In this document: piece by piece, positions 1-54,008 of the stretch
How the letters are laid out: every line of letters starts with the position of its first letter
Position numbering within the stretch: the stretch's first letter is position 1
Position numbers and translations under genes: made by a program
Source of the DNA: a virus
Taxonomy: Duplodnaviria > Caudoviricetes
IMG/VR virus record: IMGVR_UViG_3300002124_000003
Location: 1 to 54,008 of that record
Strand: one strand, 5' to 3'
DNA: 54,008 nucleotides
The notes under the pieces: model-generated
What the model was told of the DNA's origin: nothing
What the model saw: the letters and a program-made list of their open reading frames with translations, nothing else
The model's database searches: none

Positions 1-74
1 GGCCGCACCGCGACTCCCGCCGATGCTGGTGCGGCTGCCCGCCGACGCCAGGACGCCCTCGATTTCGTCCTCAC
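1..74. repeat. Terminal direct repeat (identical to 53935-54008); circular assembly overlap
   Basis: The 74-bp sequence matches exactly at both ends, and the tape measure frame runs through the join. Confidence 0.97.
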
Positions 75-450
75 TCGCGCCGATCTCCCGCAGCCGCGCA
101 TTGACCTGCGCCAGCGTCTTTTCCAGCTTTTGCCCATCGCTGGTCGCTTTGGACAGCGCGCGCGACAGCTTATCCAGTTCGCTCTGTCGGCGCAGTTGGG
201 CCACTTTGTTGACCCAGCGGTCGGTGACATCGACGTTCTTCTGCGTTTCCTCGCGGGCTTTGCGCGCCGCCGCTTCGTAGTCCTTGAACGCCTGTTGGAT
301 ACGCGGGTTGTCGGGCACAACCGACCCGTGCAGCGTTTTCTTGAAGTCCGCCAGAAGCGCCTTGGCGCGGTTCAGCGCGCCCTGGTTGGCCGTGATTCGG
401 ACATCGATTTCGACGCTGTTCGGGTCGCTGCCGGGAATGGGTGAGACCAT
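1..450 (-). CDS. Tape measure protein, N-terminal part (continues at 53934; ~789 aa total)
   Basis: ATG at 450 (MVSPIPGSDPNSVEIDVRITANQG...) is open to base 1 and in frame with ORF 52015..53925 after circularisation; follows the tail chaperones. Confidence 0.9.
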   Translation of the reverse strand, partial: MVSPIPGSDPNSVEIDVRITANQGALNRAKALLADFKKTLHGSVVPDNPRIQQAFKDYEAAARKAREETQKNVDVTDRWVNKVAQLRRQSELDKLSRALSKATSDGQKLEKTLAQVNARLREIGASEDEIEGVLASAGSRTSIGGSRGAA

Positions 451-490
451 GAGATCCTCAAAAGTAAACCGCCCTTTCGGGCGGCATGGG

Positions 491-694
491 TCAGGGTTGG
501 GCCTGGCGGGTTAACTCGAATTCACGGACGGCGGTTTGACCCGCCTCCGCGCGTTGGGTGCGCATGACTTCTATGACGTGCTGCTGAGGCATGGCGATGG
601 TCGTGTGATACAGCCACACCCCGCCGCCGATCAGCAGCACGGCGCATAAAATCAGCGCCACGACGATCAGAACCCTACGTTCACGCTGCGACAT
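491..694 (-). CDS. Small single-pass membrane protein between tail chaperone and tape measure genes
   Basis: AAGGAGG RBS before ATG 694; hydrophobic stretch VLIVVALILCAVLLIGGGVWLY. Confidence 0.7.
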   Translation of the reverse strand: MSQRERRVLIVVALILCAVLLIGGGVWLYHTTIAMPQQHVIEVMRTQRAEAGQTAVREFELTRQAQP

Positions 695-729
695 GCTTCC
701 CTCCTTAGGTTTCGGATGAGTACAGCATA

Positions 730-1056
730 TCACTTCAGCAGTTCCTCCAGCGTAGGAATACCTTCCGCCGATGGCAATTGCTCATTCAGATGATGCCAGT
801 GTTCGAGCATCATCCAGTGGGTGAGTTCGCGGCGCACGAAGGTCGGCTGCTGAATCAGAGACCCCGGATAGGGCAGCGTGCCGAACGCCTTGTAATGCTG
901 ATACCAGTCGAAGGACTCATTGGGAAACACCCGCGTCCCCCAATCCTGAAGGTTTTCAGACAGGCGTCGCAGTTGTTTCAGGCGTTCGCGGGCGGATAAG
1001 TCCGTGCGCTCCAGGCGGGCCATCGTGGCAAAGTACTCATCGTACTCCGCGCGCAT
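730..1056 (-). CDS. Tail assembly chaperone, frameshift extension (gpT-like)
   Basis: In the -1 frame relative to 1077..1493 and open back to the slippery site. Confidence 0.75.
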   Translation of the reverse strand: MRAEYDEYFATMARLERTDLSARERLKQLRRLSENLQDWGTRVFPNESFDWYQHYKAFGTLPYPGSLIQQPTFVRRELTHWMMLEHWHHLNEQLPSAEGIPTLEELLK

Positions 1057-1076
1057 GGCCTCGCGTTTGGCCCGGA

Positions 1077-1493
1077 CTAGGGGATCGTCTCTTTTTTTTG
1101 GCTGAGCAACTCCGGGGGCAGCAGATCCGGGTCATTCGGCAGTTGGTCTACGGCGTTGACCGCGTTCAGCCATTGCAGCACACACTCGCCCGGCAGTTTG
1201 CCCCACGCCAGATAACAGGCCAGCATCCCCTCGGCATCGAACGGCGACTCGCACCACTCGAAACCCAGGTCGCCCACGACCTCAGATTGTGACCATGCCG
1301 CCGCAAACTGTTTGCGCCTGCCCCAGTCCCGACTTGAGATTTTGAGATCGCCGTCGTCGGTGGTGGCATAAACCTCTAGCGATACCTCGGCGGTCATGCG
1401 GTCGATAGCCGCAAATCCATCTTCAGCACGCACCGTCACGGTCGCCCGGCAGTCGCCGTTGATGATCTCGATTGTTTTAGGCTGCATGGTCAT
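1077..1493 (-). CDS. Tail assembly chaperone (gpG-like)
   Basis: Lies between major tail and tape measure genes; ends CAA AAA AAA GAG ACG ATC CCC TAG. Confidence 0.8.
   Translation of the reverse strand: MTMQPKTIEIINGDCRATVTVRAEDGFAAIDRMTAEVSLEVYATTDDGDLKISSRDWGRRKQFAAAWSQSEVVGDLGFEWCESPFDAEGMLACYLAWGKLPGECVLQWLNAVNAVDQLPNDPDLLPPELLSQKKETIP
1091..1100 (-). promoter_or_regulatory. Programmed -1 frameshift slippery site (CAAAAAAAAG)
   Basis: A-run at the canonical G/GT position; a -1 shift reads ...RDDPLVRAKREAMRAE into ORF 730..1056. Confidence 0.8.
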
Positions 1494-1499
1494 TGATCC

Positions 1500-2324
1500 T
1501 TACGAAAACTCATAAAACGCGACGGACGCCTGCCCCGACGTGGGGATGCTGCCCGCGTCGAACGTCACGGTCGAACCAGACAGCGTGTAGTGCGTGGTGC
1601 GGGTCTTGAGCGTGCCCGCCGTCCACAGGCTGGTCTTTGCCAGCGAGACCGGCACGCTGCTCAGCACCATTTCGTCATCCGTACCGCCGGTATGGCGGTG
1701 CAGGCGCATCCGGTTCTCCGCTACCAGCACCCAACCATCATAGGTGTCGCTGTCGGCGGGGGTGGCTCCCCAGGGGTAAATGCTCGACGGGTTGATCAGG
1801 CACGACCAGCGGTGCAGATGCGGTCCTTTGTTAGCTACCCCGGTCGGCCCCAGGTAGGACAGTTCGCCCTTCATGAGGAAGACCAGCCAGTGGGGCACGC
1901 CGAGGGTCGCGCTGGCCTGCGATTTGGCCTGCACGTTGATCGTCAGCCACATGGACTGTGGGGTGCGCGTGCCGGGCCGCAGCCCCAGCAACGTGTAGTT
2001 GGTGTCGATAACGTCCAGCGTTTTGTTGTCGGTCGCGGCGGCCACGTCGAAATCCAGCGCGCCGGTTTCAAACTCAATCGCGCTTTCGGTGTCGCTGTCG
2101 AATTGGAACGTCCCCAGGCGGCCATCGCCGCCCGGAATGTTGACGCGTTCCATTGGCGGGATAGTGATGTTGGCCGTCTGCGGGCCGATCACGTCAAACC
2201 CGCCGCTGTCGCTGTCATCCGCCGGGGCCTTGACGGAACCGGCAAAGACGCCGTTGCTATCAGCAAAGCCCAGGTAAATGCTGTCCAGGCCCGACGAGAT
2301 AAGCTGTTTCAGATTGTTTGCCAT
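1500..2324 (-). CDS. Major tail (tube) protein
   Basis: 274 aa, beta-rich, directly upstream of the chaperones; short C-terminal extra domain. Confidence 0.75.
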   Translation of the reverse strand: MANNLKQLISSGLDSIYLGFADSNGVFAGSVKAPADDSDSGGFDVIGPQTANITIPPMERVNIPGGDGRLGTFQFDSDTESAIEFETGALDFDVAAATDNKTLDVIDTNYTLLGLRPGTRTPQSMWLTINVQAKSQASATLGVPHWLVFLMKGELSYLGPTGVANKGPHLHRWSCLINPSSIYPWGATPADSDTYDGWVLVAENRMRLHRHTGGTDDEMVLSSVPVSLAKTSLWTAGTLKTRTTHYTLSGSTVTFDAGSIPTSGQASVAFYEFS

Positions 2325-2326
2325 GC

Positions 2327-2569
2327 TTATTTATCCTTTGCGGGCGCTTTGGGCGCTTTGCCCGTCTGGGCCAGTACGGTCAATGCCTTCAACCGGTCGT
2401 CCGAGAGCGTCGCCAGGCACAGCACGTAAAACGGCGTGCCCGCAATCCGCTGGCGCACGGGGTGATCGCTTTTCTGCAAACGCCGTCCGGTGACGGCGCA
2501 CACCACAGGTCGCCGCCCGCCTTCCTTGACGGTCGTGCCAAACAGGTCGTCAAATGGAACATCGTTCAT
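2327..2569 (-). CDS. Hypothetical protein
   Basis: GGAGG RBS and ATGA overlap at 2566-2569 favour a start at 2569. Confidence 0.6.
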   Translation of the reverse strand: MNDVPFDDLFGTTVKEGGRRPVVCAVTGRRLQKSDHPVRQRIAGTPFYVLCLATLSDDRLKALTVLAQTGKAPKAPAKDK

Positions 2570-3030
2570 GGATTTACGTCCTCCAATACGGGCAGCGTGA
2601 ACACGATGCCCCACCAACTCAAGCCGGAGCGCTCGATACGGATAATCCCGCCGTCGCTCATCAATTCACTGTCATAGACCATCTCGGCCAGCGCCGTCCC
2701 GTGCAGGCGCGGGCGGGCCGCAAAGAATTTAGGAACGTCGTACTTAAACACCTCGCAGGTTTCCATGACTACCGTGTCAGGCGCCAGCACGTCTACATTG
2801 GCGCACACCGCCACGTGCAGCAGCACAGTAAACAGGTGACGCTCGATATAGGTGTCGGCAGTCAGCCAGCGGCGCGTCGTCGGTACATGCAGCAGGCGCG
2901 TGACTGCGGTCGGCAGCGTCGTAAAGGGCGCGTCCTGCGCCGGGTAGTCATCCACCGAAGCGGTGACACCGGAGACCTGAGCCATCAGGGCCACGATGCG
3001 ATCCTTGATTTGCGCCGGGGTCGAAGCCAT
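2566..3030 (-). CDS. Putative tail terminator
   Basis: Size and position; N-terminal helix followed by alternating strands. Confidence 0.55.
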   Translation of the reverse strand: MASTPAQIKDRIVALMAQVSGVTASVDDYPAQDAPFTTLPTAVTRLLHVPTTRRWLTADTYIERHLFTVLLHVAVCANVDVLAPDTVVMETCEVFKYDVPKFFAARPRLHGTALAEMVYDSELMSDGGIIRIERSGLSWWGIVFTLPVLEDVNP

Positions 3031-3525
3031 CTAGCGAGTCCTCATCTTCTGATTGGCCGCGTCGAAGTAGGCGCGCACCGTCGTATCGCGGACGATGCGC
3101 GTCACCTCATGCACGTGTTCGCGCGTCACCGGCCAGCCGGTATCGGCATGAAACGCCTGCTGGCGATCCCCGACCACATAGGTAGCTTTTGACCACAGGT
3201 TGCGAATGCGCAGCACGGCCCCGGTCGGCAGCGGTTCGGCGGTGCAGCGCCATTGACGCCCCAGCCCGCCAGTGCGCCCCGTCCATTCGCCCCGGCGGAT
3301 TTTCGCCATGACGTAACGGATTTGTTTGGGTGTGGCGAGGCGCTTGAAGACGCCCGCGCCAATCGGACGCGGATAGGGTTGCAGATATTGCACCATGTAG
3401 GTTTCAAGCGCCGGTTGTAGTTTCTCGGTCGCCAACTGCTGCAAGACTGTGGGGGTGGCTCCGATGTGCAGAATCCACTGATCCAGCACCTGATCATTTA
3501 TGGCGCTTTCGATAGTGGCGAACAT
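3031..3525 (-). CDS. Putative neck/tail completion protein (HK97 gp10-like)
   Basis: RTGGLGRQW...YVVG...QQAFH motif pattern and synteny. Confidence 0.55.
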   Translation of the reverse strand: MFATIESAINDQVLDQWILHIGATPTVLQQLATEKLQPALETYMVQYLQPYPRPIGAGVFKRLATPKQIRYVMAKIRRGEWTGRTGGLGRQWRCTAEPLPTGAVLRIRNLWSKATYVVGDRQQAFHADTGWPVTREHVHEVTRIVRDTTVRAYFDAANQKMRTR

Positions 3526-3527
3526 CG

Positions 3528-3875
3528 TCAGATGCCCAGATCGTCATAGTCGGTGTCGATGTTCAGATCGATGACGCCCGCTTGCAGGCTGCCCCCGGCC
3601 ATCCCCGCCCGTGCCTCGGCCTGTTTCAGCAGTTTTTCCATATTCTGATAGCGCTGATTCAGGCTTTCGCTGTTCAGGTCCATCGACTTATCGACGTACA
3701 CAGCGGTCATGCCGATGCGCCGCCGCAGCACGTAGACCACCGCCGCGTCCCACGACCCGGCGTCGTCATACTCCGCCTGCAATTCGGTATCGTTCAGGTG
3801 GTCTTTATCGTTGGTCGTGGTGCGCCCGCCGGTCAGATCACGCAAACGAGTGTACTGCGTCACCGAAAGGGTCAT
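3528..3875 (-). CDS. Putative head-tail adaptor
   Basis: RLRDLTG...LNDTEL helical pattern, 115 aa, synteny. Confidence 0.6.
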   Translation of the reverse strand: MTLSVTQYTRLRDLTGGRTTTNDKDHLNDTELQAEYDDAGSWDAAVVYVLRRRIGMTAVYVDKSMDLNSESLNQRYQNMEKLLKQAEARAGMAGGSLQAGVIDLNIDTDYDDLGI

Positions 3876-3878
3876 ACG

Positions 3879-4373
3879 TCACCCGGCGTCATTGCGCCAC
3901 AGCGTGAACTGCCAGAACAGCTTGAGCGCCGCGTAGGTCGGCGTGGCCGTGCAGACGGCGTAGGCATAGATGTTGGTATCTACCGGACGCAGTTCGATGC
4001 CCAGACCCGTGTTGCCGACGCCGCCATGCCCACCCTTGATCGCATATTTCTCTGCATTCAGGGTGAGGTAGTCGGTCGTGGCAAACACCAGCGGCTGATC
4101 GATCAGCAGGCGAGTGTCGGCTTCGGTCATGGCCGCTGCGAAGGCGGCGTCATCCAGGATGGCCGTCGGCGTGTCCCGAAACAGGTACAGTGACAACTCC
4201 GCCGCTTCAGCGTCATTGTCTACCAGCTTGACATGACGCAGCATGCCCCCCTTTTGCCCTACCGGAATGGTCATCACCCCGCCCACGACATCCCCGGCCT
4301 GATAGGCGTTGGTGTCTATGGTCGGGTTGATTTCCACGAAGCTGAGCGCGCCCAGCACCTTGAGGCTAGCCAC
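3879..4373 (-). CDS. Putative virion structural protein
   Basis: Beta-rich, DTNAYQAGDVVGG motif, located in the head-tail block. Confidence 0.5.
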   Translation of the reverse strand: MASLKVLGALSFVEINPTIDTNAYQAGDVVGGVMTIPVGQKGGMLRHVKLVDNDAEAAELSLYLFRDTPTAILDDAAFAAAMTEADTRLLIDQPLVFATTDYLTLNAEKYAIKGGHGGVGNTGLGIELRPVDTNIYAYAVCTATPTYAALKLFWQFTLWRNDAG

Positions 4374-4626
4374 GTTTGGCCCCCTTCGGCGGAGGCTTGC
4401 GACCGGCAGCTACCGCAAACGCCTCGGCGTGCTGGTCTTTGGTCGTCTGTACAGGCTCGGGATCAACCAGCACGTCCGCCAGTTCTTCCGGGCTGACCAG
4501 GCCATGCGCGTGCAGTTCGATCAGCAGGTCTTCGATGCGCTGTAATTGCTCTTCGATAGCGCCCAGGCGCTCCTCAGTCGTAGCCATACTTTTCATCGTG
4601 CGCGCGACCGCGCGTGAAGCTTTCAT
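4366..4626 (-). CDS. Hypothetical protein
   Basis: ORF in operon orientation with overlapping junction. Confidence 0.5.
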   Translation of the reverse strand: MKASRAVARTMKSMATTEERLGAIEEQLQRIEDLLIELHAHGLVSPEELADVLVDPEPVQTTKDQHAEAFAVAAGRKPPPKGAKRG

Positions 4627-4650
4627 GGGTAACTCCTAACTAAAGGCGAC

Positions 4651-5682
4651 TTACGCCCCACTTAAACCGACAGATCCTATATTCTCCAGGATCAGCCAGC
4701 GCGTGGTTGAGATGGCAATCAGGTGCAGTGCTTCGCCCGGCGCGTCAAAAGTGGCAATGTCATTTCCGCTGGCGTCAATGGTGACACCCGTAAATGTCAC
4801 GGTATGCGCGGCTGTGCCGGAGGCGCTGTTATCGGTGATAATCAGTTCGTCCCCCACCGCCGGTGCGTCCAGCGTGGCTTCAATGATGACCGTCGCATGA
4901 TTGAGCAGCACCAGGCCGCTGTTGATGGTGATCGCGCCGGTTTCGGTCAACTCCTGACTGGCGCGCCCGGCGTGCGCTGTGCCGTCCTTAACCAGCACCC
5001 CGTCTACCGTCACACCCGTACCGTTAGTCGTCTCCGCAATCGTGTTGGTGGCAATCGTGGAACCGGACAGTGCGGTGAGCGTGTTGGCCGTAATCTGGAA
5101 GTCCGCCGCACCGTTGACTTCGATGTCAATCGTGTCATCGGTACTCGCCACAATGGAGGTGTCATTGTCGGCGTCCAGATCGATCTTTGTGCCCTGGAGG
5201 TCGATGCCCACGTCGAACCCCGTGCCCAGCATCAGGCCGGTTTCGACCACCTGCGCATCGCCAGTGATGTTGTCGATCTTGATGGCATTGACGGTGTTCG
5301 TACCCCCGCTGGCGTTGCCGATTTCCAGATCGATGTTGAGCGCGTTGTGCTCATTCGTCCCAGTCGTATCGACCGGCGTGGTCGCCGCAATTTCGACAAT
5401 GTTGGTCGTCGTGGCGCTGTCGGCGGTCGCCACTGCTTTGATGACGATGTGATCGACACTCTTGAGTTCGATGTCGATCTGATCGTCACTCGGCGCGCTG
5501 ATAGTGGTATCGCCATCGGTGTCCAGTACCAGCGCATCGGCCTCGCCATTGAGGTCGACCACTTCACTGCTGCCCAATGCCAGGCCACCCGCAATGGAAT
5601 TGCCATGCACCCGCAGGGTGTTGGTGTCAATCTCACTGGCGGCAATCCGCTTCACGCGGAACTTTCGGGCTGTATTAGCCAT
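4651..5682 (-). CDS. Putative head fibre/decoration protein
   Basis: T/D/A-rich with internal repeat LDTDGDTTISAPSDDQIDIE / LDADNDTSIVASTDDTIDIE; follows the capsid gene. Confidence 0.5.
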   Translation of the reverse strand: MANTARKFRVKRIAASEIDTNTLRVHGNSIAGGLALGSSEVVDLNGEADALVLDTDGDTTISAPSDDQIDIELKSVDHIVIKAVATADSATTTNIVEIAATTPVDTTGTNEHNALNIDLEIGNASGGTNTVNAIKIDNITGDAQVVETGLMLGTGFDVGIDLQGTKIDLDADNDTSIVASTDDTIDIEVNGAADFQITANTLTALSGSTIATNTIAETTNGTGVTVDGVLVKDGTAHAGRASQELTETGAITINSGLVLLNHATVIIEATLDAPAVGDELIITDNSASGTAAHTVTFTGVTIDASGNDIATFDAPGEALHLIAISTTRWLILENIGSVGLSGA

Positions 5683-5696
5683 AGGATAATCTCCCT

Positions 5697-5721
5697 GTAA
5701 AGGGGCGGTGGCCCGCCCCTT
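5697..5721 (-). terminator. Hairpin after capsid gene (weak terminator or stabiliser)
   Basis: AAGGGGCGG-GCCA-CCGCCCCTT with a short U-tract. Confidence 0.55.
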
Positions 5722-5740
5722 GCGTTCAGATCAGTTGTGT

Positions 5741-6823
5741 TTAGGTGTAGTCGGCGGGGACGGTGTAGCTTCCCCCCGTGCCTAGTTCCATGACGACGCC
5801 ATTGAGCCGGTTGCGCACGGCGATACCGAAGCGCCCGCGATAGATGGCGCTTTGCAGCGGGTGGTCAACATCCGTCGCCACGAGGTTCAGCCCACGAGGC
5901 AGGCCGGTAGCCGCCGGATCGACGCGTTCGACGCAGGGCGGGGGCGCTTCCAGATGCACGCCTAGCAGGTAGTTGTCGGGCATGTAGCTCCATTCCACGA
6001 CCCACACGCCATTGGAACGGCCCTTGATGACACCTGGCACGTTTGGCAGATTGACCGGGACATCCCGGTTATCGCCGGAACGCACGAAGCGATCTTCGAC
6101 CTGATCGAAGTCCGTCAGGTCTTCCAGGTAAGGCGTTTCAGTGTGATGGCAGAAGACCACCACATTGTCGCCGCCGGTGGTCGTGCCGAAGTGTTCCAGC
6201 AGTTCCAGGCGCATCGTGGGCAGCGGGTTGTTGGTGTCGGTGATGGACGCCGCCGCATAGCCCGATTCGCTGTAGTGATCGTCAGTGGCTTCGGTCGTGG
6301 CTCCCAGTACCGGCGGGAAGGTGGTCGTGTCGCCGTTCGCCAGCGGTACGACGGTGATGTTGCCCCAGTTCTTGTCGGCATAAGTTTCACTGGAGCCAGC
6401 CTGATCATCGAAGATGGCATGAAACAGCTGCCAGCGGCGCTCTTCCGTGTAGCGGTTGAGGATGGTATCGATGGCGTTCTGGTACTCACCGGGCGTCATG
6501 TAGGCGAAGTCCACATCGTCGGTGACGACGGCTTCCTCGAAGTCATACAGCGGGAAACCCACGTCCCACCCGCCATAGGCTTTCACGGCGGGGCCACGCA
6601 CGCCCGTCACCCGGCGCGACATGCGCCCTGTGCCGGGCAGTTTGAAGCGTTCATTGTGATTCTCAGTCATCCCGGCGATGAACACGCTTTCAAAGCGGGT
6701 GATCTGCGCGGTGAACATACGGGTGTATTCCTGCGTGGCCGTATAGATCACTTCCTCACCGGCAGTATTGACGTACTGGTAATCGGCGGCGGCTAGGTTC
6801 GCCAAACCAAAGATTGCGCTCAT
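5741..6823 (-). CDS. Major capsid protein
   Basis: 360 aa, downstream of scaffold and decoration genes; HK97-like C-terminal YRGRFGIAVRN strand. Confidence 0.8.
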   Translation of the reverse strand: MSAIFGLANLAAADYQYVNTAGEEVIYTATQEYTRMFTAQITRFESVFIAGMTENHNERFKLPGTGRMSRRVTGVRGPAVKAYGGWDVGFPLYDFEEAVVTDDVDFAYMTPGEYQNAIDTILNRYTEERRWQLFHAIFDDQAGSSETYADKNWGNITVVPLANGDTTTFPPVLGATTEATDDHYSESGYAAASITDTNNPLPTMRLELLEHFGTTTGGDNVVVFCHHTETPYLEDLTDFDQVEDRFVRSGDNRDVPVNLPNVPGVIKGRSNGVWVVEWSYMPDNYLLGVHLEAPPPCVERVDPAATGLPRGLNLVATDVDHPLQSAIYRGRFGIAVRNRLNGVVMELGTGGSYTVPADYT

Positions 6824-6832
6824 TTTGGCCTC

Positions 6833-7246
6833 CTATGCCCACACATTCGTCCAGTCGAATTCGACGTAGACGACTTTCGTCGTATCCGGGGCGGGAATGA
6901 CCAGCCCACAGACCACATTCGTGCCACCAGTGGCATCCGCCAGCGCCCCGGCGGTGACGCTCAGATACAGCAGCGCATCGCCATTGAGGGCAGAGACGGC
7001 AAAGCCATACAGCCAGCCACGTTTCATCATGGGAACCCATGCCCCGGCGGCTCCCCCTTCCAACGCTATACCGCGCGCCTGGATCGTGCCGGAGCCATTG
7101 GCATCCGCCAGCCCAAACGTCCCGGTAATGGCCTGATAAAGCACCTGCCCCGGCGTGACAGTTTCTGCCAGTTGCACGGCGAAGACCTCGTCTTTGTCAG
7201 GGTGTACGCGGCCTACCTGGGCCGCAGTGACCACAATATCGGTCAT
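6833..7246 (-). CDS. Capsid decoration/cement protein (DUF2190-like)
   Basis: AETVTPGQVLY...ARGIAL...G...LYLS.TAG pattern, between scaffold and capsid genes. Confidence 0.7.
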   Translation of the reverse strand: MTDIVVTAAQVGRVHPDKDEVFAVQLAETVTPGQVLYQAITGTFGLADANGSGTIQARGIALEGGAAGAWVPMMKRGWLYGFAVSALNGDALLYLSVTAGALADATGGTNVVCGLVIPAPDTTKVVYVEFDWTNVWA

Positions 7247-7256
7247 GAGATGTCTC

Positions 7257-7964
7257 CTAGTAACGAACTCGGATTTGCTTGCGAATATCTTCTTTCAATT
7301 TGTCACTGGCCGGGACTTTGCCCTGCGCGTTGGACAGTGAACCGGGGCCGCCGCTTCTGAACATACCGGCATAGTCCTTTTTGGCCGTCGTCGCCAACGC
7401 GTCGATCTTTTTGGCGTCCAGCGTGCCATCGTCGGACATGACGGCCTGTACGTCGGCAGTGTGTTCCACCAGCAGCAGGTTCAGGACCGACTGCGGTTTC
7501 TCGGCGCTGGCGCTGGTCAGGGCGTTGAGGATGGCCGCGTTGCGGCGTTCCTCCATCCGTTCCTGCTGCGCTTTGGCCGCTGCACTTTCGGCGTCGGCGG
7601 TTTTCTTCTCAAGGTCGGCGATCCTCTTTTGCGCCTTTTCGAGTTCGGTCTGCTGCGCCGCTTCCGCCTCTGCCGCCGCTTTCGCTTTGGCTTTCAGGGT
7701 ATCGGCGCTGTCAAAACCCAACTCTTTGACCAGATCGGCAATCGCCGCTTCTCTGGCGCGGGCGGCGCGTTCGCCCAGCAGCTTATCTAGCTGCTCTTGC
7801 GTGAAGGTCTTGCCCGCAGTCTCCCCCGATTTGGCCGGTGGGGTTTCCGGTGCGGGTATCTCTTCAACCGGTTCGTCGGCGTACCAGGCCCGACGTTTGA
7901 GCAGATTGATGGCGCTGGCGCGTGAGGTGCGCAGAGTCTTGAACCCCGGTTCACTTTGAAACAT
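7257..7964 (-). CDS. Capsid scaffolding protein
   Basis: KTFTQEQLD motif followed by an Ala/Glu/Lys coiled coil. Confidence 0.8.
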   Translation of the reverse strand: MFQSEPGFKTLRTSRASAINLLKRRAWYADEPVEEIPAPETPPAKSGETAGKTFTQEQLDKLLGERAARAREAAIADLVKELGFDSADTLKAKAKAAAEAEAAQQTELEKAQKRIADLEKKTADAESAAAKAQQERMEERRNAAILNALTSASAEKPQSVLNLLLVEHTADVQAVMSDDGTLDAKKIDALATTAKKDYAGMFRSGGPGSLSNAQGKVPASDKLKEDIRKQIRVRY

Positions 7965-8010
7965 GATGTACTCCTACCAGCAGAGTCCGCTGCTGTGCCG
8001 TAATTTGGAC

Positions 8011-8035
8011 AAACAAAAACGCCCCAGAGGGCGTC
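8011..8035 (-). terminator. Intrinsic terminator
   Basis: GACGCCC-TCTG-GGGCGTT-TTTGTTT. Confidence 0.75.
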
Positions 8036-8068
8036 GCTTGTAGGAAATGTATTGAGACTAAGTGTCAG

Positions 8069-8365
8069 TTATTCGTATGGGTAGAACTTCCCATCATCCT
8101 TGAGATACACCAGCATTCCCGGTTCAACACGAACACCGGCTCCGATGCTCTTCAGGGATGCTAGTGCCACAGGTTCGCCAACCTCGAAAAAGCCCGATGT
8201 GACAATGGTATGATCGTTCAATGCGATGCCGATAGGCCCTTGAGGAACGGATTGTACGATTTCATAATCATTGATGACTTCCGTCTGTGGCAACTTTGCG
8301 CCGACAGCGGCTGCCCCGACTCCGATACCCAGTCGCCTAAGAAAATCACGTCGTGAGATCATCAT
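8069..8365 (-). CDS. Tat-signal protein, moron-like
   Basis: SRRDFL twin-arginine motif plus h-region; GGAGG RBS; own extended -10 (TGGTAGAAT, 8392-8400) and terminator. Confidence 0.75.
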   Translation of the reverse strand: MMISRRDFLRRLGIGVGAAAVGAKLPQTEVINDYEIVQSVPQGPIGIALNDHTIVTSGFFEVGEPVALASLKSIGAGVRVEPGMLVYLKDDGKFYPYE

Positions 8366-8415
8366 TCCTCCACTGCTGCTTATGATACCTTATTCTACCA
8401 CATTCGGCGTTGGAA

Positions 8416-9453
8416 TTACGCAAACGTGCCTATCGTGCTATACGGCCCCAGAACGCCATTTCTCACCTGGATCGGCGACCACAGCGCCGCACGATTTTCG
8501 CAGGTTGAGCAGTGTTCGGCGGGGCGCAGCGTCCAGAAGCAGTCGAAGCCGCCTTCTACCTGCCGAATGTCCCACCAACAGCGGCAGTGGCCGAGGCATT
8601 CACTCTGTCCATCCTTCGGATAGGCAGGCAGCAAAGGAATGCCCAGACGGGCCACCGCCCCTTCCTGCAAACTGGCCTGTCCATTATCGAGATACATTCT
8701 GGCGCGCGCCTTGATCTGCTCTGGCGTCAGCTTGCCCGCCCGGATGTCCGCTGCGAACCCGTCCAGAAATTCCCACTGCTGGCGGATGCGTTCATTCAGT
8801 CGGGCCAAATCTGCGCCGTCCAGTTCGCGGCCCAGCCCACTGCGATAAAGCGCCGCGTGCAGATTGCGGTCGGCGATCCGCATTTGTTCGAGCCATTGAT
8901 CGACTGTCAACTGGCCGCTGTGGACCTGTGCGCTCAGATCATCCATGACCGAACCGAAGTGCTCAACCAGCGCCCCGGCATTCGTCCCAGCGTCCGCACC
9001 CGTATCAGGCAGGATCACCCGTCCCGGCGTGCGCACCCGGCCCAACAGCGCGAGCAGGGCCGCGCCGATGGCTGCCGGGATTAGCGGGCTGCTGGGCTGC
9101 TCGACGAGTCGTTCGCCTTCGGCCTGAATGCTGTCCAGGGTATCCGCAAACAATTCGAGCCTTCGCTGGGTGTCCGCTGGAGTACGGCTATTGTCTGGCC
9201 GTTCGAGCAAACGGATAAGGCGGTCAAGTTCAGCGTAATTCTGCTGGATGAGTTCCCGCAGCTTGTCGTCGATGTCGGCATTGCGTTGGCCTCCTGTGCC
9301 ACTTAAAAACGCGATGGTGATGTCTTCCGCCAGTTCCTGACGCATCACGGCCCGCAGTTGGTCTAAGGTAATCTCGCCCGCCGCCAGTGCCAGCGCGAGC
9401 AAGGCGGCCCGGTGACGCAGGCGGTCGTCAGCGGGAGAGGTCTGGGCTGCCAT
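8416..9453 (-). CDS. Minor head morphogenesis protein (MuF/gp7-like)
   Basis: Follows the portal; C-terminal CLGHCRC and EHCSTC motifs. Confidence 0.65.
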   Translation of the reverse strand: MAAQTSPADDRLRHRAALLALALAAGEITLDQLRAVMRQELAEDITIAFLSGTGGQRNADIDDKLRELIQQNYAELDRLIRLLERPDNSRTPADTQRRLELFADTLDSIQAEGERLVEQPSSPLIPAAIGAALLALLGRVRTPGRVILPDTGADAGTNAGALVEHFGSVMDDLSAQVHSGQLTVDQWLEQMRIADRNLHAALYRSGLGRELDGADLARLNERIRQQWEFLDGFAADIRAGKLTPEQIKARARMYLDNGQASLQEGAVARLGIPLLPAYPKDGQSECLGHCRCWWDIRQVEGGFDCFWTLRPAEHCSTCENRAALWSPIQVRNGVLGPYSTIGTFA

Positions 9454-9700
9454 CGGTCATTTTGATCTCACGTTTGGCCTGAGCGATAGCCTGTCTGGCA
9501 TTGCGATCTCCCCGATCTGCCGCCACCACAGCGACCGCAAAGCGCATCATCGTCCGGCAATCATCAAGAGACACACCGAACCGTAAAGCCACAGCTTCGT
9601 AGGCTATATCCGGGGCATACGAGACGAAATTTAACAGCATGTTCGTCGCATGAGCGACTTCCGCCGGGGTACATTCAAGAGCTTTCTGTGATTTGCTCAC
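9428..9700 (-). CDS. Hypothetical protein
   Basis: GTGA overlap with the portal stop codon. Confidence 0.55.
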   Translation of the reverse strand: MSKSQKALECTPAEVAHATNMLLNFVSYAPDIAYEAVALRFGVSLDDCRTMMRFAVAVVAADRGDRNARQAIAQAKREIKMTDGSPDLSR

Positions 9701-11373
9701 GCCGCCACCCCCATGCTTGCCATCAACTCACGCACCTGCTGCACGACCTCTGGCGTCATGATACCACCCGGTACGTTAGAATTCTGCATATTTTGAGGTT
9801 GTCCAGTCGGCAACTGCGGGCGCGGGTTGGGCTGCACGCTGATCGCGCCATTGCCATTCTCACCGGCTGGCTGCATTGCGGCCTGCTGCTGCGCCAGCGC
9901 AATCTCGGCCACGATCAACTCGATTTTATCCTCCGGGTATTCCATCTCCTCCAGCACCGCCCGCGCCGCTTCGGGTTTGTCCGGCAGGCTCTTGAGGTTC
10001 GTCACCCGTTCCTGTTTGGTAAAACCGTCCTCAAAAAACGCGCGTTCCCTGATGTAGAAGTCCAGGTCGCCGCGCTCGAAACTTTGCAGGTCGAAGCCCG
10101 CGAAGTCGTCATACTGCCGCAGACCGCCGATGCTCACGGTCATTTGCAGCGCGCGGATCAGCCCGTCGTCCATGTTGCTGGCCGCTTCGGTCAGACGTCC
10201 GGTCGCATCGCTGTACATGTTGCGGATGGCAATGCCGGGCTTGTCGCCGCCGCTTTCGCGCAGCCGGTGCAGCGCCAGTTCCGGCATGTCGCGCTCCAGT
10301 TCCTTGAGCATCGCGTCCGTGTTGGCAGACCCGGCACTGATGTCGATTGGGATAATCAGCGAATGTGCGCTGGCCTCTTTATCCGCATACAGATACGGCG
10401 CGTTATCTCGCGCTGCGCTGGCATCATTAGTGCTGGTGCGATCCGCCAGCGTGCCGGGGATCTTGGGCGTGGTCGCCGGTTTGGGAACGCCCGCCAGCAG
10501 CATCGGAGTATTGTGCTGGCGGCGTATGGCATCGTTGAGGATGCTGGCGGCGTCGTTGATTTCGTGGATCTTCGCGGTTTCAGCATGGAAGGCGTTGGCA
10601 TCCCATAGCTGCCCCACGTCCTTGAAGCCCGCCTTGACCAGGGGCACGAAGCCATAGTCATTCGCCCAGCGACTGGTCGGTATCCCGCCCATATCGACGG
10701 CCCAGGCGAATTCTTCTCCATCCTTGAATGTGACGGTTTCGTCCTGGTCTAGAATTTCGGTATACAGCACGTCCTGCAACTGCTGGGTATCGGGGTTCAG
10801 CCATTCGCGCTGATATTCGATCACGGCGCGCTTGATATTCCCTACATCGTCAAAGGTGGCCTCTTTGAGTTTGGCCGGATGCAGAATTTCGATCCGTACC
10901 TTCTGTCGCCGCCGATCATCCACCACTTTGAGGATGCTGTCCCCCAGCAAGGCGCACTGCTGAACGTACAGGCCCTTGTTGACGCCCCAGTTCGACCACT
11001 TGAGCGCGCGGATGAGGGCCGTGCGCAGTGCCGGATCAGCGCCTACCACGACCAGCGCGCCCTTTTCCAGCGCCTCCCAGTCCAGCGCCCCGCCCGCCAC
11101 CTTGCTCTTGATGAGCTCGTTCTGCCGGTAGACCGGGTTGTAAATGCCCCGGATATGTTTGTAGAGTTGGTACTCGTGTTTGATCGTGACATTGAAGCGC
11201 TCGATGTCACGATAGACGGTGTTGTTATAGAAGGCTTCCGCCAGAGCGTAGCGCAGCAAGCGCGCGCGGTAATCGTTCCACTCAAAGCGCTCTGACGGAA
11301 TCAGGTCGCGCTCGTTGAAGGCATAGGTAAAGGCGGTCAGACCGGCCATGAAACGACCCCACAGGTTAGCCAC
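9697..11373 (-). CDS. Portal protein
   Basis: 558 aa directly after TerL; NDYGFVPLV motif and helical content typical of SPP1-like portals. Confidence 0.85.
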   Translation of the reverse strand: MANLWGRFMAGLTAFTYAFNERDLIPSERFEWNDYRARLLRYALAEAFYNNTVYRDIERFNVTIKHEYQLYKHIRGIYNPVYRQNELIKSKVAGGALDWEALEKGALVVVGADPALRTALIRALKWSNWGVNKGLYVQQCALLGDSILKVVDDRRRQKVRIEILHPAKLKEATFDDVGNIKRAVIEYQREWLNPDTQQLQDVLYTEILDQDETVTFKDGEEFAWAVDMGGIPTSRWANDYGFVPLVKAGFKDVGQLWDANAFHAETAKIHEINDAASILNDAIRRQHNTPMLLAGVPKPATTPKIPGTLADRTSTNDASAARDNAPYLYADKEASAHSLIIPIDISAGSANTDAMLKELERDMPELALHRLRESGGDKPGIAIRNMYSDATGRLTEAASNMDDGLIRALQMTVSIGGLRQYDDFAGFDLQSFERGDLDFYIRERAFFEDGFTKQERVTNLKSLPDKPEAARAVLEEMEYPEDKIELIVAEIALAQQQAAMQPAGENGNGAISVQPNPRPQLPTGQPQNMQNSNVPGGIMTPEVVQQVRELMASMGVAA

Positions 11374-11382
11374 ATTGTTCCT

Positions 11383-12933
11383 CTAATCGCCCCGGTAATC
11401 TTCAAAGGGGGACGCCCCCCACACCGCCGCCTCAATGAGCGTCGCGTGCCAGCCTAGCAGCCGCGCGATGACCGTATCGTCCTGCGCCTCATCGTCCGCG
11501 CCGCCCTTGCCTTCCGCGCCATACGTCCACAACAGGGACGGGGTTTGTTTCTTGACAAAGATGTTCAGTTCATGCTTGGCATACTGAATATCCAGCAGCC
11601 TCATGCCCTGCTCCTGGTAGCCGAGCTTGAAATTCGTCACTAGTTCGTGCTTGACCGTCAGGCTCATGACCAGCGGCGCGGTGGTGATAAAGTACTCCTG
11701 CGCCTCAAAGTCATCGATCAGGCTTTCGACGTTGGACGCCATGCTGTTGCGTTCCGGCACGATGCGTCGCACGTGCCACGCCATGCACGCTTCGACGACC
11801 TGCTTGCGAATCACGCTGTACGGCAGATGTCGCCAGCGGTTCAGGTAAACCTCCTGATGGGTGATTTTATCGAAGATGCACAGCGCCGAATAATTATCGT
11901 CTTGCCCCCAGTCCAGCCCGGCCACGTACTCATGCGTCGCCTGCGGGTCAGTCTGCACCGGTGGCCCCATGACCAGGTGGACGTTGGGAAAGGCGCTGTG
12001 GCCGCTGGTCAGGAAACAGGTCTCGACATCTTCGGGGTATTCCTGCGCAAATAACACGTCCATTTCCGGCTCACGCATCTTGCGCCGTCGCCATTGAATC
12101 TGCTCAGGTATCAGGCTGTGTTTATCGACCAGCGCCTGTTCTTCCGCCGTGTAAGTCAGGGTTTCGCCGGGTTCGAGCGCGGACTGATACTCGTCATCCC
12201 ACCACCAGGGATAGAAGTGCAGGGTGTATTCACTCTCGCCTTTAAGCGCCTTCTGCACTTCCTGATAAAACATGCCGGTTGCACCGTTGGCGGTGCTTTC
12301 GAGGAAGATAAACCCGTCGGCGGGAATGGCTTGCATTGCGCCAGACACGATGCTGGCGGCATCGATCCAGAAGGCCACTTCGCTGGCGTGCATCCCCGCG
12401 CCGTAGGTTCCGCCACGTCCGCCGGTACGCGCGCCTGCCGTCTTGATGGTGATTTCGCTCAGGTTGGTATAGCCGGTAATGCCGGCGTTGTCTGAGGTGC
12501 GCAGGACACCTAACGCCGGGTCCAGGTGGTCATAAAAGATATTCGACATCCGGCGCAGCTTTTGCGTGGTGATGTCATCGTGCGCCATTGTCACAAAACG
12601 GGCGGGCTGCTCAATCGCCCGCTTGAACATATACGCTTGAATGGCAGTGCTGAAGCCTAGCTGCCGGGCCTTGAGGATAATGTCGCGCCCGGTCATGTGC
12701 TCGATAAAATGCCGTTGGGCGCGCTTGAGCACCAATGGCACAAGCTGGTCGCGTTTGTCCTGAATGTACAGGTAGCGCGCGCAGAAGTCCGCCAGCGAAA
12801 GCGACGCGATCCCCTGCCCCGCCGGGCCGTCGTCACTGGATAAGCGAATCAGACTGTCGAGTTCGGCGAGTTCGTCCGGCGTCAAGTATTTCTGTAATTC
12901 GATTAGCTCGCTCTTCGTGGGTATGTTCAACAC
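11383..12933 (-). CDS. terL: Terminase large subunit
   Basis: IILKARQLGFST Walker A, HASEVAFW Walker B, LESTANG motif III, AGLDWG and DDTV nuclease motifs. Confidence 0.95.
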   Translation of the reverse strand: MLNIPTKSELIELQKYLTPDELAELDSLIRLSSDDGPAGQGIASLSLADFCARYLYIQDKRDQLVPLVLKRAQRHFIEHMTGRDIILKARQLGFSTAIQAYMFKRAIEQPARFVTMAHDDITTQKLRRMSNIFYDHLDPALGVLRTSDNAGITGYTNLSEITIKTAGARTGGRGGTYGAGMHASEVAFWIDAASIVSGAMQAIPADGFIFLESTANGATGMFYQEVQKALKGESEYTLHFYPWWWDDEYQSALEPGETLTYTAEEQALVDKHSLIPEQIQWRRRKMREPEMDVLFAQEYPEDVETCFLTSGHSAFPNVHLVMGPPVQTDPQATHEYVAGLDWGQDDNYSALCIFDKITHQEVYLNRWRHLPYSVIRKQVVEACMAWHVRRIVPERNSMASNVESLIDDFEAQEYFITTAPLVMSLTVKHELVTNFKLGYQEQGMRLLDIQYAKHELNIFVKKQTPSLLWTYGAEGKGGADDEAQDDTVIARLLGWHATLIEAAVWGASPFEDYRGD

Positions 12934-13291
12934 GTTCGGTGGGCTTATTCTCTAAGAGTTGGAGCTTGTCAATCAGAATACCAGCGGCAGTCGCCAGATC
13001 GCGGTAGCTGGCATCAGCCCGCACAATCGGCATGTCGCCGAAAATAGCGTTCAATTCCGAGCGCACAAAATCCTTGAGTTCGGCTCTTTTTTCAGTAACC
13101 ACTTCGTTAGGAGGCGGATTTTGTACCTTGCGAAACCAGCGCATTAAGGTCATGGCCGGGACGTGCAAATGCTCGGAGGTGCGGGTCAGCGCGCCCTTCT
13201 CGGTCGGGTAGCCCGCTGCTTCCAGCATGACAACCGCCGAGGCGCGGAACTTGTCATCGTAGGATTTGCGCTTACGCTTGGCTTCGCTCAC
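12833..13291 (-). CDS. terS: Terminase small subunit
   Basis: N-terminal HTH, LATAAGILIDKLQLL helix, immediately upstream of TerL. Confidence 0.75.
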   Translation of the reverse strand: MSEAKRKRKSYDDKFRASAVVMLEAAGYPTEKGALTRTSEHLHVPAMTLMRWFRKVQNPPPNEVVTEKRAELKDFVRSELNAIFGDMPIVRADASYRDLATAAGILIDKLQLLENKPTERVEHTHEERANRITEILDAGRTRRTRQSDSLIQ

Positions 13292-13632
13292 GTCACCGCC
13301 ACGAAGCCATCGATCACAAAACGCACGGCCTGGTTATTGGTCAGGTCGTCGCCCAGGTCGCTGTCGTAGACCGCTTGCACCAGTAGTTCGCGCTCCTCAC
13401 CATACGTCCCGATGACCAGATCGTCGCCGGTCAGCACAATCGTCGCCGACGTGCTTAAAGGCGTAATCGCCACTGCTGAGCGCTCGTTGATGACGTTGCC
13501 GTCCAGGTCGGTCAGCGTCCAGGTCGCGCTGGTCGGTGTGACCGCCGCGCCCTCGTCGTCGGTAAAGGCGACGGTGATCACATAGGTGCTGCGCTCTTTG
13601 GCGTGGGTGGACAGAACAGATGGATTGGACAT
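13288..13632 (-). CDS. Ig-like virion accessory protein (BppU N-terminal-like)
   Basis: ITVAFTDDEGAAVTPTSATWTL beta-sandwich pattern. Confidence 0.5.
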   Translation of the reverse strand: MSNPSVLSTHAKERSTYVITVAFTDDEGAAVTPTSATWTLTDLDGNVINERSAVAITPLSTSATIVLTGDDLVIGTYGEERELLVQAVYDSDLGDDLTNNQAVRFVIDGFVAVT

Positions 13633-13638
13633 GCCGGG

Positions 13639-14043
13639 TTAGGCGTTACCATCAGTCAGCACCCAGGTGGCAATCGTGACCACCTGATCGGTAGCGATGC
13701 TGATATTATCGAGCGTCAAGTCGCCACCGCCGCCGGTAGCCGTCACCGAACCTTGCGCACCACAGGTGGTGCCATCGCTGGCATACAGCCGCCAGTGCCC
13801 GGCGTCTCCATCCCCAATGCCTGCCGCCGACCACGTGCCCGACTTGGCCTTCGTACCACTGGAGGCCGCCGCCGCCCAATCCGTCGGCAAGGTTTCGGAC
13901 CAGAGTTCCGTCCCGCTATTGGCGGCGGCACAGTTGGCAGGCTGCGCCCCCGTGAAAAGTTTGAGCACCGCGTCCGTGCCGATGGCGGTTTCAATAGCGT
14001 CCAATCGAGCATTGCGCACGGCGACTGAGAGTTGTACTGCCAT
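13639..14043 (-). CDS. Virion accessory structural protein
   Basis: RNARLDAI...LKLFTGAQP...GDLTLDNISI pattern; GGAGG RBS. Confidence 0.55.
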   Translation of the reverse strand: MAVQLSVAVRNARLDAIETAIGTDAVLKLFTGAQPANCAAANSGTELWSETLPTDWAAAASSGTKAKSGTWSAAGIGDGDAGHWRLYASDGTTCGAQGSVTATGGGGDLTLDNISIATDQVVTIATWVLTDGNA

Positions 14044-14045
14044 AA

Positions 14046-15635
14046 TCAATCCTCCACAGAAAACGTCATGCCGGGTTGTACGGCGCTGAAGGTCATGTCA
14101 GGCTGTGTAGCACTGAACGTCATACCGGGTTGTACGGCACTAAAGGTCATCACCAGCAGCCCAGAAATAGTGACCGGTTCGGTATCATTGGCACTCAGGG
14201 TCAGTGTGCCCAACGTCACGGCCAGCGTGCCAGAGATGTCGGCTGCGCCCGCCGCGCTTAGACTGAGACTGTCCAGACTGACCGCCGCCGCGCCGGACAC
14301 GTCTACCGTTCCGGCACTGGCAACAGTCAGGCTGCCTAAAGTAATGGCCGCGTCGCCGGTACTGCCCGAAGCGCCTGCCGCCGACAGAGTCGCATCGTCG
14401 AGCGTGACCGCCAATGCCCCGACGATGGCCGCCGTTCCGCTGCTGGCAAGCGTCAGCGCATCGAAGGTCAGATCGGCTGCGCCCGAAATATCGACTGCGC
14501 CTGCCGAGGCGACAGTCAGCGCACTTAGCGTGATAGCGCCCGCGCCTGCAATGTCCACCGTCCCCGCCGCCGCCGCATTTAGCGCGCCGAGGGTGACATT
14601 GAGATCACCGGTCAGCGCGCCGCTGTCGTTGGCTACCAGGGTCACATCGTCGAGCGTGACCGCCAGCGCGCCAGAGACATCGACTGTGCCGGCTGCGGTA
14701 GTGGTGAGTGCATCCAGTGTGACCCCGGCAGCGCCGGAAACAGCCACTGTCCCGGCAGCGGCAGTCGTCACTACGCCCAGGGTAATCGCAGCATTGCCTG
14801 CGACTTCGACCGTGCCCGCTGCGGCGCTGGTCAGCGCCTCCAGCGTAAGCGCTGCTGACCCGACTACCTCATTAGTGCCGCTGGCCGCTGAGGTCAAGGT
14901 CGCCAGAGTAACCGCTGCCGCCCCGCTTATCGCTGCGGTTCCGGCGGCGCTGGTCGTGACCGCCCCTAACGTGGGCGCGGCGTTCCCGGTTATGTCTACT
15001 GTACCGGCAGACACAGCGGTCAGCGCGCCGAGAGTAATGGCAGCCGCACCGGTAATTTCAGTATTAACTACCCCACCGCCGAAATCATTCAGGCGCGTGG
15101 TGGTGCTGGTCGAGCCGATGCCGATGTTGCCTGAGCCGGTGTAGGTGCTGCTGGTCGTGGACAGGACTTGTGTATAGCCTGAGCCGGTATTGATCAGGGC
15201 ACGCAGCGTTGTCCCGATAATCTCGATACCAACGCCGTTGCCGTTCGTGAGTTCCTGCGAACCGCTGGTCAATACGGTACTGACCGCATTGTCGAGCCGT
15301 TGAATTTCAAACGTATCTGTACCCGAGGCGGCGACTACATGAACGTCATAACCGTCCAGTGTGGCTAACGAACCGGTTTGCTGCAACCTGGCGAAAATAT
15401 ATCCGCTGCTGCCATCCGGCGGCTTGGTCGAAACGATGGCATAGGCTTCGACATCATCCGTAAAGGCGGCGGCGGACCAGAAAGCAAAGGCCGCGCCGCC
15501 AGCCACGCTATCCGGGGCCGCCAGATTGGAGGCGATACTCCAACTGCCGACCAGTGTTTCATTCCAGTTCGCGCCGAGGCTGCCGGAATTGGCGCGGTCA
15601 AAGGTGTCCAGAACGCCGGTGGTTGGGAAGGCCAC
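14046..15635 (-). CDS. Fibre-like protein: lectin-like N-domain, Ala/Gly/Thr repeat stalk, MTFS repeat tail
   Basis: DTFDRANSGSLGANW N-terminus; ~22-aa repeats (GxAAxTLxxLTxxAxGTV); C-terminal 9-aa repeats. Confidence 0.6.
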   Translation of the reverse strand: MAFPTTGVLDTFDRANSGSLGANWNETLVGSWSIASNLAAPDSVAGGAAFAFWSAAAFTDDVEAYAIVSTKPPDGSSGYIFARLQQTGSLATLDGYDVHVVAASGTDTFEIQRLDNAVSTVLTSGSQELTNGNGVGIEIIGTTLRALINTGSGYTQVLSTTSSTYTGSGNIGIGSTSTTTRLNDFGGGVVNTEITGAAAITLGALTAVSAGTVDITGNAAPTLGAVTTSAAGTAAISGAAAVTLATLTSAASGTNEVVGSAALTLEALTSAAAGTVEVAGNAAITLGVVTTAAAGTVAVSGAAGVTLDALTTTAAGTVDVSGALAVTLDDVTLVANDSGALTGDLNVTLGALNAAAAGTVDIAGAGAITLSALTVASAGAVDISGAADLTFDALTLASSGTAAIVGALAVTLDDATLSAAGASGSTGDAAITLGSLTVASAGTVDVSGAAAVSLDSLSLSAAGAADISGTLAVTLGTLTLSANDTEPVTISGLLVMTFSAVQPGMTFSATQPDMTFSAVQPGMTFSVED

Positions 15636-15643
15636 AGCTTAGC

Positions 15644-16165
15644 TCATTTCGCCCGTGCGCGGGCGCGATCATCGATCTCTTTCTGCATATCGCGCGCCGC
15701 CAGTCCGTCCACACTCTCACACGGTACACTGGCCCGGTCAAACACTACCTGCTGCGTGTCCGGGTTCAGGCGTGGTGGGATACGACCACCCGTCGTCATG
15801 AAACGCAGCACGTCGGTCATGGTAGTCTGGCTGAGGCCACCCGGATAACGGGCGTCGATCTCCTCCGCCGTCTTACCGGTGGTGGTCAGGATGGCCCGCA
15901 ATTCGTTCTGCTCCTGGACGGTGGTGGTGGCGAGGTCTGCGCCATAATCCCGCAAGCGTTGATACAATCCATCCAGTTCGTCCAGCACGCGCTGCGAAGT
16001 GGCGACCTTGACGATGGCCTGATCCCCGGCGACTTCAACGGAATCCCACAGGCTGTCCGGCTCGTTGACGACCAGCGATAAGTCGAGGGTGCGCGTCGCC
16101 AGCGGAAATGAGCCGGGCGGGTTCACGGTAGTGCGATACGGGATGAGATACCAGGCTATCGGCAT
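15644..16165 (-). CDS. Hypothetical protein, first gene of the late operon
   Basis: 173-aa ORF in operon orientation. Confidence 0.65.
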   Translation of the reverse strand: MPIAWYLIPYRTTVNPPGSFPLATRTLDLSLVVNEPDSLWDSVEVAGDQAIVKVATSQRVLDELDGLYQRLRDYGADLATTTVQEQNELRAILTTTGKTAEEIDARYPGGLSQTTMTDVLRFMTTGGRIPPRLNPDTQQVVFDRASVPCESVDGLAARDMQKEIDDRARARAK

Positions 16166-16377
16166 AGCTCAGGTTCGCCCCGGCGATAAACTCGAATGCA
16201 CTTGGGAAGTTCCTTTCGTATCTAGCGCCGGGGCTTAGCCAGGAGGAAGAAACATGCACCCGCCGTCAGGGGTCTCACGCCGGGCCACAAAGAAATTCAT
16301 TGGGTAATTTAGCTGCCAGCCCCGTCGTCACGGCATTCAGCCCGGCGAGGCCCTGAGTTGTTTACCGGCAGAAACAC

Positions 16378-16397
16378 AAAAGCGCCCCGCAGGGCGC
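16378..16397 (-). terminator. Promoter-proximal intrinsic terminator
   Basis: GCGCCC-TGCG-GGGCGC-TTTT about 20 nt after the -10 box. Confidence 0.75.
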
Positions 16398-16415
16398 ACA
16401 TGTAGTCTGCCAAAG

Positions 16416-16445
16416 ATCATAGGTGACGATTGTCGAAACTGTCAA
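16416..16445 (-). promoter_or_regulatory. Putative late promoter
   Basis: TTGACA-18 bp-TATGAT. Confidence 0.7.
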
Positions 16446-16951
16446 GCGGCCTGTACATGAATCTTACTCATGCGCTGTGCCCGTTCCTTGCGCTTCAGAT
16501 AATCTTCGTGGTTAAGGATGCTGATACAGGTTTTGCAGTAGCCGCGCAAGCCGTTGGGCCGCGTCGGGTCAGGTGAAAACGCCTCTCGCCGCTGGTAATC
16601 GCCGCAGTGCGCACAGAAGACCTTGAAGGCTTTATGGCGCTTGCCAGTCGCGTCACGCTCGAAATAGTAAGGTCGGGGCAATATCCCGTTGCGACGGTCA
16701 TACACCCCGCCGCGCCGGGGGAATAGGATGACGCGCTCGACTTCGTTGATGACCGCCACCTTGACGATACCGAGTTCGCCGCTGTTGGAGCCAAAATCGC
16801 CTTTGATCGGGATTTCCCAGGGCCGGGCCGGGGAACCGTGATGGGGACTGCCGGGGGGAAGATCGGCGCGATGGTATTCCTTGCCACGCCATTCGAGGAT
16901 GATTGAGTCCGCCAAGCGTGTGCTCCTGTATGATTGTATACAATTCGACAA
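16442..16951 (-). CDS. Zn-finger protein, candidate late regulator (start probably TTG 16913)
   Basis: CAHC...CKTC; AGGAG before TTG; own TTGACC-18-TAGTGT promoter; occupies the Q-like position. Confidence 0.55.
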   Translation of the reverse strand: MSNCIQSYRSTRLADSIILEWRGKEYHRADLPPGSPHHGSPARPWEIPIKGDFGSNSGELGIVKVAVINEVERVILFPRRGGVYDRRNGILPRPYYFERDATGKRHKAFKVFCAHCGDYQRREAFSPDPTRPNGLRGYCKTCISILNHEDYLKRKERAQRMSKIHVQAA

Positions 16952-16997
16952 TCATACACTAGCACAGGCGGCGCGCGGAGGTCAAGTTGTATTTACG

Positions 16998-17342
16998 TTA
17001 GCGCCCCTGCCCTTTTCGCTCTGCCAGGGCCAACAGGAACGCCTCGCCCAGCGCAGCGGCCGCGGTGGTGGCATGGGCAATACTCACCAGACGACCATAC
17101 GCATAAAGTTCACCAAAGTAAGCATAGCCATCTATGAGCCGTGGGCCTCGGACTTGCCAGACATACCCCGCCGCCTCGATTTCGCGGGTGATGGCATCGA
17201 GCGACGTGTCCCAGTGCGGACACGGCGTATGTATGACCAGCCCCTCCGGGGTCGTTTCCCGCAGATACAGATCATCTTCAGCCTGCCACAGGGCGACCGT
17301 CTTGCCCAGCGCTTCCGCGATAAAGCGGTTCAAGTCACTCAT
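16998..17342 (-). CDS. Phage ABA-sandwich-like protein
   Basis: LNRFIAEALG...WDTSLDA...ATTAAAALGEAFL pattern. Confidence 0.5.
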   Translation of the reverse strand: MSDLNRFIAEALGKTVALWQAEDDLYLRETTPEGLVIHTPCPHWDTSLDAITREIEAAGYVWQVRGPRLIDGYAYFGELYAYGRLVSIAHATTAAAALGEAFLLALAERKGQGR

Positions 17343-17589
17343 CGGTGGCGTCCTTTGTCAGATAGGGTGCGAGGTGTTTATCGATTACATCCGCCAGATG
17401 CAGATCGTCCGACCAATCGTTATCGCCGAACTCCTCACACAGTCCGCGCAAGCTGGCAATCGTCGCCTCGCGTTCCAATCGCAGCGACGGCAGTTCATTG
17501 TCAACCCCCCGCCCTAATCCACTCAAGGCCAATTCGAGCAGCGTGGCATATACCTGTCGCTGTCCCATTAAATAAGCCAGTTCGTCCAT
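17335..17589 (-). CDS. Hypothetical phage protein
   Basis: GGAGG RBS; LRGLCEEFGDNDWSDDLHLADVIDKHL motif. Confidence 0.6.
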   Translation of the reverse strand: MDELAYLMGQRQVYATLLELALSGLGRGVDNELPSLRLEREATIASLRGLCEEFGDNDWSDDLHLADVIDKHLAPYLTKDATDE

Positions 17590-17597
17590 GTTGCCTC

Positions 17598-18098
17598 CTA
17601 CTGTACAAGCCGCCATGCGGCGTCTAAAAAGTTGCTGGAACTCTTGCCCGGCTCGCTCCTGGCTTTCGTCACCGTGAGCAGCGTGTCATCTTCCTCAGCA
17701 GGTGGCATAACCGGGGTAAAAGATACAATGTTGGTGGCTGCGGGCATGGGCTTCAACAGTGCCAACTGCGCTTCCAGAGCCGCCAGCCGCAAGCTGAGAT
17801 CGCCCTGCCCTGCTGTTGCCAACTGAGCGCGTACGAACGGGAATAGCTCCAGCAGTACATCAACCCGCCCATCGCGGAGATCCAGAAACAATCTTAGTCC
17901 ATCGCGGACGGCGCGACTATATTGCCGTTCTTTCTTCAAGTCGGCAATCCTGTCTGCTAACCAACGTTCATCGTGTTTCAGCATATCCAGCCAGAAGCGC
18001 TCAACAAAGCGCGTGCCTTTGCATCTCCTGAGTTTTGCGTCTATGCGGGCTGCACTTTGTGCAACGCGCGGGATAGATTGGAGCGCCAATGCGCACAT
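17598..18098 (-). CDS. Putative ribbon-helix-helix DNA-binding protein (start uncertain)
   Basis: Strand RFWLD followed by helices ending SRAVRDGLRL; Pro-rich linker. Confidence 0.5.
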   Translation of the reverse strand: MCALALQSIPRVAQSAARIDAKLRRCKGTRFVERFWLDMLKHDERWLADRIADLKKERQYSRAVRDGLRLFLDLRDGRVDVLLELFPFVRAQLATAGQGDLSLRLAALEAQLALLKPMPAATNIVSFTPVMPPAEEDDTLLTVTKARSEPGKSSSNFLDAAWRLVQ

Positions 18099-18191
18099 GG
18101 TACAATCCTTTTAGCTGCAGCGACAACGTTGTCGGCTTTACGCCACAGAGGCCGTAATCTCTGTGGCGTTGCTTTTATGACTGCCGTCCAT

Positions 18192-18218
18192 GATAACCCG
18201 GATGCGCCGGGCGCGCAA
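18192..18218. repeat. 27-bp direct repeat, copy 1
   Basis: GATAACCCGGATGCGCCGGGCGCGCAA, identical to 18828-18854; internal CCCGG/CCGGG hairpin. Confidence 0.95.
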
Positions 18219-18219
18219 A

Positions 18220-18462
18220 TTATTGCACGACGAGCACGTTACCATAGCTCATAATATAAGTGATCACCTCATCGAAATCGTAGCCGGGCGTCGTATGCAG
18301 CATGAAATGCTCCAGGTTCACGTCCCAAAACAAGAAACCGAATTCCCGGCAGTGCTGAGTGATCCAATCCTTTGCGTCCTGCGAATAACACCAGATCAAA
18401 AGCATACTCGAACCCGCCATGCGCTTCAGTGCAATCTCCGCTTTCGGTTGTGGTTTGCTCAT
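18220..18462 (-). CDS. Hypothetical protein
   Basis: GAGGAGG RBS, ATGA overlap. Confidence 0.7.
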   Translation of the reverse strand: MSKPQPKAEIALKRMAGSSMLLIWCYSQDAKDWITQHCREFGFLFWDVNLEHFMLHTTPGYDFDEVITYIMSYGNVLVVQ

Positions 18463-18812
18463 TCTGCCTCCTCCTCGCCGCCGCCGGGCGGGGTGTACGT
18501 GTGAACTTCCAATTCGCCATTGACGACCAGTTGCCACGCCGTCCAGACGGCAATCGCCCACGAGGACCCGGAGTGTCCCTTTATATCGATCTGCATGGCC
18601 TCGGCGGCAGCATCAATGCGCTGGTCGAAAGCACCACGCGTGCTTAATCCACCCGCCATAGCAAAACTGTGAAGCATTCCCAGTTCGTGCCCGGCAGCAG
18701 CACGAAGCTCTGCCCGATTCAACGCTGCCGCAGCGATCACCCTGGCCGTCTGCAACGTGTAGGCATCAGAGGCGATTTCTTCGGGCTGATAATATATTTT
18801 GTTAATGTCCAT
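18459..18812 (-). CDS. Hypothetical protein ending TPPGGGEEEAE
   Basis: GAGGAGG RBS; ends in the junction repeat. Confidence 0.7.
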   Translation of the reverse strand: MDINKIYYQPEEIASDAYTLQTARVIAAAALNRAELRAAAGHELGMLHSFAMAGGLSTRGAFDQRIDAAAEAMQIDIKGHSGSSWAIAVWTAWQLVVNGELEVHTYTPPGGGEEEAE

Positions 18813-18827
18813 CGCTCACGCCTCCTC

Positions 18828-18854
18828 GATAACCCGGATGCGCCGGGCGCGCAA
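18828..18854. repeat. 27-bp direct repeat, copy 2
   Basis: Identical to 18192-18218. Confidence 0.95.
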
Positions 18855-18855
18855 G

Positions 18856-19029
18856 TCAGTCGAAACGCCCGCTTTTTATGCGTTCTTTGGCGGCCCTCAC
18901 TTCGCGCTCAAATTCATCGAAGTCCGTTTCGATCTTATGGAAGCGTCGCCGCGATTCCTGATATGCGCACCAACCATAACCCAGGACCACGCCTGCCATA
19001 AACAGGCCGATCATTGCCAGAATGTCCAT
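18856..19029 (-). CDS. 57-aa membrane-anchored protein (not in ORF track)
   Basis: MDILAMIGLFMAGVVLGYGWCAYQESRRR...; strong RBS. Confidence 0.7.
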   Translation of the reverse strand: MDILAMIGLFMAGVVLGYGWCAYQESRRRFHKIETDFDEFEREVRAAKERIKSGRFD

Positions 19030-19032
19030 TGC

Positions 19033-19245
19033 TCACGCCTCCTCCTCGCCGCCGCTGCCGGGCGGGGTGTCGGCATCCACCCCTAATTCACCGCTGCCAA
19101 CCATCTCGTTAAGTTCGATCACGGCATTTTGAATTTCGACCCGAAGGGCAGTCACTCGCAATTGAGCCGCCGCCCGCCAGATGGTGTTCAGTTGACGATC
19201 AACCTCTTCCCGGTTAATGGTAATCCGATGATACACGTCCATCAC
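19033..19245 (-). CDS. Hypothetical protein ending TPPGSGGEEEA
   Basis: RBS and overlapping junction. Confidence 0.7.
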   Translation of the reverse strand: MMDVYHRITINREEVDRQLNTIWRAAAQLRVTALRVEIQNAVIELNEMVGSGELGVDADTPPGSGGEEEA

Positions 19246-19511
19246 GCCTCCTCGCCGCCGGCGGGCGCGGAATCCAGTGCATTCCGATAGGTTTCAGCCA
19301 GCCTGGATAACGCTATAGAAATAGTCGCTAGCGTTCCCCCAAGAGACACCAATTCCTCTAGAGTCTGCTGTACCTCGTCATTCACGGGCAGTTGATGCTG
19401 CCGGATCAGGTATCGAATGTGTTGAATTGCATGGGTCGCATCGGTTACATGTCCGACGCATTTCCCAAGTGCAAAAATCGCACCCAGTGCGCGTAATTGT
19501 TGGTCGCTCAT
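19242..19511 (-). CDS. Hypothetical protein ending APAGGEEA
   Basis: RBS and overlapping junction. Confidence 0.7.
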   Translation of the reverse strand: MSDQQLRALGAIFALGKCVGHVTDATHAIQHIRYLIRQHQLPVNDEVQQTLEELVSLGGTLATISIALSRLAETYRNALDSAPAGGEEA

Positions 19512-19834
19512 CAGTCCTCCTCGCCGCCGCTGCCGGGCGCGGTGTCTTTGACCCGTGCGACCATGCGGTCATGCCCCCGACGCGCTTCCTCAAGCGTGCC
19601 ATAGCGGACGACCTCCTGATCCAGGGGGCCGCCAAACACCATCGTTTCAAACCATAACGGGGAGCTATTGCCGAAGGCATGATTAAGACCAAGAAAGACC
19701 GTGCTGACTTCACAATGGTCAAGGATGGTTTTCGCCACGCGCCGATTATCGCTTTCCTCAAAGAATGCGGCCCATTCGAGCACATCCACAGTCACAACGA
19801 TCCCATCCTTCAAGATCGCATATTCGCTCATCAC
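19511..19834 (-). CDS. Conserved phage protein ending TAPGSGGEED
   Basis: VSTVFLGLNH...PLWFETMVFGG...RYGT.EEA..GH motif, familiar from phage hypothetical proteins. Confidence 0.75.
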   Translation of the reverse strand: MMSEYAILKDGIVVTVDVLEWAAFFEESDNRRVAKTILDHCEVSTVFLGLNHAFGNSSPLWFETMVFGGPLDQEVVRYGTLEEARRGHDRMVARVKDTAPGSGGEED

Positions 19835-20064
19835 GCCTCCTCATCAATATAGAACAGGTCGCCGACATCGACGCCAAAGTACCGGCAGAGCTTGACGACA
19901 GTCTCACCCTTCATATCGGCTTTACCTTGACGCAGCCACGTATACAGCGATTGGCGCGATACACCTGCTTCCTCTGCAACCTGCGTAATCGTCAGCGGCT
20001 TGCGTCTGCCGGGCTGTTTTTTTGCCATCAATTCCACGAGTCGATGTTTAAGCACTTCAGCCAT
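19831..20064 (-). CDS. XRE/Cro-family HTH regulator
   Basis: LTITQVAEEAGVSRQSLYTW...TVVKLCRYFGVDVGDLF. Confidence 0.9.
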   Translation of the reverse strand: MAEVLKHRLVELMAKKQPGRRKPLTITQVAEEAGVSRQSLYTWLRQGKADMKGETVVKLCRYFGVDVGDLFYIDEEA

Positions 20065-20081
20065 TCCTGATACCTTCCTAC

Positions 20082-20110
20082 AGTATAGCAAATGAACTCA
20101 CGCGCGTCTA
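20082..20110 (-). promoter_or_regulatory. Leftward early promoter
   Basis: TAGACG-17 bp-TATACT with extended TG. Confidence 0.75.
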
Positions 20111-20136
20111 TAAGAGAAACGTTAATTATTTACGAC

Positions 20137-20165
20137 TTGACGCACAGAGGGAATGCGCATATACT
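20137..20165 (+). promoter_or_regulatory. Rightward early promoter
   Basis: TTGACG-17 bp-TATACT. Confidence 0.8.
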
Positions 20166-20319
20166 AGATTATAGACTGGATTGTGAGGCTGTCGCAATGT
20201 GGCAGAGGTAGCATGAGAGTCTAACGCAAGACCCACAGGCCGCTGGTCACTGCCGACCAAGACAAGCCAGCGACCTGTGGCACTAAGCACCGGAGTACCT
20301 AGCAAAAGGAATTATCCTC

Positions 20320-20541
20320 GTGAAACATTACCACTGCAAGGAATGCGGTTCCGAACTCTGGCAGGATGTCCAGGAGACCGGGCCATACAGCCGGGACGCC
20401 AGCGGCCAGATCGTCGCCGGGGGCAGGCAGGTAATCCTGCATTGCACGAACGTCACGTGTACGCTCTGGTACTGCACGACCACGCCGGAGACCTACGAAG
20501 AAACGACTACCACGTTCCTGAAGGCGGCCCGCCATGCGTAA
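20320..20541 (+). CDS. Small Zn-ribbon protein
   Basis: CKEC...CTNVTC. Confidence 0.6.
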   Translation: MKHYHCKECGSELWQDVQETGPYSRDASGQIVAGGRQVILHCTNVTCTLWYCTTTPETYEETTTTFLKAARHA

Positions 20542-20716
20542 ATTCGCCTCGGCCATCCTCAAGGCGCTGGCGGTGTTCTTCTGGGCGCTGGGCGATGCCA
20601 TCTGGCAGCCGATGCTGGCGCGGGGCATGGCCGGGCCGATGATCCCGGAGCCTGGCTACAGCGAGCAAGACACGCAGCCGTATGACACCGAAGCCACCCA
20701 GACCTTGCAGTCATGA
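20534..20716 (+). CDS. Hypothetical protein
   Basis: Overlapping start; amphipathic N-terminus. Confidence 0.5.
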   Translation: MRKFASAILKALAVFFWALGDAIWQPMLARGMAGPMIPEPGYSEQDTQPYDTEATQTLQS

Positions 20717-20913
20717 AGGAATTGTTACATGACCAACTTTAGGCGAATTTTAGGCGAGGGGAGTGTCATAGGAATGTCGCGTCCCACGTCCTACATTCCC
20801 ACCTACGACACATCATACAGAAATCATACCATACTCACACTATTCTGTAACTACACGACGAACGTCAGTAGCAAGAATACCCGTTTCGAGGTAGAATTAC
20901 AAGGAGAGGAACA

Positions 20914-21123
20914 ATGAATAAGCCGGATATGATTTATACCACTGCGGGAACTGTAATTGAGTGTTACAAGGACGAGTCTGATCGGTGGCGTGCCAGTGTG
21001 AAGGGATTTAAGCAGCATGACGGTCAGGGCACATCCTCACTATTCGCAGCGCAGGACGCGTTATGGAACGTCATGAGTATTCCGGGCATGCGCATGGAAT
21101 ATGTCATGGCTTTGTCTATCTGA
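20914..21123 (+). CDS. Hypothetical protein
   Basis: GGAGAGGA RBS. Confidence 0.6.
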   Translation: MNKPDMIYTTAGTVIECYKDESDRWRASVKGFKQHDGQGTSSLFAAQDALWNVMSIPGMRMEYVMALSI

Positions 21124-21345
21124 CGCAAGCACCCCCGCCAAGCGTCACCTCGACAGCCCGACTTCTCAGGGACGACTGCCGGGTGCTCAGCAGGGCAGGG
21201 GCGGACACCACAGCACTGACGCCGGGTATCGGCGATAAACATACCAGATTGTGCTTGCGTTCACATTGCAGGCAACAAAAAACCGGCCAGGCCGCCCCTC
21301 GAAGAACGGCCCGCCGGTAACGACAAACAAGGAGAATAATAACAC

Positions 21346-22656
21346 ATGGTCGTAAATGATTTATCAGAATTCCGAAATGAACAGGTAGACATCGCCGAAT
21401 TCCTCTGGACGAAGCCGGGCCATCAGGAACCGGACGCCGCCTATGTGCTGGCGGATGTCGTCGGGGGCAAGGTGCGGATCGACATCTATGAGGAAGACCG
21501 CAAGGCCATTGTCAAGGCCGGGTACACCATTGCCAGTGATAGCGAGAGGCAGCAGTTGATCCCGGTCATTCTTGGCCCGAACCGGCGCATCGATTGCGTC
21601 ATCGGCACGAACGATGAAGAGGTCGAGGTCGAGCGCCGCAACACACGACCTTACAAACCGCTGCACGGCCAGCCCGTCGGCACGCCGCGCACGGAAGCGA
21701 CCGACGGCACGGCAGCGCTCAAGTTGGTAGTACCCGAACCAATCTTGAATGGTATGGCCTCGCTGTATTCCAAAATCGCGCAGGTCATGGGTAAGATCGG
21801 CAGTGTGCAGGAACGCGGCGTAGTCACTATGAAGGAACAAGGACGCGGTTACACATATATAACGGACGGCGATCTCTATGCGGCTGTACGTCAGGAAATG
21901 GCCGCTGCGAATCTGGCAATGCTTCCCCCACGTCTTATCGGCAAACGTGCCGAAAAGGACGGCGAATATATCGACATTGAATTCACATTGGCCTGTGGCG
22001 ATACTGGGGCCACGCTGGTCACCCCCTGGTTTGGCAGGCTGGGTAATACAGGTGATAAAGCCATCCATGCCACGATGACGATGTGTACCAAGTATTTTCT
22101 CAAGTATACCTTCCTGATTTCCACTGAAAATACAGACGACGCCGATGCCGAAAGTTCGTCCAGTGGACCTAAAACTACAGGTCAGCGCAAGGCCACCGCG
22201 CCGCGCAAGGCAGACAGCAGACCGGCGACTGCGCAGAAAGTAGAACAGGTCGACGCATCCGGCGCGCCCGCGATGGTGATTGCCAAAATCAAAACCGATA
22301 AAGGAGTACAGGCTGCCTGGCAGTCCTCCAACGAGGCTACCAACACCATTAACGCCATGTGGCGCGAAGGGGAGTTGCAGGACGACATGGACGATGCCGA
22401 AAAGGTCAAGCGGGTGATCGAACGCCTGCAATCACATCAGGTAGCCCCGCCCACAGGCGGCAAGGGTGAGGCGCGTCCCTGGAAAACGGGCGAACGCACG
22501 ACCTTCGCCGAAGCTGCGCAGGTGGACGGACTCAACGAACGCGACTGGCTGGCGGCGCTGAGCGTCGAAAAGCTGGACGAATGGCAGGGCACATTTTCGG
22601 AAGCCCGCACCGCGCTGGGGGCTTATGTCTCAGCGCAGATAGGCGGTGCGAAATGA
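21346..22656 (+). CDS. ERF-family single-strand annealing protein with N- and C-terminal extensions
   Basis: LYSKIAQVM...GYTY...DKAIHATMTMCTKYFLKYTFLIST..DDAD. Confidence 0.8.
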   Translation: MVVNDLSEFRNEQVDIAEFLWTKPGHQEPDAAYVLADVVGGKVRIDIYEEDRKAIVKAGYTIASDSERQQLIPVILGPNRRIDCVIGTNDEEVEVERRNTRPYKPLHGQPVGTPRTEATDGTAALKLVVPEPILNGMASLYSKIAQVMGKIGSVQERGVVTMKEQGRGYTYITDGDLYAAVRQEMAAANLAMLPPRLIGKRAEKDGEYIDIEFTLACGDTGATLVTPWFGRLGNTGDKAIHATMTMCTKYFLKYTFLISTENTDDADAESSSSGPKTTGQRKATAPRKADSRPATAQKVEQVDASGAPAMVIAKIKTDKGVQAAWQSSNEATNTINAMWREGELQDDMDDAEKVKRVIERLQSHQVAPPTGGKGEARPWKTGERTTFAEAAQVDGLNERDWLAALSVEKLDEWQGTFSEARTALGAYVSAQIGGAK

Positions 22657-23024
22657 CCGGCGCGCTCAGCACCTATGTTCAACGAGGCAGGCCCAACCGG
22701 GCCTGTCCGCCTCGCATCCTCATTGGCTACATGCGCCAGTTGTGGGGCCTGCTTCCCGCCGGGCCGCTGCGCCAACCGCTGCCCCAGCACGAACGCCTGA
22801 TTGCCATTGGCGACGTGCTGCCGGTTTACATTCGCGCCGCTGGGCGACCTTACCTCACTACCGGCACGGTCAACCGGATTACCACCTCGTGGTACTACGG
22901 GCCGTGCATCGAACTGTACGGCTGGGAACCGGTGGCCTGGATTTTGACGGTCGGCATTGCCAGCATTCCATTGGAGGGGCCGATCTGGACACCGCAAGCG
23001 AATCAACTCAGGAGGGCAAGCTGA
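22653..23024 (+). CDS. Hypothetical protein
   Basis: ATGA overlap with the ERF gene. Confidence 0.5.
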   Translation: MTGALSTYVQRGRPNRACPPRILIGYMRQLWGLLPAGPLRQPLPQHERLIAIGDVLPVYIRAAGRPYLTTGTVNRITTSWYYGPCIELYGWEPVAWILTVGIASIPLEGPIWTPQANQLRRAS

Positions 23025-23302
23025 TGATTGGACATGTGATTTACAAATATGACTTGAATTACGAGGGGTCTCCAGATATTACGGTAGACCTGCCTAAAGG
23101 CGCGCGCATTCTGGACATTCAGATGCAACGCGAACAACTGTGCCTGTGGGCCATCGTCAATCCAGCGTGTGAGTCTGAGCAGCGACATATTCACATCGCC
23201 ACAACGGGCAGCCCTGCGCATTTCGAGAGGATGTCTTACATTCGCACCTTACTCTTCAATGGCGGCTCGATTGTGCTGCATTTCTTCGAGGTGATTACAT
23301 GA
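23024..23302 (+). CDS. Conserved phage protein (DUF7352-like)
   Basis: IYKYDL...LPKGARILDIQMQREQLCLWAIVNP...VLHFFE. Confidence 0.7.
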   Translation: MIGHVIYKYDLNYEGSPDITVDLPKGARILDIQMQREQLCLWAIVNPACESEQRHIHIATTGSPAHFERMSYIRTLLFNGGSIVLHFFEVIT

Positions 23303-23598
23303 CCGCATTGCAAGCTATTGACAAAGGTCGTGTGATTATCATCGACGGTTTTAGTGACGATTTGCTGGCGGTGCATCAGGAATCGCAGGACGCCGTGCTG
23401 AAACAGGCTGACCTGATCCGCGCGCTGGACGCTGAACGCGACGAACGCGAAACACTGGTGCGAGCGCAGGCCGTGACCCTGATGGCGGTCTGGAATTACT
23501 TCGACCTCAAGGACGATCCCAACGCCCCACGCAGCAAGGTCAACCAGGCCCACGAAAAAGCAAGGCGGGCCATGAGGATTTGGAGGGAGCGAGTATGA
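23299..23598 (+). CDS. Hypothetical protein
   Basis: Coupled ORF. Confidence 0.6.
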   Translation: MTALQAIDKGRVIIIDGFSDDLLAVHQESQDAVLKQADLIRALDAERDERETLVRAQAVTLMAVWNYFDLKDDPNAPRSKVNQAHEKARRAMRIWRERV

Positions 23599-23900
23599 CT
23601 GTCTTTTTGCGCGCACTCACTCGCGGCGAGTATAGCACCGACTATAGCACCTATGCTGTACCGGCAGGATATGAGCGTTGTGACGATCTGAACGAAGCAC
23701 TGGACAGGCTCACACGCATACCGGAACGCTGGAGCCATTGGTGGGACATCCTGTGGGTGGAAGATACCAACGGGCGCATTCTGGCGCGCAAGGAACGCTG
23801 GGAAGCCATCCAGGTCCGCTATGAGGGTTGGTGGATGACTTTGGACGAATATCAAAAACTGCGCGCTGAGGAGCGTGTGGATTGGGAGGATACGCCATGA
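23595..23900 (+). CDS. Hypothetical protein
   Basis: GGAGGGAG RBS, ATGA overlap. Confidence 0.6.
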   Translation: MTVFLRALTRGEYSTDYSTYAVPAGYERCDDLNEALDRLTRIPERWSHWWDILWVEDTNGRILARKERWEAIQVRYEGWWMTLDEYQKLRAEERVDWEDTP

Positions 23901-24067
23901 AATCCTACTATGTCCCGGCAGCGGGCGTCACGAAGCGCGCCTACCCGACGCGGTCGGCCCTGGCGATGATCGAATACCGGGAGTGGCTGCATGGAATGTG
24001 GCACAAGCGCAGGCATGAGCCGCGCCCGGTCGTGTGGCGGCCTGAACCAATAGGTATAGCGGCTTAG
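23897..24067 (+). CDS. Hypothetical protein
   Basis: GGAGG RBS, ATGA overlap. Confidence 0.5.
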   Translation: MKSYYVPAAGVTKRAYPTRSALAMIEYREWLHGMWHKRRHEPRPVVWRPEPIGIAA

Positions 24068-24361
24068 TCGCGTCACGGGTCCTATGGCCCGTCGTGGTCT
24101 CGACGCGGTGCAGCTTAACCGCATGGCGTTGAGGAGCAAAGTGTCGGCCCCGGTCGCATGGCCGGGGCGTACTGAACGGAGGGGAAATTTGCGAACACGG
24201 ATGGCAATGGGTAGAGTCGCGGGCAGGGAAAACAAAACGCTCCCTGGCCGGAGCGCTTCCCTGATCCTTGTTCGCTGGCCGCGAGGCGCAGAGCGTTTCG
24301 CGTTGCCATCAGCCGAAAGCATAGCAGGTATGACGACAGAACGCAAATTTTGGAGGATACG

Positions 24362-24670
24362 ATGGACACTACATCAGAAAACAGACTGGACGCCTTGCTC
24401 GTATCTCTATCCGATGTCGCCTATAAAGGCGCGGGTAAGGATGACACCGTATGGCCGGATTATGACCGGATTGATATGCAGATTACCAGCGAAGTCAACG
24501 ACCTACGCGCTCAGCTTGAGATCGTGACCGCCGACCGCGACCGCTACCAAAAAGCACTTGAAGCGATCTGCGACACAAAAATCTGGAATGGCAAACGGTC
24601 ATGGGAAGACCTTGCTCATCTTTGGTTGGACATTGCCCGTGACGCCCTGAAATCGACCGGCCATGAATGA
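24362..24670 (+). CDS. Hypothetical coiled-coil protein
   Basis: GGAGG RBS before ATG 24362. Confidence 0.65.
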   Translation: MDTTSENRLDALLVSLSDVAYKGAGKDDTVWPDYDRIDMQITSEVNDLRAQLEIVTADRDRYQKALEAICDTKIWNGKRSWEDLAHLWLDIARDALKSTGHE

Positions 24671-24951
24671 ATATCCTACAGAAATGGTGGCGATGCAAAG
24701 TTCATCAGATCGACTTCGACGGTTGGAAGCTGTGCGAATTTGTCGATCCCGTGCCGGTGTATTCTCTGCCGTTCAATGAGATGGAAAACTCTGAGAGCCA
24801 TATCCTCAACGGCGAAATCAGCATTGCTTACGTCAACTTCGATTATCGGATTGGCCGTTGGTTTAAGGTGCGCCACCCTGACGGCTGGATACACGAAGCA
24901 GACTTGAATTACGAACGCGACCGGCATAGACGCATGATAGAGGGACGATGA
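24667..24951 (+). CDS. Hypothetical protein
   Basis: ATGA overlap. Confidence 0.55.
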   Translation: MNILQKWWRCKVHQIDFDGWKLCEFVDPVPVYSLPFNEMENSESHILNGEISIAYVNFDYRIGRWFKVRHPDGWIHEADLNYERDRHRRMIEGR

Positions 24952-25124
24952 ATGAGACCACCTGCCTGCATTGTGGACGCCCGACCGACGCGCCGCTGTG
25001 TGTGGACTGCGAGGCCCGCGCCCGCGCCACCGAAGACGATCTCGTGCTCGATACGCTGGACATCCTGTACGCCGACGTGCGGCGCACACAAAGCCACCGG
25101 GCACAGCGGCGGGGGAGGGGCTAG
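24948..25124 (+). CDS. 58-aa Zn-finger protein (not in ORF track)
   Basis: MNETTCLHCGRPTDAPLCVDCEAR...; ATGA overlap. Confidence 0.65.
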   Translation: MNETTCLHCGRPTDAPLCVDCEARARATEDDLVLDTLDILYADVRRTQSHRAQRRGRG

Positions 25125-25127
25125 ACG

Positions 25128-25394
25128 ATGGACTGGCAGGGTGCGATTTGCCATGACTGTGGTCACGTGCAGGATGAAGATGAGTGCTTTGTGCTGCTGT
25201 GGGAGTCGCAGGAGCATCTCTGCTCGACCTGCTGCGATATTCGCAATGGCACGCGGCGACCGGAAACCGAGGTCGTGCAGGACGATGACCAGGAAGACGG
25301 CGGCGAACTGCTCGATTATCTCGACACGCCTGACGATGACCTGGAGGCCGACTGGATTGACGACTTTACCGACCTGCCTCTGTTTGGCCGCTAG
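25128..25394 (+). CDS. Zn-finger protein with acidic tail
   Basis: CHDC...CSTC followed by a D/E-rich C-terminus. Confidence 0.65.
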   Translation: MDWQGAICHDCGHVQDEDECFVLLWESQEHLCSTCCDIRNGTRRPETEVVQDDDQEDGGELLDYLDTPDDDLEADWIDDFTDLPLFGR

Positions 25395-25433
25395 TGTCGG
25401 CACGCCGACAGCCCGTCACACATAGACCATTTG

Positions 25434-25462
25434 TTGCAATTTCGAGGGTGAAATGATATACT
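25434..25462 (+). promoter_or_regulatory. Promoter upstream of the replication block
   Basis: TTGCAA-17 bp-TATACT with extended TG. Confidence 0.7.
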
Positions 25463-25530
25463 TTCTAGTGACAATCGAAAATAAAAGCCCCGTCGCAAGC
25501 GGGGCCTATAGCACACACCGGAGGTAAACC

Positions 25531-25815
25531 ATGTGCGCTGACAATAGTATACCTGTTTCCCAACCCGCACGCAATTCCCCGGAACCATTCAACCCCTGGG
25601 CGCTCGACGACCGCAGCGATCTCGAACTGCTCGAAATCATGAACGATACCCTGCAAGAGTATGGTTTCCTCGACATGCTCAATGATGCCATCGATGATGA
25701 ACCCGACCTGCATAACTACGCCGAACTCAAGGCCGGGATGCATATTCTCAACGAAGCGCTGCGACTGGCTGAGGCTCATCTTACCGCGCCCGGCAGCGGG
25801 GAGGATGTTTCATGA
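25531..25815 (+). CDS. Hypothetical protein ending TAPGSGEDVS
   Basis: GGAGGT RBS. Confidence 0.65.
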   Translation: MCADNSIPVSQPARNSPEPFNPWALDDRSDLELLEIMNDTLQEYGFLDMLNDAIDDEPDLHNYAELKAGMHILNEALRLAEAHLTAPGSGEDVS

Positions 25816-26081
25816 ACCCGCGAGAGGAACCGCAGACCAATCCGCCGTTTGCCAAAAATGAATATGTCGTGCTGATTGCGGATTTAAGGACACGCAATGG
25901 TAGTCGGGTCATTGCCCAGCGAGGCACTTTGGGTTGGATTAATAGCGATCAACCCAATCCTCAAGGTGAGTGGCAGGTCTGGTTTCATGACGTAATCCCC
26001 CGACGCTGGGTTTGGGTTCCGGGCGACCTGCTGAGCCGCCATACGACTGCCGCGTCCGGCAGTGGGGAGGCGGGGGCATGA
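25812..26081 (+). CDS. Hypothetical SH3-like protein ending ASGSGEAGA
   Basis: RBS and overlap. Confidence 0.6.
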   Translation: MNPREEPQTNPPFAKNEYVVLIADLRTRNGSRVIAQRGTLGWINSDQPNPQGEWQVWFHDVIPRRWVWVPGDLLSRHTTAASGSGEAGA

Positions 26082-26296
26082 GCGCTAAACTTGGCAAACA
26101 ACAGCGTTACCTGCTGGCGTGGCTGAATCACGAATTCTGCAACACGGATGACTGGGCGTTTCGCGCCCAGGATCGCAAGGTCTTACGTTCTCTGGAACGG
26201 CGCGGCTTAGTCGAACTCGAACCGGAACAGTGGGCATCGCCCGCCACATGGCATCTTACCGACGCCGGGCGTAAGGCGCTGGGGGAGGGGGAATGA
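26078..26296 (+). CDS. Small winged-helix protein
   Basis: VLRSLERRGLVE...WHLTDAGRKAL. Confidence 0.65.
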   Translation: MSAKLGKQQRYLLAWLNHEFCNTDDWAFRAQDRKVLRSLERRGLVELEPEQWASPATWHLTDAGRKALGEGE

Positions 26297-27192
26297 GCAA
26301 GCGTAAATCAGAATTTGTCTCGCGTTGGGGTGACAATGATTTAGATGATACCGGCTATCTTTACGTTCCAGGTTGGATTATGAGGCATTACCACAACCTG
26401 AAAAACGCGAAGGGTGAAACAGTCGGCCTATCCCCTAATGAGTTCACATTCTTAAGCCATGTCATGTGCTTCAAGTATGATGTACCCACTAGTGAGGCTA
26501 AGCCCAGTCTTGAAACAATCGCCGATAGAGTGGGACGACATGTTTCTAATATTCGCAAATGGAAAGACACGCTTGTAGAGAAAGGGTTACTCAAGGTTAC
26601 ACACTACGATGGTAAGCCCAGCGTCTACGACTTTGGCGCTATCGTTAAGCAGTGCCGCGAACTTGAATGCGAAATCACTACCCCTAGTGAAATCACTACC
26701 CCTAGTGAAATTGATAACACTACCCCTAGTGAAATTACTAGGATACCCCTAGTAAAACCACTAGGCAAAGAAGTAGAAGAAGAAGTAGAAGATAAGAGCG
26801 AGAATCTTCCGCCGCAAAATCTGACGCTTATCACAATGCAGGAGGCGGTCAAGACTAATCTCAGGCTTTATGGCTCGCGGCAACAGAACATCGCAAAATT
26901 GTTGCTTAACTTGCATTTCGGGCGGAATAAGCAATACAACATCGGCGGGACACCCGCCACCCCCGAAGAACTGACACAGTTCTGTGCGGCCTGGAAGCGC
27001 CAGAAGCCCGACCTCGACCTACCTCAAAAGATGGATACGATGTGTTCATGGTTCAACCGTTGGCGAGAGAAACAACATAAGGCCGACACGTCACAAGATG
27101 ACAAGATGCTTCGATTGCCTGATAGGGATGATCCCAACTTTGATCGTATTCAGGAAGCAGAACTTAAGCGCGTAAGCGGGATACCGGCATGA
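26293..27192 (+). CDS. Replication initiator (HTH, lambda O/DnaD-like) with internal iterons
   Basis: PSLETIADRVGRHVSNIRKWKDTLVEKGLL wHTH; EITTPS repeats. Confidence 0.8.
   Translation: MSKRKSEFVSRWGDNDLDDTGYLYVPGWIMRHYHNLKNAKGETVGLSPNEFTFLSHVMCFKYDVPTSEAKPSLETIADRVGRHVSNIRKWKDTLVEKGLLKVTHYDGKPSVYDFGAIVKQCRELECEITTPSEITTPSEIDNTTPSEITRIPLVKPLGKEVEEEVEDKSENLPPQNLTLITMQEAVKTNLRLYGSRQQNIAKLLLNLHFGRNKQYNIGGTPATPEELTQFCAAWKRQKPDLDLPQKMDTMCSWFNRWREKQHKADTSQDDKMLRLPDRDDPNFDRIQEAELKRVSGIPA
26671..26765. repeat. Putative origin iterons
   Basis: TACCCCTAGT at 26679, 26697, 26721 and 26744; the first two lie within tandem 18-mers. Confidence 0.8.
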
Positions 27193-29114
27193 CTGACATG
27201 ATCGCAACCCCTACCATGATTGAACGAGCCAACGATTTACTGCGCAGGGGAATCGTACCCATCCCCCTGCATGGCAAAATCCCTCGCCTGTCCGGTTGGC
27301 AAAAACTCAGCACAAGCACAGTCAATCCTGCGACCATTCAACAATGGCACGACGAAGGCTTGCTCAAGAACATAGGCGTCCTATGCGGCGCGGCATCCGG
27401 CAATCTGCTGGTCTTCGACTTTGATGGTCTGGACGGCTACAAAACCTACTGTGCGCAGTTTCCCATCCTGTCCGAAACACTTACCGTCGCCACCGGCAGC
27501 GGAAATGGAATGCATGTCTACTACCGTGCAGAAACACTGCCGAAGTCCACCGGGCAGCTCGCCGTCCCGGGTGGGCACGTCGAGATCAAAGCGGATGGTC
27601 GTCAAGTCGTGGCTCCACCTTCTGTGCATCCTGACACTGGCGCATTGTATGAGGTATATAAGCGCATCGACATTCATCCCCTCCCTTCTGGCGACATGCA
27701 GACTATTCTCGATTGGATAGCGAAACACAATGAGCCAGAGCGCACCTATACTCCGGAACCGCAGGCTCCATCGACCAATGGCACAGCTCATCGCGCTTAT
27801 GCTGAGGCCGCGCTGACCAATGAAACGAATCTGTTGGCGACCATGCCCAGCGGCGGGCGCAATGACCAGTTGACCGTCGCCGCTTTTTCGCTGGGGCAGA
27901 TTGTGGCCGCCGGGCATCTGACAAGGGATGAAGTCAAACGGGCCTTGCTTGGCGCTTGCCAAGCCAATAATCTGATCAAAGACGATGGTGTGAAAACCTT
28001 TGAAGCCACTTTTGAGAGCGGCCTACGCGCAGGCATGGGACAGCCGCGCTACATCCCGGATCGACCCATGCCGCGACCGCTGTTACCAGGACAGCCCGCC
28101 TACGTGCCCCCGCCTATGAAAGTGCCCACCGACATTGTGACTATCGGGCAGACCCGGATTATCAAACGCACCTCTCTGTTTGAGGATTTAGCACGGCGTA
28201 TCAATGATGACCAGTACGTCCCCCCTGTGCCGCCAATTCCCTTCCCGCTTAAATGTCTCCATTTTTTAGGAGGGCAGGCTCGAGTAACCAAAGTGGGGAA
28301 GGTCTGCGCGCTGGTCGGTGCATCCGGTAGTGGAAAAACGTCAGCGCTCGAAACACTGGCGGATCATTATGTGCAGCAGGGGACACCAGTCTGTATCTGG
28401 ACGCCGGAATGGACACCGGACGAAATGGCTGAGCGTGCCGTTCAGCGCTATGGCGGACCATCGCAGGATGAATTATACGCTCATGAAATTGCCAAATGGC
28501 GCGCTCAGCAGGGTCTGGAATTTGAACTGCGCGATTATCTTACCATTGCTCAGCGTGAGGCAGCTAATAAGGCGCTGGCGCATATCATGTTGTGGGAAAC
28601 CGAAGTGAACTATATGGAAAACACGACTCTGAATATGACCGCGATGGCTGAAATAATCCAGGCGATGCGCGAAACGGTCAAGCCTTTTCCGCGTGTGTTC
28701 ATCGTGGATTACATACAGCTTCTCAAGTCCAATGAAGCGGATACTGATGATAGTAGTATGTACAACCTGATTCAACGGTTCAAATCGCTGTGCGTCTATT
28801 ATGGTCTGATCGGGTGGGTGGCTACCCAGACGGTCAAAGAGGATGCTCGGAGGAATATCAAACAGGGTGAGTTCATGGGCACAACTGTGCTGAACTGTAC
28901 TAAAAACAGTAGGGGCCGCAAAGGTAAAGTGCGTGTGAAATATGATGCCGACCGTCTGCGGATCGGCGATACAGCACATCCTAACCAGATCTTTAACGAT
29001 GAATCATACTGGTTGGGTTCTCAGGCGGGACGATGGGTCAATGATGATGCGTTTAATCTCTGGGTGACATTAAACCCGGAATATGAGGAAAATTCGCAAA
29101 CCGCAGAATTTTAG
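27189..29114 (+). CDS. Bifunctional primase-polymerase fused to SF4 (DnaB-like) helicase
   Basis: NIGVLCG, VFDFD, TGSGNGMHVYY, VVAPPSVHP; GASGSGKT Walker A, IVDYIQLL, ATQ, KNSRG. Confidence 0.9.
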   Translation: MTDMIATPTMIERANDLLRRGIVPIPLHGKIPRLSGWQKLSTSTVNPATIQQWHDEGLLKNIGVLCGAASGNLLVFDFDGLDGYKTYCAQFPILSETLTVATGSGNGMHVYYRAETLPKSTGQLAVPGGHVEIKADGRQVVAPPSVHPDTGALYEVYKRIDIHPLPSGDMQTILDWIAKHNEPERTYTPEPQAPSTNGTAHRAYAEAALTNETNLLATMPSGGRNDQLTVAAFSLGQIVAAGHLTRDEVKRALLGACQANNLIKDDGVKTFEATFESGLRAGMGQPRYIPDRPMPRPLLPGQPAYVPPPMKVPTDIVTIGQTRIIKRTSLFEDLARRINDDQYVPPVPPIPFPLKCLHFLGGQARVTKVGKVCALVGASGSGKTSALETLADHYVQQGTPVCIWTPEWTPDEMAERAVQRYGGPSQDELYAHEIAKWRAQQGLEFELRDYLTIAQREAANKALAHIMLWETEVNYMENTTLNMTAMAEIIQAMRETVKPFPRVFIVDYIQLLKSNEADTDDSSMYNLIQRFKSLCVYYGLIGWVATQTVKEDARRNIKQGEFMGTTVLNCTKNSRGRKGKVRVKYDADRLRIGDTAHPNQIFNDESYWLGSQAGRWVNDDAFNLWVTLNPEYEENSQTAEF

Positions 29115-29190
29115 TGACTTCCCCGGTACATTACCGCCGCCAAGCAAGAGATGTACCGGGGCCTGCATACACAGGAAAGGACAGTATAGC

Positions 29191-29415
29191 GTGTTTGAAT
29201 TGTCTGAGCTATATCGAGAGGCACTGGTGTTAATCAATCAAATCAACGAATGTCTCAAGGCTGTGCAGTTTGCCAATGTGGATGACACCTTGATTTGCGC
29301 TAAGGCCGATCTGCGTTACTGGTGCTGGCAGTACCGGTTGAGCGAAGCAACCGTACTATCCGGTTTGATGATCATTGAAAAGGCGCGGGATGCGCTAGAA
29401 GGGATACCAGAATGA
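29191..29415 (+). CDS. Hypothetical protein
   Basis: GTG start after AGGAAAGGA. Confidence 0.5.
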   Translation: MFELSELYREALVLINQINECLKAVQFANVDDTLICAKADLRYWCWQYRLSEATVLSGLMIIEKARDALEGIPE

Positions 29416-29636
29416 CCGCCCGATCCTACCAACTCAGCAAGCCGGCGCCGGACGACGGCCCGGCGGAGACCATTGCCAGTCTGCGGAAAGTGACCGTCGG
29501 CTACGAAATCAGTTGGCGCAGTCCGCGTGACCGGCGGCGCACCTGGCTCACGACGCGCACCGCGCACCTGGCAGAAACCGCGTTCCTGGAATGCGTGCCC
29601 GATGGCAAGGTGGCTAAAGGGAAGGGGGTCTCGTGA
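29412..29636 (+). CDS. Hypothetical protein
   Basis: Overlaps at both ends. Confidence 0.5.
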   Translation: MTARSYQLSKPAPDDGPAETIASLRKVTVGYEISWRSPRDRRRTWLTTRTAHLAETAFLECVPDGKVAKGKGVS

Positions 29637-30709
29637 CCTATACTATTGGCGAACTCTTTGCGGGCATCGGCGGTTTTTCGCTGGCATTTCATGCCACCGG
29701 CCAGGCACGCACGGCATGGTTTGTCGAGAAAGAACCGTACTGTCAGCAGGTACTGCATAAACACTGGCCTACTGTGCCGATCTTTGGCGACATTTACGAC
29801 TGCCACGACCTGCCTCATGTGGATGTAATCACGGCGGGGTTTCCGTGCCAACCGTTCTCATTAGCGGGCAAACGACAGGGCGAACAGGACGAACGTTACT
29901 TAATCCCGGAGATGTTTCGGGTAATTCAGGAGGTCAGACCCAATGTGGTTCTTTTTGAGAATGTGCCGGGTTTTGCAAGCATCGCTGTTGGGGACACCTT
30001 TAAGCAGTTTCTCCGGGCGCTTGCCGACATGGGGTTCGATGCGCAGTGGGGACATCTGGCCGCTGCTCATGTCGGTGCGCCCCACAAGCGCGAACGCTGG
30101 TTCTGTGTGGCCTACCGCGCAGGTCACAGATACCAACACTGGGCGACTGACGAAAAGCGAAGTCTATCTCAATTCAACGGGCTATCTGAAACGGCGCAAA
30201 ACGGGATGGAAAAGCGCGGTCACAGTACAGTTGAGCGAGGCAGTAGTAGTGTGGTCAACACCCACAAAACAGGATGGCGCAAACAACGCCGGGCCATCAC
30301 AGTTCAACAGGAATTCGCAACCACTCAACACACAGGTCGCATGGGCAACGCCACAAACATTCGACGCAAACAACATCAATCGTTCGCCCAAAGCGTTGGC
30401 ACGCGCAAAGACAATAGGCGGTTGCTCCAATCTCAGGGAACAAGTTACGGGTCAGTTGAACCCCGACTGGGTGGAAACTTTGATGGGCTACCCGCCCGAC
30501 TGGACGGACATCAGTGGCCCGCCCGCCCCGGCCAGGCGCAGTTCGATTGGGAACCGCTGCGTACAACGCAGCGCAAAGACCAGCGGGCGAATCGGCTCAA
30601 GGCGCTGGGCAACGCCGTCGTCCCGCAAGTTGTCCTCCCGATTGCGACCGCCATTGTGGAGTGGCTTGATACGCAGTCGCAAACAGGTCAGGAGGAAAAA
30701 ATAGCATGA
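29633..30709 (+). CDS. dcm: DNA (cytosine-5) methyltransferase, alpha-type chain
   Basis: LFAGIGG (I), GFPCQPFS (IV), ENVPG (VI), HKRERWF (VIII), RLKALGNAVVPQV (X). Confidence 0.92.
   Translation: MTYTIGELFAGIGGFSLAFHATGQARTAWFVEKEPYCQQVLHKHWPTVPIFGDIYDCHDLPHVDVITAGFPCQPFSLAGKRQGEQDERYLIPEMFRVIQEVRPNVVLFENVPGFASIAVGDTFKQFLRALADMGFDAQWGHLAAAHVGAPHKRERWFCVAYRAGHRYQHWATDEKRSLSQFNGLSETAQNGMEKRGHSTVERGSSSVVNTHKTGWRKQRRAITVQQEFATTQHTGRMGNATNIRRKQHQSFAQSVGTRKDNRRLLQSQGTSYGSVEPRLGGNFDGLPARLDGHQWPARPGQAQFDWEPLRTTQRKDQRANRLKALGNAVVPQVVLPIATAIVEWLDTQSQTGQEEKIA
29943..30704 (+). CDS. Nested out-of-frame methyltransferase beta-type chain (start uncertain)
   Basis: WPTA/WSTP/WATP repeats and GQLNPDWVETLMGYPPDWT (motif IX-like). 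Confidence 0.7.
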   Translation: MWFFLRMCRVLQASLLGTPLSSFSGRLPTWGSMRSGDIWPLLMSVRPTSANAGSVWPTAQVTDTNTGRLTKSEVYLNSTGYLKRRKTGWKSAVTVQLSEAVVVWSTPTKQDGANNAGPSQFNRNSQPLNTQVAWATPQTFDANNINRSPKALARAKTIGGCSNLREQVTGQLNPDWVETLMGYPPDWTDISGPPAPARRSSIGNRCVQRSAKTSGRIGSRRWATPSSRKLSSRLRPPLWSGLIRSRKQVRRKK

Positions 30710-31044
30710 TGTCCGAAACGTGTCCGCAATCTGTCCGGCTTCTGCCGGCCATCTGCCCACCCGGTGGTAGCTATGACCCCTATCCCTGGAAAGGCATTAT
30801 CGTGACTACAAGCGAAGGCTCTATTCGCACGAACGGCTATGAAGACCTGACCTACGTGCTGTCCTGTCTCACCCTACGGGCTTTCATGGACGACCTGTAC
30901 GCGGCGCTGGCGCTGGTCGTGCTGAACATAGCGCTCACAGATCGGTGGACGCGGGGCGGGGCAAAGGTCGTCTGTGTCGGCGACTGGCGGGCGCTGGCGG
31001 GCAGGCAGTTGACGCTGCCGATGGACATGGAGGACGTGGCGTGA
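30706..31044 (+). CDS. Hypothetical protein
   Basis: GGAGG RBS, overlap. Confidence 0.5.
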   Translation: MMSETCPQSVRLLPAICPPGGSYDPYPWKGIIVTTSEGSIRTNGYEDLTYVLSCLTLRAFMDDLYAALALVVLNIALTDRWTRGGAKVVCVGDWRALAGRQLTLPMDMEDVA

Positions 31045-31087
31045 CGTTCGAGCAGTACGAAGAAAACCGATTCTGTGAGGGTGAACG

Positions 31088-31270
31088 ATGGGAAAGATAT
31101 TCAATTTGACCGAGATGGGGGATGAGCTTTTCTACGCGTACTGGCAACTGCTGGGTCACTGGCGTAATATCCACGAAGAGCCTCAGCGCCAGAGCGCGAA
31201 AGACTATGAAGCACTGAAAGCGGAGAAGCAGGCGTATGAGGACGAGATCAGGCGGCGACTATGTCAGTAG
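31088..31270 (+). CDS. Hypothetical protein
   Basis: GAGGGTG RBS. Confidence 0.5.
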   Translation: MGKIFNLTEMGDELFYAYWQLLGHWRNIHEEPQRQSAKDYEALKAEKQAYEDEIRRRLCQ

Positions 31271-31779
31271 TAGATCTGGAGCACATCAAGGCGCGGCACG
31301 AAGACCAATACGAAGAGTTTATCTACCGATCGCGCCTTGAGCCAATTGTGGACTACGAGATGGCGCTATATGCGTCTATCAAGGATGTTGGCACATTACT
31401 GGCGGAAGTCGAGCGCCTGAATGCCACGCTGGACGGCGCGCGCACTCAGGCTGCCGAGGACATTGGCGTGCTGAAAGCCGAAGTCGAGCGCGGGCGAGGT
31501 GAACTGATGAACACACAACAGGCCGCCACTTTGTGGATAAATAAGTGCGAGGATGAGGAATCCGCGCACGGTGCGACTCAAGAGCGCCTGCGGACTATCG
31601 AGGCGGCGGCGCGAGAGATGCGTGATTATATCACTCTGCGGGACGTTGCGACGATGGATGGCGGCGTGCGCAGTGCGGAGGAAAAGCTCAAGCGGTGGGA
31701 TGACGCGCTGGCGGGGCAGGGGGCGGGGGCGCAGAAACCGGCGGACAGTGCGGTTGACGCGACGCCAAACACTTTGTAG
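31261..31779 (+). CDS. Coiled-coil phage protein
   Basis: LEHIKAR...DVGTLLAEVERL motif. Confidence 0.6.
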   Translation: MSVVDLEHIKARHEDQYEEFIYRSRLEPIVDYEMALYASIKDVGTLLAEVERLNATLDGARTQAAEDIGVLKAEVERGRGELMNTQQAATLWINKCEDEESAHGATQERLRTIEAAAREMRDYITLRDVATMDGGVRSAEEKLKRWDDALAGQGAGAQKPADSAVDATPNTL

Positions 31780-31823
31780 AATGGCATTTAGAGCAAGTTA
31801 ACTTGTCAAGAGGATGGCATACT

Positions 31824-32072
31824 ATGGAAACACGGGCTAGCACGAGCGTGGGCAGTAAATTGTACCCTGACCAGAAAGATGCATGGGACACAGCGCGGGG
31901 CGATATGGATAGCTCAGAAGCCCTGCGACAGGCCATGTTTCTATTCTGCGAGAAAAGGGGAATCCACTTCCCGATGTATGATACCGGCGGGCGCGGTGGG
32001 GATCGTGTGAGCGACGCGAAAGTAAAGCCTGTTCTGATCGAAGCGAAAGCCGCGCGAACAGACCCCCAATAA
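31824..32072 (+). CDS. Putative RHH/CopG-like regulator
   Basis: Strand-helix-helix with SEALRQAM; GAGGA RBS. Confidence 0.55.
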   Translation: METRASTSVGSKLYPDQKDAWDTARGDMDSSEALRQAMFLFCEKRGIHFPMYDTGGRGGDRVSDAKVKPVLIEAKAARTDPQ

Positions 32073-32088
32073 CTGATTGTTTTTCTAC

Positions 32089-32118
32089 TTGACAATCAAG
32101 TTCAACTTGGTATATACT
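32089..32118 (+). promoter_or_regulatory. Promoter with palindromic operator in the spacer
   Basis: TTGACA-18 bp-TATACT; the spacer holds CAAGTT-C-AACTTG. Confidence 0.75.
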
Positions 32119-32152
32119 GGTAGCATAGATAAAGAACAAAACGGAGCGACCA

Positions 32153-32686
32153 ATGAACAGCAACGAAACCCCGAAATTTGACCACAGCCGGTTTGATGAC
32201 ATCTTCGGTGATAACCTTGACCGCGAAGCGATGGATCAGCCAAGTGGCAAAGAAACCGTCAACGCTGCTGACCTTCCGAAACCCGCTGCTGATACCGAAT
32301 ACGAAACCGTGACCGTGACTGAATTCGACACTGAACTTGGTTACGTAACCGAGACAATCAAGGTCAAGAAAGCGATTGAGCACACCATCACCGCAGAAGA
32401 TGACGACCGCAAGGATTTTGGCGACCTGACCATCCGCATCCGTATTAATGCGGTGTACATCGGCGGCGAAGACCAACTGAACATTCAGGTCTACGGCTGG
32501 CGCAACGATGATCCGCAGGCTGACGATGCTTTTGTCGGTGAGTATGAGGTAGACATGCTCAATCTCTACCTTCCCGACGATGGCAGTTTCGAGGAAGACG
32601 GCGAGGCCACTTTCACGCTCACGCAGAAACAGATCGACGACGCGTTGGCGCTGTATGATGAGCTATACATGAGCGAAGAGAGCTAG
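32153..32686 (+). CDS. Highly acidic hypothetical protein
   Basis: GGAG RBS; very D/E-rich. Confidence 0.75.
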   Translation: MNSNETPKFDHSRFDDIFGDNLDREAMDQPSGKETVNAADLPKPAADTEYETVTVTEFDTELGYVTETIKVKKAIEHTITAEDDDRKDFGDLTIRIRINAVYIGGEDQLNIQVYGWRNDDPQADDAFVGEYEVDMLNLYLPDDGSFEEDGEATFTLTQKQIDDALALYDELYMSEES

Positions 32687-32731
32687 CACGAACGCCGGGG
32701 GCTGCGGCCCTTTACGAAACGGAGCGACGAA

Positions 32732-33544
32732 ATGAACAGCAAATTTAACTACACAGTGAACCCGAACTACAAACTCTATCACAGTGATGGATTTCAGCAC
32801 TTTGTGCTGGATGCCCGAACTGGTCAACACTACAGCGTGTCCCCGGCGGGCAAAGTAGCAGTTACCAAAGCGCAGTTCAGTAAAATGTATAAGACACTGC
32901 AAGGTGTTGGTTATCTGGACTCTGAATACAATGTCTGGTCAATTGATGAAACCGGCGAAAGTTTCATGTACCCATTTTCCTACGGGCACGCAGATCACGA
33001 TGAATTCCGCGCTTGGTGGACTGAACGAATTTCCGAAACTCAGGCATATCAGGTCGAAGATGAAGAATCCATCGCTCAGGAATACGCCCAGTTGATCGCA
33101 AAAGTCGAGCTTGGCACGACTACCTGGATTGATAACAATCGTCGTATCCAGATGGAAAAAGAATACGGGTTGAGTAAACGCAGCAGTTTTGTGCAGCTTA
33201 CACCGCACAGTAAAGCGCCCATCGCATCTGTGATCCGCGCTATTGAGACTGAAATGCGTGTTGAAGCAACGCAAATCAAAGCTGCACTGCAACGCAAGGC
33301 TCAACAGACGATGCCAGAATTTTGGCTAATCGAAACCGAGACTTCTCCCACTTTGATTCAATTCAAAATTGTCAGCACATTACCTCGCTTCCGCTGGTCT
33401 GGTTCGAGCACATTCTCTCTGTCGAACAAGACGGATGCGCAGATCGAGAAGGAATACATCGAAGCCCGCCGCTGGGCTGAAGGCATTTTTGCGCACGCAC
33501 AGGCCGATCCCTATGCAGATCGGTTTTATGAGAGCTACATCTAG
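32732..33544 (+). CDS. Hypothetical protein
   Basis: 270-aa ORF, GGAG RBS, lower GC. Confidence 0.75.
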   Translation: MNSKFNYTVNPNYKLYHSDGFQHFVLDARTGQHYSVSPAGKVAVTKAQFSKMYKTLQGVGYLDSEYNVWSIDETGESFMYPFSYGHADHDEFRAWWTERISETQAYQVEDEESIAQEYAQLIAKVELGTTTWIDNNRRIQMEKEYGLSKRSSFVQLTPHSKAPIASVIRAIETEMRVEATQIKAALQRKAQQTMPEFWLIETETSPTLIQFKIVSTLPRFRWSGSSTFSLSNKTDAQIEKEYIEARRWAEGIFAHAQADPYADRFYESYI

Positions 33545-33608
33545 TCCACCCACCCAGAACGCGGGGGCTGCGGCCCCCTACCGCCCGCGAGGGCAGGGGG
33601 CAGGAACG

Positions 33609-33782
33609 ATGGAAGAATATCCGGCAACCAAGAACAGTACATTGCAACAGGTGCGTAACTCAGCCGCAAAGCGCAATATGGATTTTCAGACCTATTTGCG
33701 CTATTCAGAGAAACCGAACAATGACCTGACACCAGAGGAACAATGGAAGGCTGAAATCGTCAAAGCGGCCTTCAAGGGCTAG
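33609..33782 (+). CDS. Hypothetical protein
   Basis: ATG 33609 after a G-rich RBS. Confidence 0.55.
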   Translation: MEEYPATKNSTLQQVRNSAAKRNMDFQTYLRYSEKPNNDLTPEEQWKAEIVKAAFKG

Positions 33783-33791
33783 AACGCAAAC

Positions 33792-33850
33792 AAGCCCCGG
33801 CATTCACCGGGGCAGGGGAGCAGAGCAGCGCTTCGGCGCTGTTTTTGTTT
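33792..33850. terminator. Convergent terminators between early arm and lysis block
   Basis: GCCCCGG/CCGGGGC hairpin and CAGCGC-TTCG-GCGCTG-TTTTT. Confidence 0.8.
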
Positions 33851-34332
33851 TAGCCTTTCGCGCCGCTGGCAAACGCCGGGCGTTGATAGCCCACAAATCC
33901 GACGTTCGCAGCTTTCATGACGTGGTAGGTGGCGGCACTGGCCGTCTGGCGTGCAAACAAGCCTGCCAGCGCAGGGGCAATCGCCAGCAGCACCCCGATG
34001 ACGGTGTTAAACTGCACGCCATACCCCAGGTAACTCGTCAGCCAATAGATGACCGTCACAATCCCGGCGACCACGAATTGCAGCGTCCGGGCGGGCACGA
34101 CGTTCAGCGCGGGAATATGTTTGAGCAGCGCCACGAAAAACGTGGTAATCGGGCTGTCCACGAGGCCAATCAGGATCGAGACAATGGTCGCAATCAGCAG
34201 GTTGGCGGCCTGATCCAGCGGAATGACCGGCAGGTCAGGAGTGGGCGGCGGGACTTCCTGCGCCAGCGCGGGCAGGGCAAAGAGCGCCAGCAGCACCAGC
34301 ACGATGAACAACACAAAGATGAGACGTTTCAT
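33850..34332 (-). CDS. Putative holin
   Basis: Signal-like N-terminus plus several TM helices, adjacent to the endolysin candidate. Confidence 0.55.
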   Translation of the reverse strand: MKRLIFVLFIVLVLLALFALPALAQEVPPPTPDLPVIPLDQAANLLIATIVSILIGLVDSPITTFFVALLKHIPALNVVPARTLQFVVAGIVTVIYWLTSYLGYGVQFNTVIGVLLAIAPALAGLFARQTASAATYHVMKAANVGFVGYQRPAFASGAKG

Positions 34333-35955
34333 TTACACAGCCTCCTTCAGGCTTTCCAACTTATCGGCGAGAAATCGGTTGACCTCAGCGTAGCCCGCGC
34401 CCTGTTTCAGCGCGACCTCGGCGATTAGTTCGAGCAGATCCACATAAAGCGCCGTCATTTCAGTATGAAATTCGGCGCGCAAGTCCACCTCCAGATCCAC
34501 CAACGCGTCGGCGAGTTCGGCTTCGGTCACGTACTTGACCGTCGGCAGCGGCGTCGTATCGTCCGGGTCAGGTTCCGGCTCTGGCACAGGGTCCGGCGGC
34601 AGCACGACCGGCGGGCGCGGGTCGAAGGCCACATAGTAGGCGAACACGAAGCCCTCCACGCCGGACGGCGTGCGCACCGGTATCCAGCGGTCGCCGAGGC
34701 TCTTGTACGCCACGCCCGCTTCAGAAACGGCGTACTCGATTTCCATGCCGGTCAGCAGGGTCAGCAGATACTCGCTGGTCGCGTCTTTAGCGCGGCGCAC
34801 GTTGACGCCTTTGTCTGCGCCGTTGATCGTGCGCACTAAAGCGGGGGTATAGAGGCGCATCGGGTTCTCCTCCGGGGTAGGTTCGAGCGGGATGTCGGTC
34901 GGCACGGTAGCACGGTAGGCGTCACCCCACGTTGCCAGTAAGCCGTGCAGTACGGTCATACCGCTGATGTCATAATTGATCCAGCGCGACTCGCCCCGGC
35001 CCCAGCCAAACAGCAGCACGCCGTCGATTTCCGGTTCGTCATAGTTGCCGACGCTGAACGCCTGGACGATTTGTTCCTGATAGGCCCTGTCCAGGCCGGG
35101 GTAAGGCTTCGGGTTCTGATTGTGTTCCGGGTTGTTATAGGTGGCCGCCCAGGCGGGTTCGAGAGTCGCCACCGCGCCGATGCGCTGGTTGCTGTCCAGC
35201 CAAAACGGGCGGGGCAGGGCGTCGGTATAGGCATGATCGTCGGCGATGTCTTCGGCCCCAAATTCCGTAATCAGGTATTTGACCGGTGGCAATTGCTTGC
35301 TCTTGCGGTAGCCTTCCCACCACCGCCAGCGCTCCAGATACCAGGGGTCTTTGCGCGTGCCGTAGACGCTGAAGTACTCATGCAGTCCCAGCCGGATGCT
35401 GTCCGGGAACTGTCCGGCCAGCGCCATGACCTGGTGTGCCAGCCCGATCTCCTCCTGCGGTGGCGTGCCGACGGCACAGTTGAGCGCCACGAAACGCACG
35501 CCGTAGGGCAGGCCGTATTCCATCGCCGAATATTCCCAGACGATCATCGGCACAGACCAGCCCGCCTCGTTGTGCAGGTGCAGCCACAGGTCGCCGTCTC
35601 GGAAGCCCGCCGCGTGCATTTCCTGTCGCCGGTCGAATACCCATTGCGCAGGTTGGGCCAGGGTGTACAGCGTTTCATCGGCGAACATGCGAGGCCGCCA
35701 GATGACCTTATCCGCGTAAGGCAGGAAGTCCTTGAGACGTGGCAGGACGCCGGTGTCGCAGTGGAATAAAATCGCCTTGACGCCGCCTTGCTGTTTCACA
35801 TAAGCCAGCACCTTCGCGTAATCGACATCCTGACGGACGTTCAGCCCAATCGGGTGACGTTCCGCCGGCGCGGCCAGCGGCTGCACGATCTGAGTATCGC
35901 GTTGGCCCAGGCGAAGCAGGGAGATGTACGGCAGCGGCCAGAGGCGGGGGGTCAT
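34333..35955 (-). CDS. Putative endolysin: clan GH-A TIM barrel, SH3b, helical tail
   Basis: HNEAG, GLHEY, ITEFG; VNVRRAKD...WIPVRTPSGVEGFV. Confidence 0.65.
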   Translation of the reverse strand: MTPRLWPLPYISLLRLGQRDTQIVQPLAAPAERHPIGLNVRQDVDYAKVLAYVKQQGGVKAILFHCDTGVLPRLKDFLPYADKVIWRPRMFADETLYTLAQPAQWVFDRRQEMHAAGFRDGDLWLHLHNEAGWSVPMIVWEYSAMEYGLPYGVRFVALNCAVGTPPQEEIGLAHQVMALAGQFPDSIRLGLHEYFSVYGTRKDPWYLERWRWWEGYRKSKQLPPVKYLITEFGAEDIADDHAYTDALPRPFWLDSNQRIGAVATLEPAWAATYNNPEHNQNPKPYPGLDRAYQEQIVQAFSVGNYDEPEIDGVLLFGWGRGESRWINYDISGMTVLHGLLATWGDAYRATVPTDIPLEPTPEENPMRLYTPALVRTINGADKGVNVRRAKDATSEYLLTLLTGMEIEYAVSEAGVAYKSLGDRWIPVRTPSGVEGFVFAYYVAFDPRPPVVLPPDPVPEPEPDPDDTTPLPTVKYVTEAELADALVDLEVDLRAEFHTEMTALYVDLLELIAEVALKQGAGYAEVNRFLADKLESLKEAV

Positions 35956-36236
35956 GCTAGCCAGCCCAGCGTGCCTATGTCATCGCTTCCATCGTCGATC
36001 ACATTGCCTACATCGGCCATATATTCCATTAAATCGTCAACGCTGCATGGGCCGTAAACCAGGTCTACAGGGCACGCAATGAGGTTAAACTTCACAGTGA
36101 TTTGAGCCAGAGAGAGTGTCGAGGCATCAGAACGAATGCCATGATAATGCGGGATTCTCGCGTCATCGTACCAGCGCTGTACATACCAATAATAGCCATG
36201 CGGAAAATCTGCCAGGTCGTCAAATATCGGAACCAT
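35952..36236 (-). CDS. Hypothetical protein
   Basis: AGGAG RBS, overlap. Confidence 0.5.
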   Translation of the reverse strand: MVPIFDDLADFPHGYYWYVQRWYDDARIPHYHGIRSDASTLSLAQITVKFNLIACPVDLVYGPCSVDDLMEYMADVGNVIDDGSDDIGTLGWLA

Positions 36237-36486
36237 TGATCAACTCCTGGATGGCTTCCTGATGTCGAATAGCCTCTCGTGGAATCTTTAATAACTCGCC
36301 CGCCTTGTCTTCTGAAATAGATTGTGCGATGACAATACACTCGTCGTTTTCCAGAATGAGCCAGCCCACAGTGTGCATTAACATCACGGGCGCGCGGGCC
36401 GCTTCAAGGTATTCCGCACGGTCATACCATCCGGGATGTGAGCTTGTATCGCGCCAGCGAATGTACACTGGTCGTAGACTATCCAT
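36220..36486 (-). CDS. Conserved phage protein (Sm-like)
   Basis: VYIRWRDT...GW...TVGWLI...IVIAQS...KIPR.AI. Confidence 0.65.
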   Translation of the reverse strand: MDSLRPVYIRWRDTSSHPGWYDRAEYLEAARAPVMLMHTVGWLILENDECIVIAQSISEDKAGELLKIPREAIRHQEAIQELINGSDI

Positions 36487-37187
36487 CAGGCGGCCTCGTC
36501 CTTTCGGGCGGCGGGGTCATCGCTGTCCAGCGTCGCCTCGGCAGCGGCGGCATCGGCTATCGTCAGGCGCGGTGGGGCGGGCGGCGTGTGGTCGTCCGGT
36601 TCGGTCGTGGGCGGCGGGGGCTTGCGTTCCTTGAGCAGCTTGATCATTTCTTCCAACTCCACAATCCGCTTTTCAGCATGTTTCAACGAGGCCGCAATTT
36701 CATCGCGTTCGCGTTCTAATTGTTCGCACAGACCGGTTTTTTCGCGCAGGCTTCGATTTTCTGTTTCCAGGTTCAACAGGCGTGTGGCTTGTTCATTCAC
36801 CCGCCCGGTGATGCGATCCAGTTCCAGGCGCAGGTTGGTCTTTTCAGTCGCCACGTTTGCCAGCGTATCCGAGTGGCGCGCTTCCTGAGCCACCATGTTT
36901 TGCGTGTGGCGCATTTCCTGCTCGACGCGCTGCCGTTCGATCAATTCCAACTTGCCATTCATCGAGGCCAAATCCAGATCGTGCCGGGCGATCACCTGCG
37001 CCTGGGCGTCTAGCTGGCGCTGTTTGGCCTCATTTTCTTCCTGAAGGTCATGACGTTCCACACTCAGGCTTTCGACCAGGTCCTTGAGGTTAGGGTTTTT
37101 GCGGTTGGTCACTTTCAGGGTTCCATAGGATGCAAAGATGGTTGTGACAAACACCGCCAGTAGCTTGACGAAATCTTCCCAGGTCAT
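36486..37187 (-). CDS. Membrane-anchored coiled-coil protein (lysis block)
   Basis: N-terminal TM helix then heptads; ATGA overlap at 37184-37187. Confidence 0.65.
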   Translation of the reverse strand: MTWEDFVKLLAVFVTTIFASYGTLKVTNRKNPNLKDLVESLSVERHDLQEENEAKQRQLDAQAQVIARHDLDLASMNGKLELIERQRVEQEMRHTQNMVAQEARHSDTLANVATEKTNLRLELDRITGRVNEQATRLLNLETENRSLREKTGLCEQLERERDEIAASLKHAEKRIVELEEMIKLLKERKPPPPTTEPDDHTPPAPPRLTIADAAAAEATLDSDDPAARKDEAA

Positions 37188-37648
37188 GCGTCCCCCCGGC
37201 GAATGGCGCGCATGAGCAGATAACCGCCCAGCAGCGTCAATGACCCGATGGTTTTGACGCCAAACCACACGGCGCCCGGATTGTACTGGGTCAGAGCCAC
37301 CACGAAGATGACAATCGGCGTCACCACGATATAGATGACCGTCGGCAGATACAGCAGCGGGGCAGGGGCCTGGCGGCTGATCAGCAGGACCAGTCCCGAC
37401 AGGGTGAGGATCAGCATTGCCAGCGTATGCAGCCCCAGGCTGACGTGATAGTCACGCATCACGATCTGACCCATGCCCGACAACGGCTCGGCAATATTCG
37501 ACAGTCCGATGACCAGTGCCGCCAGCCCGACCACACGGTAGACAGGCAGCGATTCAAACAGCCAATCGACGACACGATCTATACGATCAAGCCAACGCTG
37601 CATCATTTTCGCATTATTCCAGTTGGGATTACAATGGGTGCTGAGCAT
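37184..37648 (-). CDS. Multi-pass membrane protein (holin-like)
   Basis: About four hydrophobic segments. Confidence 0.6.
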   Translation of the reverse strand: MLSTHCNPNWNNAKMMQRWLDRIDRVVDWLFESLPVYRVVGLAALVIGLSNIAEPLSGMGQIVMRDYHVSLGLHTLAMLILTLSGLVLLISRQAPAPLLYLPTVIYIVVTPIVIFVVALTQYNPGAVWFGVKTIGSLTLLGGYLLMRAIRRGDA

Positions 37649-37718
37649 GTCTACAGCCTCTTGTAGCGTGCTTGTAGCACCCCCGGCGGCGTTTGCGCGT
37701 CGTCGGGGCTGCTGCTAT

Positions 37719-37740
37719 AAAAAACGGCCTGATGGCCGTT
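37719..37740 (-). terminator. Intrinsic terminator ending the ncRNA
   Basis: AACGGCC-ATCA-GGCCGTT-TTTT. Confidence 0.85.
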
Positions 37741-38121
37741 GGGTTGTTAGTCGGGCACTGAGGCGGCCCGCGCTCCCGTCGTCTATGGTGACGAGCCATG
37801 TCCTGCAAGGTGGGGCACGGCTAACACCCCGGTAGTGCTGTTATGCCGTTAACGGGCAAGTCATGGTTTTAAGGCCAGTCCCGCGTACCAGCCTGTGGTC
37901 TGGGTGCTCCGGCAAATGCCATCTTTGCACCCGACACCGGATTTTGCTAGGTGTGCCCAACAAATCGGATGAAGCGAATATGTCCCCACCTCGGTAGGGC
38001 ATCAACCAATATTGCTAGGCGCACCATAGCTCTCACAACCTGCGGCCAGTGCTTCAGACGGGATGCCGGTAAACCGGGCCGTCAGCCTGCGCGGGGTTGC
38101 GCCGCGCCTCCTGACCGCTTG

Positions 38122-38191
38122 TCTGCCGGGCGGACTCGAACCGCCGTCTCCGGGCCGTGACCCGGCGTGCTGCCCGTTGCACCACAACCAG
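38122..38191 (-). tRNA. Degenerate tRNA-like element
   Basis: D-arm GTGC/GCAC and perfect T-arm GGCGG-TTCGAGT-CCGCC, but a 6-nt anticodon loop (TCACGG), an imperfect acceptor stem and no CCA. Confidence 0.6.
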
Positions 38192-38295
38192 CATAGTTGC
38201 CCTCGGCTGGCCGTCGTGGGCATCGACAGGCCGCCGTCCAGTGGGGCAGGGCGTAGCGAACGCCGTCATTCCCTGCTGCCCCATGTACTGAAAAT

Positions 38296-38306
38296 AGTCT
38301 AGCACA
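38296..38306 (-). promoter_or_regulatory. Extended -10 promoter for the ncRNA
   Basis: TGTGCTAGACT; no good -35. Confidence 0.55.
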
Positions 38307-38351
38307 AATCCCGCCGTTTGACCGTTATAATCAGGTTAGATTTCCCGCGCG

Positions 38352-38549
38352 TTAGGCAGGCGGTGACTCAGGCGCATGAACTTCGCGCACCGTGACCCGC
38401 AGGTGCAGCGTCTTGACATCGTACCAGCCGCCGCACACGTTGCAAAACACGCGCTGACAGTCGCCATACTGGTTCGCCCAGAGATGGGTCGTGCGCGCTT
38501 TCCAGTCCGGGCCGTTGGTCGGGGTATGGCAGTTCGGGCAATGCATCAC
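38352..38549 (-). CDS. Small Zn-ribbon protein
   Basis: CPNC...CNVC. Confidence 0.6.
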   Translation of the reverse strand: MMHCPNCHTPTNGPDWKARTTHLWANQYGDCQRVFCNVCGGWYDVKTLHLRVTVREVHAPESPPA

Positions 38550-38728
38550 GGCTCCTTATTCGGCGGGGCAGGGGGCTTCCACATATCCATGATGAACATA
38601 TAATTCGTGTCCGCATTCGTGCCGGGATCGAAATAGCGGGTACGAATGAATAGGACATCCTTGCCCATGACCATCCCCGCCCAATGGGTGTTGCCTGCGA
38701 TGTATGAGACATAGGTTGGATGCATCAT
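38546..38728 (-). CDS. Hypothetical protein
   Basis: GAGG RBS, overlaps. Confidence 0.5.
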   Translation of the reverse strand: MMHPTYVSYIAGNTHWAGMVMGKDVLFIRTRYFDPGTNADTNYMFIMDMWKPPAPPNKEP

Positions 38729-39006
38729 GATTCCTCGTGGGCGCTCGACGGGGTAGGGGGCTTGAGATATTTCATCGCTTTACGCAAATCATCGCCCACC
38801 ACTTGCCAGTCCCCGGCGATAGCTTGTGTATCGGTTTGTTCCAATATGCGCATTGTTTCAGGATCAGGCGGGCTGCCAAATAGTGAGAATGAACCCATCC
38901 CCCTGAGAAATGATTGGAACCACCCTCGCCTCTTTGCCATCCCACCCCCTGTCGCCCGCGAAATAATTATGAGAAACGACCTAAGCCAGATAAGGGCACA
39001 TATCAT
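38725..39006 (-). CDS. Hypothetical protein (start possibly 38940)
   Basis: SFLRGMGS...D.QAIAGDWQVVGDDLRKAM motif. Confidence 0.55.
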   Translation of the reverse strand: MICALIWLRSFLIIISRATGGGMAKRRGWFQSFLRGMGSFSLFGSPPDPETMRILEQTDTQAIAGDWQVVGDDLRKAMKYLKPPTPSSAHEES

Positions 39007-39069
39007 TTCACCTACAATCTCATAAATCAGGTTATGTCGGTAAAATAACTGGCCTTCTCAACGGTCAAC

Positions 39070-39765
39070 TCAAAATGGGAAGTCAGGCACAGTCTCGCGC
39101 TCTTTAGAGATTCGGCGCTGTCGCCATGCCTTGCGCAGTCGATACCACCAGCGTGGTTTATGCCATTTGAGACAGGCTTTCAGGGGCGCAAGTTGGTGCT
39201 TTCGAGTGTCTACCCCATGACGCCAGAGATACATCACGACCACAGCAAACCAGTGTTCGCGTAACTTGGCGCTATGAAATTCTGGAAGTCCGCACTCGTC
39301 GTGGCTCTCGAACATAACCTTATCATCCCATTCAATGAGATTGATGTTCAACCAATCGACCAAAGGTGCTGGCTGATGCCACACGTAGCGACCAACGCGA
39401 AACTTGATGAGGATAGTTTCGCGGTAGACGCCTGAGCCGCTGCACTTCCGGCAACTATCCCATTCGTCACCGCTCCAATCGTAGGGGTCTTTGCCATCCC
39501 CGCCGCAAAAACTACACGTTAGGGTTTGCTTTTGTTTCGTGACAGTATCCACCAATCCGGCATGATACAGATAGCGCAGCAGATCGCTTTTGAGTGCATA
39601 GGTTCGTTCGCTGTAGTCGCTGCGCTTGGTGATGTAGGCCGAACGATTCAGCCATAGCATCGCCCTCAGCACATGCTTGAGCGTAGCGTTTCGCGCTCGA
39701 AACCTCAGCCATATCCAGCGCCCGAAGAAATACCACGCTTGTTTGTCGAAGGCAATCATGTTCAC
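39070..39765 (-). CDS. Protein with a DnaJ-like Zn-finger pair
   Basis: CSFCGGDG...CRKCSGSG. Confidence 0.65.
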   Translation of the reverse strand: MNMIAFDKQAWYFFGRWIWLRFRARNATLKHVLRAMLWLNRSAYITKRSDYSERTYALKSDLLRYLYHAGLVDTVTKQKQTLTCSFCGGDGKDPYDWSGDEWDSCRKCSGSGVYRETILIKFRVGRYVWHQPAPLVDWLNINLIEWDDKVMFESHDECGLPEFHSAKLREHWFAVVVMYLWRHGVDTRKHQLAPLKACLKWHKPRWWYRLRKAWRQRRISKERETVPDFPF

Positions 39766-39780
39766 CTCACAGAATCGGTT

Positions 39781-40047
39781 TTATCCGCCCGTCGCTGGCA
39801 TCCACACGACCCCCGCATTGGTCTTCGCAAATGGGTCATGCTGCACGGCGTGCAGGGTCACGCGGGGCAGCCAACCCTCTTCGTACCACGTATCACCATG
39901 CCGGAAAAGTGGCGTATGGAATTCATCGGCAAGAAAACGCACCTCGTATTCACAGCGGGCCATGGCCTCGTCGTAAGACAGCCCCAGCGTGAGAATGACG
40001 CGCTCCCCGGCGTTGGTGAATGCGTAGCAGTTATAGAATGCTACCAC
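39781..40047 (-). CDS. Hypothetical protein
   Basis: ORF in cluster orientation. Confidence 0.5.
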   Translation of the reverse strand: MVAFYNCYAFTNAGERVILTLGLSYDEAMARCEYEVRFLADEFHTPLFRHGDTWYEEGWLPRVTLHAVQHDPFAKTNAGVVWMPATGG

Positions 40048-40060
40048 TCTCCCTACCCCT

Positions 40061-40258
40061 TCACTTCGCGCCAGTGCTCCAATCGTCCAGCGGGCGCTCT
40101 TTCATCAGGTTCGGGCCTGAGCGCCCCAGCCAATTAACGCCGCGCACAGACAAATCATCTATCGTGACTTCGCGCCAGCGGACATACTCGCCCATCGTCG
40201 CCGGGCGGCGTAGGCGGAAGCGCAGTCGCCAGTACCAGCGGGTCAGTGTGTGGAACAT
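40061..40258 (-). CDS. Hypothetical protein
   Basis: Preceded by an extended -10 TGGTAAAAT near 40290. Confidence 0.5.
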   Translation of the reverse strand: MFHTLTRWYWRLRFRLRRPATMGEYVRWREVTIDDLSVRGVNWLGRSGPNLMKERPLDDWSTGAK

Positions 40259-40316
40259 GCCCCCTACCCCCTCATCTGCCCTGCCCTATTTTACCACGCG
40301 CACCGTAGGAAACACG

Positions 40317-40403
40317 TTAATGACGCCGCGCATTGTACCAGGCCGCAAACACCAGCGTCGCCAGCACGAAGCCGACGATCAGGCCGAGCCAGAAGTCGGT
40401 CAC
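40317..40403 (-). CDS. 28-aa transmembrane peptide (not in ORF track)
   Basis: MTDFWLGLIVGFVLATLVFAAWYNARRH; GAGGA RBS, GTGA overlap. Confidence 0.5.
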   Translation of the reverse strand: MTDFWLGLIVGFVLATLVFAAWYNARRH

Positions 40404-40927
40404 GGGCTGATCCTCAGCGTGCAACTGCCGTGCCAGCCATAGACGCCGCGCTGTGCTGGATCTACTGTCAGCGCGTCCGGCTCGTAAAGGTGCTGGTAGA
40501 CGAAAGCATACAATTCCATTTGCCCATCGCCGTCCAGATCGCTCTCGACAAACAGCACGCGCCGGTTCTCGCCGTAGTAGTTGGCATACAGGTTGTGCCG
40601 CACCCGCGCGATGTCCGGGTCCGCGTCTTCTGGCGCGGTGTGGCCCGTGCCGACGACGTTAAACAGCAGGTGCGCATAATTGGCTGGTTCCAGGCGCGTG
40701 CTGCGCAGCACAGTCTCGTATTGACTGGATACGTCCAGCGCCGGGGCGTCGATGATGCGTCCCAGATTGAAGCGGGCGATAGGCAGGCTCAGATGCGCAA
40801 AGTAACTGCCGTTTTCGATCACGTCATACACCCGCGCGGTGTAGCCGCCTTTCAGTAAGCACTCGCGCACGGTCGTGGACGATGGTTGCCCGGCCAGCAG
40901 GATCAGGGCGAGAATGAGTACTTTCAT
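40400..40927 (-). CDS. Secreted or membrane-anchored protein
   Basis: MKVLILALILLAG signal; DLDGDGQME Ca-binding-like motif. Confidence 0.6.
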   Translation of the reverse strand: MKVLILALILLAGQPSSTTVRECLLKGGYTARVYDVIENGSYFAHLSLPIARFNLGRIIDAPALDVSSQYETVLRSTRLEPANYAHLLFNVVGTGHTAPEDADPDIARVRHNLYANYYGENRRVLFVESDLDGDGQMELYAFVYQHLYEPDALTVDPAQRGVYGWHGSCTLRISP

Positions 40928-42729
40928 GCCGCAGCCATCAGGATAAATACGCCGCACTGTGGGAAAGTGGTACTGCGCAACGCGACAGAGGCGTTCGCGG
41001 GGACAGCGACCGACGCCGGGGCCATGTCGAAGGTGAGTATCGTGCTCACTGCCGGGTTGTAGCTGATCGGGCGACGATCCACAAGGTAATCCTGCGCCTG
41101 CACCGCCACGTACTCGCCTTCCGGCAGGCTGATTCCGAACGCCGCCAGATCAACCTCTACCTCATCCAGCAGTTCCCAGTTTGCGATGTAAAATGCCATC
41201 AGGTGCTGCACGTTCAATGCCTGCCAGTCGATGACTTTGACGACGTTGGAGGTAGGCAGGCTGGCGGCATACGTGCTGTTGGCATCGAAACCGGTCGCGG
41301 CCTGCCACTGCGCAAAGGTCAGGACGCCCGCCCCCGGCTCGGTCTCGCTGCTTTCCTCGTAAATCGGCCCCAGCAGGTGGTAGGCGTTATCGTCCCAATC
41401 CTGCAGGCTGGGGGCCAGCCCGGCCAGGATGTCAAGCGCGCGCGGGGTATAGGCACTCACGACGGTATTGGTGTTGAAGGTAATGTCATCGACCAGATTG
41501 GTCAGCAGCACCGGCCCCAGCGTATTGACCAGAACACTGTGGATGATCGACACGTCCTCATGCAGCACGTCCGCGCCGGTGCGTGCGCCCAGGTAAAAGT
41601 TTACGTCCCAGGTGTACAGATGATCAATGGCGATCCCACTCATCGGCTCTTCGTTGGTTGCCAGCAGGAAGCGGTTGCCCTGCGCGGCATTTGGCCCACC
41701 GCCCACACAGATCATCCCGTCCACAATATAATTGCAGACGAAATTATTGGTGGACCAGATTTGTATAGCGGTGTAGCGATAGCCAGGCATAAAGACCCCG
41801 GATATGTATTTGGGGTCGCTGGTGGACAAATTCTGCGTATAGACCGTTGGCCCGTTGCCGAGACTTGTGCCGTCGTCGCCGCCATTGTTGTAGACCACGA
41901 GGGCCTGAGCGCTGCCACCGTTGGCCTGCACCCACCAGCCAAACAGCGCAATATCGTGGCCGACCGAACCGTCGATATTGACGTTATCGCCGTAGAAATT
42001 AACTGAACCGGGACGATCTAACGCGCCTTCTTCCTGGACATCCGGGTATTCGCGCGGGACGTTGGTCGTGAAATACTCTACATTTTTAGCGATCAGATCA
42101 TCGCCCCAGAAATTGAGATCGTAGGGGCCGATGTCGATTTGCAGACCCGTATGCACAAACGTCACCCCGGCCAGGTAGCTGGTGACGTTCTGGGTCAGTG
42201 CGTAACCGGTGTTATCGTTGAAGATGACCTGCGACGTAGCCTTGTAGGGGAATTCCAGCAGGGCTTCCAGCAGCGTGACCGGATCGTTTTCCGTGCCATC
42301 CCCTGCCCCGGCGACGGCGGTACTTGAGACATACACGTTGGCCTGAAGCGTGGCGGTGGCATCGTAGACCGCGCCGTCGCTGTCGCTGAAATCCCAGGCG
42401 GCCCCAATCGTGCCCGATGCATTGTGGGTAATCAGGGTGCGGGTATCGTAGTCGTCATTGGTACAGACAAAGTAGACCACCGACCCGATCCCGCCCAGCG
42501 CGCCGAGCAGCGCCGACAGGGTATCGTCGTTGGTGGTCGGCTCGCCTTCCCCGTTCAGGTTGGGCGTGTTGATGACCAGCGAAGCATAGCGAAACGTCAG
42601 GCTCACCAGCGTTTTGGTGACTGGAAACGAAGACGTGCCCCCGTCGCCGAACACCGCGTCCAGCGCGGCATCCAGCGCCGTCAGGTCAGCGGCCTGACAA
42701 TAGAGATCGACGCGATACCCCGCAGCCAT
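40924..42729 (-). CDS. Tailspike-like beta-helix protein
   Basis: YVSS...GDGTENDP..L start typical of parallel beta-helix proteins; Asn-rich repeats. Confidence 0.6.
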   Translation of the reverse strand: MAAGYRVDLYCQAADLTALDAALDAVFGDGGTSSFPVTKTLVSLTFRYASLVINTPNLNGEGEPTTNDDTLSALLGALGGIGSVVYFVCTNDDYDTRTLITHNASGTIGAAWDFSDSDGAVYDATATLQANVYVSSTAVAGAGDGTENDPVTLLEALLEFPYKATSQVIFNDNTGYALTQNVTSYLAGVTFVHTGLQIDIGPYDLNFWGDDLIAKNVEYFTTNVPREYPDVQEEGALDRPGSVNFYGDNVNIDGSVGHDIALFGWWVQANGGSAQALVVYNNGGDDGTSLGNGPTVYTQNLSTSDPKYISGVFMPGYRYTAIQIWSTNNFVCNYIVDGMICVGGGPNAAQGNRFLLATNEEPMSGIAIDHLYTWDVNFYLGARTGADVLHEDVSIIHSVLVNTLGPVLLTNLVDDITFNTNTVVSAYTPRALDILAGLAPSLQDWDDNAYHLLGPIYEESSETEPGAGVLTFAQWQAATGFDANSTYAASLPTSNVVKVIDWQALNVQHLMAFYIANWELLDEVEVDLAAFGISLPEGEYVAVQAQDYLVDRRPISYNPAVSTILTFDMAPASVAVPANASVALRSTTFPQCGVFILMAAA

Positions 42730-44675
42730 CAGAGCGTCTTCCCGTAGTACCACGCCAGCAGCGTCCGCAGTTTGGCGGCGTTGGTAACGGTCGGGATCAG
42801 CACGGTGGCATAGTGATAGCCGACGTAAAAATTGCTGCTGACACGGCAGCCAAAGTACAACCGGTCAACCGTACTGTCATCCATCGCATTGGTGTTAGCC
42901 GTTCCGGCCACGCCGTCCAGTAGACAGGTCATGCTGGTGCTGCTGGCTCGCTGCAATTCGGCGATGTGCAGCACCCCGTCGTGCGGCGTAGCGGCGGGGC
43001 TGTTGGCGGCCTGATTACCGCTGGTCGCCCCGCGCTGAAAGCCTGAGACGTTGGTGGTACTGATGCGCTGTTCCACCCGGAAGGTCGCACCGGAACCGTT
43101 GAGTACCAGCACCCTGTCGGTCTGCGAGGTCGTGGTCTTGAAGATCGTAAACCACGTCCAGGGGCCGGTGTACGTCACCAGGCCATTCCAGCCGGACGTG
43201 AGCGCCATCAGGTCAGCCCCGTCCTTTTCGACTTTGGCCCGACCCTCGTCCACCCCGGCAGTCCCGGCCCGGTAGGTCGGGGTAATGGGGACATCCCCGG
43301 CCTGAGCCGGTTTGTACGTGCCGACCAGGCTCTTCCAGCCGCGCACATTGCCGCCGTCGGCTACAACCGTTTCGGTGGTGGCGTCATCATAGACCTGAGT
43401 ATCGGCTACCCAGCCAGCCACCGCGCCCAATGCCGTAAGGCCCGCCGTGAGATACGCCAGGTCGCTGCTGTTAGGCGCATAAGCGCTCTCCTGAGCGTTG
43501 AATTTCTGCTGCAACTGTGCGATCTCGTCGGCGGTAAAGGCCGTCGCCACGAACGTGCTGTCCGCCAGCGTGCCGGTCAGAAACTCGCCGCCGTTGACGC
43601 TGCCCTCGCGGCTGAAGGCTGCCGTGAGTGCTGAGGCTGACCACGTGCCCGCGCTAAGCGCCGCCTGCTGATGCCAATCCTTGACGTACAGGTGCGCATT
43701 CACGCCGTCGCCGACGCACGTGACCAGCAGTGCTTTGCCGTAATCGTCGCCGGTCACGTAGTAGTCCAGATCGACCGCTGTGCTGTCATGAATGTGCGTA
43801 AAGCGCAGGATACCCGCCGAAGGCTTGCGCAGCGTGTAAATGTTATTGGCGTCCACGCCGATGCACCACACGGTCATGGCCGTCGCGCTCTCGATGTCGG
43901 CCTGCGCCATTTTGAGCACGATCTGTTTGGTAAAGGCCGTCGGCGTCTCCGGCTTGAAGATGCCTTCCAGACGGTTGAATTCGTCCTGAAGGTAGTCGTT
44001 GGTCGTGAGCGTCGGCGCGGGGCGGCCTAAGACGGTATCGCCCGCCAGCGTCGGGCCGTTGTAGCCTGCGTCGTACTGGCCGACCAACTGGGCCACCACG
44101 TCATCGACATAAATGGAATACGTACCGCTGCTTACCCCGCGCAGCAAGCGAATATCGGCATTGGCGGTCGCCGCGATGTGCCGTTGTCTGGCAAGCGCAT
44201 ACGTCCCGGTATTGCTGATCGCACTGCCCGCTTGTGAGGCCCCGTAATCCATGCGAAAACTATTGGCAGTGACTTTGCCGTAACACTGGAACTGGATGGT
44301 ATCGCCCGCCGGGAAGGTGACGGCCTGTAAAAGCCCGAAGCCCGCCCCGGACACCACGTCAATGCGGGCCGCGCTGGAACCGCCATGCACGTCACTGGTT
44401 TCCTGATTGATGCTCGTGCCCCCCGCCAGCGAGCGCGTCCAGGGCGTATGCGGCACAGTGGGACTATCCCATACTTCTATGCCGCCGTCGGTCAGCAGGT
44501 TTGCCCCCGGCATGGTAAACAGGCGGTTGCGGGCAATGGCCGGAAAGGCGCTGGCGCTGGTCTCGTCCATGCGCCGCTGGTAGGCGTCGTGCCCGGCCAG
44601 CAGCGCGGTGAGATAGGCGTCATAGGACTGGCGATTCGCCAACAGCGTCATGAATTTACGAGCGCGGGTCGTCAT
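42729..44675 (-). CDS. Tail fibre/receptor-binding protein (CBM-like plus LamG-like domains)
   Basis: NLLTDGGIE...HGGSSAARI...IYVDDV; two ConA-like segments. Confidence 0.65.
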   Translation of the reverse strand: MTTRARKFMTLLANRQSYDAYLTALLAGHDAYQRRMDETSASAFPAIARNRLFTMPGANLLTDGGIEVWDSPTVPHTPWTRSLAGGTSINQETSDVHGGSSAARIDVVSGAGFGLLQAVTFPAGDTIQFQCYGKVTANSFRMDYGASQAGSAISNTGTYALARQRHIAATANADIRLLRGVSSGTYSIYVDDVVAQLVGQYDAGYNGPTLAGDTVLGRPAPTLTTNDYLQDEFNRLEGIFKPETPTAFTKQIVLKMAQADIESATAMTVWCIGVDANNIYTLRKPSAGILRFTHIHDSTAVDLDYYVTGDDYGKALLVTCVGDGVNAHLYVKDWHQQAALSAGTWSASALTAAFSREGSVNGGEFLTGTLADSTFVATAFTADEIAQLQQKFNAQESAYAPNSSDLAYLTAGLTALGAVAGWVADTQVYDDATTETVVADGGNVRGWKSLVGTYKPAQAGDVPITPTYRAGTAGVDEGRAKVEKDGADLMALTSGWNGLVTYTGPWTWFTIFKTTTSQTDRVLVLNGSGATFRVEQRISTTNVSGFQRGATSGNQAANSPAATPHDGVLHIAELQRASSTSMTCLLDGVAGTANTNAMDDSTVDRLYFGCRVSSNFYVGYHYATVLIPTVTNAAKLRTLLAWYYGKTL

Positions 44676-44683
44676 AAAGTCTC

Positions 44684-46285
44684 CTATGACAGTGGGTCTC
44701 TTAATCTCGTGACCGTGAATGAGCATTCTGCGACAAACAAATCCACGTCGGAATCGTTCACGATTGTCAGCCCTACCCCGCTGACGTTATCCAGATTGCC
44801 ATGAAAATTGACCGTGAGCAGATACTGATTGCCCGGTGTACCGCTGCCGGTTTCACCAGGCAGCACATACCACAGGCCCACCGCATTAACGGCATAGGTA
44901 TAGCCATTTATCGGTGTGTAGTTCAATCGTAAGTAAACGCGCCCGCCAGCGGTCGCCGTGCCATCATAAGTCCCGGCGACAACCCCTGTGATCAGATACA
45001 TGCCATCGCTGGGAAGAGCAACGGTATAAGCATCACTGCCCAAATCGACGTAATTCGAGGTATCGTATACCTCAACGGCAAAATCGAGTGATGTTACCCC
45101 ACCGGAGGCTGTGACCAGGGTTTCTGTATCCGGGCCTTGCACCTCACACCCCGAAACAATGCTGCCGCCGCCCGCCTGTGTTGTTTCAACCCACACCGCA
45201 GCGCCGACGGTGTCGTCCAGACAGAGGTAAGCCTTATCGGCAGTTACATCGATCCAGACCGATCCCACCGCGTAGCCCGCGCTGCTGTCGTCGTTGACGG
45301 TCGGGGCGGCGCTGGCGGCCAGATTGCTCTTGAGGCTGGTAATCACACCGGTGCTGGTCGTGACCTGCATAGCCCCGGTCGCCAGCGTTGAAAGCGCCTG
45401 CTCATTGGTTAATCCGCCGCTGGCGGTCTGGGTGATATAGGTCGCATCCACTGGCGCGCCGCCAGCGGCTCCCGTACCCTCATCCGGCGCGATGTAAATA
45501 TCCTGGTCGGTAATGACCTGCTGGTTGTAGTACAGCTTGACCCAGCCGTAGTGTTTGAGCGTGGCGTCCGTGCCTGCCGGATAGTTGGCGAACACGCTGG
45601 CATGATCGACCGCCCCGCTTTCAGCATCTCTTGAGGTATCCGTAAAGGCGCTTCCGGCGGTGTAGATGATGCTGCCATCGGTTGGGTCACGCTCGATTTG
45701 AAGCGATAGTCCCTGCCCTAGTGTTAAACTACCCCCGTAGGTAGCAATTAACCCGTTAGCTTTCAGTTCCTGAATATCGTACCATGTGCTGCCCAGTGGA
45801 TAGCGCGCCCCGGCTAACACAATGCCATCCGACGGCGGGTCGGTAGGGCGAATGATGCCCCAGTTCACGTCCGGGCGCTCGACCACTTCGTGCCGGTAGA
45901 CTTGCGCGCCCTCGCCGTAGTTCTCCCCGGACATGGTCACGCCCACCACCTGCCAGCGCCCGCGCTTGCGGCGCACCTCGACTTCGGTGTTGTAAATGAC
46001 GCGCCCGGCGGGAATGACGCCGGTGGGCAGAAAACCTAAGAAAGTGGACGGGGGCGCATCGTCGCGCTGGGTATCGGCGTTGTCGATCAGCGGAAACTCG
46101 CCCGACACCTCATGCAGATACACCTGCCCGGCATAATCGCGGGTGTCCCGATCCACGTAAATCTCCCCCGTAAGCGGGTTGCCGAGCAGCATGGTCTCGG
46201 ACTCACGGATCGACGAATTGACGCCGCCGTGACTGTCAAAGATTAGCTTGCTCACTGCGCCTTCGGGAAGAATGTCGGTCATCAA
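44684..46285 (-). CDS. Tail fibre/baseplate protein
   Basis: APTVNDDSSAGYAVGSVW fibre motif; C1q-like C-terminus. Confidence 0.65.
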   Translation of the reverse strand: MMTDILPEGAVSKLIFDSHGGVNSSIRESETMLLGNPLTGEIYVDRDTRDYAGQVYLHEVSGEFPLIDNADTQRDDAPPSTFLGFLPTGVIPAGRVIYNTEVEVRRKRGRWQVVGVTMSGENYGEGAQVYRHEVVERPDVNWGIIRPTDPPSDGIVLAGARYPLGSTWYDIQELKANGLIATYGGSLTLGQGLSLQIERDPTDGSIIYTAGSAFTDTSRDAESGAVDHASVFANYPAGTDATLKHYGWVKLYYNQQVITDQDIYIAPDEGTGAAGGAPVDATYITQTASGGLTNEQALSTLATGAMQVTTSTGVITSLKSNLAASAAPTVNDDSSAGYAVGSVWIDVTADKAYLCLDDTVGAAVWVETTQAGGGSIVSGCEVQGPDTETLVTASGGVTSLDFAVEVYDTSNYVDLGSDAYTVALPSDGMYLITGVVAGTYDGTATAGGRVYLRLNYTPINGYTYAVNAVGLWYVLPGETGSGTPGNQYLLTVNFHGNLDNVSGVGLTIVNDSDVDLFVAECSFTVTRLRDPLS

Positions 46286-49200
46286 ATCGCTCCCAGCACC
46301 CCGGCCACGCCCTCAAAGCGGCCCATCGTCCCCAGGCGCGCGGGCCAATCACCGATCATGGCGTACAGCGTAATCCCGCCGTCCGGCGAAAAAGCCAGCC
46401 GGTCGTAGCCAAACAGGATCGCCGCGAACAACGAGCGTTTCGCGCCGACGTAACCGCCAATGGTGCGGCTCTTCGTCCAATTTGTCCCGCCGTTGGTGCT
46501 GAGCAGCAGCGACGGGTTATTGCCATCCTCGTCACAGGCGATACAGGTCACACTGTTACCGTAGGCCGCAATCCCGTAGTGATGGAAGGGCAGCAACTGG
46601 TAGCTCTGGCGTTTTGTGTAGGTCGGCCCGCCCAGCGCCAGCGTGTGCAGCGCCGAGTCACGCTCGAATTCGATCAGGTCGGCGTCGATGTCAATGTCAT
46701 CCACAAATACGTAACTTGTGCCTGTGCCCGCGCCGTCCGTCCAGTTCAGTTGGACGGTGACAGTGACAAACCAGGCTTGCTCGCTGCCAGACAGTCCCAG
46801 ATCCGCCGCCGTCACGGTGTAAGTGCTGTCGTTGATCGGGAAGGCATCGTCGATTTCGATGACCTTTTGTTTGATCGTTACCCCCTCAGCATCCGAGACG
46901 GTGACGTAAATCACACTGCTGCGATTGTCCAGCGTCCAACCGGCCAGGAAGGCTGTCCAGAAGGTCAGGCTATTAAAGGTATAGAACGCGTCTAAATCCA
47001 CGATGACATTCACGGCCACCGACGTGCCTGTGCCCTTGACCGTTGCACCGTAGGCCATGTCCGCCTGACTACCATAGGCCCCATCGGACGCCTCGCCGCT
47101 GCTGTTGAATCCACTGATGGTGTAATGCGTGTAGCCCCCGGCATCAAACGTCACGGCCTCCAGCGGGTCGGTTGGTTCCGGCGCGGCGCGTTTGAACAGC
47201 GGCACAATCGCGGACGTGGCCGCTGTGAGCGCCAGCGCGCCCGGTGCGACCGTAAAGTCGGTCGGGTTAGCGACCTGGCTAAAGGCCCCGCCGGTGGTGG
47301 CGGCGTGATACACAAAGTAAAGGTAGTGGTCATCGACATCCTGCGTGCCATCGCGGGCCACGACGACGGTATGCCCGCCCTGCACCGCCAGCCCCAGGCC
47401 GTTGGTCAGGAATTCGTCATCCGGTTCGGTCGTATAGCCCACTGCCCCACCTGACCAGGTGCTGCCCCCGTCATCGCTGCGCTGGACATACGTGCCGTCA
47501 CGGTTTTTCCAGCCCATGACCCAGAAGTCGGCGGTGTCTTCATCGATCACGATGCGCGCGGTGTACGGAAAGCTGTCGCCAGACCCGGACACGCCGGCAA
47601 AGGTCTCGACCAGTACCTGCGTGAGAGGATCGTTAATCAGGTTGGGGATGGAATACAGCGACAGCGCATCGGCGTCCTCGTCGTAGGTCAGCAGCACTTT
47701 CTCCAGCGGGTCCAGCGGGTCGGCAAAAAAGGCGCTGTTAGGGTTGAGCGTCGCGTCTACCACCTCGCCCGGCGCGGTCCCGCCCGCCAGAAACGAGTAG
47801 GCCGTGTGCGGCGTGCCCCAGTTGAGCGACAGCCCGGCGCGCCGGGCGGAATTCCAGGCGACCATCGCCGCGATGTCCAGCCCCAAGTCCGGGATCTTAT
47901 CCTGGTAGGGCGCGAAATAGGCCGGGGCCGGTTTCGTCACCCAGATCCCGCCCGCCCCCGGATTGGTCGGCAGTTCGATGCCCGGATAGCCAAAGGTCTC
48001 CGGTTCGACTTCGACCGTGATACTTTTGCGCGCGGTGCGCGGCCCTGACCAACGCCGTCGCACCTGGGTCGGCAGAAAGCGGGTATTGACCCAGCCCTCC
48101 CCCAACGGGTCATAAGTCGCATTCAGGTTGGTGACATGCCATACGTCCAGGTCGCAGGGCTGCGCCACGTCCAGGTTGCCATTGACCTCAAATTCAAAGG
48201 GAGCCGTCTTCGCATTCTGGCGGGCGTGATGAAACCCGGTAATCTCATTGATTCGGGCCTGCCCCCCGCTGGCGGTGACGGTCGTATCGTCCATCGTGAT
48301 TTCGCCCCCGGCCTGCGAGCGCACGTATCCGGGGGCGAGGGAACGTCCGGCGCTGGACTGGGCGCTGCCGTCATTCCAGAACGCCCCGCCAAAGGTCTTG
48401 CCGGTTTGCGGGCGAAAGCGCAGCGGTTTCTCCAGCGGTGGGTGGATGTCGCCGGGCTGCCACGTCCATTGATCTGACAGCGCGTTACGGGTGGCCGTCG
48501 CCAGATACAGCGGGTTACGCACCATGCGCGTTGTGCCATCGGTGCGGCTGCCGACATTGCCCTCGCCGTCCATAAAGCTCATCAATTGTTCCAACTGGCC
48601 GCCCAGCGTCACGTCGCGGTCGAGATTATGCGCCTTGCGCCGCAGCAGCAGCAGGTAAGCATCGAAGTCGAGGTCGTGGCCGTTGATCAGGTAGGGCGCG
48701 TGCAGCGCCGACAGGTAGTAGAATGCGCCAACCGGGTTCGAGAGCAGCTTGGTAACTTCGGCCCAGTTGCCGGGCGTCTTTTTCTCTATAAGGATCTGTT
48801 TCTCAATCGGGATATGGCGTGCCATTTTGACGGGTGACTCAATCGTGACGGTCGTGCCGCGCAGCCCGCGCCCGGTCTGTGTGGCCCCTTCAGTGACATA
48901 GCCCAGGAAGCTGGTCGCCACGCCGTCGGGATCATCCAGATCGGCGGGCGTGTAGTAGGTGTTGGTCGCCGGGTTGCCCCAGCGCGGGCTTTCCGAGATG
49001 AGAAACAACTGCCCCGGATAGATGACGTTGCCGCTGATCATCTCGTCGAATTGCACAGTCAGAGTCAGCCCCTGCCGATCCTGTGTGCCGGAGATCTCGC
49101 CCATGCTGTAGGTGTAGTTCAGCGGGGGGAAGAGCGTCGGGTCATTGGCAAACAGGTAGCGGTAGGCGGTCGTCACCTTGCCTTTGCTGTCGGTGGCGGT

Positions 49201-49869
49201 ATAGGTGATTTCGTGGCAGCCCGGTTCGCAGTCAATCACCAACTGCGAGGCGCTGGCGCTGATCTGGGTCTGGCCGTCCAGTCCCCATACGTGCGAGGCG
49301 TAGGCGCGCCCCGACCAGTAATAGGGATCGACATCGAGGGTAAAGCGCGCCAGCCCGCCGGAACACCACCCCTGCTGGTGCGGGCCGAGGTTGATCAGCG
49401 GGGACGGGTCTTTAGTCTGCCCGGCAAAGGTTTCTGTCCAGTTCTTATAGAAAACGGATTTTCGGATGGATGACATTAAACCATAAGGCGGGCGAAACTT
49501 CACTATCGAGACATACACGTTGTCAGCGATTAACTGTTGAATGTCACGCACGAATATTCCAGGATCGCCGTTGTACTTCGGATCAAGTTGCAGCGAACCG
49601 GCGGCCACGTCCGCTCGCAATATCCCAGATGAAATGTCTGCCAAACCGGGTGCTGTGCCAATGAGTACCAGTCGGTTGCGCTTACCTTCAGTCAGCCAAT
49701 TGGCTGACGTACCATCCACTGTCAGGGCGGCGACGGGATAAAGAATAGTCGCTTGATTCACTTGAGCCGTTGCCACGATATTCAGCGGGACGGCATTGAC
49801 GGTCAGGCGCGCGGCCCAATCGTGATGCGGGCTGCGAATTTTTACGGCGTCGGCAGTGGAAAGGGCCAT
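46282..49869 (-). CDS. Central tail tip/hub protein
   Basis: 1195 aa; BNR-type motifs SDDGGSTW, STNGGTNW, SPDGG; located after tape measure and Dit-like genes. Confidence 0.7.
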   Translation of the reverse strand: MALSTADAVKIRSPHHDWAARLTVNAVPLNIVATAQVNQATILYPVAALTVDGTSANWLTEGKRNRLVLIGTAPGLADISSGILRADVAAGSLQLDPKYNGDPGIFVRDIQQLIADNVYVSIVKFRPPYGLMSSIRKSVFYKNWTETFAGQTKDPSPLINLGPHQQGWCSGGLARFTLDVDPYYWSGRAYASHVWGLDGQTQISASASQLVIDCEPGCHEITYTATDSKGKVTTAYRYLFANDPTLFPPLNYTYSMGEISGTQDRQGLTLTVQFDEMISGNVIYPGQLFLISESPRWGNPATNTYYTPADLDDPDGVATSFLGYVTEGATQTGRGLRGTTVTIESPVKMARHIPIEKQILIEKKTPGNWAEVTKLLSNPVGAFYYLSALHAPYLINGHDLDFDAYLLLLRRKAHNLDRDVTLGGQLEQLMSFMDGEGNVGSRTDGTTRMVRNPLYLATATRNALSDQWTWQPGDIHPPLEKPLRFRPQTGKTFGGAFWNDGSAQSSAGRSLAPGYVRSQAGGEITMDDTTVTASGGQARINEITGFHHARQNAKTAPFEFEVNGNLDVAQPCDLDVWHVTNLNATYDPLGEGWVNTRFLPTQVRRRWSGPRTARKSITVEVEPETFGYPGIELPTNPGAGGIWVTKPAPAYFAPYQDKIPDLGLDIAAMVAWNSARRAGLSLNWGTPHTAYSFLAGGTAPGEVVDATLNPNSAFFADPLDPLEKVLLTYDEDADALSLYSIPNLINDPLTQVLVETFAGVSGSGDSFPYTARIVIDEDTADFWVMGWKNRDGTYVQRSDDGGSTWSGGAVGYTTEPDDEFLTNGLGLAVQGGHTVVVARDGTQDVDDHYLYFVYHAATTGGAFSQVANPTDFTVAPGALALTAATSAIVPLFKRAAPEPTDPLEAVTFDAGGYTHYTISGFNSSGEASDGAYGSQADMAYGATVKGTGTSVAVNVIVDLDAFYTFNSLTFWTAFLAGWTLDNRSSVIYVTVSDAEGVTIKQKVIEIDDAFPINDSTYTVTAADLGLSGSEQAWFVTVTVQLNWTDGAGTGTSYVFVDDIDIDADLIEFERDSALHTLALGGPTYTKRQSYQLLPFHHYGIAAYGNSVTCIACDEDGNNPSLLLSTNGGTNWTKSRTIGGYVGAKRSLFAAILFGYDRLAFSPDGGITLYAMIGDWPARLGTMGRFEGVAGVLGAI

Positions 49870-49872
49870 AGG

Positions 49873-50271
49873 TCAGGCGTTCAGAAATTGCGAGACGATT
49901 TCCCACTGGGTAGGGCCAGGTCGCAGGGTCACGGCGTCCAGCAGGGTCGCAAATACGAAAGTTCCAGCCCCTTCGATGTCGGCGGCGTCTCCGTCCAGTG
50001 TGGCCGCATTCGCCCCGGCAACCCATTTGAAGGTGTACTGCTGCTGACCAGCACTTGCCAGCGCGGGCAAGGTGAGCGTCACGGTATTGTCGGTCGTATC
50101 GAGGCGCACATAATCATCATCCGTCGTAATCGTTCCTGTCGAGGCCGTGACGGTGCGCAAGTCGGCAATATAGGCCGACTCAATGATATTGCGGATTTCC
50201 TGCCCGGTCGTGCCGTTCGTGCCTCCGGTATCGACGGCGGCGCTCAATACACTGCGCAATCCCTGTGTCAT
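49873..50271 (-). CDS. Minor tail protein
   Basis: VTLTLP...QYTFK...DAADIEG fibre-type beta domain. Confidence 0.6.
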   Translation of the reverse strand: MTQGLRSVLSAAVDTGGTNGTTGQEIRNIIESAYIADLRTVTASTGTITTDDDYVRLDTTDNTVTLTLPALASAGQQQYTFKWVAGANAATLDGDAADIEGAGTFVFATLLDAVTLRPGPTQWEIVSQFLNA

Positions 50272-50338
50272 CGAAAACGGCGCGAGAAACCCCGGCCTTC
50301 AGGCCTGGGGAGGAATAGCGCCTTATCCTTTCACTTAT

Positions 50339-50367
50339 TTGACGATACGGACGATTTGTGCTATACT
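50339..50367 (+). promoter_or_regulatory. tnpB promoter (likely leaderless mRNA)
   Basis: TTGACG-17 bp-TATACT, with ATG 7 nt later. Confidence 0.75.
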
Positions 50368-50374
50368 TCTGAGT

Positions 50375-51496
50375 ATGAAACTAACTGCGACTGTGAAGCT
50401 CAAGCCGACACCAGAACAACGGCAACTTTTGTTTGAAACCCTGCAAACGGCGAATGCCGCCTGCAATGCCATCAGTGAGGTGATCTGGCGCGAAAAGGTC
50501 TGGTCGCAGTACAACGTTCACAAATTGGTGTACTATCCTATTCGTGAGCAATTTAACCTCACGGCGCAGCTTGTGATTCGCTGCATCAGCAAAGCGGTAG
50601 ACGCCTATAAAGTGGACAAGAAAACGAAGCGCCAATTCAAAAAGCACGGCAGCATCGCTTACGACAGCCGGGTACTGAACTACCGCATTCCCGACAGCGC
50701 GGTTTCGATCTGGCTGATGGGCGGGCGCGAAACGATTGACTTTGTGACCGGCGAACATCAACTGGCCTTGTTGCAGTACCAGCAGGGCGAAAGCGATCTG
50801 GTCTACCGCAAAGGCGAGTTCTACCTGTTTGCGACCTGCGAAGTGCCGGACGAAGTGCCGTTTGACCCGGACGGGTTCCTCGGTGTGGACTTGGGCGTTG
50901 TCAATATTGCAGTCGATAGCGACAGCGAAGTCCACAGCGCCAGCGCGGTCAACAACGTGCGGTTTCGTCACCGCCGCCTGCGAACCAGGTTGCAAAAGAA
51001 AAGCACACTTGGCACGCATCGCCGCCTGAAGAAATTGGCGGGTAAAGAGCAACGTTTCGCCAAACACGTGAACCATACGATCAGCAAGCACCTCGTAGCG
51101 AAGGCTCAAGGCACTGGACGCGGGATAGCGTTGGAAGAACTGACGCACATCCGCGACAGGATCACGGCTCGGAAGCCCCGACGCGCTATGTTGTCGAGTT
51201 GGTCGTTCCACCAGCTTCGCAGCTTTATCCAATACAAGGCGCAGCGTGCAGGCGTGCCGGTTACTGCGGTTGACCCGCGCAACACGTCGCGTACCTGCCC
51301 CGCCTGCGGTTGTGTGGATAAAGCCAATCGTCCTACTCAAAGTACCTTCTCCTGTGTTCAGTGTGGATGCGTCGGTCTCGCTGACCACTTCGCGGCGGTT
51401 GAAATATCCCGCCGGGCCGTTGTAAACCGGCCATACTGCTCGGATGCCCCGCAGAACCTTGCGGGCGCAGCGCCAGAGCAAAGCCCCCACCTTTAG
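50375..51496 (+). CDS. tnpB: RNA-guided endonuclease TnpB (373 aa)
   Basis: GVDLG, IALEEL, CPACG/CVQCG Zn finger, ADHFAA: RuvC D-E-D triad intact. Confidence 0.95.
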   Translation: MKLTATVKLKPTPEQRQLLFETLQTANAACNAISEVIWREKVWSQYNVHKLVYYPIREQFNLTAQLVIRCISKAVDAYKVDKKTKRQFKKHGSIAYDSRVLNYRIPDSAVSIWLMGGRETIDFVTGEHQLALLQYQQGESDLVYRKGEFYLFATCEVPDEVPFDPDGFLGVDLGVVNIAVDSDSEVHSASAVNNVRFRHRRLRTRLQKKSTLGTHRRLKKLAGKEQRFAKHVNHTISKHLVAKAQGTGRGIALEELTHIRDRITARKPRRAMLSSWSFHQLRSFIQYKAQRAGVPVTAVDPRNTSRTCPACGCVDKANRPTQSTFSCVQCGCVGLADHFAAVEISRRAVVNRPYCSDAPQNLAGAAPEQSPHL

Positions 51497-51530
51497 GTGT
51501 GGGGTCGTTTACGCCGGTATGCCTCCCAGA
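51330..51530 (+). ncRNA. Predicted omegaRNA/reRNA (5' end approximate); guide GCCGGTATGCCTCCCA...
   Basis: Established TnpB architecture: the scaffold overlaps the tnpB 3' end and RE, and the guide comes from the flank starting at 51513. Confidence 0.6.
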
Positions 51531-52015
51531 TTAAAGTCACTGTTGAAATCACTGTTGAAATCGCCCCCGCTGTCGGCCTCTACGCCCTCGTCGAAATCGA
51601 TCAGGCGCACAGCCTTGAGAAATTGCCCGCGCGGGCGACTTTCGCCGAAATCGACCGGCTCCAGAAAGTGCCCATTACCATTCAGACACACCCAGCCTCG
51701 TTTGGCGTTGTAAATGGCGATGGTGAGGACTTCGTTCGTGCCATCGGTCGGGAAGATCGTCGCCTGCACGTAATCGCTCATCAGCGGCGTGAGGGCTGCA
51801 AAGTACAGCGAACCATTCCAGTTTCCGATCTTGCGGATCGTGCCATCCAGCCCGCCTTCGGTGGTGGCGTCGAATTCGCGGAATAGCTCCGAAGGGGTGA
51901 CGATGAACCAGGGGTAGTTGCGCTGGTCGGTCTGGACAGGGAAGTTCTCCACATCGTAGGTATCGGTCATATCGCTGGCGTCCCACGTGCCCGCCCGGAT
52001 GCGAAACTTTGGCAT
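51509..52015 (-). CDS. Distal tail (Dit-like) protein
   Basis: Directly after the tape measure gene; ends DFNSDFNSDFN. Confidence 0.55.
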   Translation of the reverse strand: MPKFRIRAGTWDASDMTDTYDVENFPVQTDQRNYPWFIVTPSELFREFDATTEGGLDGTIRKIGNWNGSLYFAALTPLMSDYVQATIFPTDGTNEVLTIAIYNAKRGWVCLNGNGHFLEPVDFGESRPRGQFLKAVRLIDFDEGVEADSGGDFNSDFNSDFNLGGIPA

Positions 52016-54008
52016 TACATCGCTCCCCGGCGAGCCGCCGCAATTCCGTCACTGACTTCCATCGCAAAGTTATTCATGACCCTTCTCAACTGCGGTTCCG
52101 TAATCGCCCCCAGGTTAATATTGCTCAGGTTGATGACGATCCCGCCCGCGCCCGCGCCGCGCCCCAGACGTTCCAGAGCCGGGCCGATACCTTCGGATTT
52201 GCGGAACGGGATAAGCGCCTCCGCCATGCCAGGGCCGCTGTCGCCCGCGCGAATGAATGTGGGGCGGTCTACCACGCCACCGGAAGCGAACGCCGTCAGG
52301 GTGCGATAGCCGCTGGCTCCCAGGTCTTTCGAGCCAGCCGGGGTAGACAACGGCGCGTTGAGGGCCGCCGCCTGGTTGCGCAGGTTATTGATCTGGATCA
52401 GAAGACCCGTAAATAGCAGATTTTCGGCCACGCGCCGCTGCTCGATCTGCGCTAGCTGCTGCTGATGGGCGGCGTTGCGGCGCTGCTCCTGTATCCCGTC
52501 CAGCACGCTCTGGCGCTGGTCGGCGCGTTCGCGGGCAGCAAGTACGCCCTCAACTTCGGCATTGTAGGAGTCAATCGCGGCCTGCGTGCGGGTCGCAATC
52601 GCAGCGGTTTCGAGGGCAATCGCCTCGGCGGTCTTGGCTTCCTGCGCCGCCCGTTCCTTCTCAAACGAGACAATGGCGGCCCGGCTGCGTTCCTCCGCTT
52701 CGACGCGAATGTCGGCAATCCGTTCCTCTTTGGCCTGCTGCCGTTCGCGGCGTTCGTCGTCGAAATCCGCCTGACGCTGTGACCGGGCCTCGTTGAAATC
52801 TTCCTGTTCCCGACGCCCCTCCGTGCGCTGTTTCTGCTGGGCCTGAATGAAGGCGGCGGCATCGTTGGCAATTTCGGCGTCGAGCAGTTCCTGAGCGTTG
52901 TCTTCGCGGCGGCGCTTTTCTTCCTTGCGGAATTCCGCAATGTCGCGGGCCTCGTCTTTGCGAAACTCCCTGCCCCGCTTGAGTTCGTCGGCACGGAAGT
53001 CGTCGTTGACATCCGCAATCTTATCGCCCGCGCCGCTGGCAATATCCGCCAACTGCTCGTTGAGCCGGTCAAAGCGGTCGGCGATGCGATCCTTGCTGGC
53101 GGCGGCCAGATCCTCAATGCGCTGGTTGCCGTCATCCTCGATTTTGGCGAGCGTGTCCTGATGGCTGGCGGCGCGCGCCGCGTCTTCCAGCGCCCGATCT
53201 TCGGCCTGAAACTGGCCCGCCAACCGGGCATCTTCCGCGCGCTGTCGGTTGCTCTCGGTGAAGCTGTCTATCGTGTCCTGATACTGCTGCCGCAGCTGCT
53301 CGAATATCGGGCCCGCTTTCTTGAGTTGGTCATTGTACTCTTTTTGCAGGACGCCCACCCTGGCATCCGTCAGGGTTTTATTCAGTTCGCCGAGGATGAC
53401 CTCTTGCGCGGCGATTTTGGTATTGTAGTCCACAATGGCCGCTGTGGCTTCCTCAAACGGCCCTTTGGATAGGATGTCCGTCAGAGATTCGGCCATCACC
53501 CCGCCGATCAGCGTGCGCAAAAAGTCGGGGGCCTGCTGCGCCGCCAGACTCTGCGCTTCGATAGCCTGCTGTTCCAACCCCTTCGCGCGCTCAGCTTCCA
53601 GGCGCGTAAGTTCTCTGGTAGCCTCCTCAAAACGACTGACGATAGCCGCCGGATCATTTGAGGCAAGCAGCCCGGCGACCTCCCGCTGCGCAGCGGTAAT
53701 GCCCCGGATCAGATCCTCGATGGGCTTCAGGGTCTTCTGAAAGTTGTCTATCGCCAGTGCGATACCGGCCACCGCGACTGCCGCCAACCCGCCTGAAATC
53801 GCCAGATCCTTAAATGTCAGGCCCAGACGACCGGCCACTTCCGCAAAGCGACCTATAAAGTCGGTCGAGAACGGTGTGCCGGGGATCGGGAAACTCGGCA
53901 GACTGAGCCGCGCTTCACGGCCCAACGCTTGCAGGGCCGCACCGCGACTCCCGCCGATGCTGGTGCGGCTGCCCGCCGACGCCAGGACGCCCTCGATTTC
54001 GTCCTCAC
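52015..54008 (-). CDS. Tape measure protein, main part
   Basis: Long Ala/Glu/Arg helical region; AFASGGVVDRPT...GD.GP..AE..IP motif near the C-terminus. Confidence 0.9.
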   Translation of the reverse strand, partial: EDEIEGVLASAGSRTSIGGSRGAALQALGREARLSLPSFPIPGTPFSTDFIGRFAEVAGRLGLTFKDLAISGGLAAVAVAGIALAIDNFQKTLKPIEDLIRGITAAQREVAGLLASNDPAAIVSRFEEATRELTRLEAERAKGLEQQAIEAQSLAAQQAPDFLRTLIGGVMAESLTDILSKGPFEEATAAIVDYNTKIAAQEVILGELNKTLTDARVGVLQKEYNDQLKKAGPIFEQLRQQYQDTIDSFTESNRQRAEDARLAGQFQAEDRALEDAARAASHQDTLAKIEDDGNQRIEDLAAASKDRIADRFDRLNEQLADIASGAGDKIADVNDDFRADELKRGREFRKDEARDIAEFRKEEKRRREDNAQELLDAEIANDAAAFIQAQQKQRTEGRREQEDFNEARSQRQADFDDERRERQQAKEERIADIRVEAEERSRAAIVSFEKERAAQEAKTAEAIALETAAIATRTQAAIDSYNAEVEGVLAARERADQRQSVLDGIQEQRRNAAHQQQLAQIEQRRVAENLLFTGLLIQINNLRNQAAALNAPLSTPAGSKDLGASGYRTLTAFASGGVVDRPTFIRAGDSGPGMAEALIPFRKSEGIGPALERLGRGAGAGGIVINLSNINLGAITEPQLRRVMNNFAMEVSDGIAAARRGAM
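53935..54008. repeat. Terminal direct repeat (identical to 1-74)
   Basis: Exact match. Confidence 0.97.

What the first reader, a model, noticed from the sequence alone, without database searches (positions are those of the whole stretch)
18192..19845. Array of unrelated small early genes joined by a shared junction repeat (C-terminal PGSGGEEEA tag)
Seen: successive minus-strand ORFs end DEEA, TAPGSGGEED, APAGGEEA, TPPGSGGEEEA and TPPGGGEEEAE. The DNA consensus is CGCCCGGC(AGC)GGCGGCGAGGAGG(AGG)CGTGA, followed by ATGGAC or ATGAGC. GAGGAGGCGTGAGCRATGGACATT occurs at both the 19029 and 18812 starts. The similarity extends well upstream of the RBS, so an RBS alone does not explain it. Inference: a recombination-shuffled gene-cassette array (possibly ERF-mediated), or a shared peptide tag or RNA signal. 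Small genes behind an HTH regulator are also typical of anti-defence operons.
Basis: partly seen in the sequence, partly recalled or inferred. Interest (0 to 1): 0.72.

Follow-up and report, generated by a model that had tools for sequence, protein, structure and literature searches.

The report
Copied gene-end module in a phage
Six unrelated small genes of an uncultured soil and groundwater phage end in the same short stretch of DNA, which carries the ribosome-binding site and stop/start overlap for the next gene and looks copied from junction to junction by recombination.

Summary
The window is a complete 54,008-bp phage with terminal repeats. Four consecutive leftward genes (O1, O2, O3, O5) end in a near-identical 33-40 nt module: ACC-SCG-CCC-GGC-(AGC)-GGC-GGC-GAG-GAG-(GAG)-GCG-TGA, peptide T[AP]PGSGGEE. 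I found two more copies at gene ends in the opposite, rightward operon (25782-25815 and 26048-26081). A profile search finds exactly these six copies in the window. It finds none in 2.19 Mb from 179 related loci.

The gene bodies are unrelated. O1 belongs to a family with 12,957 cluster representatives; 0 of the 150 best have the tail, and the tail is unstructured in a confident model. All copies use the same codons, including minor ones, so the repeat was copied as DNA and did not converge as a peptide.

The 3' half supplies GGAGG 4-8 nt before the next ATG, plus an overlapping stop/start. No RNA structure, promoter, integrase or known RNA family fits. Contigs from four public runs show no excision joints. 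No relative is close enough to test gene gain and loss.

Best reading (0.55): a translational-coupling junction spread by short-homology recombination, with the shared peptide as a by-product. It is a new variant of the known phage junction or boundary repeats. This scan has noted similar "tail = ribosome site" cases on other DNA.

The parts
19831..20064 (-). HTH (Cro/C1-type) regulator, first gene of the leftward operon. It ends DEEA with GAGGAGGCGTGA (junction J0, 19831-19842), which is the SD/stop half of the module only.
   Evidence: Pfam HTH_26 E 3.6e-10 and HTH_3 E 1e-7; phrog_8; 12-mer.
19511..19831 (-). O1, 106 aa, a member of a very large unnamed family (WFETMVFG motif) plus a 9-residue appended tail APGSGGEED.
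   Evidence: 12,957 representatives at E<=1e-3, and 0 of the best 150 carry the tail. 0 of 8 viral-contig relatives carry it. AF2 pLDDT 93.8, last helix at 80-97, residues 98-106 without secondary structure.
19242..19511 (-). O2, 89 aa orphan, tail SAPAGGEEA.
   Evidence: Only itself among 5.77 billion sequences.
19033..19242 (-). O3, 69 aa orphan, tail TPPGSGGEEEA. Its last 24 aa resemble the end of O5.
   Evidence: Only itself in the database. O3/O5 match of 24 aa, 62.5% identity, E 1.2e-5. 75-nt DNA repeat at 72% identity (family D3).
18856..19029 (-). O4, 57 aa with a hydrophobic N-terminal stretch, no tail. Its start context GAGGAGGCGTGAGCAATGGACATT copies that of O5.
   Evidence: family D5, 23/24 nt.
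18459..18812 (-). O5, 117 aa, tail TPPGGGEEEAE.
   Evidence: A 55%-identical homologue (P0004) ends TPPTPPGDEEA; a 92% variant (P0003) has a 9-aa deletion.
18220..18462 (-). O6, 80 aa, last gene of the array, no tail.
19511..19546 (-). Module copy J1 (end of O1 to start of O2).
   Evidence: nhmmer E 5.5e-7; 25 nt exact with J3 and 17 nt exact with R1.
19242..19274 (-). Module copy J2 (end of O2 to start of O3).
   Evidence: nhmmer E 1.2e-6.
19033..19071 (-). Module copy J3 (end of O3; O4 starts 3 nt after the stop).
   Evidence: nhmmer E 1.3e-5.
18459..18497 (-). Module copy J5 (end of O5, ATGA overlap with O6).
   Evidence: nhmmer E 6.7e-7.
25782..25815 (+). Module copy R1 at the end of gene 25531-25815 in the rightward operon (tail TAPGSGEDVS, ATGA overlap with the next gene).
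   Evidence: nhmmer E 3.3e-7; sequence.
26048..26081 (+). Module copy R2, more diverged, at the end of gene 25812-26081 (tail TAASGSGEAGA, ATGA overlap).
   Evidence: nhmmer E 7.7e-5.
18816..18827 (-). J4': GAGGAGGCGTGA plus GCGATGGAC before O5. It lies in non-coding DNA, or in a 12-codon stub that opens with TTG just after the O4 stop.
18823..18854 (-). Repeat B, copy 1, 2 nt after the O4 stop. It contains a 6-bp hairpin GCCCGG/CCGGGU and shares GCGCCCGGC with the module.
   Evidence: family D8, 32 nt, 94%; 27 nt exact; fold; alignment.
18187..18218 (-). Repeat B, copy 2, after the O6 stop. It runs straight into ATGGAC (the 15 nt GAGGAGGCGTGAGCG are absent) and a 17-codon stub ORF. This looks like the remnant of a lost gene start.
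18140..18169 (.). Strong 12-bp hairpin closing the array; probable terminator.
   Evidence: Fold z -4.35, with 0 of 200 shuffles as stable; terminator-like hit.
20082..20197 (.). Divergent promoter-like sites that head the two operons.
   Evidence: 10 of 12 hexamer matches on each strand.
21346..22656 (+). ERF-family single-strand annealing protein. It is the only recombination function found.
   Evidence: Pfam ERF E 1.7e-5; phrog_155 E 5.7e-17.

Best explanation
A 33-40 nt gene-end module has been copied onto the 3' ends of six unrelated small genes in the two divergent operons that start at about 20.1-20.3 kb of this phage.

The 3' half is the working part. The Glu codons GAG-GAG spell the Shine-Dalgarno GGAGG 4-8 nt before the next ATG. 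The TGA overlaps that ATG or lies within 3 nt of it. A ribosome finishing one gene can therefore restart on the next (translational coupling).

The 5' half (CGCCCGGCAGCGGCGGC, peptide [AP]PGSGG) is most likely a passenger. It encodes a disordered Pro/Gly/Ser spacer that travelled along when junctions were duplicated, or homogenised, by short-homology recombination or gene conversion. The phage's ERF annealing protein plausibly catalysed this. On this reading the shared C-terminal peptide is a by-product and has no function as a tag.

Shown: the repeat, its excess over chance, its DNA-level identity, its absence from the O1 family, its disorder in O1, and the SD/stop/start geometry.

Inferred: the coupling itself, the recombinational spread, and the role of ERF.
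For: **Inventory.** There are six copies and no more. They score nhmmer E 3e-7 to 8e-5 and the next hit is at E 4.7. All six lie at gene ends, in the reading frame that supplies the stop, and in the direction of transcription on both strands.

**Codons.** The same codons are used in every copy although some are minor. CCC is 0.26 of Pro codons and GAG is 0.41 of Glu codons. From those frequencies, my arithmetic gives about 3.5e-4 for three further copies re-using CCC-GGC-GGC by chance.

**Gene bodies.** They are unrelated.

**O1 tail.** It is an add-on. It is absent from 0 of 150 family representatives and 0 of 8 viral relatives, and the model gives it no secondary structure and a lower pLDDT (62).

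**Paralogous versus orthologous tails.** The copies inside this genome are nearly identical, with 25 and 19 nt exact. The orthologous tail in the 55%-identical O5 homologue has drifted to TPPTPPGDEEA. That is the pattern expected from intragenomic copying or conversion.

**Mosaic traces.**
- O3 shares only its last 24 aa (75 nt) with O5.
- O4 shares only its SD and first three codons with O5.
- Repeat B occurs twice, once with the SD piece deleted and followed by a stub ORF.

**Recombination plausibility.** The exact identities of 25-27 nt match the 23-27 bp minimal pairing segment quoted for Red-beta. ERF of phage D3 recombined diverged DNA as well as Red did (PMC3945230, passages read).

**Coupling precedent.** ATGA and TGATG overlaps were strictly coupled in 13 of 14 tested gene pairs (PMC6728339, abstract).
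Against: - No recombinant or excision joint between copies appears in the contigs of 4 public runs. Contigs identical to the window span J5, J3, J2 and B. Contigs do hide rare variants.
- No relative is close enough to show that gene gains and losses break at the repeats. The nearest phage has TerL 63% identical, shares only six genes by tblastn, and has no copy of the module.
- Direct repeats of 25 nt in a phage with an annealing protein should be unstable. Yet the array is found unchanged in runs of many studies. That could mean selection keeps each gene, or that the repeat itself is functional.
- The passenger status of the 5' half rests on 3 synonymous against 7 non-synonymous differences, which I counted by eye on the alignment. 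These are very small numbers.
- Translational coupling was not measured.
Confidence: 0.55

Rival explanations
1. The whole module is a cis-acting regulatory site, as proposed for the start-associated sequences (SAS/ESAS) of Cluster K mycobacteriophages or the stoperators of Cluster A phages. A phage or host protein or RNA would bind it on the mRNA or the DNA to co-regulate a set of small early genes.
For: - The element is asymmetric and always oriented with transcription, just upstream of start codons, in the non-structural part of the genome and in both operons.
- Conservation reaches 20 nt or more beyond what pairing with 16S rRNA can explain.
- SAS share these properties, and their function is also unknown (PMC3203893, passages read).
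- The array is stable despite 25-nt direct repeats.
Against: - There are only six copies, one of them decayed (R2) with both synonymous and non-synonymous changes.
- No copy lies in the divergent promoter region. That region has its own unrelated 14-nt inverted repeat.
- There is no conserved RNA fold and there are 0 compensatory pairs.
- No copy scores E<1 in 179 related loci totalling 2.19 Mb.
- The orthologous tail of the O5 homologue has drifted.
Confidence: 0.2
2. The array is an actively shuffling cassette system. The junction repeats would be the sites at which genes are currently excised, inserted and re-ordered, working like an integron but without an integrase and driven by ERF.
For: - Direct repeats of 25-27 nt flank single genes.
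- An ERF gene lies 1.3 kb away.
- There is a stub ORF, and the SD is deleted at repeat B2.
- The slot is variable in the nearest relative.
- PeSL repeats of T4-type phages do mediate such exchanges and form mini-circles (PMC2839356, abstract).
Against: - No joints appear at the repeats in 4 runs.
- Every array protein forms a single-member cluster and is seen on 14-22 contigs.
- No circular or deleted form was observed.
- No relative carries the repeat.
Confidence: 0.12
3. The shared peptide T[AP]PGSGGEE is a functional C-terminal tag, for example a stability, degradation or docking signal, selected on six early proteins.
For: - All six copies keep the same reading frame and a similar peptide.
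- The tail is exposed and disordered in the O1 model.
- A TPP...G.EEA tail persists in the 55%-identical O5 homologue.
Against: - The frame is forced, because the module must supply the stop codon.
- Codons are identical where peptide selection alone would allow synonymous variation.
- The differences that do exist are mostly non-synonymous, about 7 against 3 (my count).
- The SD/stop part recurs in a non-coding context (J4') and behind a different tail on the HTH protein.
- 0 of 150 O1-family members need the tail.
Confidence: 0.08
4. The genes are old tandem paralogues that diverged beyond recognition except for a constrained end.
For: - Two parallel units (O3-O4-B and O5-O6-B) are spaced 574-636 nt apart.
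- O3 and O5 share 24 C-terminal residues.
Against: - O1 belongs to a large independent family that lacks the tail.
- Bodies show no similarity, with best E 0.19 after trimming.
- Copies also occur in the other operon on the other strand.
- Junction DNA more than 90% identical beside unalignable bodies is not what uniform divergence gives.
Confidence: 0.05

Closest known systems
Translational coupling at overlapping co-directional gene pairs (ATGA / TGATG) with an intragenic Shine-Dalgarno motif (Huber et al. 2019, PMC6728339; abstract read)
   Same: Co-directional genes, 1- or 4-nt stop/start overlaps (or a 3-nt gap), and GGAGG inside the last codons of the upstream gene. GAG-GAG-Gxx necessarily encodes Glu-Glu-[Gly/Ala/Asp/Glu/Val].
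   Different: Ordinary coupling constrains about 5-8 nt. Here 17-25 nt further upstream are identical between unrelated genes and between two operons. Coupling was not measured here.
Start-associated sequences (SAS) and extended SAS of Cluster K mycobacteriophages (Pope et al. 2011, PMC3203893; passages read)
   Same: An asymmetric repeat containing an SD core, a few nt upstream of start codons, in one orientation relative to transcription. It is confined to non-structural genes of different families, sometimes includes the upstream stop codon, and has unknown function.
   Different: - The consensus differs. The 13-mer GGGATAGGAGCCC has one 2-mismatch hit in the window, no more than in shuffles.
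- There are 6 copies here, against 11-19 per genome for SAS.
- This module lies inside coding sequence and adds a shared peptide.
- It is not found in relatives, whereas SAS are conserved across three subclusters.
- There is no 17-bp inverted-repeat extension.
Short conserved boundary (linker) sequences proposed to mediate phage mosaicism (as summarised in PMC3029335; passages read)
   Same: Short identical sequences at gene boundaries that could let general or phage recombinases exchange the genes between them. PMC3029335 infers one such event, at ~50-bp repeats, in Cluster I phages.
   Different: That proposal concerns exchange between genomes. Here the copies are seen inside one genome, and no exchange event has been observed.
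PeSL regulatory cassettes of T4-type phages (Arbiol et al. 2010, PMC2839356; abstract read)
   Same: Repeated short elements between small non-essential ORFan genes in plastic regions. Recombination between them reshuffles genes.
   Different: A PeSL is an early promoter plus a stem-loop terminator lying between genes. This module has no promoter-like site and no stable stem-loop, and it lies within the coding sequence.
Integron gene-cassette arrays (recalled knowledge)
   Same: A row of unrelated small genes, each with a similar 3' element, behind a common promoter.
   Different: No integrase or other site-specific recombinase was found. There is no attC-like imperfect hairpin. The repeats are in frame and translated.

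Membership tests
Translationally coupled overlapping gene pairs | Co-directional genes with a stop/start overlap (ATGA, TGATG) or a gap of a few nt | tested here: met
   GTGATG at HTH/O1, O1/O2 and O2/O3. ATGA at O5/O6 and at both rightward copies. A 3-nt gap at O3/O4.
Translationally coupled overlapping gene pairs | SD motif inside the 3' end of the upstream gene at working distance from the start | tested here: met
   GGAGG lies 4-8 nt before the ATG at all junctions.
Translationally coupled overlapping gene pairs | Downstream translation depends on upstream translation | not testable with these tools
   Needs reporter assays; no RNA or ribosome-profiling data are available.
SAS / ESAS (Cluster K mycobacteriophages) | 13-bp consensus GGGATAGGAGCCC | tested here: not met
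   One hit with 2 mismatches, at 6827-6839. 72 of 100 shuffles do as well.
SAS / ESAS (Cluster K mycobacteriophages) | Asymmetric repeat 3-7 bp upstream of starts, in one orientation, in non-structural genes of different families | tested here: met
   Six copies, all oriented with transcription, 4-8 nt from the starts, in small genes beside the divergent promoters.
SAS / ESAS (Cluster K mycobacteriophages) | Conserved across related phages | tested here: not met
   No hit at E<1 in 179 related loci, 2.19 Mb. However, the closest relative has TerL only 63% identical.
PeSL cassettes (T4-type phages) | Sigma-70-like early promoter plus stem-loop terminator | tested here: not met
   No promoter-like site in the array. 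Junction folds have z between -0.19 and +0.91. The consensus structure is 7 pairs at -6.9 kcal/mol with 0 compensatory changes.
Integron cassette array | IntI-type tyrosine recombinase next to the array | tested here: not met
   No integrase or recombinase family apart from ERF was found. Scans: PHROGs, 14 proteins at E<=0.01 and 45 ORFs at E<=1e-5; Pfam, 14 and 11 proteins at E<=0.01 and 36 ORFs at E<=1e-4.
Integron cassette array | attC sites (imperfect inverted repeats folding as hairpins) at cassette ends | tested here: not met
   No stable or conserved hairpin in the module. Repeat B has only a 6-bp stem.
Stoperators (Cluster A mycobacteriophages) | Repressor-binding asymmetric sites that also occur at the early promoter or operator | tested here: inconclusive
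   No copy of the module lies at 20065-20320. That region has an unrelated 14-nt inverted repeat. Binding cannot be tested here.

The most novel reading that the evidence does not exclude
The module is the docking sequence of an integrase-free gene-capture system. ERF-catalysed annealing at junction repeats of about 25 nt would let the phage gain, lose and re-order ORFan genes while plugging each newcomer, in frame, into a translationally coupled operon. That would be a working example of the long-postulated 'boundary/linker sequences' of phage modular evolution, with the shared disordered tail as its visible scar.
Probability: 0.15. Interest if true: 0.75.

Novelty: new variant of a known kind. 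Interest (0 to 1): 0.45.

Why it matters
Short conserved boundary sequences were proposed decades ago as the places where phage genes are swapped. [quoted passage not shown]

This phage offers a compact case. One identifiable 33-40 nt module sits on six unrelated genes in two operons, next to an annealing-protein gene, with internal traces of partial copying and deletion. If recombination at the module can be shown, it would explain how ORFan genes are slotted into expressed, coupled operons without needing their own signals.

It is also a caution for annotation and for motif hunting. A shared C-terminal 'tag' on unrelated small proteins can be a by-product of junction DNA.

Tried and rejected
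**Relatives.**
- No DNA match for 17500-21000 in 50,697 phage records.
- An exact 22-mer scan of viral contigs gave 3 hits. All lie inside the same unrelated high-GC gene and are chance matches.
- O5, alone or as an alignment, found no relatives in viral contigs or genome contigs.
- gpX found only the one known relative.
- TerL relatives in metagenomes are at most 47% identical and in genomes at most 45%. That is too distant to map gene gain and loss.
- The R1 gene has no relative in viral contigs. The single hit for the R2 gene is a pattern match inside a large unrelated protein and was discarded.

**Function of the ORFs.**
- Pfam and PHROGs give nothing for O1-O6 or for the rightward small genes.
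- The Atlas search for O5 scored 0.76, which is a lead only and named no family.
- The O1 model has no PDB fold match at E<=0.001.

**RNA.**
- No Rfam family reaches its gathering score in the window.
- There is no significant fold at the junctions.

**Reads.**
- No RNA holder is listed among the 21 runs.
- Loose ends at 19065 (two runs) and at 19517 continue into very GC-rich unlike sequence. I read these as short matches from other organisms to the GC-rich repeat, not as joints.
- Parts of the stretch without contig cover in three low-depth runs say nothing.

**Alternative decoding.** O3/O4 and the J4'/O5 junction have TGA in frame with the next ATG, but the other junctions do not. Long ORFs use all three stop codons: TGA 20, TAG 11, TAA 9. 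I did not pursue recoding or frameshift fusion.

**Possible seventh copy.** A weak look-alike at 25096-25127 has 3 mismatches and reads in another frame of the called gene. It falls below the profile threshold and was not counted.

**Tight-junction survey.** My heuristic listed 33 tight junctions and shows diverse tails elsewhere. Its composition filters dropped J1, J2, R1 and R2, so it gives no clean k of n.
Full report
**What the window is.** The window is a complete IMG/VR virus record of 54,008 bp with direct terminal repeats. Two operons diverge from promoter-like sites at about 20.08-20.20 kb.

The leftward operon starts with a Cro/C1-type HTH gene at 20064-19831 (Pfam HTH_26, E 3.6e-10). 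It runs through six small ORFs and a strong hairpin at 18140-18169 (fold z -4.35). It then continues to gpX, an HNH/Lar-like gene, the large terminase (12933-11383), the scaffold and the major head protein.

The rightward operon holds an ERF annealing protein at 21346-22656 (phrog_155, E 5.7e-17), about a dozen small ORFs, an HTH_36 protein, a primase-helicase and a DNA methyltransferase.

Twenty of the 21 listed public soil and groundwater runs, from 13 studies, hold the stretch or part of it. Six of them may be its own source.

**Checking the observation.** All ten ORFs I use, with these exact starts and stops, also exist as independently predicted proteins on 14-22 public contigs each.

The repeat is not chance:
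- GGCGGCGAGGAGG has four exact copies, all in the array. With up to 2 mismatches there are 11 matches against a mean of 3.24, and 0 of 100 shuffles reach 11.
- GAGGAGGCGTGA has four copies against 0.29 expected, and 0 of 100 shuffles reach 4.
- SCGCCCGGC has 12 copies against 4.23 expected, and five of the 12 lie in the 1.4-kb array.

Exact shared strings reach 25 nt (J1/J3), 19 nt (J3/J5) and 14 nt (several pairs). The O4 and O5 start contexts agree at 23 of 24 nt.

- The module is not confined to the array. A mismatch scan and then a profile built from the copies find two more on the + strand, at the ends of genes 25531-25815 (ACCGCGCCCGGCAGCGGGGAGGATGTTTCATGA, tail TAPGSGEDVS) and 25812-26081 (tail TAASGSGEAGA). 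Both have ATGA overlaps with the next gene. R1 shares 17 exact nt with J1.
- The profile gives six hits at E 3e-7 to 8e-5, and the next hit is at E 4.7. These six sequences built the model, so the gap below them is the informative part.
- A second repeat, B, has 27 nt exact and a 6-bp hairpin. It follows the stops of O4 and O6. B shares GCGCCCGGC with the module.
- After O4, B is followed by GAGGAGGCGTGAGCG-ATGGAC, the start of O5. After O6 the same B runs directly into ATGGAC and a 17-codon stub before the terminator hairpin. That looks like the remnant of a lost gene start.

**The genes are unrelated and the tail is an add-on.** All-against-all BLASTP of 11 neighbouring proteins finds only the tails: O1/O3 over 11 aa (E 8.7e-4) and O3/O5 over 24 aa (E 1.2e-5). 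With the last 12 residues trimmed the best E is 0.19.

- O2 and O3 have no relatives at all among 5.77 billion sequences.
- O1 belongs to a very large unnamed family, with 12,957 cluster representatives at E<=1e-3.
- None of the best 150 representatives has a G[S/G/A]GGE-type tail in its last 20 residues. None of 8 relatives in viral contigs has it.
- A confident model of O1 (pLDDT 93.8) ends its fold with a helix at 80-97. Residues 98-106 have no secondary structure, and the last block has pLDDT 62.
- O5 has a 55%-identical homologue that ends TPPTPPGDEEA. A related tail is therefore old in that family, but it has drifted there.

**DNA copy or peptide convergence.** Every copy uses the same codons. 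CCC is used for Pro although it makes up 0.26 of Pro codons in 40 long ORFs. GAG is used for Glu (0.41), GGC for Gly (0.52), AGC for Ser (0.37) and ACC for Thr (0.44).

The GAG codons are explained by the SD. For the rest, three further copies re-using CCC-GGC-GGC has a chance of about 3.5e-4 (my arithmetic).

On the alignment I count about 3 synonymous and 7 non-synonymous differences among the copies. That is roughly the neutral ratio, though the numbers are small. The copies therefore share descent as DNA, and I see no purifying selection on the peptide.

Copies inside the genome are more alike than the orthologous O5 tail in the relative. This points to intragenomic copying or gene conversion.

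**What the module does.** Its 3' half places GGAGG 4-8 nt before the next ATG and supplies a TGA that overlaps or abuts that ATG. This is the standard geometry of translational coupling, and 13 of 14 tested pairs with such overlaps were strictly coupled (PMC6728339, abstract).

The 12-mer GAGGAGGCGTGA also recurs without the 5' half: behind the HTH gene, and in non-coding DNA before O5. The 3' half is therefore the part kept for its own sake.

For the 5' half I find no function:
- Junction folds are no more stable than shuffles, with z between -0.19 and +0.91.
- The six-sequence consensus has 7 pairs, -6.9 kcal/mol and no compensatory change.
- There is no promoter-like site and no Rfam family.
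- No copy lies in the promoter region, which has its own unrelated 14-nt inverted repeat.

**Tests of the cassette idea.**
- Contigs of four runs (X9, X10, X14, X18) laid on 16400-21400 are identical to the window across J5, B, J3 and J2. They show no joint between repeats. The three joints seen lie at 16995-17629, outside the array, and belong to a related strain in X9. Contigs drop rare variants, so this does not exclude low-frequency events.
- The nearest phage, G001, is 50,855 bp with TerL 63% identical. It shares only TerL, gpX, the HTH gene, ERF, the HNH-like gene and one more with the window by tblastn at E<=1e-5; a seventh row, 28% identical over 153 of the 529 residues of window ORF 14046-15635 at E 6.5e-6, just under that cut-off, I did not count. 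It has a different gene set between the HTH gene and gpX, and no copy of the module.
- The profile finds nothing at E<1 in 179 related loci totalling 2,185,954 nt.
- At the time, a 12-mer cluster scan over 867 kb found dispersed junction repeats only in the window. The other hits I take, from their spacing alone, to be tandem or iteron-like.
- No integrase or other site-specific recombinase was found.

**Conclusion.** The best-supported reading is a translational-coupling junction that was copied, together with about 20 nt of upstream coding sequence, onto unrelated genes by short-homology recombination or conversion.

The exact identities of 25-27 nt are at the 23-27 bp minimal pairing length quoted for Red-beta. 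An ERF protein was shown to recombine short diverged DNA as efficiently as Red (PMC3945230, passages). The role of this phage's ERF is an inference.

The closest known phenomena are SAS/ESAS of Cluster K mycobacteriophages (PMC3203893), PeSL cassettes (PMC2839356, abstract) and the proposed boundary sequences (PMC3029335). The module is a member of none of them. Its sequence, copy number and conservation differ, and it lies in frame within coding sequence.

Earlier notes of this scan describe "protein tail = ribosome site" junctions on other DNA. In two of those notes the genes belong to one family or are similar (the third says nothing on this), whereas here they do not.

I rate the finding as a real and tidy new variant of a known kind. 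Its mechanism is only partly shown.

Noticed in passing
window 26676-26737 (+), inside gene 26293-27192: Three copies of CACTACCCCTAGTGAA spaced 18-24 nt apart, inside the HTH_36 gene just upstream of the primase-helicase. These are probably origin iterons within a replication-initiator gene.
   Followed up: no
window 20233-20280: A 14-nt inverted repeat (CCACAGGCCGCTGG / CCAGCGACCTGTGG, 93% complementary, 20-nt spacer) between the divergent operons. It is a candidate operator or bidirectional terminator and is unrelated to the junction module.
   Followed up: no
window 16995-17629: Run X9 holds a second, related strain that is diverged at 16532-17094. One contig replaces 16996-17003 with 367 other letters, and one skips 17214-17628 (ORF 17335-17616 and its flanks). 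This is gene-content variation just outside the array, and it is not at the junction repeats.
   Followed up: partly
window 18459-18812 (O5): A public variant (P0003, on a 7,828-nt contig) is identical to O5 except for a 9-residue deletion, MLHSFAMAG.
   Followed up: partly
window 19511-19831 (O1): O1 belongs to a family with 12,957 cluster representatives that has no Pfam or PHROG model. It folds confidently (pLDDT 93.8) and has no PDB fold match at E<=0.001. This is a widespread unnamed small phage protein family.
   Followed up: partly
window 25096-25127 (+): A degenerate look-alike of the module (ACCGGGCACAGCGGCGGGGGAGGGGCTAG) at the end of gene 24948-25124. In the called frame it reads AQRRGRG, while another frame reads PPGTAAGEG. 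It is below the profile threshold.
   Followed up: no
window 38121-38191 (-): ARAGORN calls a tRNA-like gene with an undetermined, two-letter anticodon. Nothing in Rfam reaches its gathering score there.
   Followed up: no
window 13184, 14610, 15018 (+ coordinates): The 12-mer GGTCAGCGCGCC occurs three times within 1.9 kb, in the region upstream of the terminase.
   Followed up: no
loci L103, L104, L107, L108: Four of the eight best TerL relatives in genome contigs lie in Chloroflexota or Anaerolineae assemblies, one inside the 3.4-Mb Anaerolinea thermolimosa scaffold. At 35-41% identity this is only a weak hint at the host group.
   Followed up: no

What the first reader, a model, noticed from the sequence alone, without database searches (positions are those of the whole stretch)
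37719..38306. Candidate novel ~570-nt structured phage RNA with an embedded tRNA-like module and a possible pseudoknot
Seen: this is the largest ORF-poor gap in a tightly packed genome, bounded on the minus strand by TG-C-TAGACT (38296-38304) and an intrinsic terminator (37719-37740). Nearly all of it can pair. Local helices: 38276-83/38242-49, 38224-36/38204-16, a tRNA-like cloverleaf, 38089-38107, 38057-38083, 37902-37932 and 37934-37954. GCCUAGCAA..AUUGG/CCGAU..UUGUUGGGC needs three G-U pairs, which favours the minus strand. Long-range pairs: CUAUGGUG(38029-22)/CACCAUAG(37790-83), GCACUG(38052-47)/CAGUGC(37760-55) and GGUUGU(38040-35)/ACAACC(37747-42); the last two cross, as in a pseudoknot. 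Known: large phage RNAs such as GOLLD and ROOL are associated with tRNAs, but I recognise no GOLLD, ROOL, tmRNA, RNase P or group I/II signature here. Inference: an undescribed large ncRNA class, directly upstream of the lysis genes.
Basis: partly seen in the sequence, partly recalled or inferred. Interest (0 to 1): 0.9.

Follow-up and report, generated by a model that had tools for sequence, protein, structure and literature searches.

The report
Non-coding phage unit with dead tRNA
A 700-base gene-free stretch in front of an uncultured phage's lysis genes looks like its own small transcription unit carrying a tRNA look-alike that cannot decode, but nothing shows that it is one large folded RNA of a new class.

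Summary
The sequence features are real. Window 37649-38351 has no coding signal in any frame. On the minus strand it holds an extended -10 promoter-like site (38296-38304), a tRNA-like cloverleaf (38122-38191; Rfam tRNA 36.3 bits, cut-off 29) and a clean intrinsic terminator (37723-37740). The cloverleaf has a 6-nt anticodon loop and a bulged acceptor stem. These features predict an untranslated RNA of about 570 nt just upstream of a membrane-protein (probably lysis) cassette.

The claim of one ornate RNA with a pseudoknot is not supported. The long-range pairings occur at chance frequency. Only two hairpin modules (37900-38053) fold clearly better than shuffles. The whole region ranks 7th of 364 genome windows for GC-corrected stability. 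No Rfam family other than tRNA matches.

I could fetch no homologue: 8 viral, 2 metagenome and 2 genome collection scans, 401 Anaerolineae-class genomes and the cultured phages gave nothing, so covariation is untestable. The scan's own index also has no look-alike on other DNA. One contig in one metagenome run joins 37808 to 38198, skipping 389 nt that include the tRNA-like element. This is weak evidence that the core is strain-variable cargo.

My best reading is a modular, non-coding, moron-like leader unit with a tRNA-derived element. Moderate interest.

The parts
38296..38307 (-). Extended -10 promoter-like site TTGTGCTAGACT (hexamer TAGACT at 38296-38301). There is no good -35. I infer a transcript start near 38289.
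   Evidence: Motif enrichment. It matches the TnpB gene's promoter in 15 of 16 bases; that promoter has TTGACG, 17 nt, TATACT with a TG before it. The strict sigma-70 scan did not call this site.
38192..38289 (-). 5' part: two hairpins, H1 (38242-38283) and H2 (38204-38236).
   Evidence: Pairing verified. Module z -1.41, and 16 of 200 shuffles fold as well: not significant.
38122..38191 (-). tRNA-like cloverleaf. The D, anticodon and T stems are perfect and the D- and T-loops look canonical. The anticodon loop has 6 nt, the acceptor stem has one bulge and two G-U pairs, and no CCA is encoded.
   Evidence: ARAGORN; Rfam tRNA 36.3 bits with alignment; sequence read. The cloverleaf is the centroid fold at -29.2 kcal/mol, against an MFE of -29.6.
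38054..38121 (-). Two local hairpins (38089-38107 and 38057-38083).
   Evidence: z -0.63, not significant.
37955..38053 (-). Long hairpin 37955-38021 with G-U pairs, preceded by a short stem. This is the most strand-specific structure.
   Evidence: -28.5 kcal/mol for 67 nt. Module z -2.31 on the minus strand and +0.99 on the plus strand.
37900..37954 (-). Two hairpins (37934-37954 and 37902-37932).
   Evidence: z -2.58, and 1 of 200 shuffles folds as well; the plus strand has z -1.91.
37741..37899 (-). Weakly structured 3' part.
   Evidence: Module 37800-37899 has z +0.86.
37719..37740 (-). Intrinsic terminator: a 7-bp stem with 5 G-C pairs and a 4-nt loop, then six T.
   Evidence: and the sequence.
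37809..38197 (.). The 389 nt skipped by one metagenome contig. The segment includes the tRNA-like element and the best hairpins.
   Evidence: table 5: joint 37808 to 38198, run X14, 1 contig, depth 6.98, side 30, both 0, 'between: not known'. The reads were laid at likeness 80.
38352..38549 (-). Upstream neighbour: a 65-aa Cys-rich, zinc-ribbon-like protein. The listed 114-aa ORF 38368-38712 has non-coding codon usage and is probably not the real gene.
   Evidence: The Atlas gives only generic zinc-ribbon look-alikes.
37184..37648 (-). Downstream neighbour: a 154-aa protein with three hydrophobic 19-aa segments (holin-like; this is inference). It is preceded by AAGAGG and has no promoter-like site of its own.
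   Evidence: for the hydrophobic segments, for the sequence, for the absence of a promoter call on the minus strand between 37722 and 37649.

Best explanation
This is a non-coding, modular transcription unit in front of the lysis cassette, not one large folded machine.

Shown at the sequence level: a host-type extended -10 promoter-like site, then about 570 nt without coding signal, then a strong intrinsic terminator, all on the strand of the late genes.

Inferred:
- Host RNA polymerase starts near 38289 and mostly stops near 37720.
- The transcript is a string of independent hairpins around a tRNA-derived cloverleaf. The cloverleaf keeps its stems and loop sequences but cannot decode or be charged normally.
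- The cloverleaf most likely serves as an RNase P / RNase Z cutting site that splits the RNA into a 5' piece of about 100 nt, the tRNA-like piece, and a 3' piece of about 400 nt. Alternatively it is simply tolerated.
- The holin-like gene has no promoter of its own, so the lysis genes would be fed by polymerase reading through the terminator, as in the promoter-leader-terminator arrangement ahead of the phage lambda lysis genes.
- The middle 389 nt, with the tRNA-like element, is accessory cargo in that leader and may be absent from a co-occurring strain.
For: - No coding signal, no protein family at E <= 0.001 and no protein relatives.
- The promoter motif recurs. It matches the -10 hexamers of the phage's own scan-called promoters, TATACT and TAGAAT, and it is near-identical to the TnpB promoter.
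- The terminator is clear.
- The tRNA-like element is found by two programs.
- The same phage has another unit flanked by a promoter-like site and a terminator, TGGTAGAAT at 8392-8400(-) and a terminator at 8035-8018(-), around a small gene. Such inserted units are therefore part of its architecture.
- Only local modules are unusually stable, and the long-range pairs are at chance level.
- The contig joint that skips 37809-38197 keeps the promoter side, H1, H2 and the terminator side.
- No minus-strand promoter is called between the terminator and the holin-like start.
Against: - There are no RNA data at all, so transcription, the RNA ends and any processing are untested.
- The site has no -35 element, and the strict sigma-70 scan did not call it.
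- The narrow promoter motif was defined post hoc.
- Terminator-like hairpins are common in this genome and are not enriched over shuffles.
- The deletion joint rests on one contig in one run, laid at likeness 80 with a 30-nt side. The tool warns that such joints can come from other organisms or repeats.
- There are no relatives, so selection on any part cannot be judged.
- No antiterminator is identified. The upstream 65-aa zinc-ribbon protein has no family.
Confidence: 0.4

Rival explanations
1. Non-functional debris. A captured tRNA gene is decaying (two 1-nt lesions) inside an ordinary spacer or 3' untranslated tail of the tail-gene operon. The terminator ends that operon, and the promoter-like word is incidental or weak.
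For: - The tRNA-like element scores 36 bits, has a 6-nt anticodon loop and a bulged acceptor stem.
- A contig lacks the core, so it may be dispensable.
- Four of the seven modules fold like shuffles, and the region ranks 7th of 364 windows, which is not an outlier.
- Degenerate tRNA-like sequences also sit in the tRNA arrays of other phages (L003 and L006).
- No relatives were found anywhere.
Against: - All 14 pairs of the D, anticodon and T stems are Watson-Crick. The lesions sit only at the two functional ends. That is suggestive, but it rests on two events.
- The promoter-like site matches the TnpB promoter in 15 of 16 bases.
- Hairpin modules 37900-38053 are stable and strand-specific.
- The sequence is held near-identically by runs of 13 studies. 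This may only reflect one young lineage.
Confidence: 0.3
2. One reading: a single ornate structured RNA of about 570 nt, of a new class, with an embedded tRNA mimic and long-range or pseudoknotted architecture. It would be comparable in size and phage/tRNA context to ROOL or GOLLD.
For: - Minus-strand z is -3.32 against shuffles, and plus-strand z is -0.27.
- The predicted length is close to the ROOL average of 581 nt. ROOL and GOLLD are often near tRNAs and in prophages (PMC5737381, passages read).
- The region is non-coding with a defined promoter-like site and terminator.
- The MFE fold has a long-range stem that encloses the core.
Against: - No ROOL or GOLLD match even at E <= 10.
- Long-range complementarity is at chance level.
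- Stability is local, and the strand asymmetry is not robust to an 86-nt shift.
- A variant contig lacks 389 nt of the core.
- There is no second member, so there is no covariation and no class.
Confidence: 0.15
3. The region encodes one or more small proteins, for example the 76-aa ORF that starts at ATG 38284 only about 5 nt after the inferred transcript start (nearly leaderless), or peptides under 30 aa.
For: - The ORF 38054-38305(-) is open.
- A gene caller in the public collection called a 46-aa product here (P0008).
- With the 389 nt removed, the frame of that ORF continues in phase into ORF 37629-37808 (coordinates).
Against: - Codon-usage scores are negative: -0.11 for the 83-aa ORF and -0.56 for 37629-37808. 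Real small genes of this phage score 0.2 to 0.8.
- The product is Arg-rich and of low complexity, overlaps the tRNA-like element, and has no Shine-Dalgarno sequence.
- It has no family and no relatives.
Confidence: 0.05
4. A phage attachment site (attP) built on a tRNA sequence for integration into a host tRNA gene.
For: tRNA-related sequence in a non-coding region. Temperate phages often integrate at tRNA genes (established knowledge, recalled).
Against: - None of the 72 ORFs matches an integrase family in Pfam: all 22 matched families are listed, and none is a tyrosine or serine recombinase catalytic domain.
- The whole cloverleaf is present, not just a 3' part.
- The 621-nt query had only 5 short matches in 401 Anaerolineae-class genomes. 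None lies at a tRNA gene, and all lie inside long ORFs.
Confidence: 0.03

Closest known systems
Phage tRNA genes, pseudo-tRNAs and tRNA-cluster stable RNAs (for example T4 RNAs C and D; recalled, and named in the scan's earlier notes)
   Same: A cloverleaf with canonical D- and T-loops carried by a phage in a non-coding stretch. It would be transcribed with flanking structured RNA and probably cut out by RNase P.
   Different: This is a single element rather than a cluster. The 6-nt anticodon loop and bulged acceptor stem mean it cannot decode. It is embedded in a unit of about 570 nt with its own promoter-like site and terminator.
ROOL (RF03087) and GOLLD (RF01998) large ornate RNAs
   Same: Similar size (ROOL averages 581 nt), and a phage or prophage setting associated with tRNAs (PMC5737381).
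   Different: No covariance-model match. There is no evidence here for multistem junctions or pseudoknots, and no family of relatives.
Phage lambda late leader: promoter PR', the 194-nt '6S' RNA and terminator tR' ahead of the lysis genes S, R and Rz. In Stx phages, tRNA genes and cargo lie in the same interval (recalled knowledge).
   Same: A host-type promoter, a non-coding leader and a strong terminator lie directly upstream of the lysis genes. A small gene sits just upstream. The interval appears to accept tRNA-type cargo.
   Different: No Q-type antiterminator is recognisable. The leader is three times longer. Here the structural genes lie upstream rather than downstream. Nothing has been tested.
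mascRNA / MALAT1-type tRNA-like processing signals (RF01684)
   Same: A tRNA-like fold without a decoding loop, embedded in a longer non-coding transcript, where RNase P and RNase Z define the RNA ends.
   Different: The known family is eukaryotic. The match is only 22.8 bits against a cut-off of 42.5. This is an analogy, not membership.
Bacterial Y RNA-like YrlA (tRNA mimic bound with Ro60/Rsr; PMC4201824, title and start of abstract seen)
   Same: A non-coding RNA with a tRNA-like module; some are phage-borne (recalled).
   Different: No Ro60-type protein among 72 ORFs. No Rfam match other than tRNA. The RNA here is much longer.

Membership tests
tRNA (Rfam RF00005) | Cloverleaf that scores above the family's gathering cut-off | tested here: met
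   36.3 bits against 29, E 9.3e-6, model positions 1-71. ARAGORN also calls it. It was not listed in the whole-window gathering run.
tRNA (Rfam RF00005) | 7-nt anticodon loop with a readable 3-nt anticodon | tested here: not met
   The loop is UCACGG, 6 nt. ARAGORN reports 'tRNA-???' with a 2-nt anticodon '(ac)'.
tRNA (Rfam RF00005) | Regular 7-bp acceptor stem | tested here: not met
   The 3' strand is one base short (a gap in the alignment), and the stem has two G-U pairs. No CCA is encoded, which alone is not disqualifying.
ROOL (RF03087) / GOLLD (RF01998) | Match to the family covariance model | tested here: not met
   No match at gathering thresholds in the window, and none at E <= 10 in 37500-38500.
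ROOL / GOLLD | Conserved multistem junctions and pseudoknots supported by covariation | not testable with these tools
   No relatives were obtained. In the single sequence, long-range complementarity is at chance level.
tmRNA | tRNA-like domain plus a tag reading frame, detected by ARAGORN or Rfam | tested here: not met
   ARAGORN finds no tmRNA. No tmRNA family is listed; one lower-scoring match from the same clan was suppressed under the tRNA hit.
mascRNA-menRNA (RF01684) | Score above the gathering cut-off | tested here: not met
   22.8 bits against 42.5.
YrlA / Y RNA with Ro60 | Ro60 (Rsr) gene in the same genome and a Y RNA model match | tested here: not met
   No such Pfam family among 72 ORFs, and no Rfam match. 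The host genome is unknown.
Lambda-type late leader (promoter, terminated leader, lysis genes) | Promoter and intrinsic terminator directly upstream of the lysis cassette | tested here: met
   Sequence level only. That the downstream genes are lysis genes is inferred from hydrophobic segments.
Lambda-type late leader | Q-type antiterminator encoded upstream that acts at the promoter | tested here: inconclusive
   The upstream 65-aa zinc-ribbon-like protein has no significant family hit, and the Atlas gives only generic look-alikes.
Phage 'moron' (inserted unit with its own promoter and terminator) | Flanked by its own promoter and terminator, and present in some strains but absent in others | tested here: inconclusive
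   Promoter-like site and terminator are present. The presence/absence evidence is a single contig joint, and it removes only the inner 389 nt.

The most novel reading that the evidence does not exclude
A new phage RNA gene of about 570 nt in a phage that probably infects Chloroflexota. A decoding-dead tRNA mimic, which keeps the conserved D- and T-loop sequences of a tRNA elbow, would be built into a larger folded RNA. That RNA would act in trans, for example as a decoy or scaffold for host enzymes that bind the tRNA elbow, or for tRNA-targeting defences, and would be made just before lysis. If relatives exist in the unreachable contigs that encode P0003-P0007, it would found a new class of large phage RNA alongside ROOL and GOLLD.
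Probability: 0.15. Interest if true: 0.7.

Novelty: new variant of a known kind. Interest (0 to 1): 0.35.

Why it matters
If the unit is transcribed as predicted, it would be a non-coding 'moron' in a phage of a poorly studied host group; the TnpB gene's closest relatives are in Anaerolineae and Caldilineae genomes. It would also be a natural case of a tRNA reduced to its stems and D/T loops and embedded in a longer RNA. That bears on two questions: how phages use tRNA mimicry, and how lysis genes are timed outside the lambda paradigm. As it stands the element is a single sequence without expression or comparative data. Its present value is as a well-delimited candidate for a simple transcript-mapping and RNase P test, not as a discovery.

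Tried and rejected
Homologue searches, all empty or irrelevant:
- blastn (distant mode) of the region against cultured phages: no match.
- tblastn of the 540-aa neighbour and the 529-aa ORF 14046-15635 (my unconfirmed guess at the large terminase) against cultured phages: no match.
- The search for related loci in viral contigs with four single neighbour proteins and with alignment A1: none.
- Metagenome contigs with the 154-aa protein and with A1: none.
- Genome contigs with A1: none.
- DNA patterns in viral contigs. The D-loop plus T-loop pattern gave 11 loci. Most are ordinary tRNAs. The exceptions are a tmRNA-like mini-domain in L002, an uncalled tRNA-like sequence in L003/L006, and a match cut at the end of contig L008. 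The 23-nt flank gave 0. The repeated 11-mer gave 4 loci, all tandem coding repeats of unrelated phages.
- The 621-nt region against 401 Anaerolineae-class genomes: 5 genomes with short matches of 22-52 nt, none at a tRNA gene and all inside long ORFs, so chance.
- A1 against the same 401 genomes: 20 genomes with weak single-domain matches and no close relative. One of the 20 is G394, flagged unpublished.
- Single-sequence covariance model R1 (37900-38053): 0 of 151 genomes. Among the window and 28 held loci it found only itself, plus one weak antisense overlap on the window (13 bits, E 0.25).
- The scan's own index: 0 look-alike windows.

Relatives that exist but could not be fetched: the 540-aa neighbour has relatives at 41-50% identity, P0003-P0007, one of them on a 48,678-nt contig.

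Expression: no RNA holder was listed for this stretch. The one RNA-labelled run that I laid (X19) gave only three pieces of 36-40 nt in coding flanks at under 90% likeness. This says nothing about expression.

Ideas rejected:
- A derivative of the phage's TnpB element, or a stand-alone guide RNA. The region shares only the 16-nt promoter stretch with that element, and nothing with 41 TnpB loci from genomes.
- An iteron-type origin or a diversity-generating template repeat. There are no significant direct repeats and no copy elsewhere in the window.
- A group I or group II intron. The 389-nt segment's ends (5' exon ending in A, segment ending in C) do not fit the splice-site rules I recall, and no intron model matches.
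- Ancestry of the tRNA-like element. Against 125 tRNAs of the held loci, the best global alignment score is to a tRNA-Gln(CTG) at 77% identity, with no clear isotype.
- The gap 7965-8415 as a second such RNA. It holds a small gene with a twin-arginine-like signal and folds like shuffles, z -0.38.

Literature: two searches turned up no described RNA of this kind. I saw only listings and the starts of abstracts, plus passages of PMC5737381. Supplements were not opened.
Full report
CONTEXT. The window is a complete 54,008-bp virus record with 74-bp direct terminal repeats. It is an orphan. Ten neighbouring proteins have no Pfam hit that reaches its cut-off (SH3_3 scores 20.3 bits against 27) and one weak PHROG hit of unknown function. 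Across all 72 ORFs, Pfam recognises only 22 families. These are a C5 DNA methylase, primase-polymerase with AAA helicase-type domains, ERF, a scaffold protein, helix-turn-helix domains, an antidote-type domain, a weak SH3 and ABC hit, and a TnpB transposon nuclease. There is no integrase, reverse transcriptase or Ro60. PHROGs adds a large terminase and a major head protein, but that output lists only the first 25 of 33 families. The TnpB protein has its closest relatives (70%, 65% and 60% identity) in Anaerolineaceae, Caldilineaceae and Anaerolineae genome bins, so a Chloroflexota host is likely. Near-identical DNA is held by 17 runs (at least half of the sampled words) from soil and groundwater metagenomes. 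The 20 holding rows come from 13 studies, and five rows are possible sources of the record itself.

THE OBSERVATION. Reading the minus strand, the small zinc-ribbon-like gene ends at 38352 and the next gene starts at 37648. In the 703 nt between them no frame shows the codon usage of this phage's genes. None of the eight ORFs inside matches Pfam or PHROGs at E <= 0.001; the only row at the E <= 0.1 actually used is a chance-level Pfam row for 38063-38302(+). The longest minus-strand ORF has no relative except a 46-aa gene call on the same genome. The listed 114-aa ORF 38368-38712 also has non-coding codon usage. The real upstream genes are more likely 38546-38728 and 38352-38549.

TGCTAGACT at 38296-38304 belongs to a motif that recurs in the phage. 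TGNTAKANT occurs 9 times against 4.35 expected, and 3 of 100 shuffles reach 9. The narrower TGCTAKAST occurs 5 times against 0.55, and 0 of 100 shuffles reach 5, but I chose that pattern. One of these sites is the -10 of a textbook promoter, TTGACG, 17 nt, TATACT with a TG, in front of the TnpB gene. It shares 15 of 16 bases with the site at 38296. Another sits just upstream of a gene start. The phage's other scan-called promoters use TATACT or TAGAAT as the -10. The site at 38296 lacks a -35 and was not called by the strict scan.

THE tRNA-LIKE MODULE. ARAGORN calls one gene in the whole window, 'tRNA-???' at 38121-38191(-), with a 2-nt 'anticodon'. Rfam's tRNA model gives 36.3 bits against a cut-off of 29, with E 9.3e-6. 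The run at gathering thresholds over the whole window listed nothing; I attribute this to its faster filters. In the alignment the D, anticodon and T stems are all Watson-Crick and the D- and T-loops look canonical. The anticodon loop has 6 nt, the acceptor 3' strand is one base short, and no CCA is encoded. The element therefore fails two defining features of a working tRNA while keeping its stems and loop sequences. Compared with 125 tRNAs in the held loci it shows no clear isotype.

IS IT ONE LARGE STRUCTURED RNA? The whole region folds to -264.9 kcal/mol on the minus strand (z -3.32, 0 of 100 shuffles as good) and to -245.9 on the plus strand (z -0.27). A control within the genome is less flattering. 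Among 364 windows of 588 nt, after correction for G+C, the minus-strand region ranks 7th (z -1.95), and a plus-strand window shifted by 86 nt is just as stable. Taken module by module, only three parts beat shuffles on the minus strand: 37955-38053 (z -2.31, plus strand +0.99), 37900-37954 (z -2.58) and the terminator part (z -2.08). The 5' hairpins, the tRNA-like module, 38054-38121 and 37800-37899 do not. Perfect long-range complementary words are as frequent as in dinucleotide shuffles: 3 against 3.2 for 8-mers, 14 against 11.5 for 7-mers, and 58 against 43 +/- 8 for 6-mers. The proposed long-range helices and pseudoknot are therefore not evidence. No Rfam family other than tRNA approaches significance. 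mascRNA scores 22.8 bits against 42.5, and ROOL, GOLLD, tmRNA, RNase P and introns are absent even at E <= 10.

A STRAIN VARIANT. I laid the contigs of four runs on 36400-39800. Run X14 holds the main form and also diverged contigs, about 12% different in the flanking genes. One contig in that run joins 37808 directly to 38198, skipping 389 nt that include the tRNA-like module and the two best hairpin modules. The joint has a 30-nt shorter side and no ambiguity. It is marked 'between: not known' and was laid at likeness 80; the tool warns that such joints can come from other organisms or repeats. If it is real, the promoter side, hairpins H1 and H2, the 3' hairpins and the terminator remain, and the joined form still folds as separate hairpins. 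That would make the middle of the unit dispensable cargo. The segment has no terminal repeats or target duplication that I could see, no copy elsewhere in the phage and no similarity to the phage's TnpB element or to 41 TnpB loci from genomes.

SURROUNDINGS. The gene downstream (37184-37648) has three hydrophobic 19-aa segments. The next (36486-37268) has one N-terminal hydrophobic segment followed by a long stretch rich in charged residues. The 540-aa protein has a weak SH3 match, and 33850-34332 has four hydrophobic segments. A lysis cassette is a reasonable inference but is not shown. No minus-strand promoter is called between the terminator and the holin-like start. Intergenic terminators also occur elsewhere in the late genes, for example at 8035-8018 and 485-468. 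The phage has at least one clear unit flanked by a promoter-like site and a terminator around a small secreted-looking protein gene: TGGTAGAAT at 8392-8400(-), an ORF, and the terminator at 8035-8018(-).

COMPARATIVE EVIDENCE: NONE OBTAINABLE. The one productive scan was for the unlinked TnpB gene. Cultured phages gave nothing. In 401 Anaerolineae-class genomes the region gave only chance matches inside ORFs. A single-sequence covariance model of the best-folded part found nothing in 151 genomes. There is no hit to a large-RNA Rfam family. Folding beats shuffles overall but only locally. Covariation and a discrete transcript remain untested.

VERDICT. The best-supported reading (0.4) is a modular, non-coding transcription unit ahead of the lysis genes, with a tRNA-derived, decoding-dead element as probable cargo and processing site. 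It is analogous in layout to the lambda late leader and to phage morons. Debris from a decaying tRNA gene (0.3) and a genuinely new large RNA (0.15) remain open. A small protein (0.05) and an attachment site (0.03) are unlikely. Closest known things are phage pseudo-tRNAs and tRNA-cluster RNAs, ROOL and GOLLD (similar size and context only; PMC5737381), the lambda PR'-6S-tR' leader (recalled), and mascRNA-type processing signals. It is a member of none of these families by the tests that I could run.

Noticed in passing
window 50272-51512 (TnpB ORF 50375-51496, +): A TnpB (IS605-family OrfB, Cas12f-like) gene with its own strong promoter (TTGACG, 17 nt, TATACT with a TG, at 50339-50367) sits among the tail genes. 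Its closest relatives, at 60-70% identity, are in Anaerolineaceae, Caldilineaceae and Anaerolineae genome bins, which points to a Chloroflexota host.
   Followed up: partly
window 8018-8400 (-): A unit flanked by a promoter-like site and a terminator: extended -10 TGGTAGAAT (8392-8400), a ribosome-binding site, an ORF of about 100 aa beginning MMISRRDFLRRLG (twin-arginine-like signal), and a terminator at 8035-8018, just upstream of the scaffold gene. My crude gene caller missed the ORF.
   Followed up: partly
window 38352-38728 (-): The listed 114-aa ORF 38368-38712 has non-coding codon usage. Two small genes fit better: 38546-38728 (60 aa) and 38352-38549 (65 aa, Cys-rich and zinc-ribbon-like). 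The second sits directly upstream of the promoter-like site and is a candidate regulator.
   Followed up: partly
L002 6982-7058 (-), viral contig of 69 kb: A 77-nt mini tRNA-like domain that matches the two ends of the tmRNA model (18 bits, cut-off 47) with only 19 nt in place of the 316-nt body. ARAGORN does not call it.
   Followed up: no
L003 4102-4144 and L006 3871-3913 (-): Inside large phage tRNA arrays there is a tRNA-like sequence with normal D- and T-arms that ARAGORN does not call. It lies between two tRNA-Pro genes and may be a pseudo-tRNA.
   Followed up: no
window 23629-23649 (-): Two tandem copies of the extended -10 motif (TGCTATAGT and TGCTATACT, 12 nt apart) point antisense into the plus-strand early genes. 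They may be an antisense promoter pair.
   Followed up: no
window 36400-38560, run X14: A second, diverged strain co-occurs with the main form. It differs by about 12% in 36619-36932 and by about 20%, with small indels, in 38309-38379. The main form was 100% identical in two of the other runs laid (X15, and X16 apart from 2 letters).
   Followed up: partly
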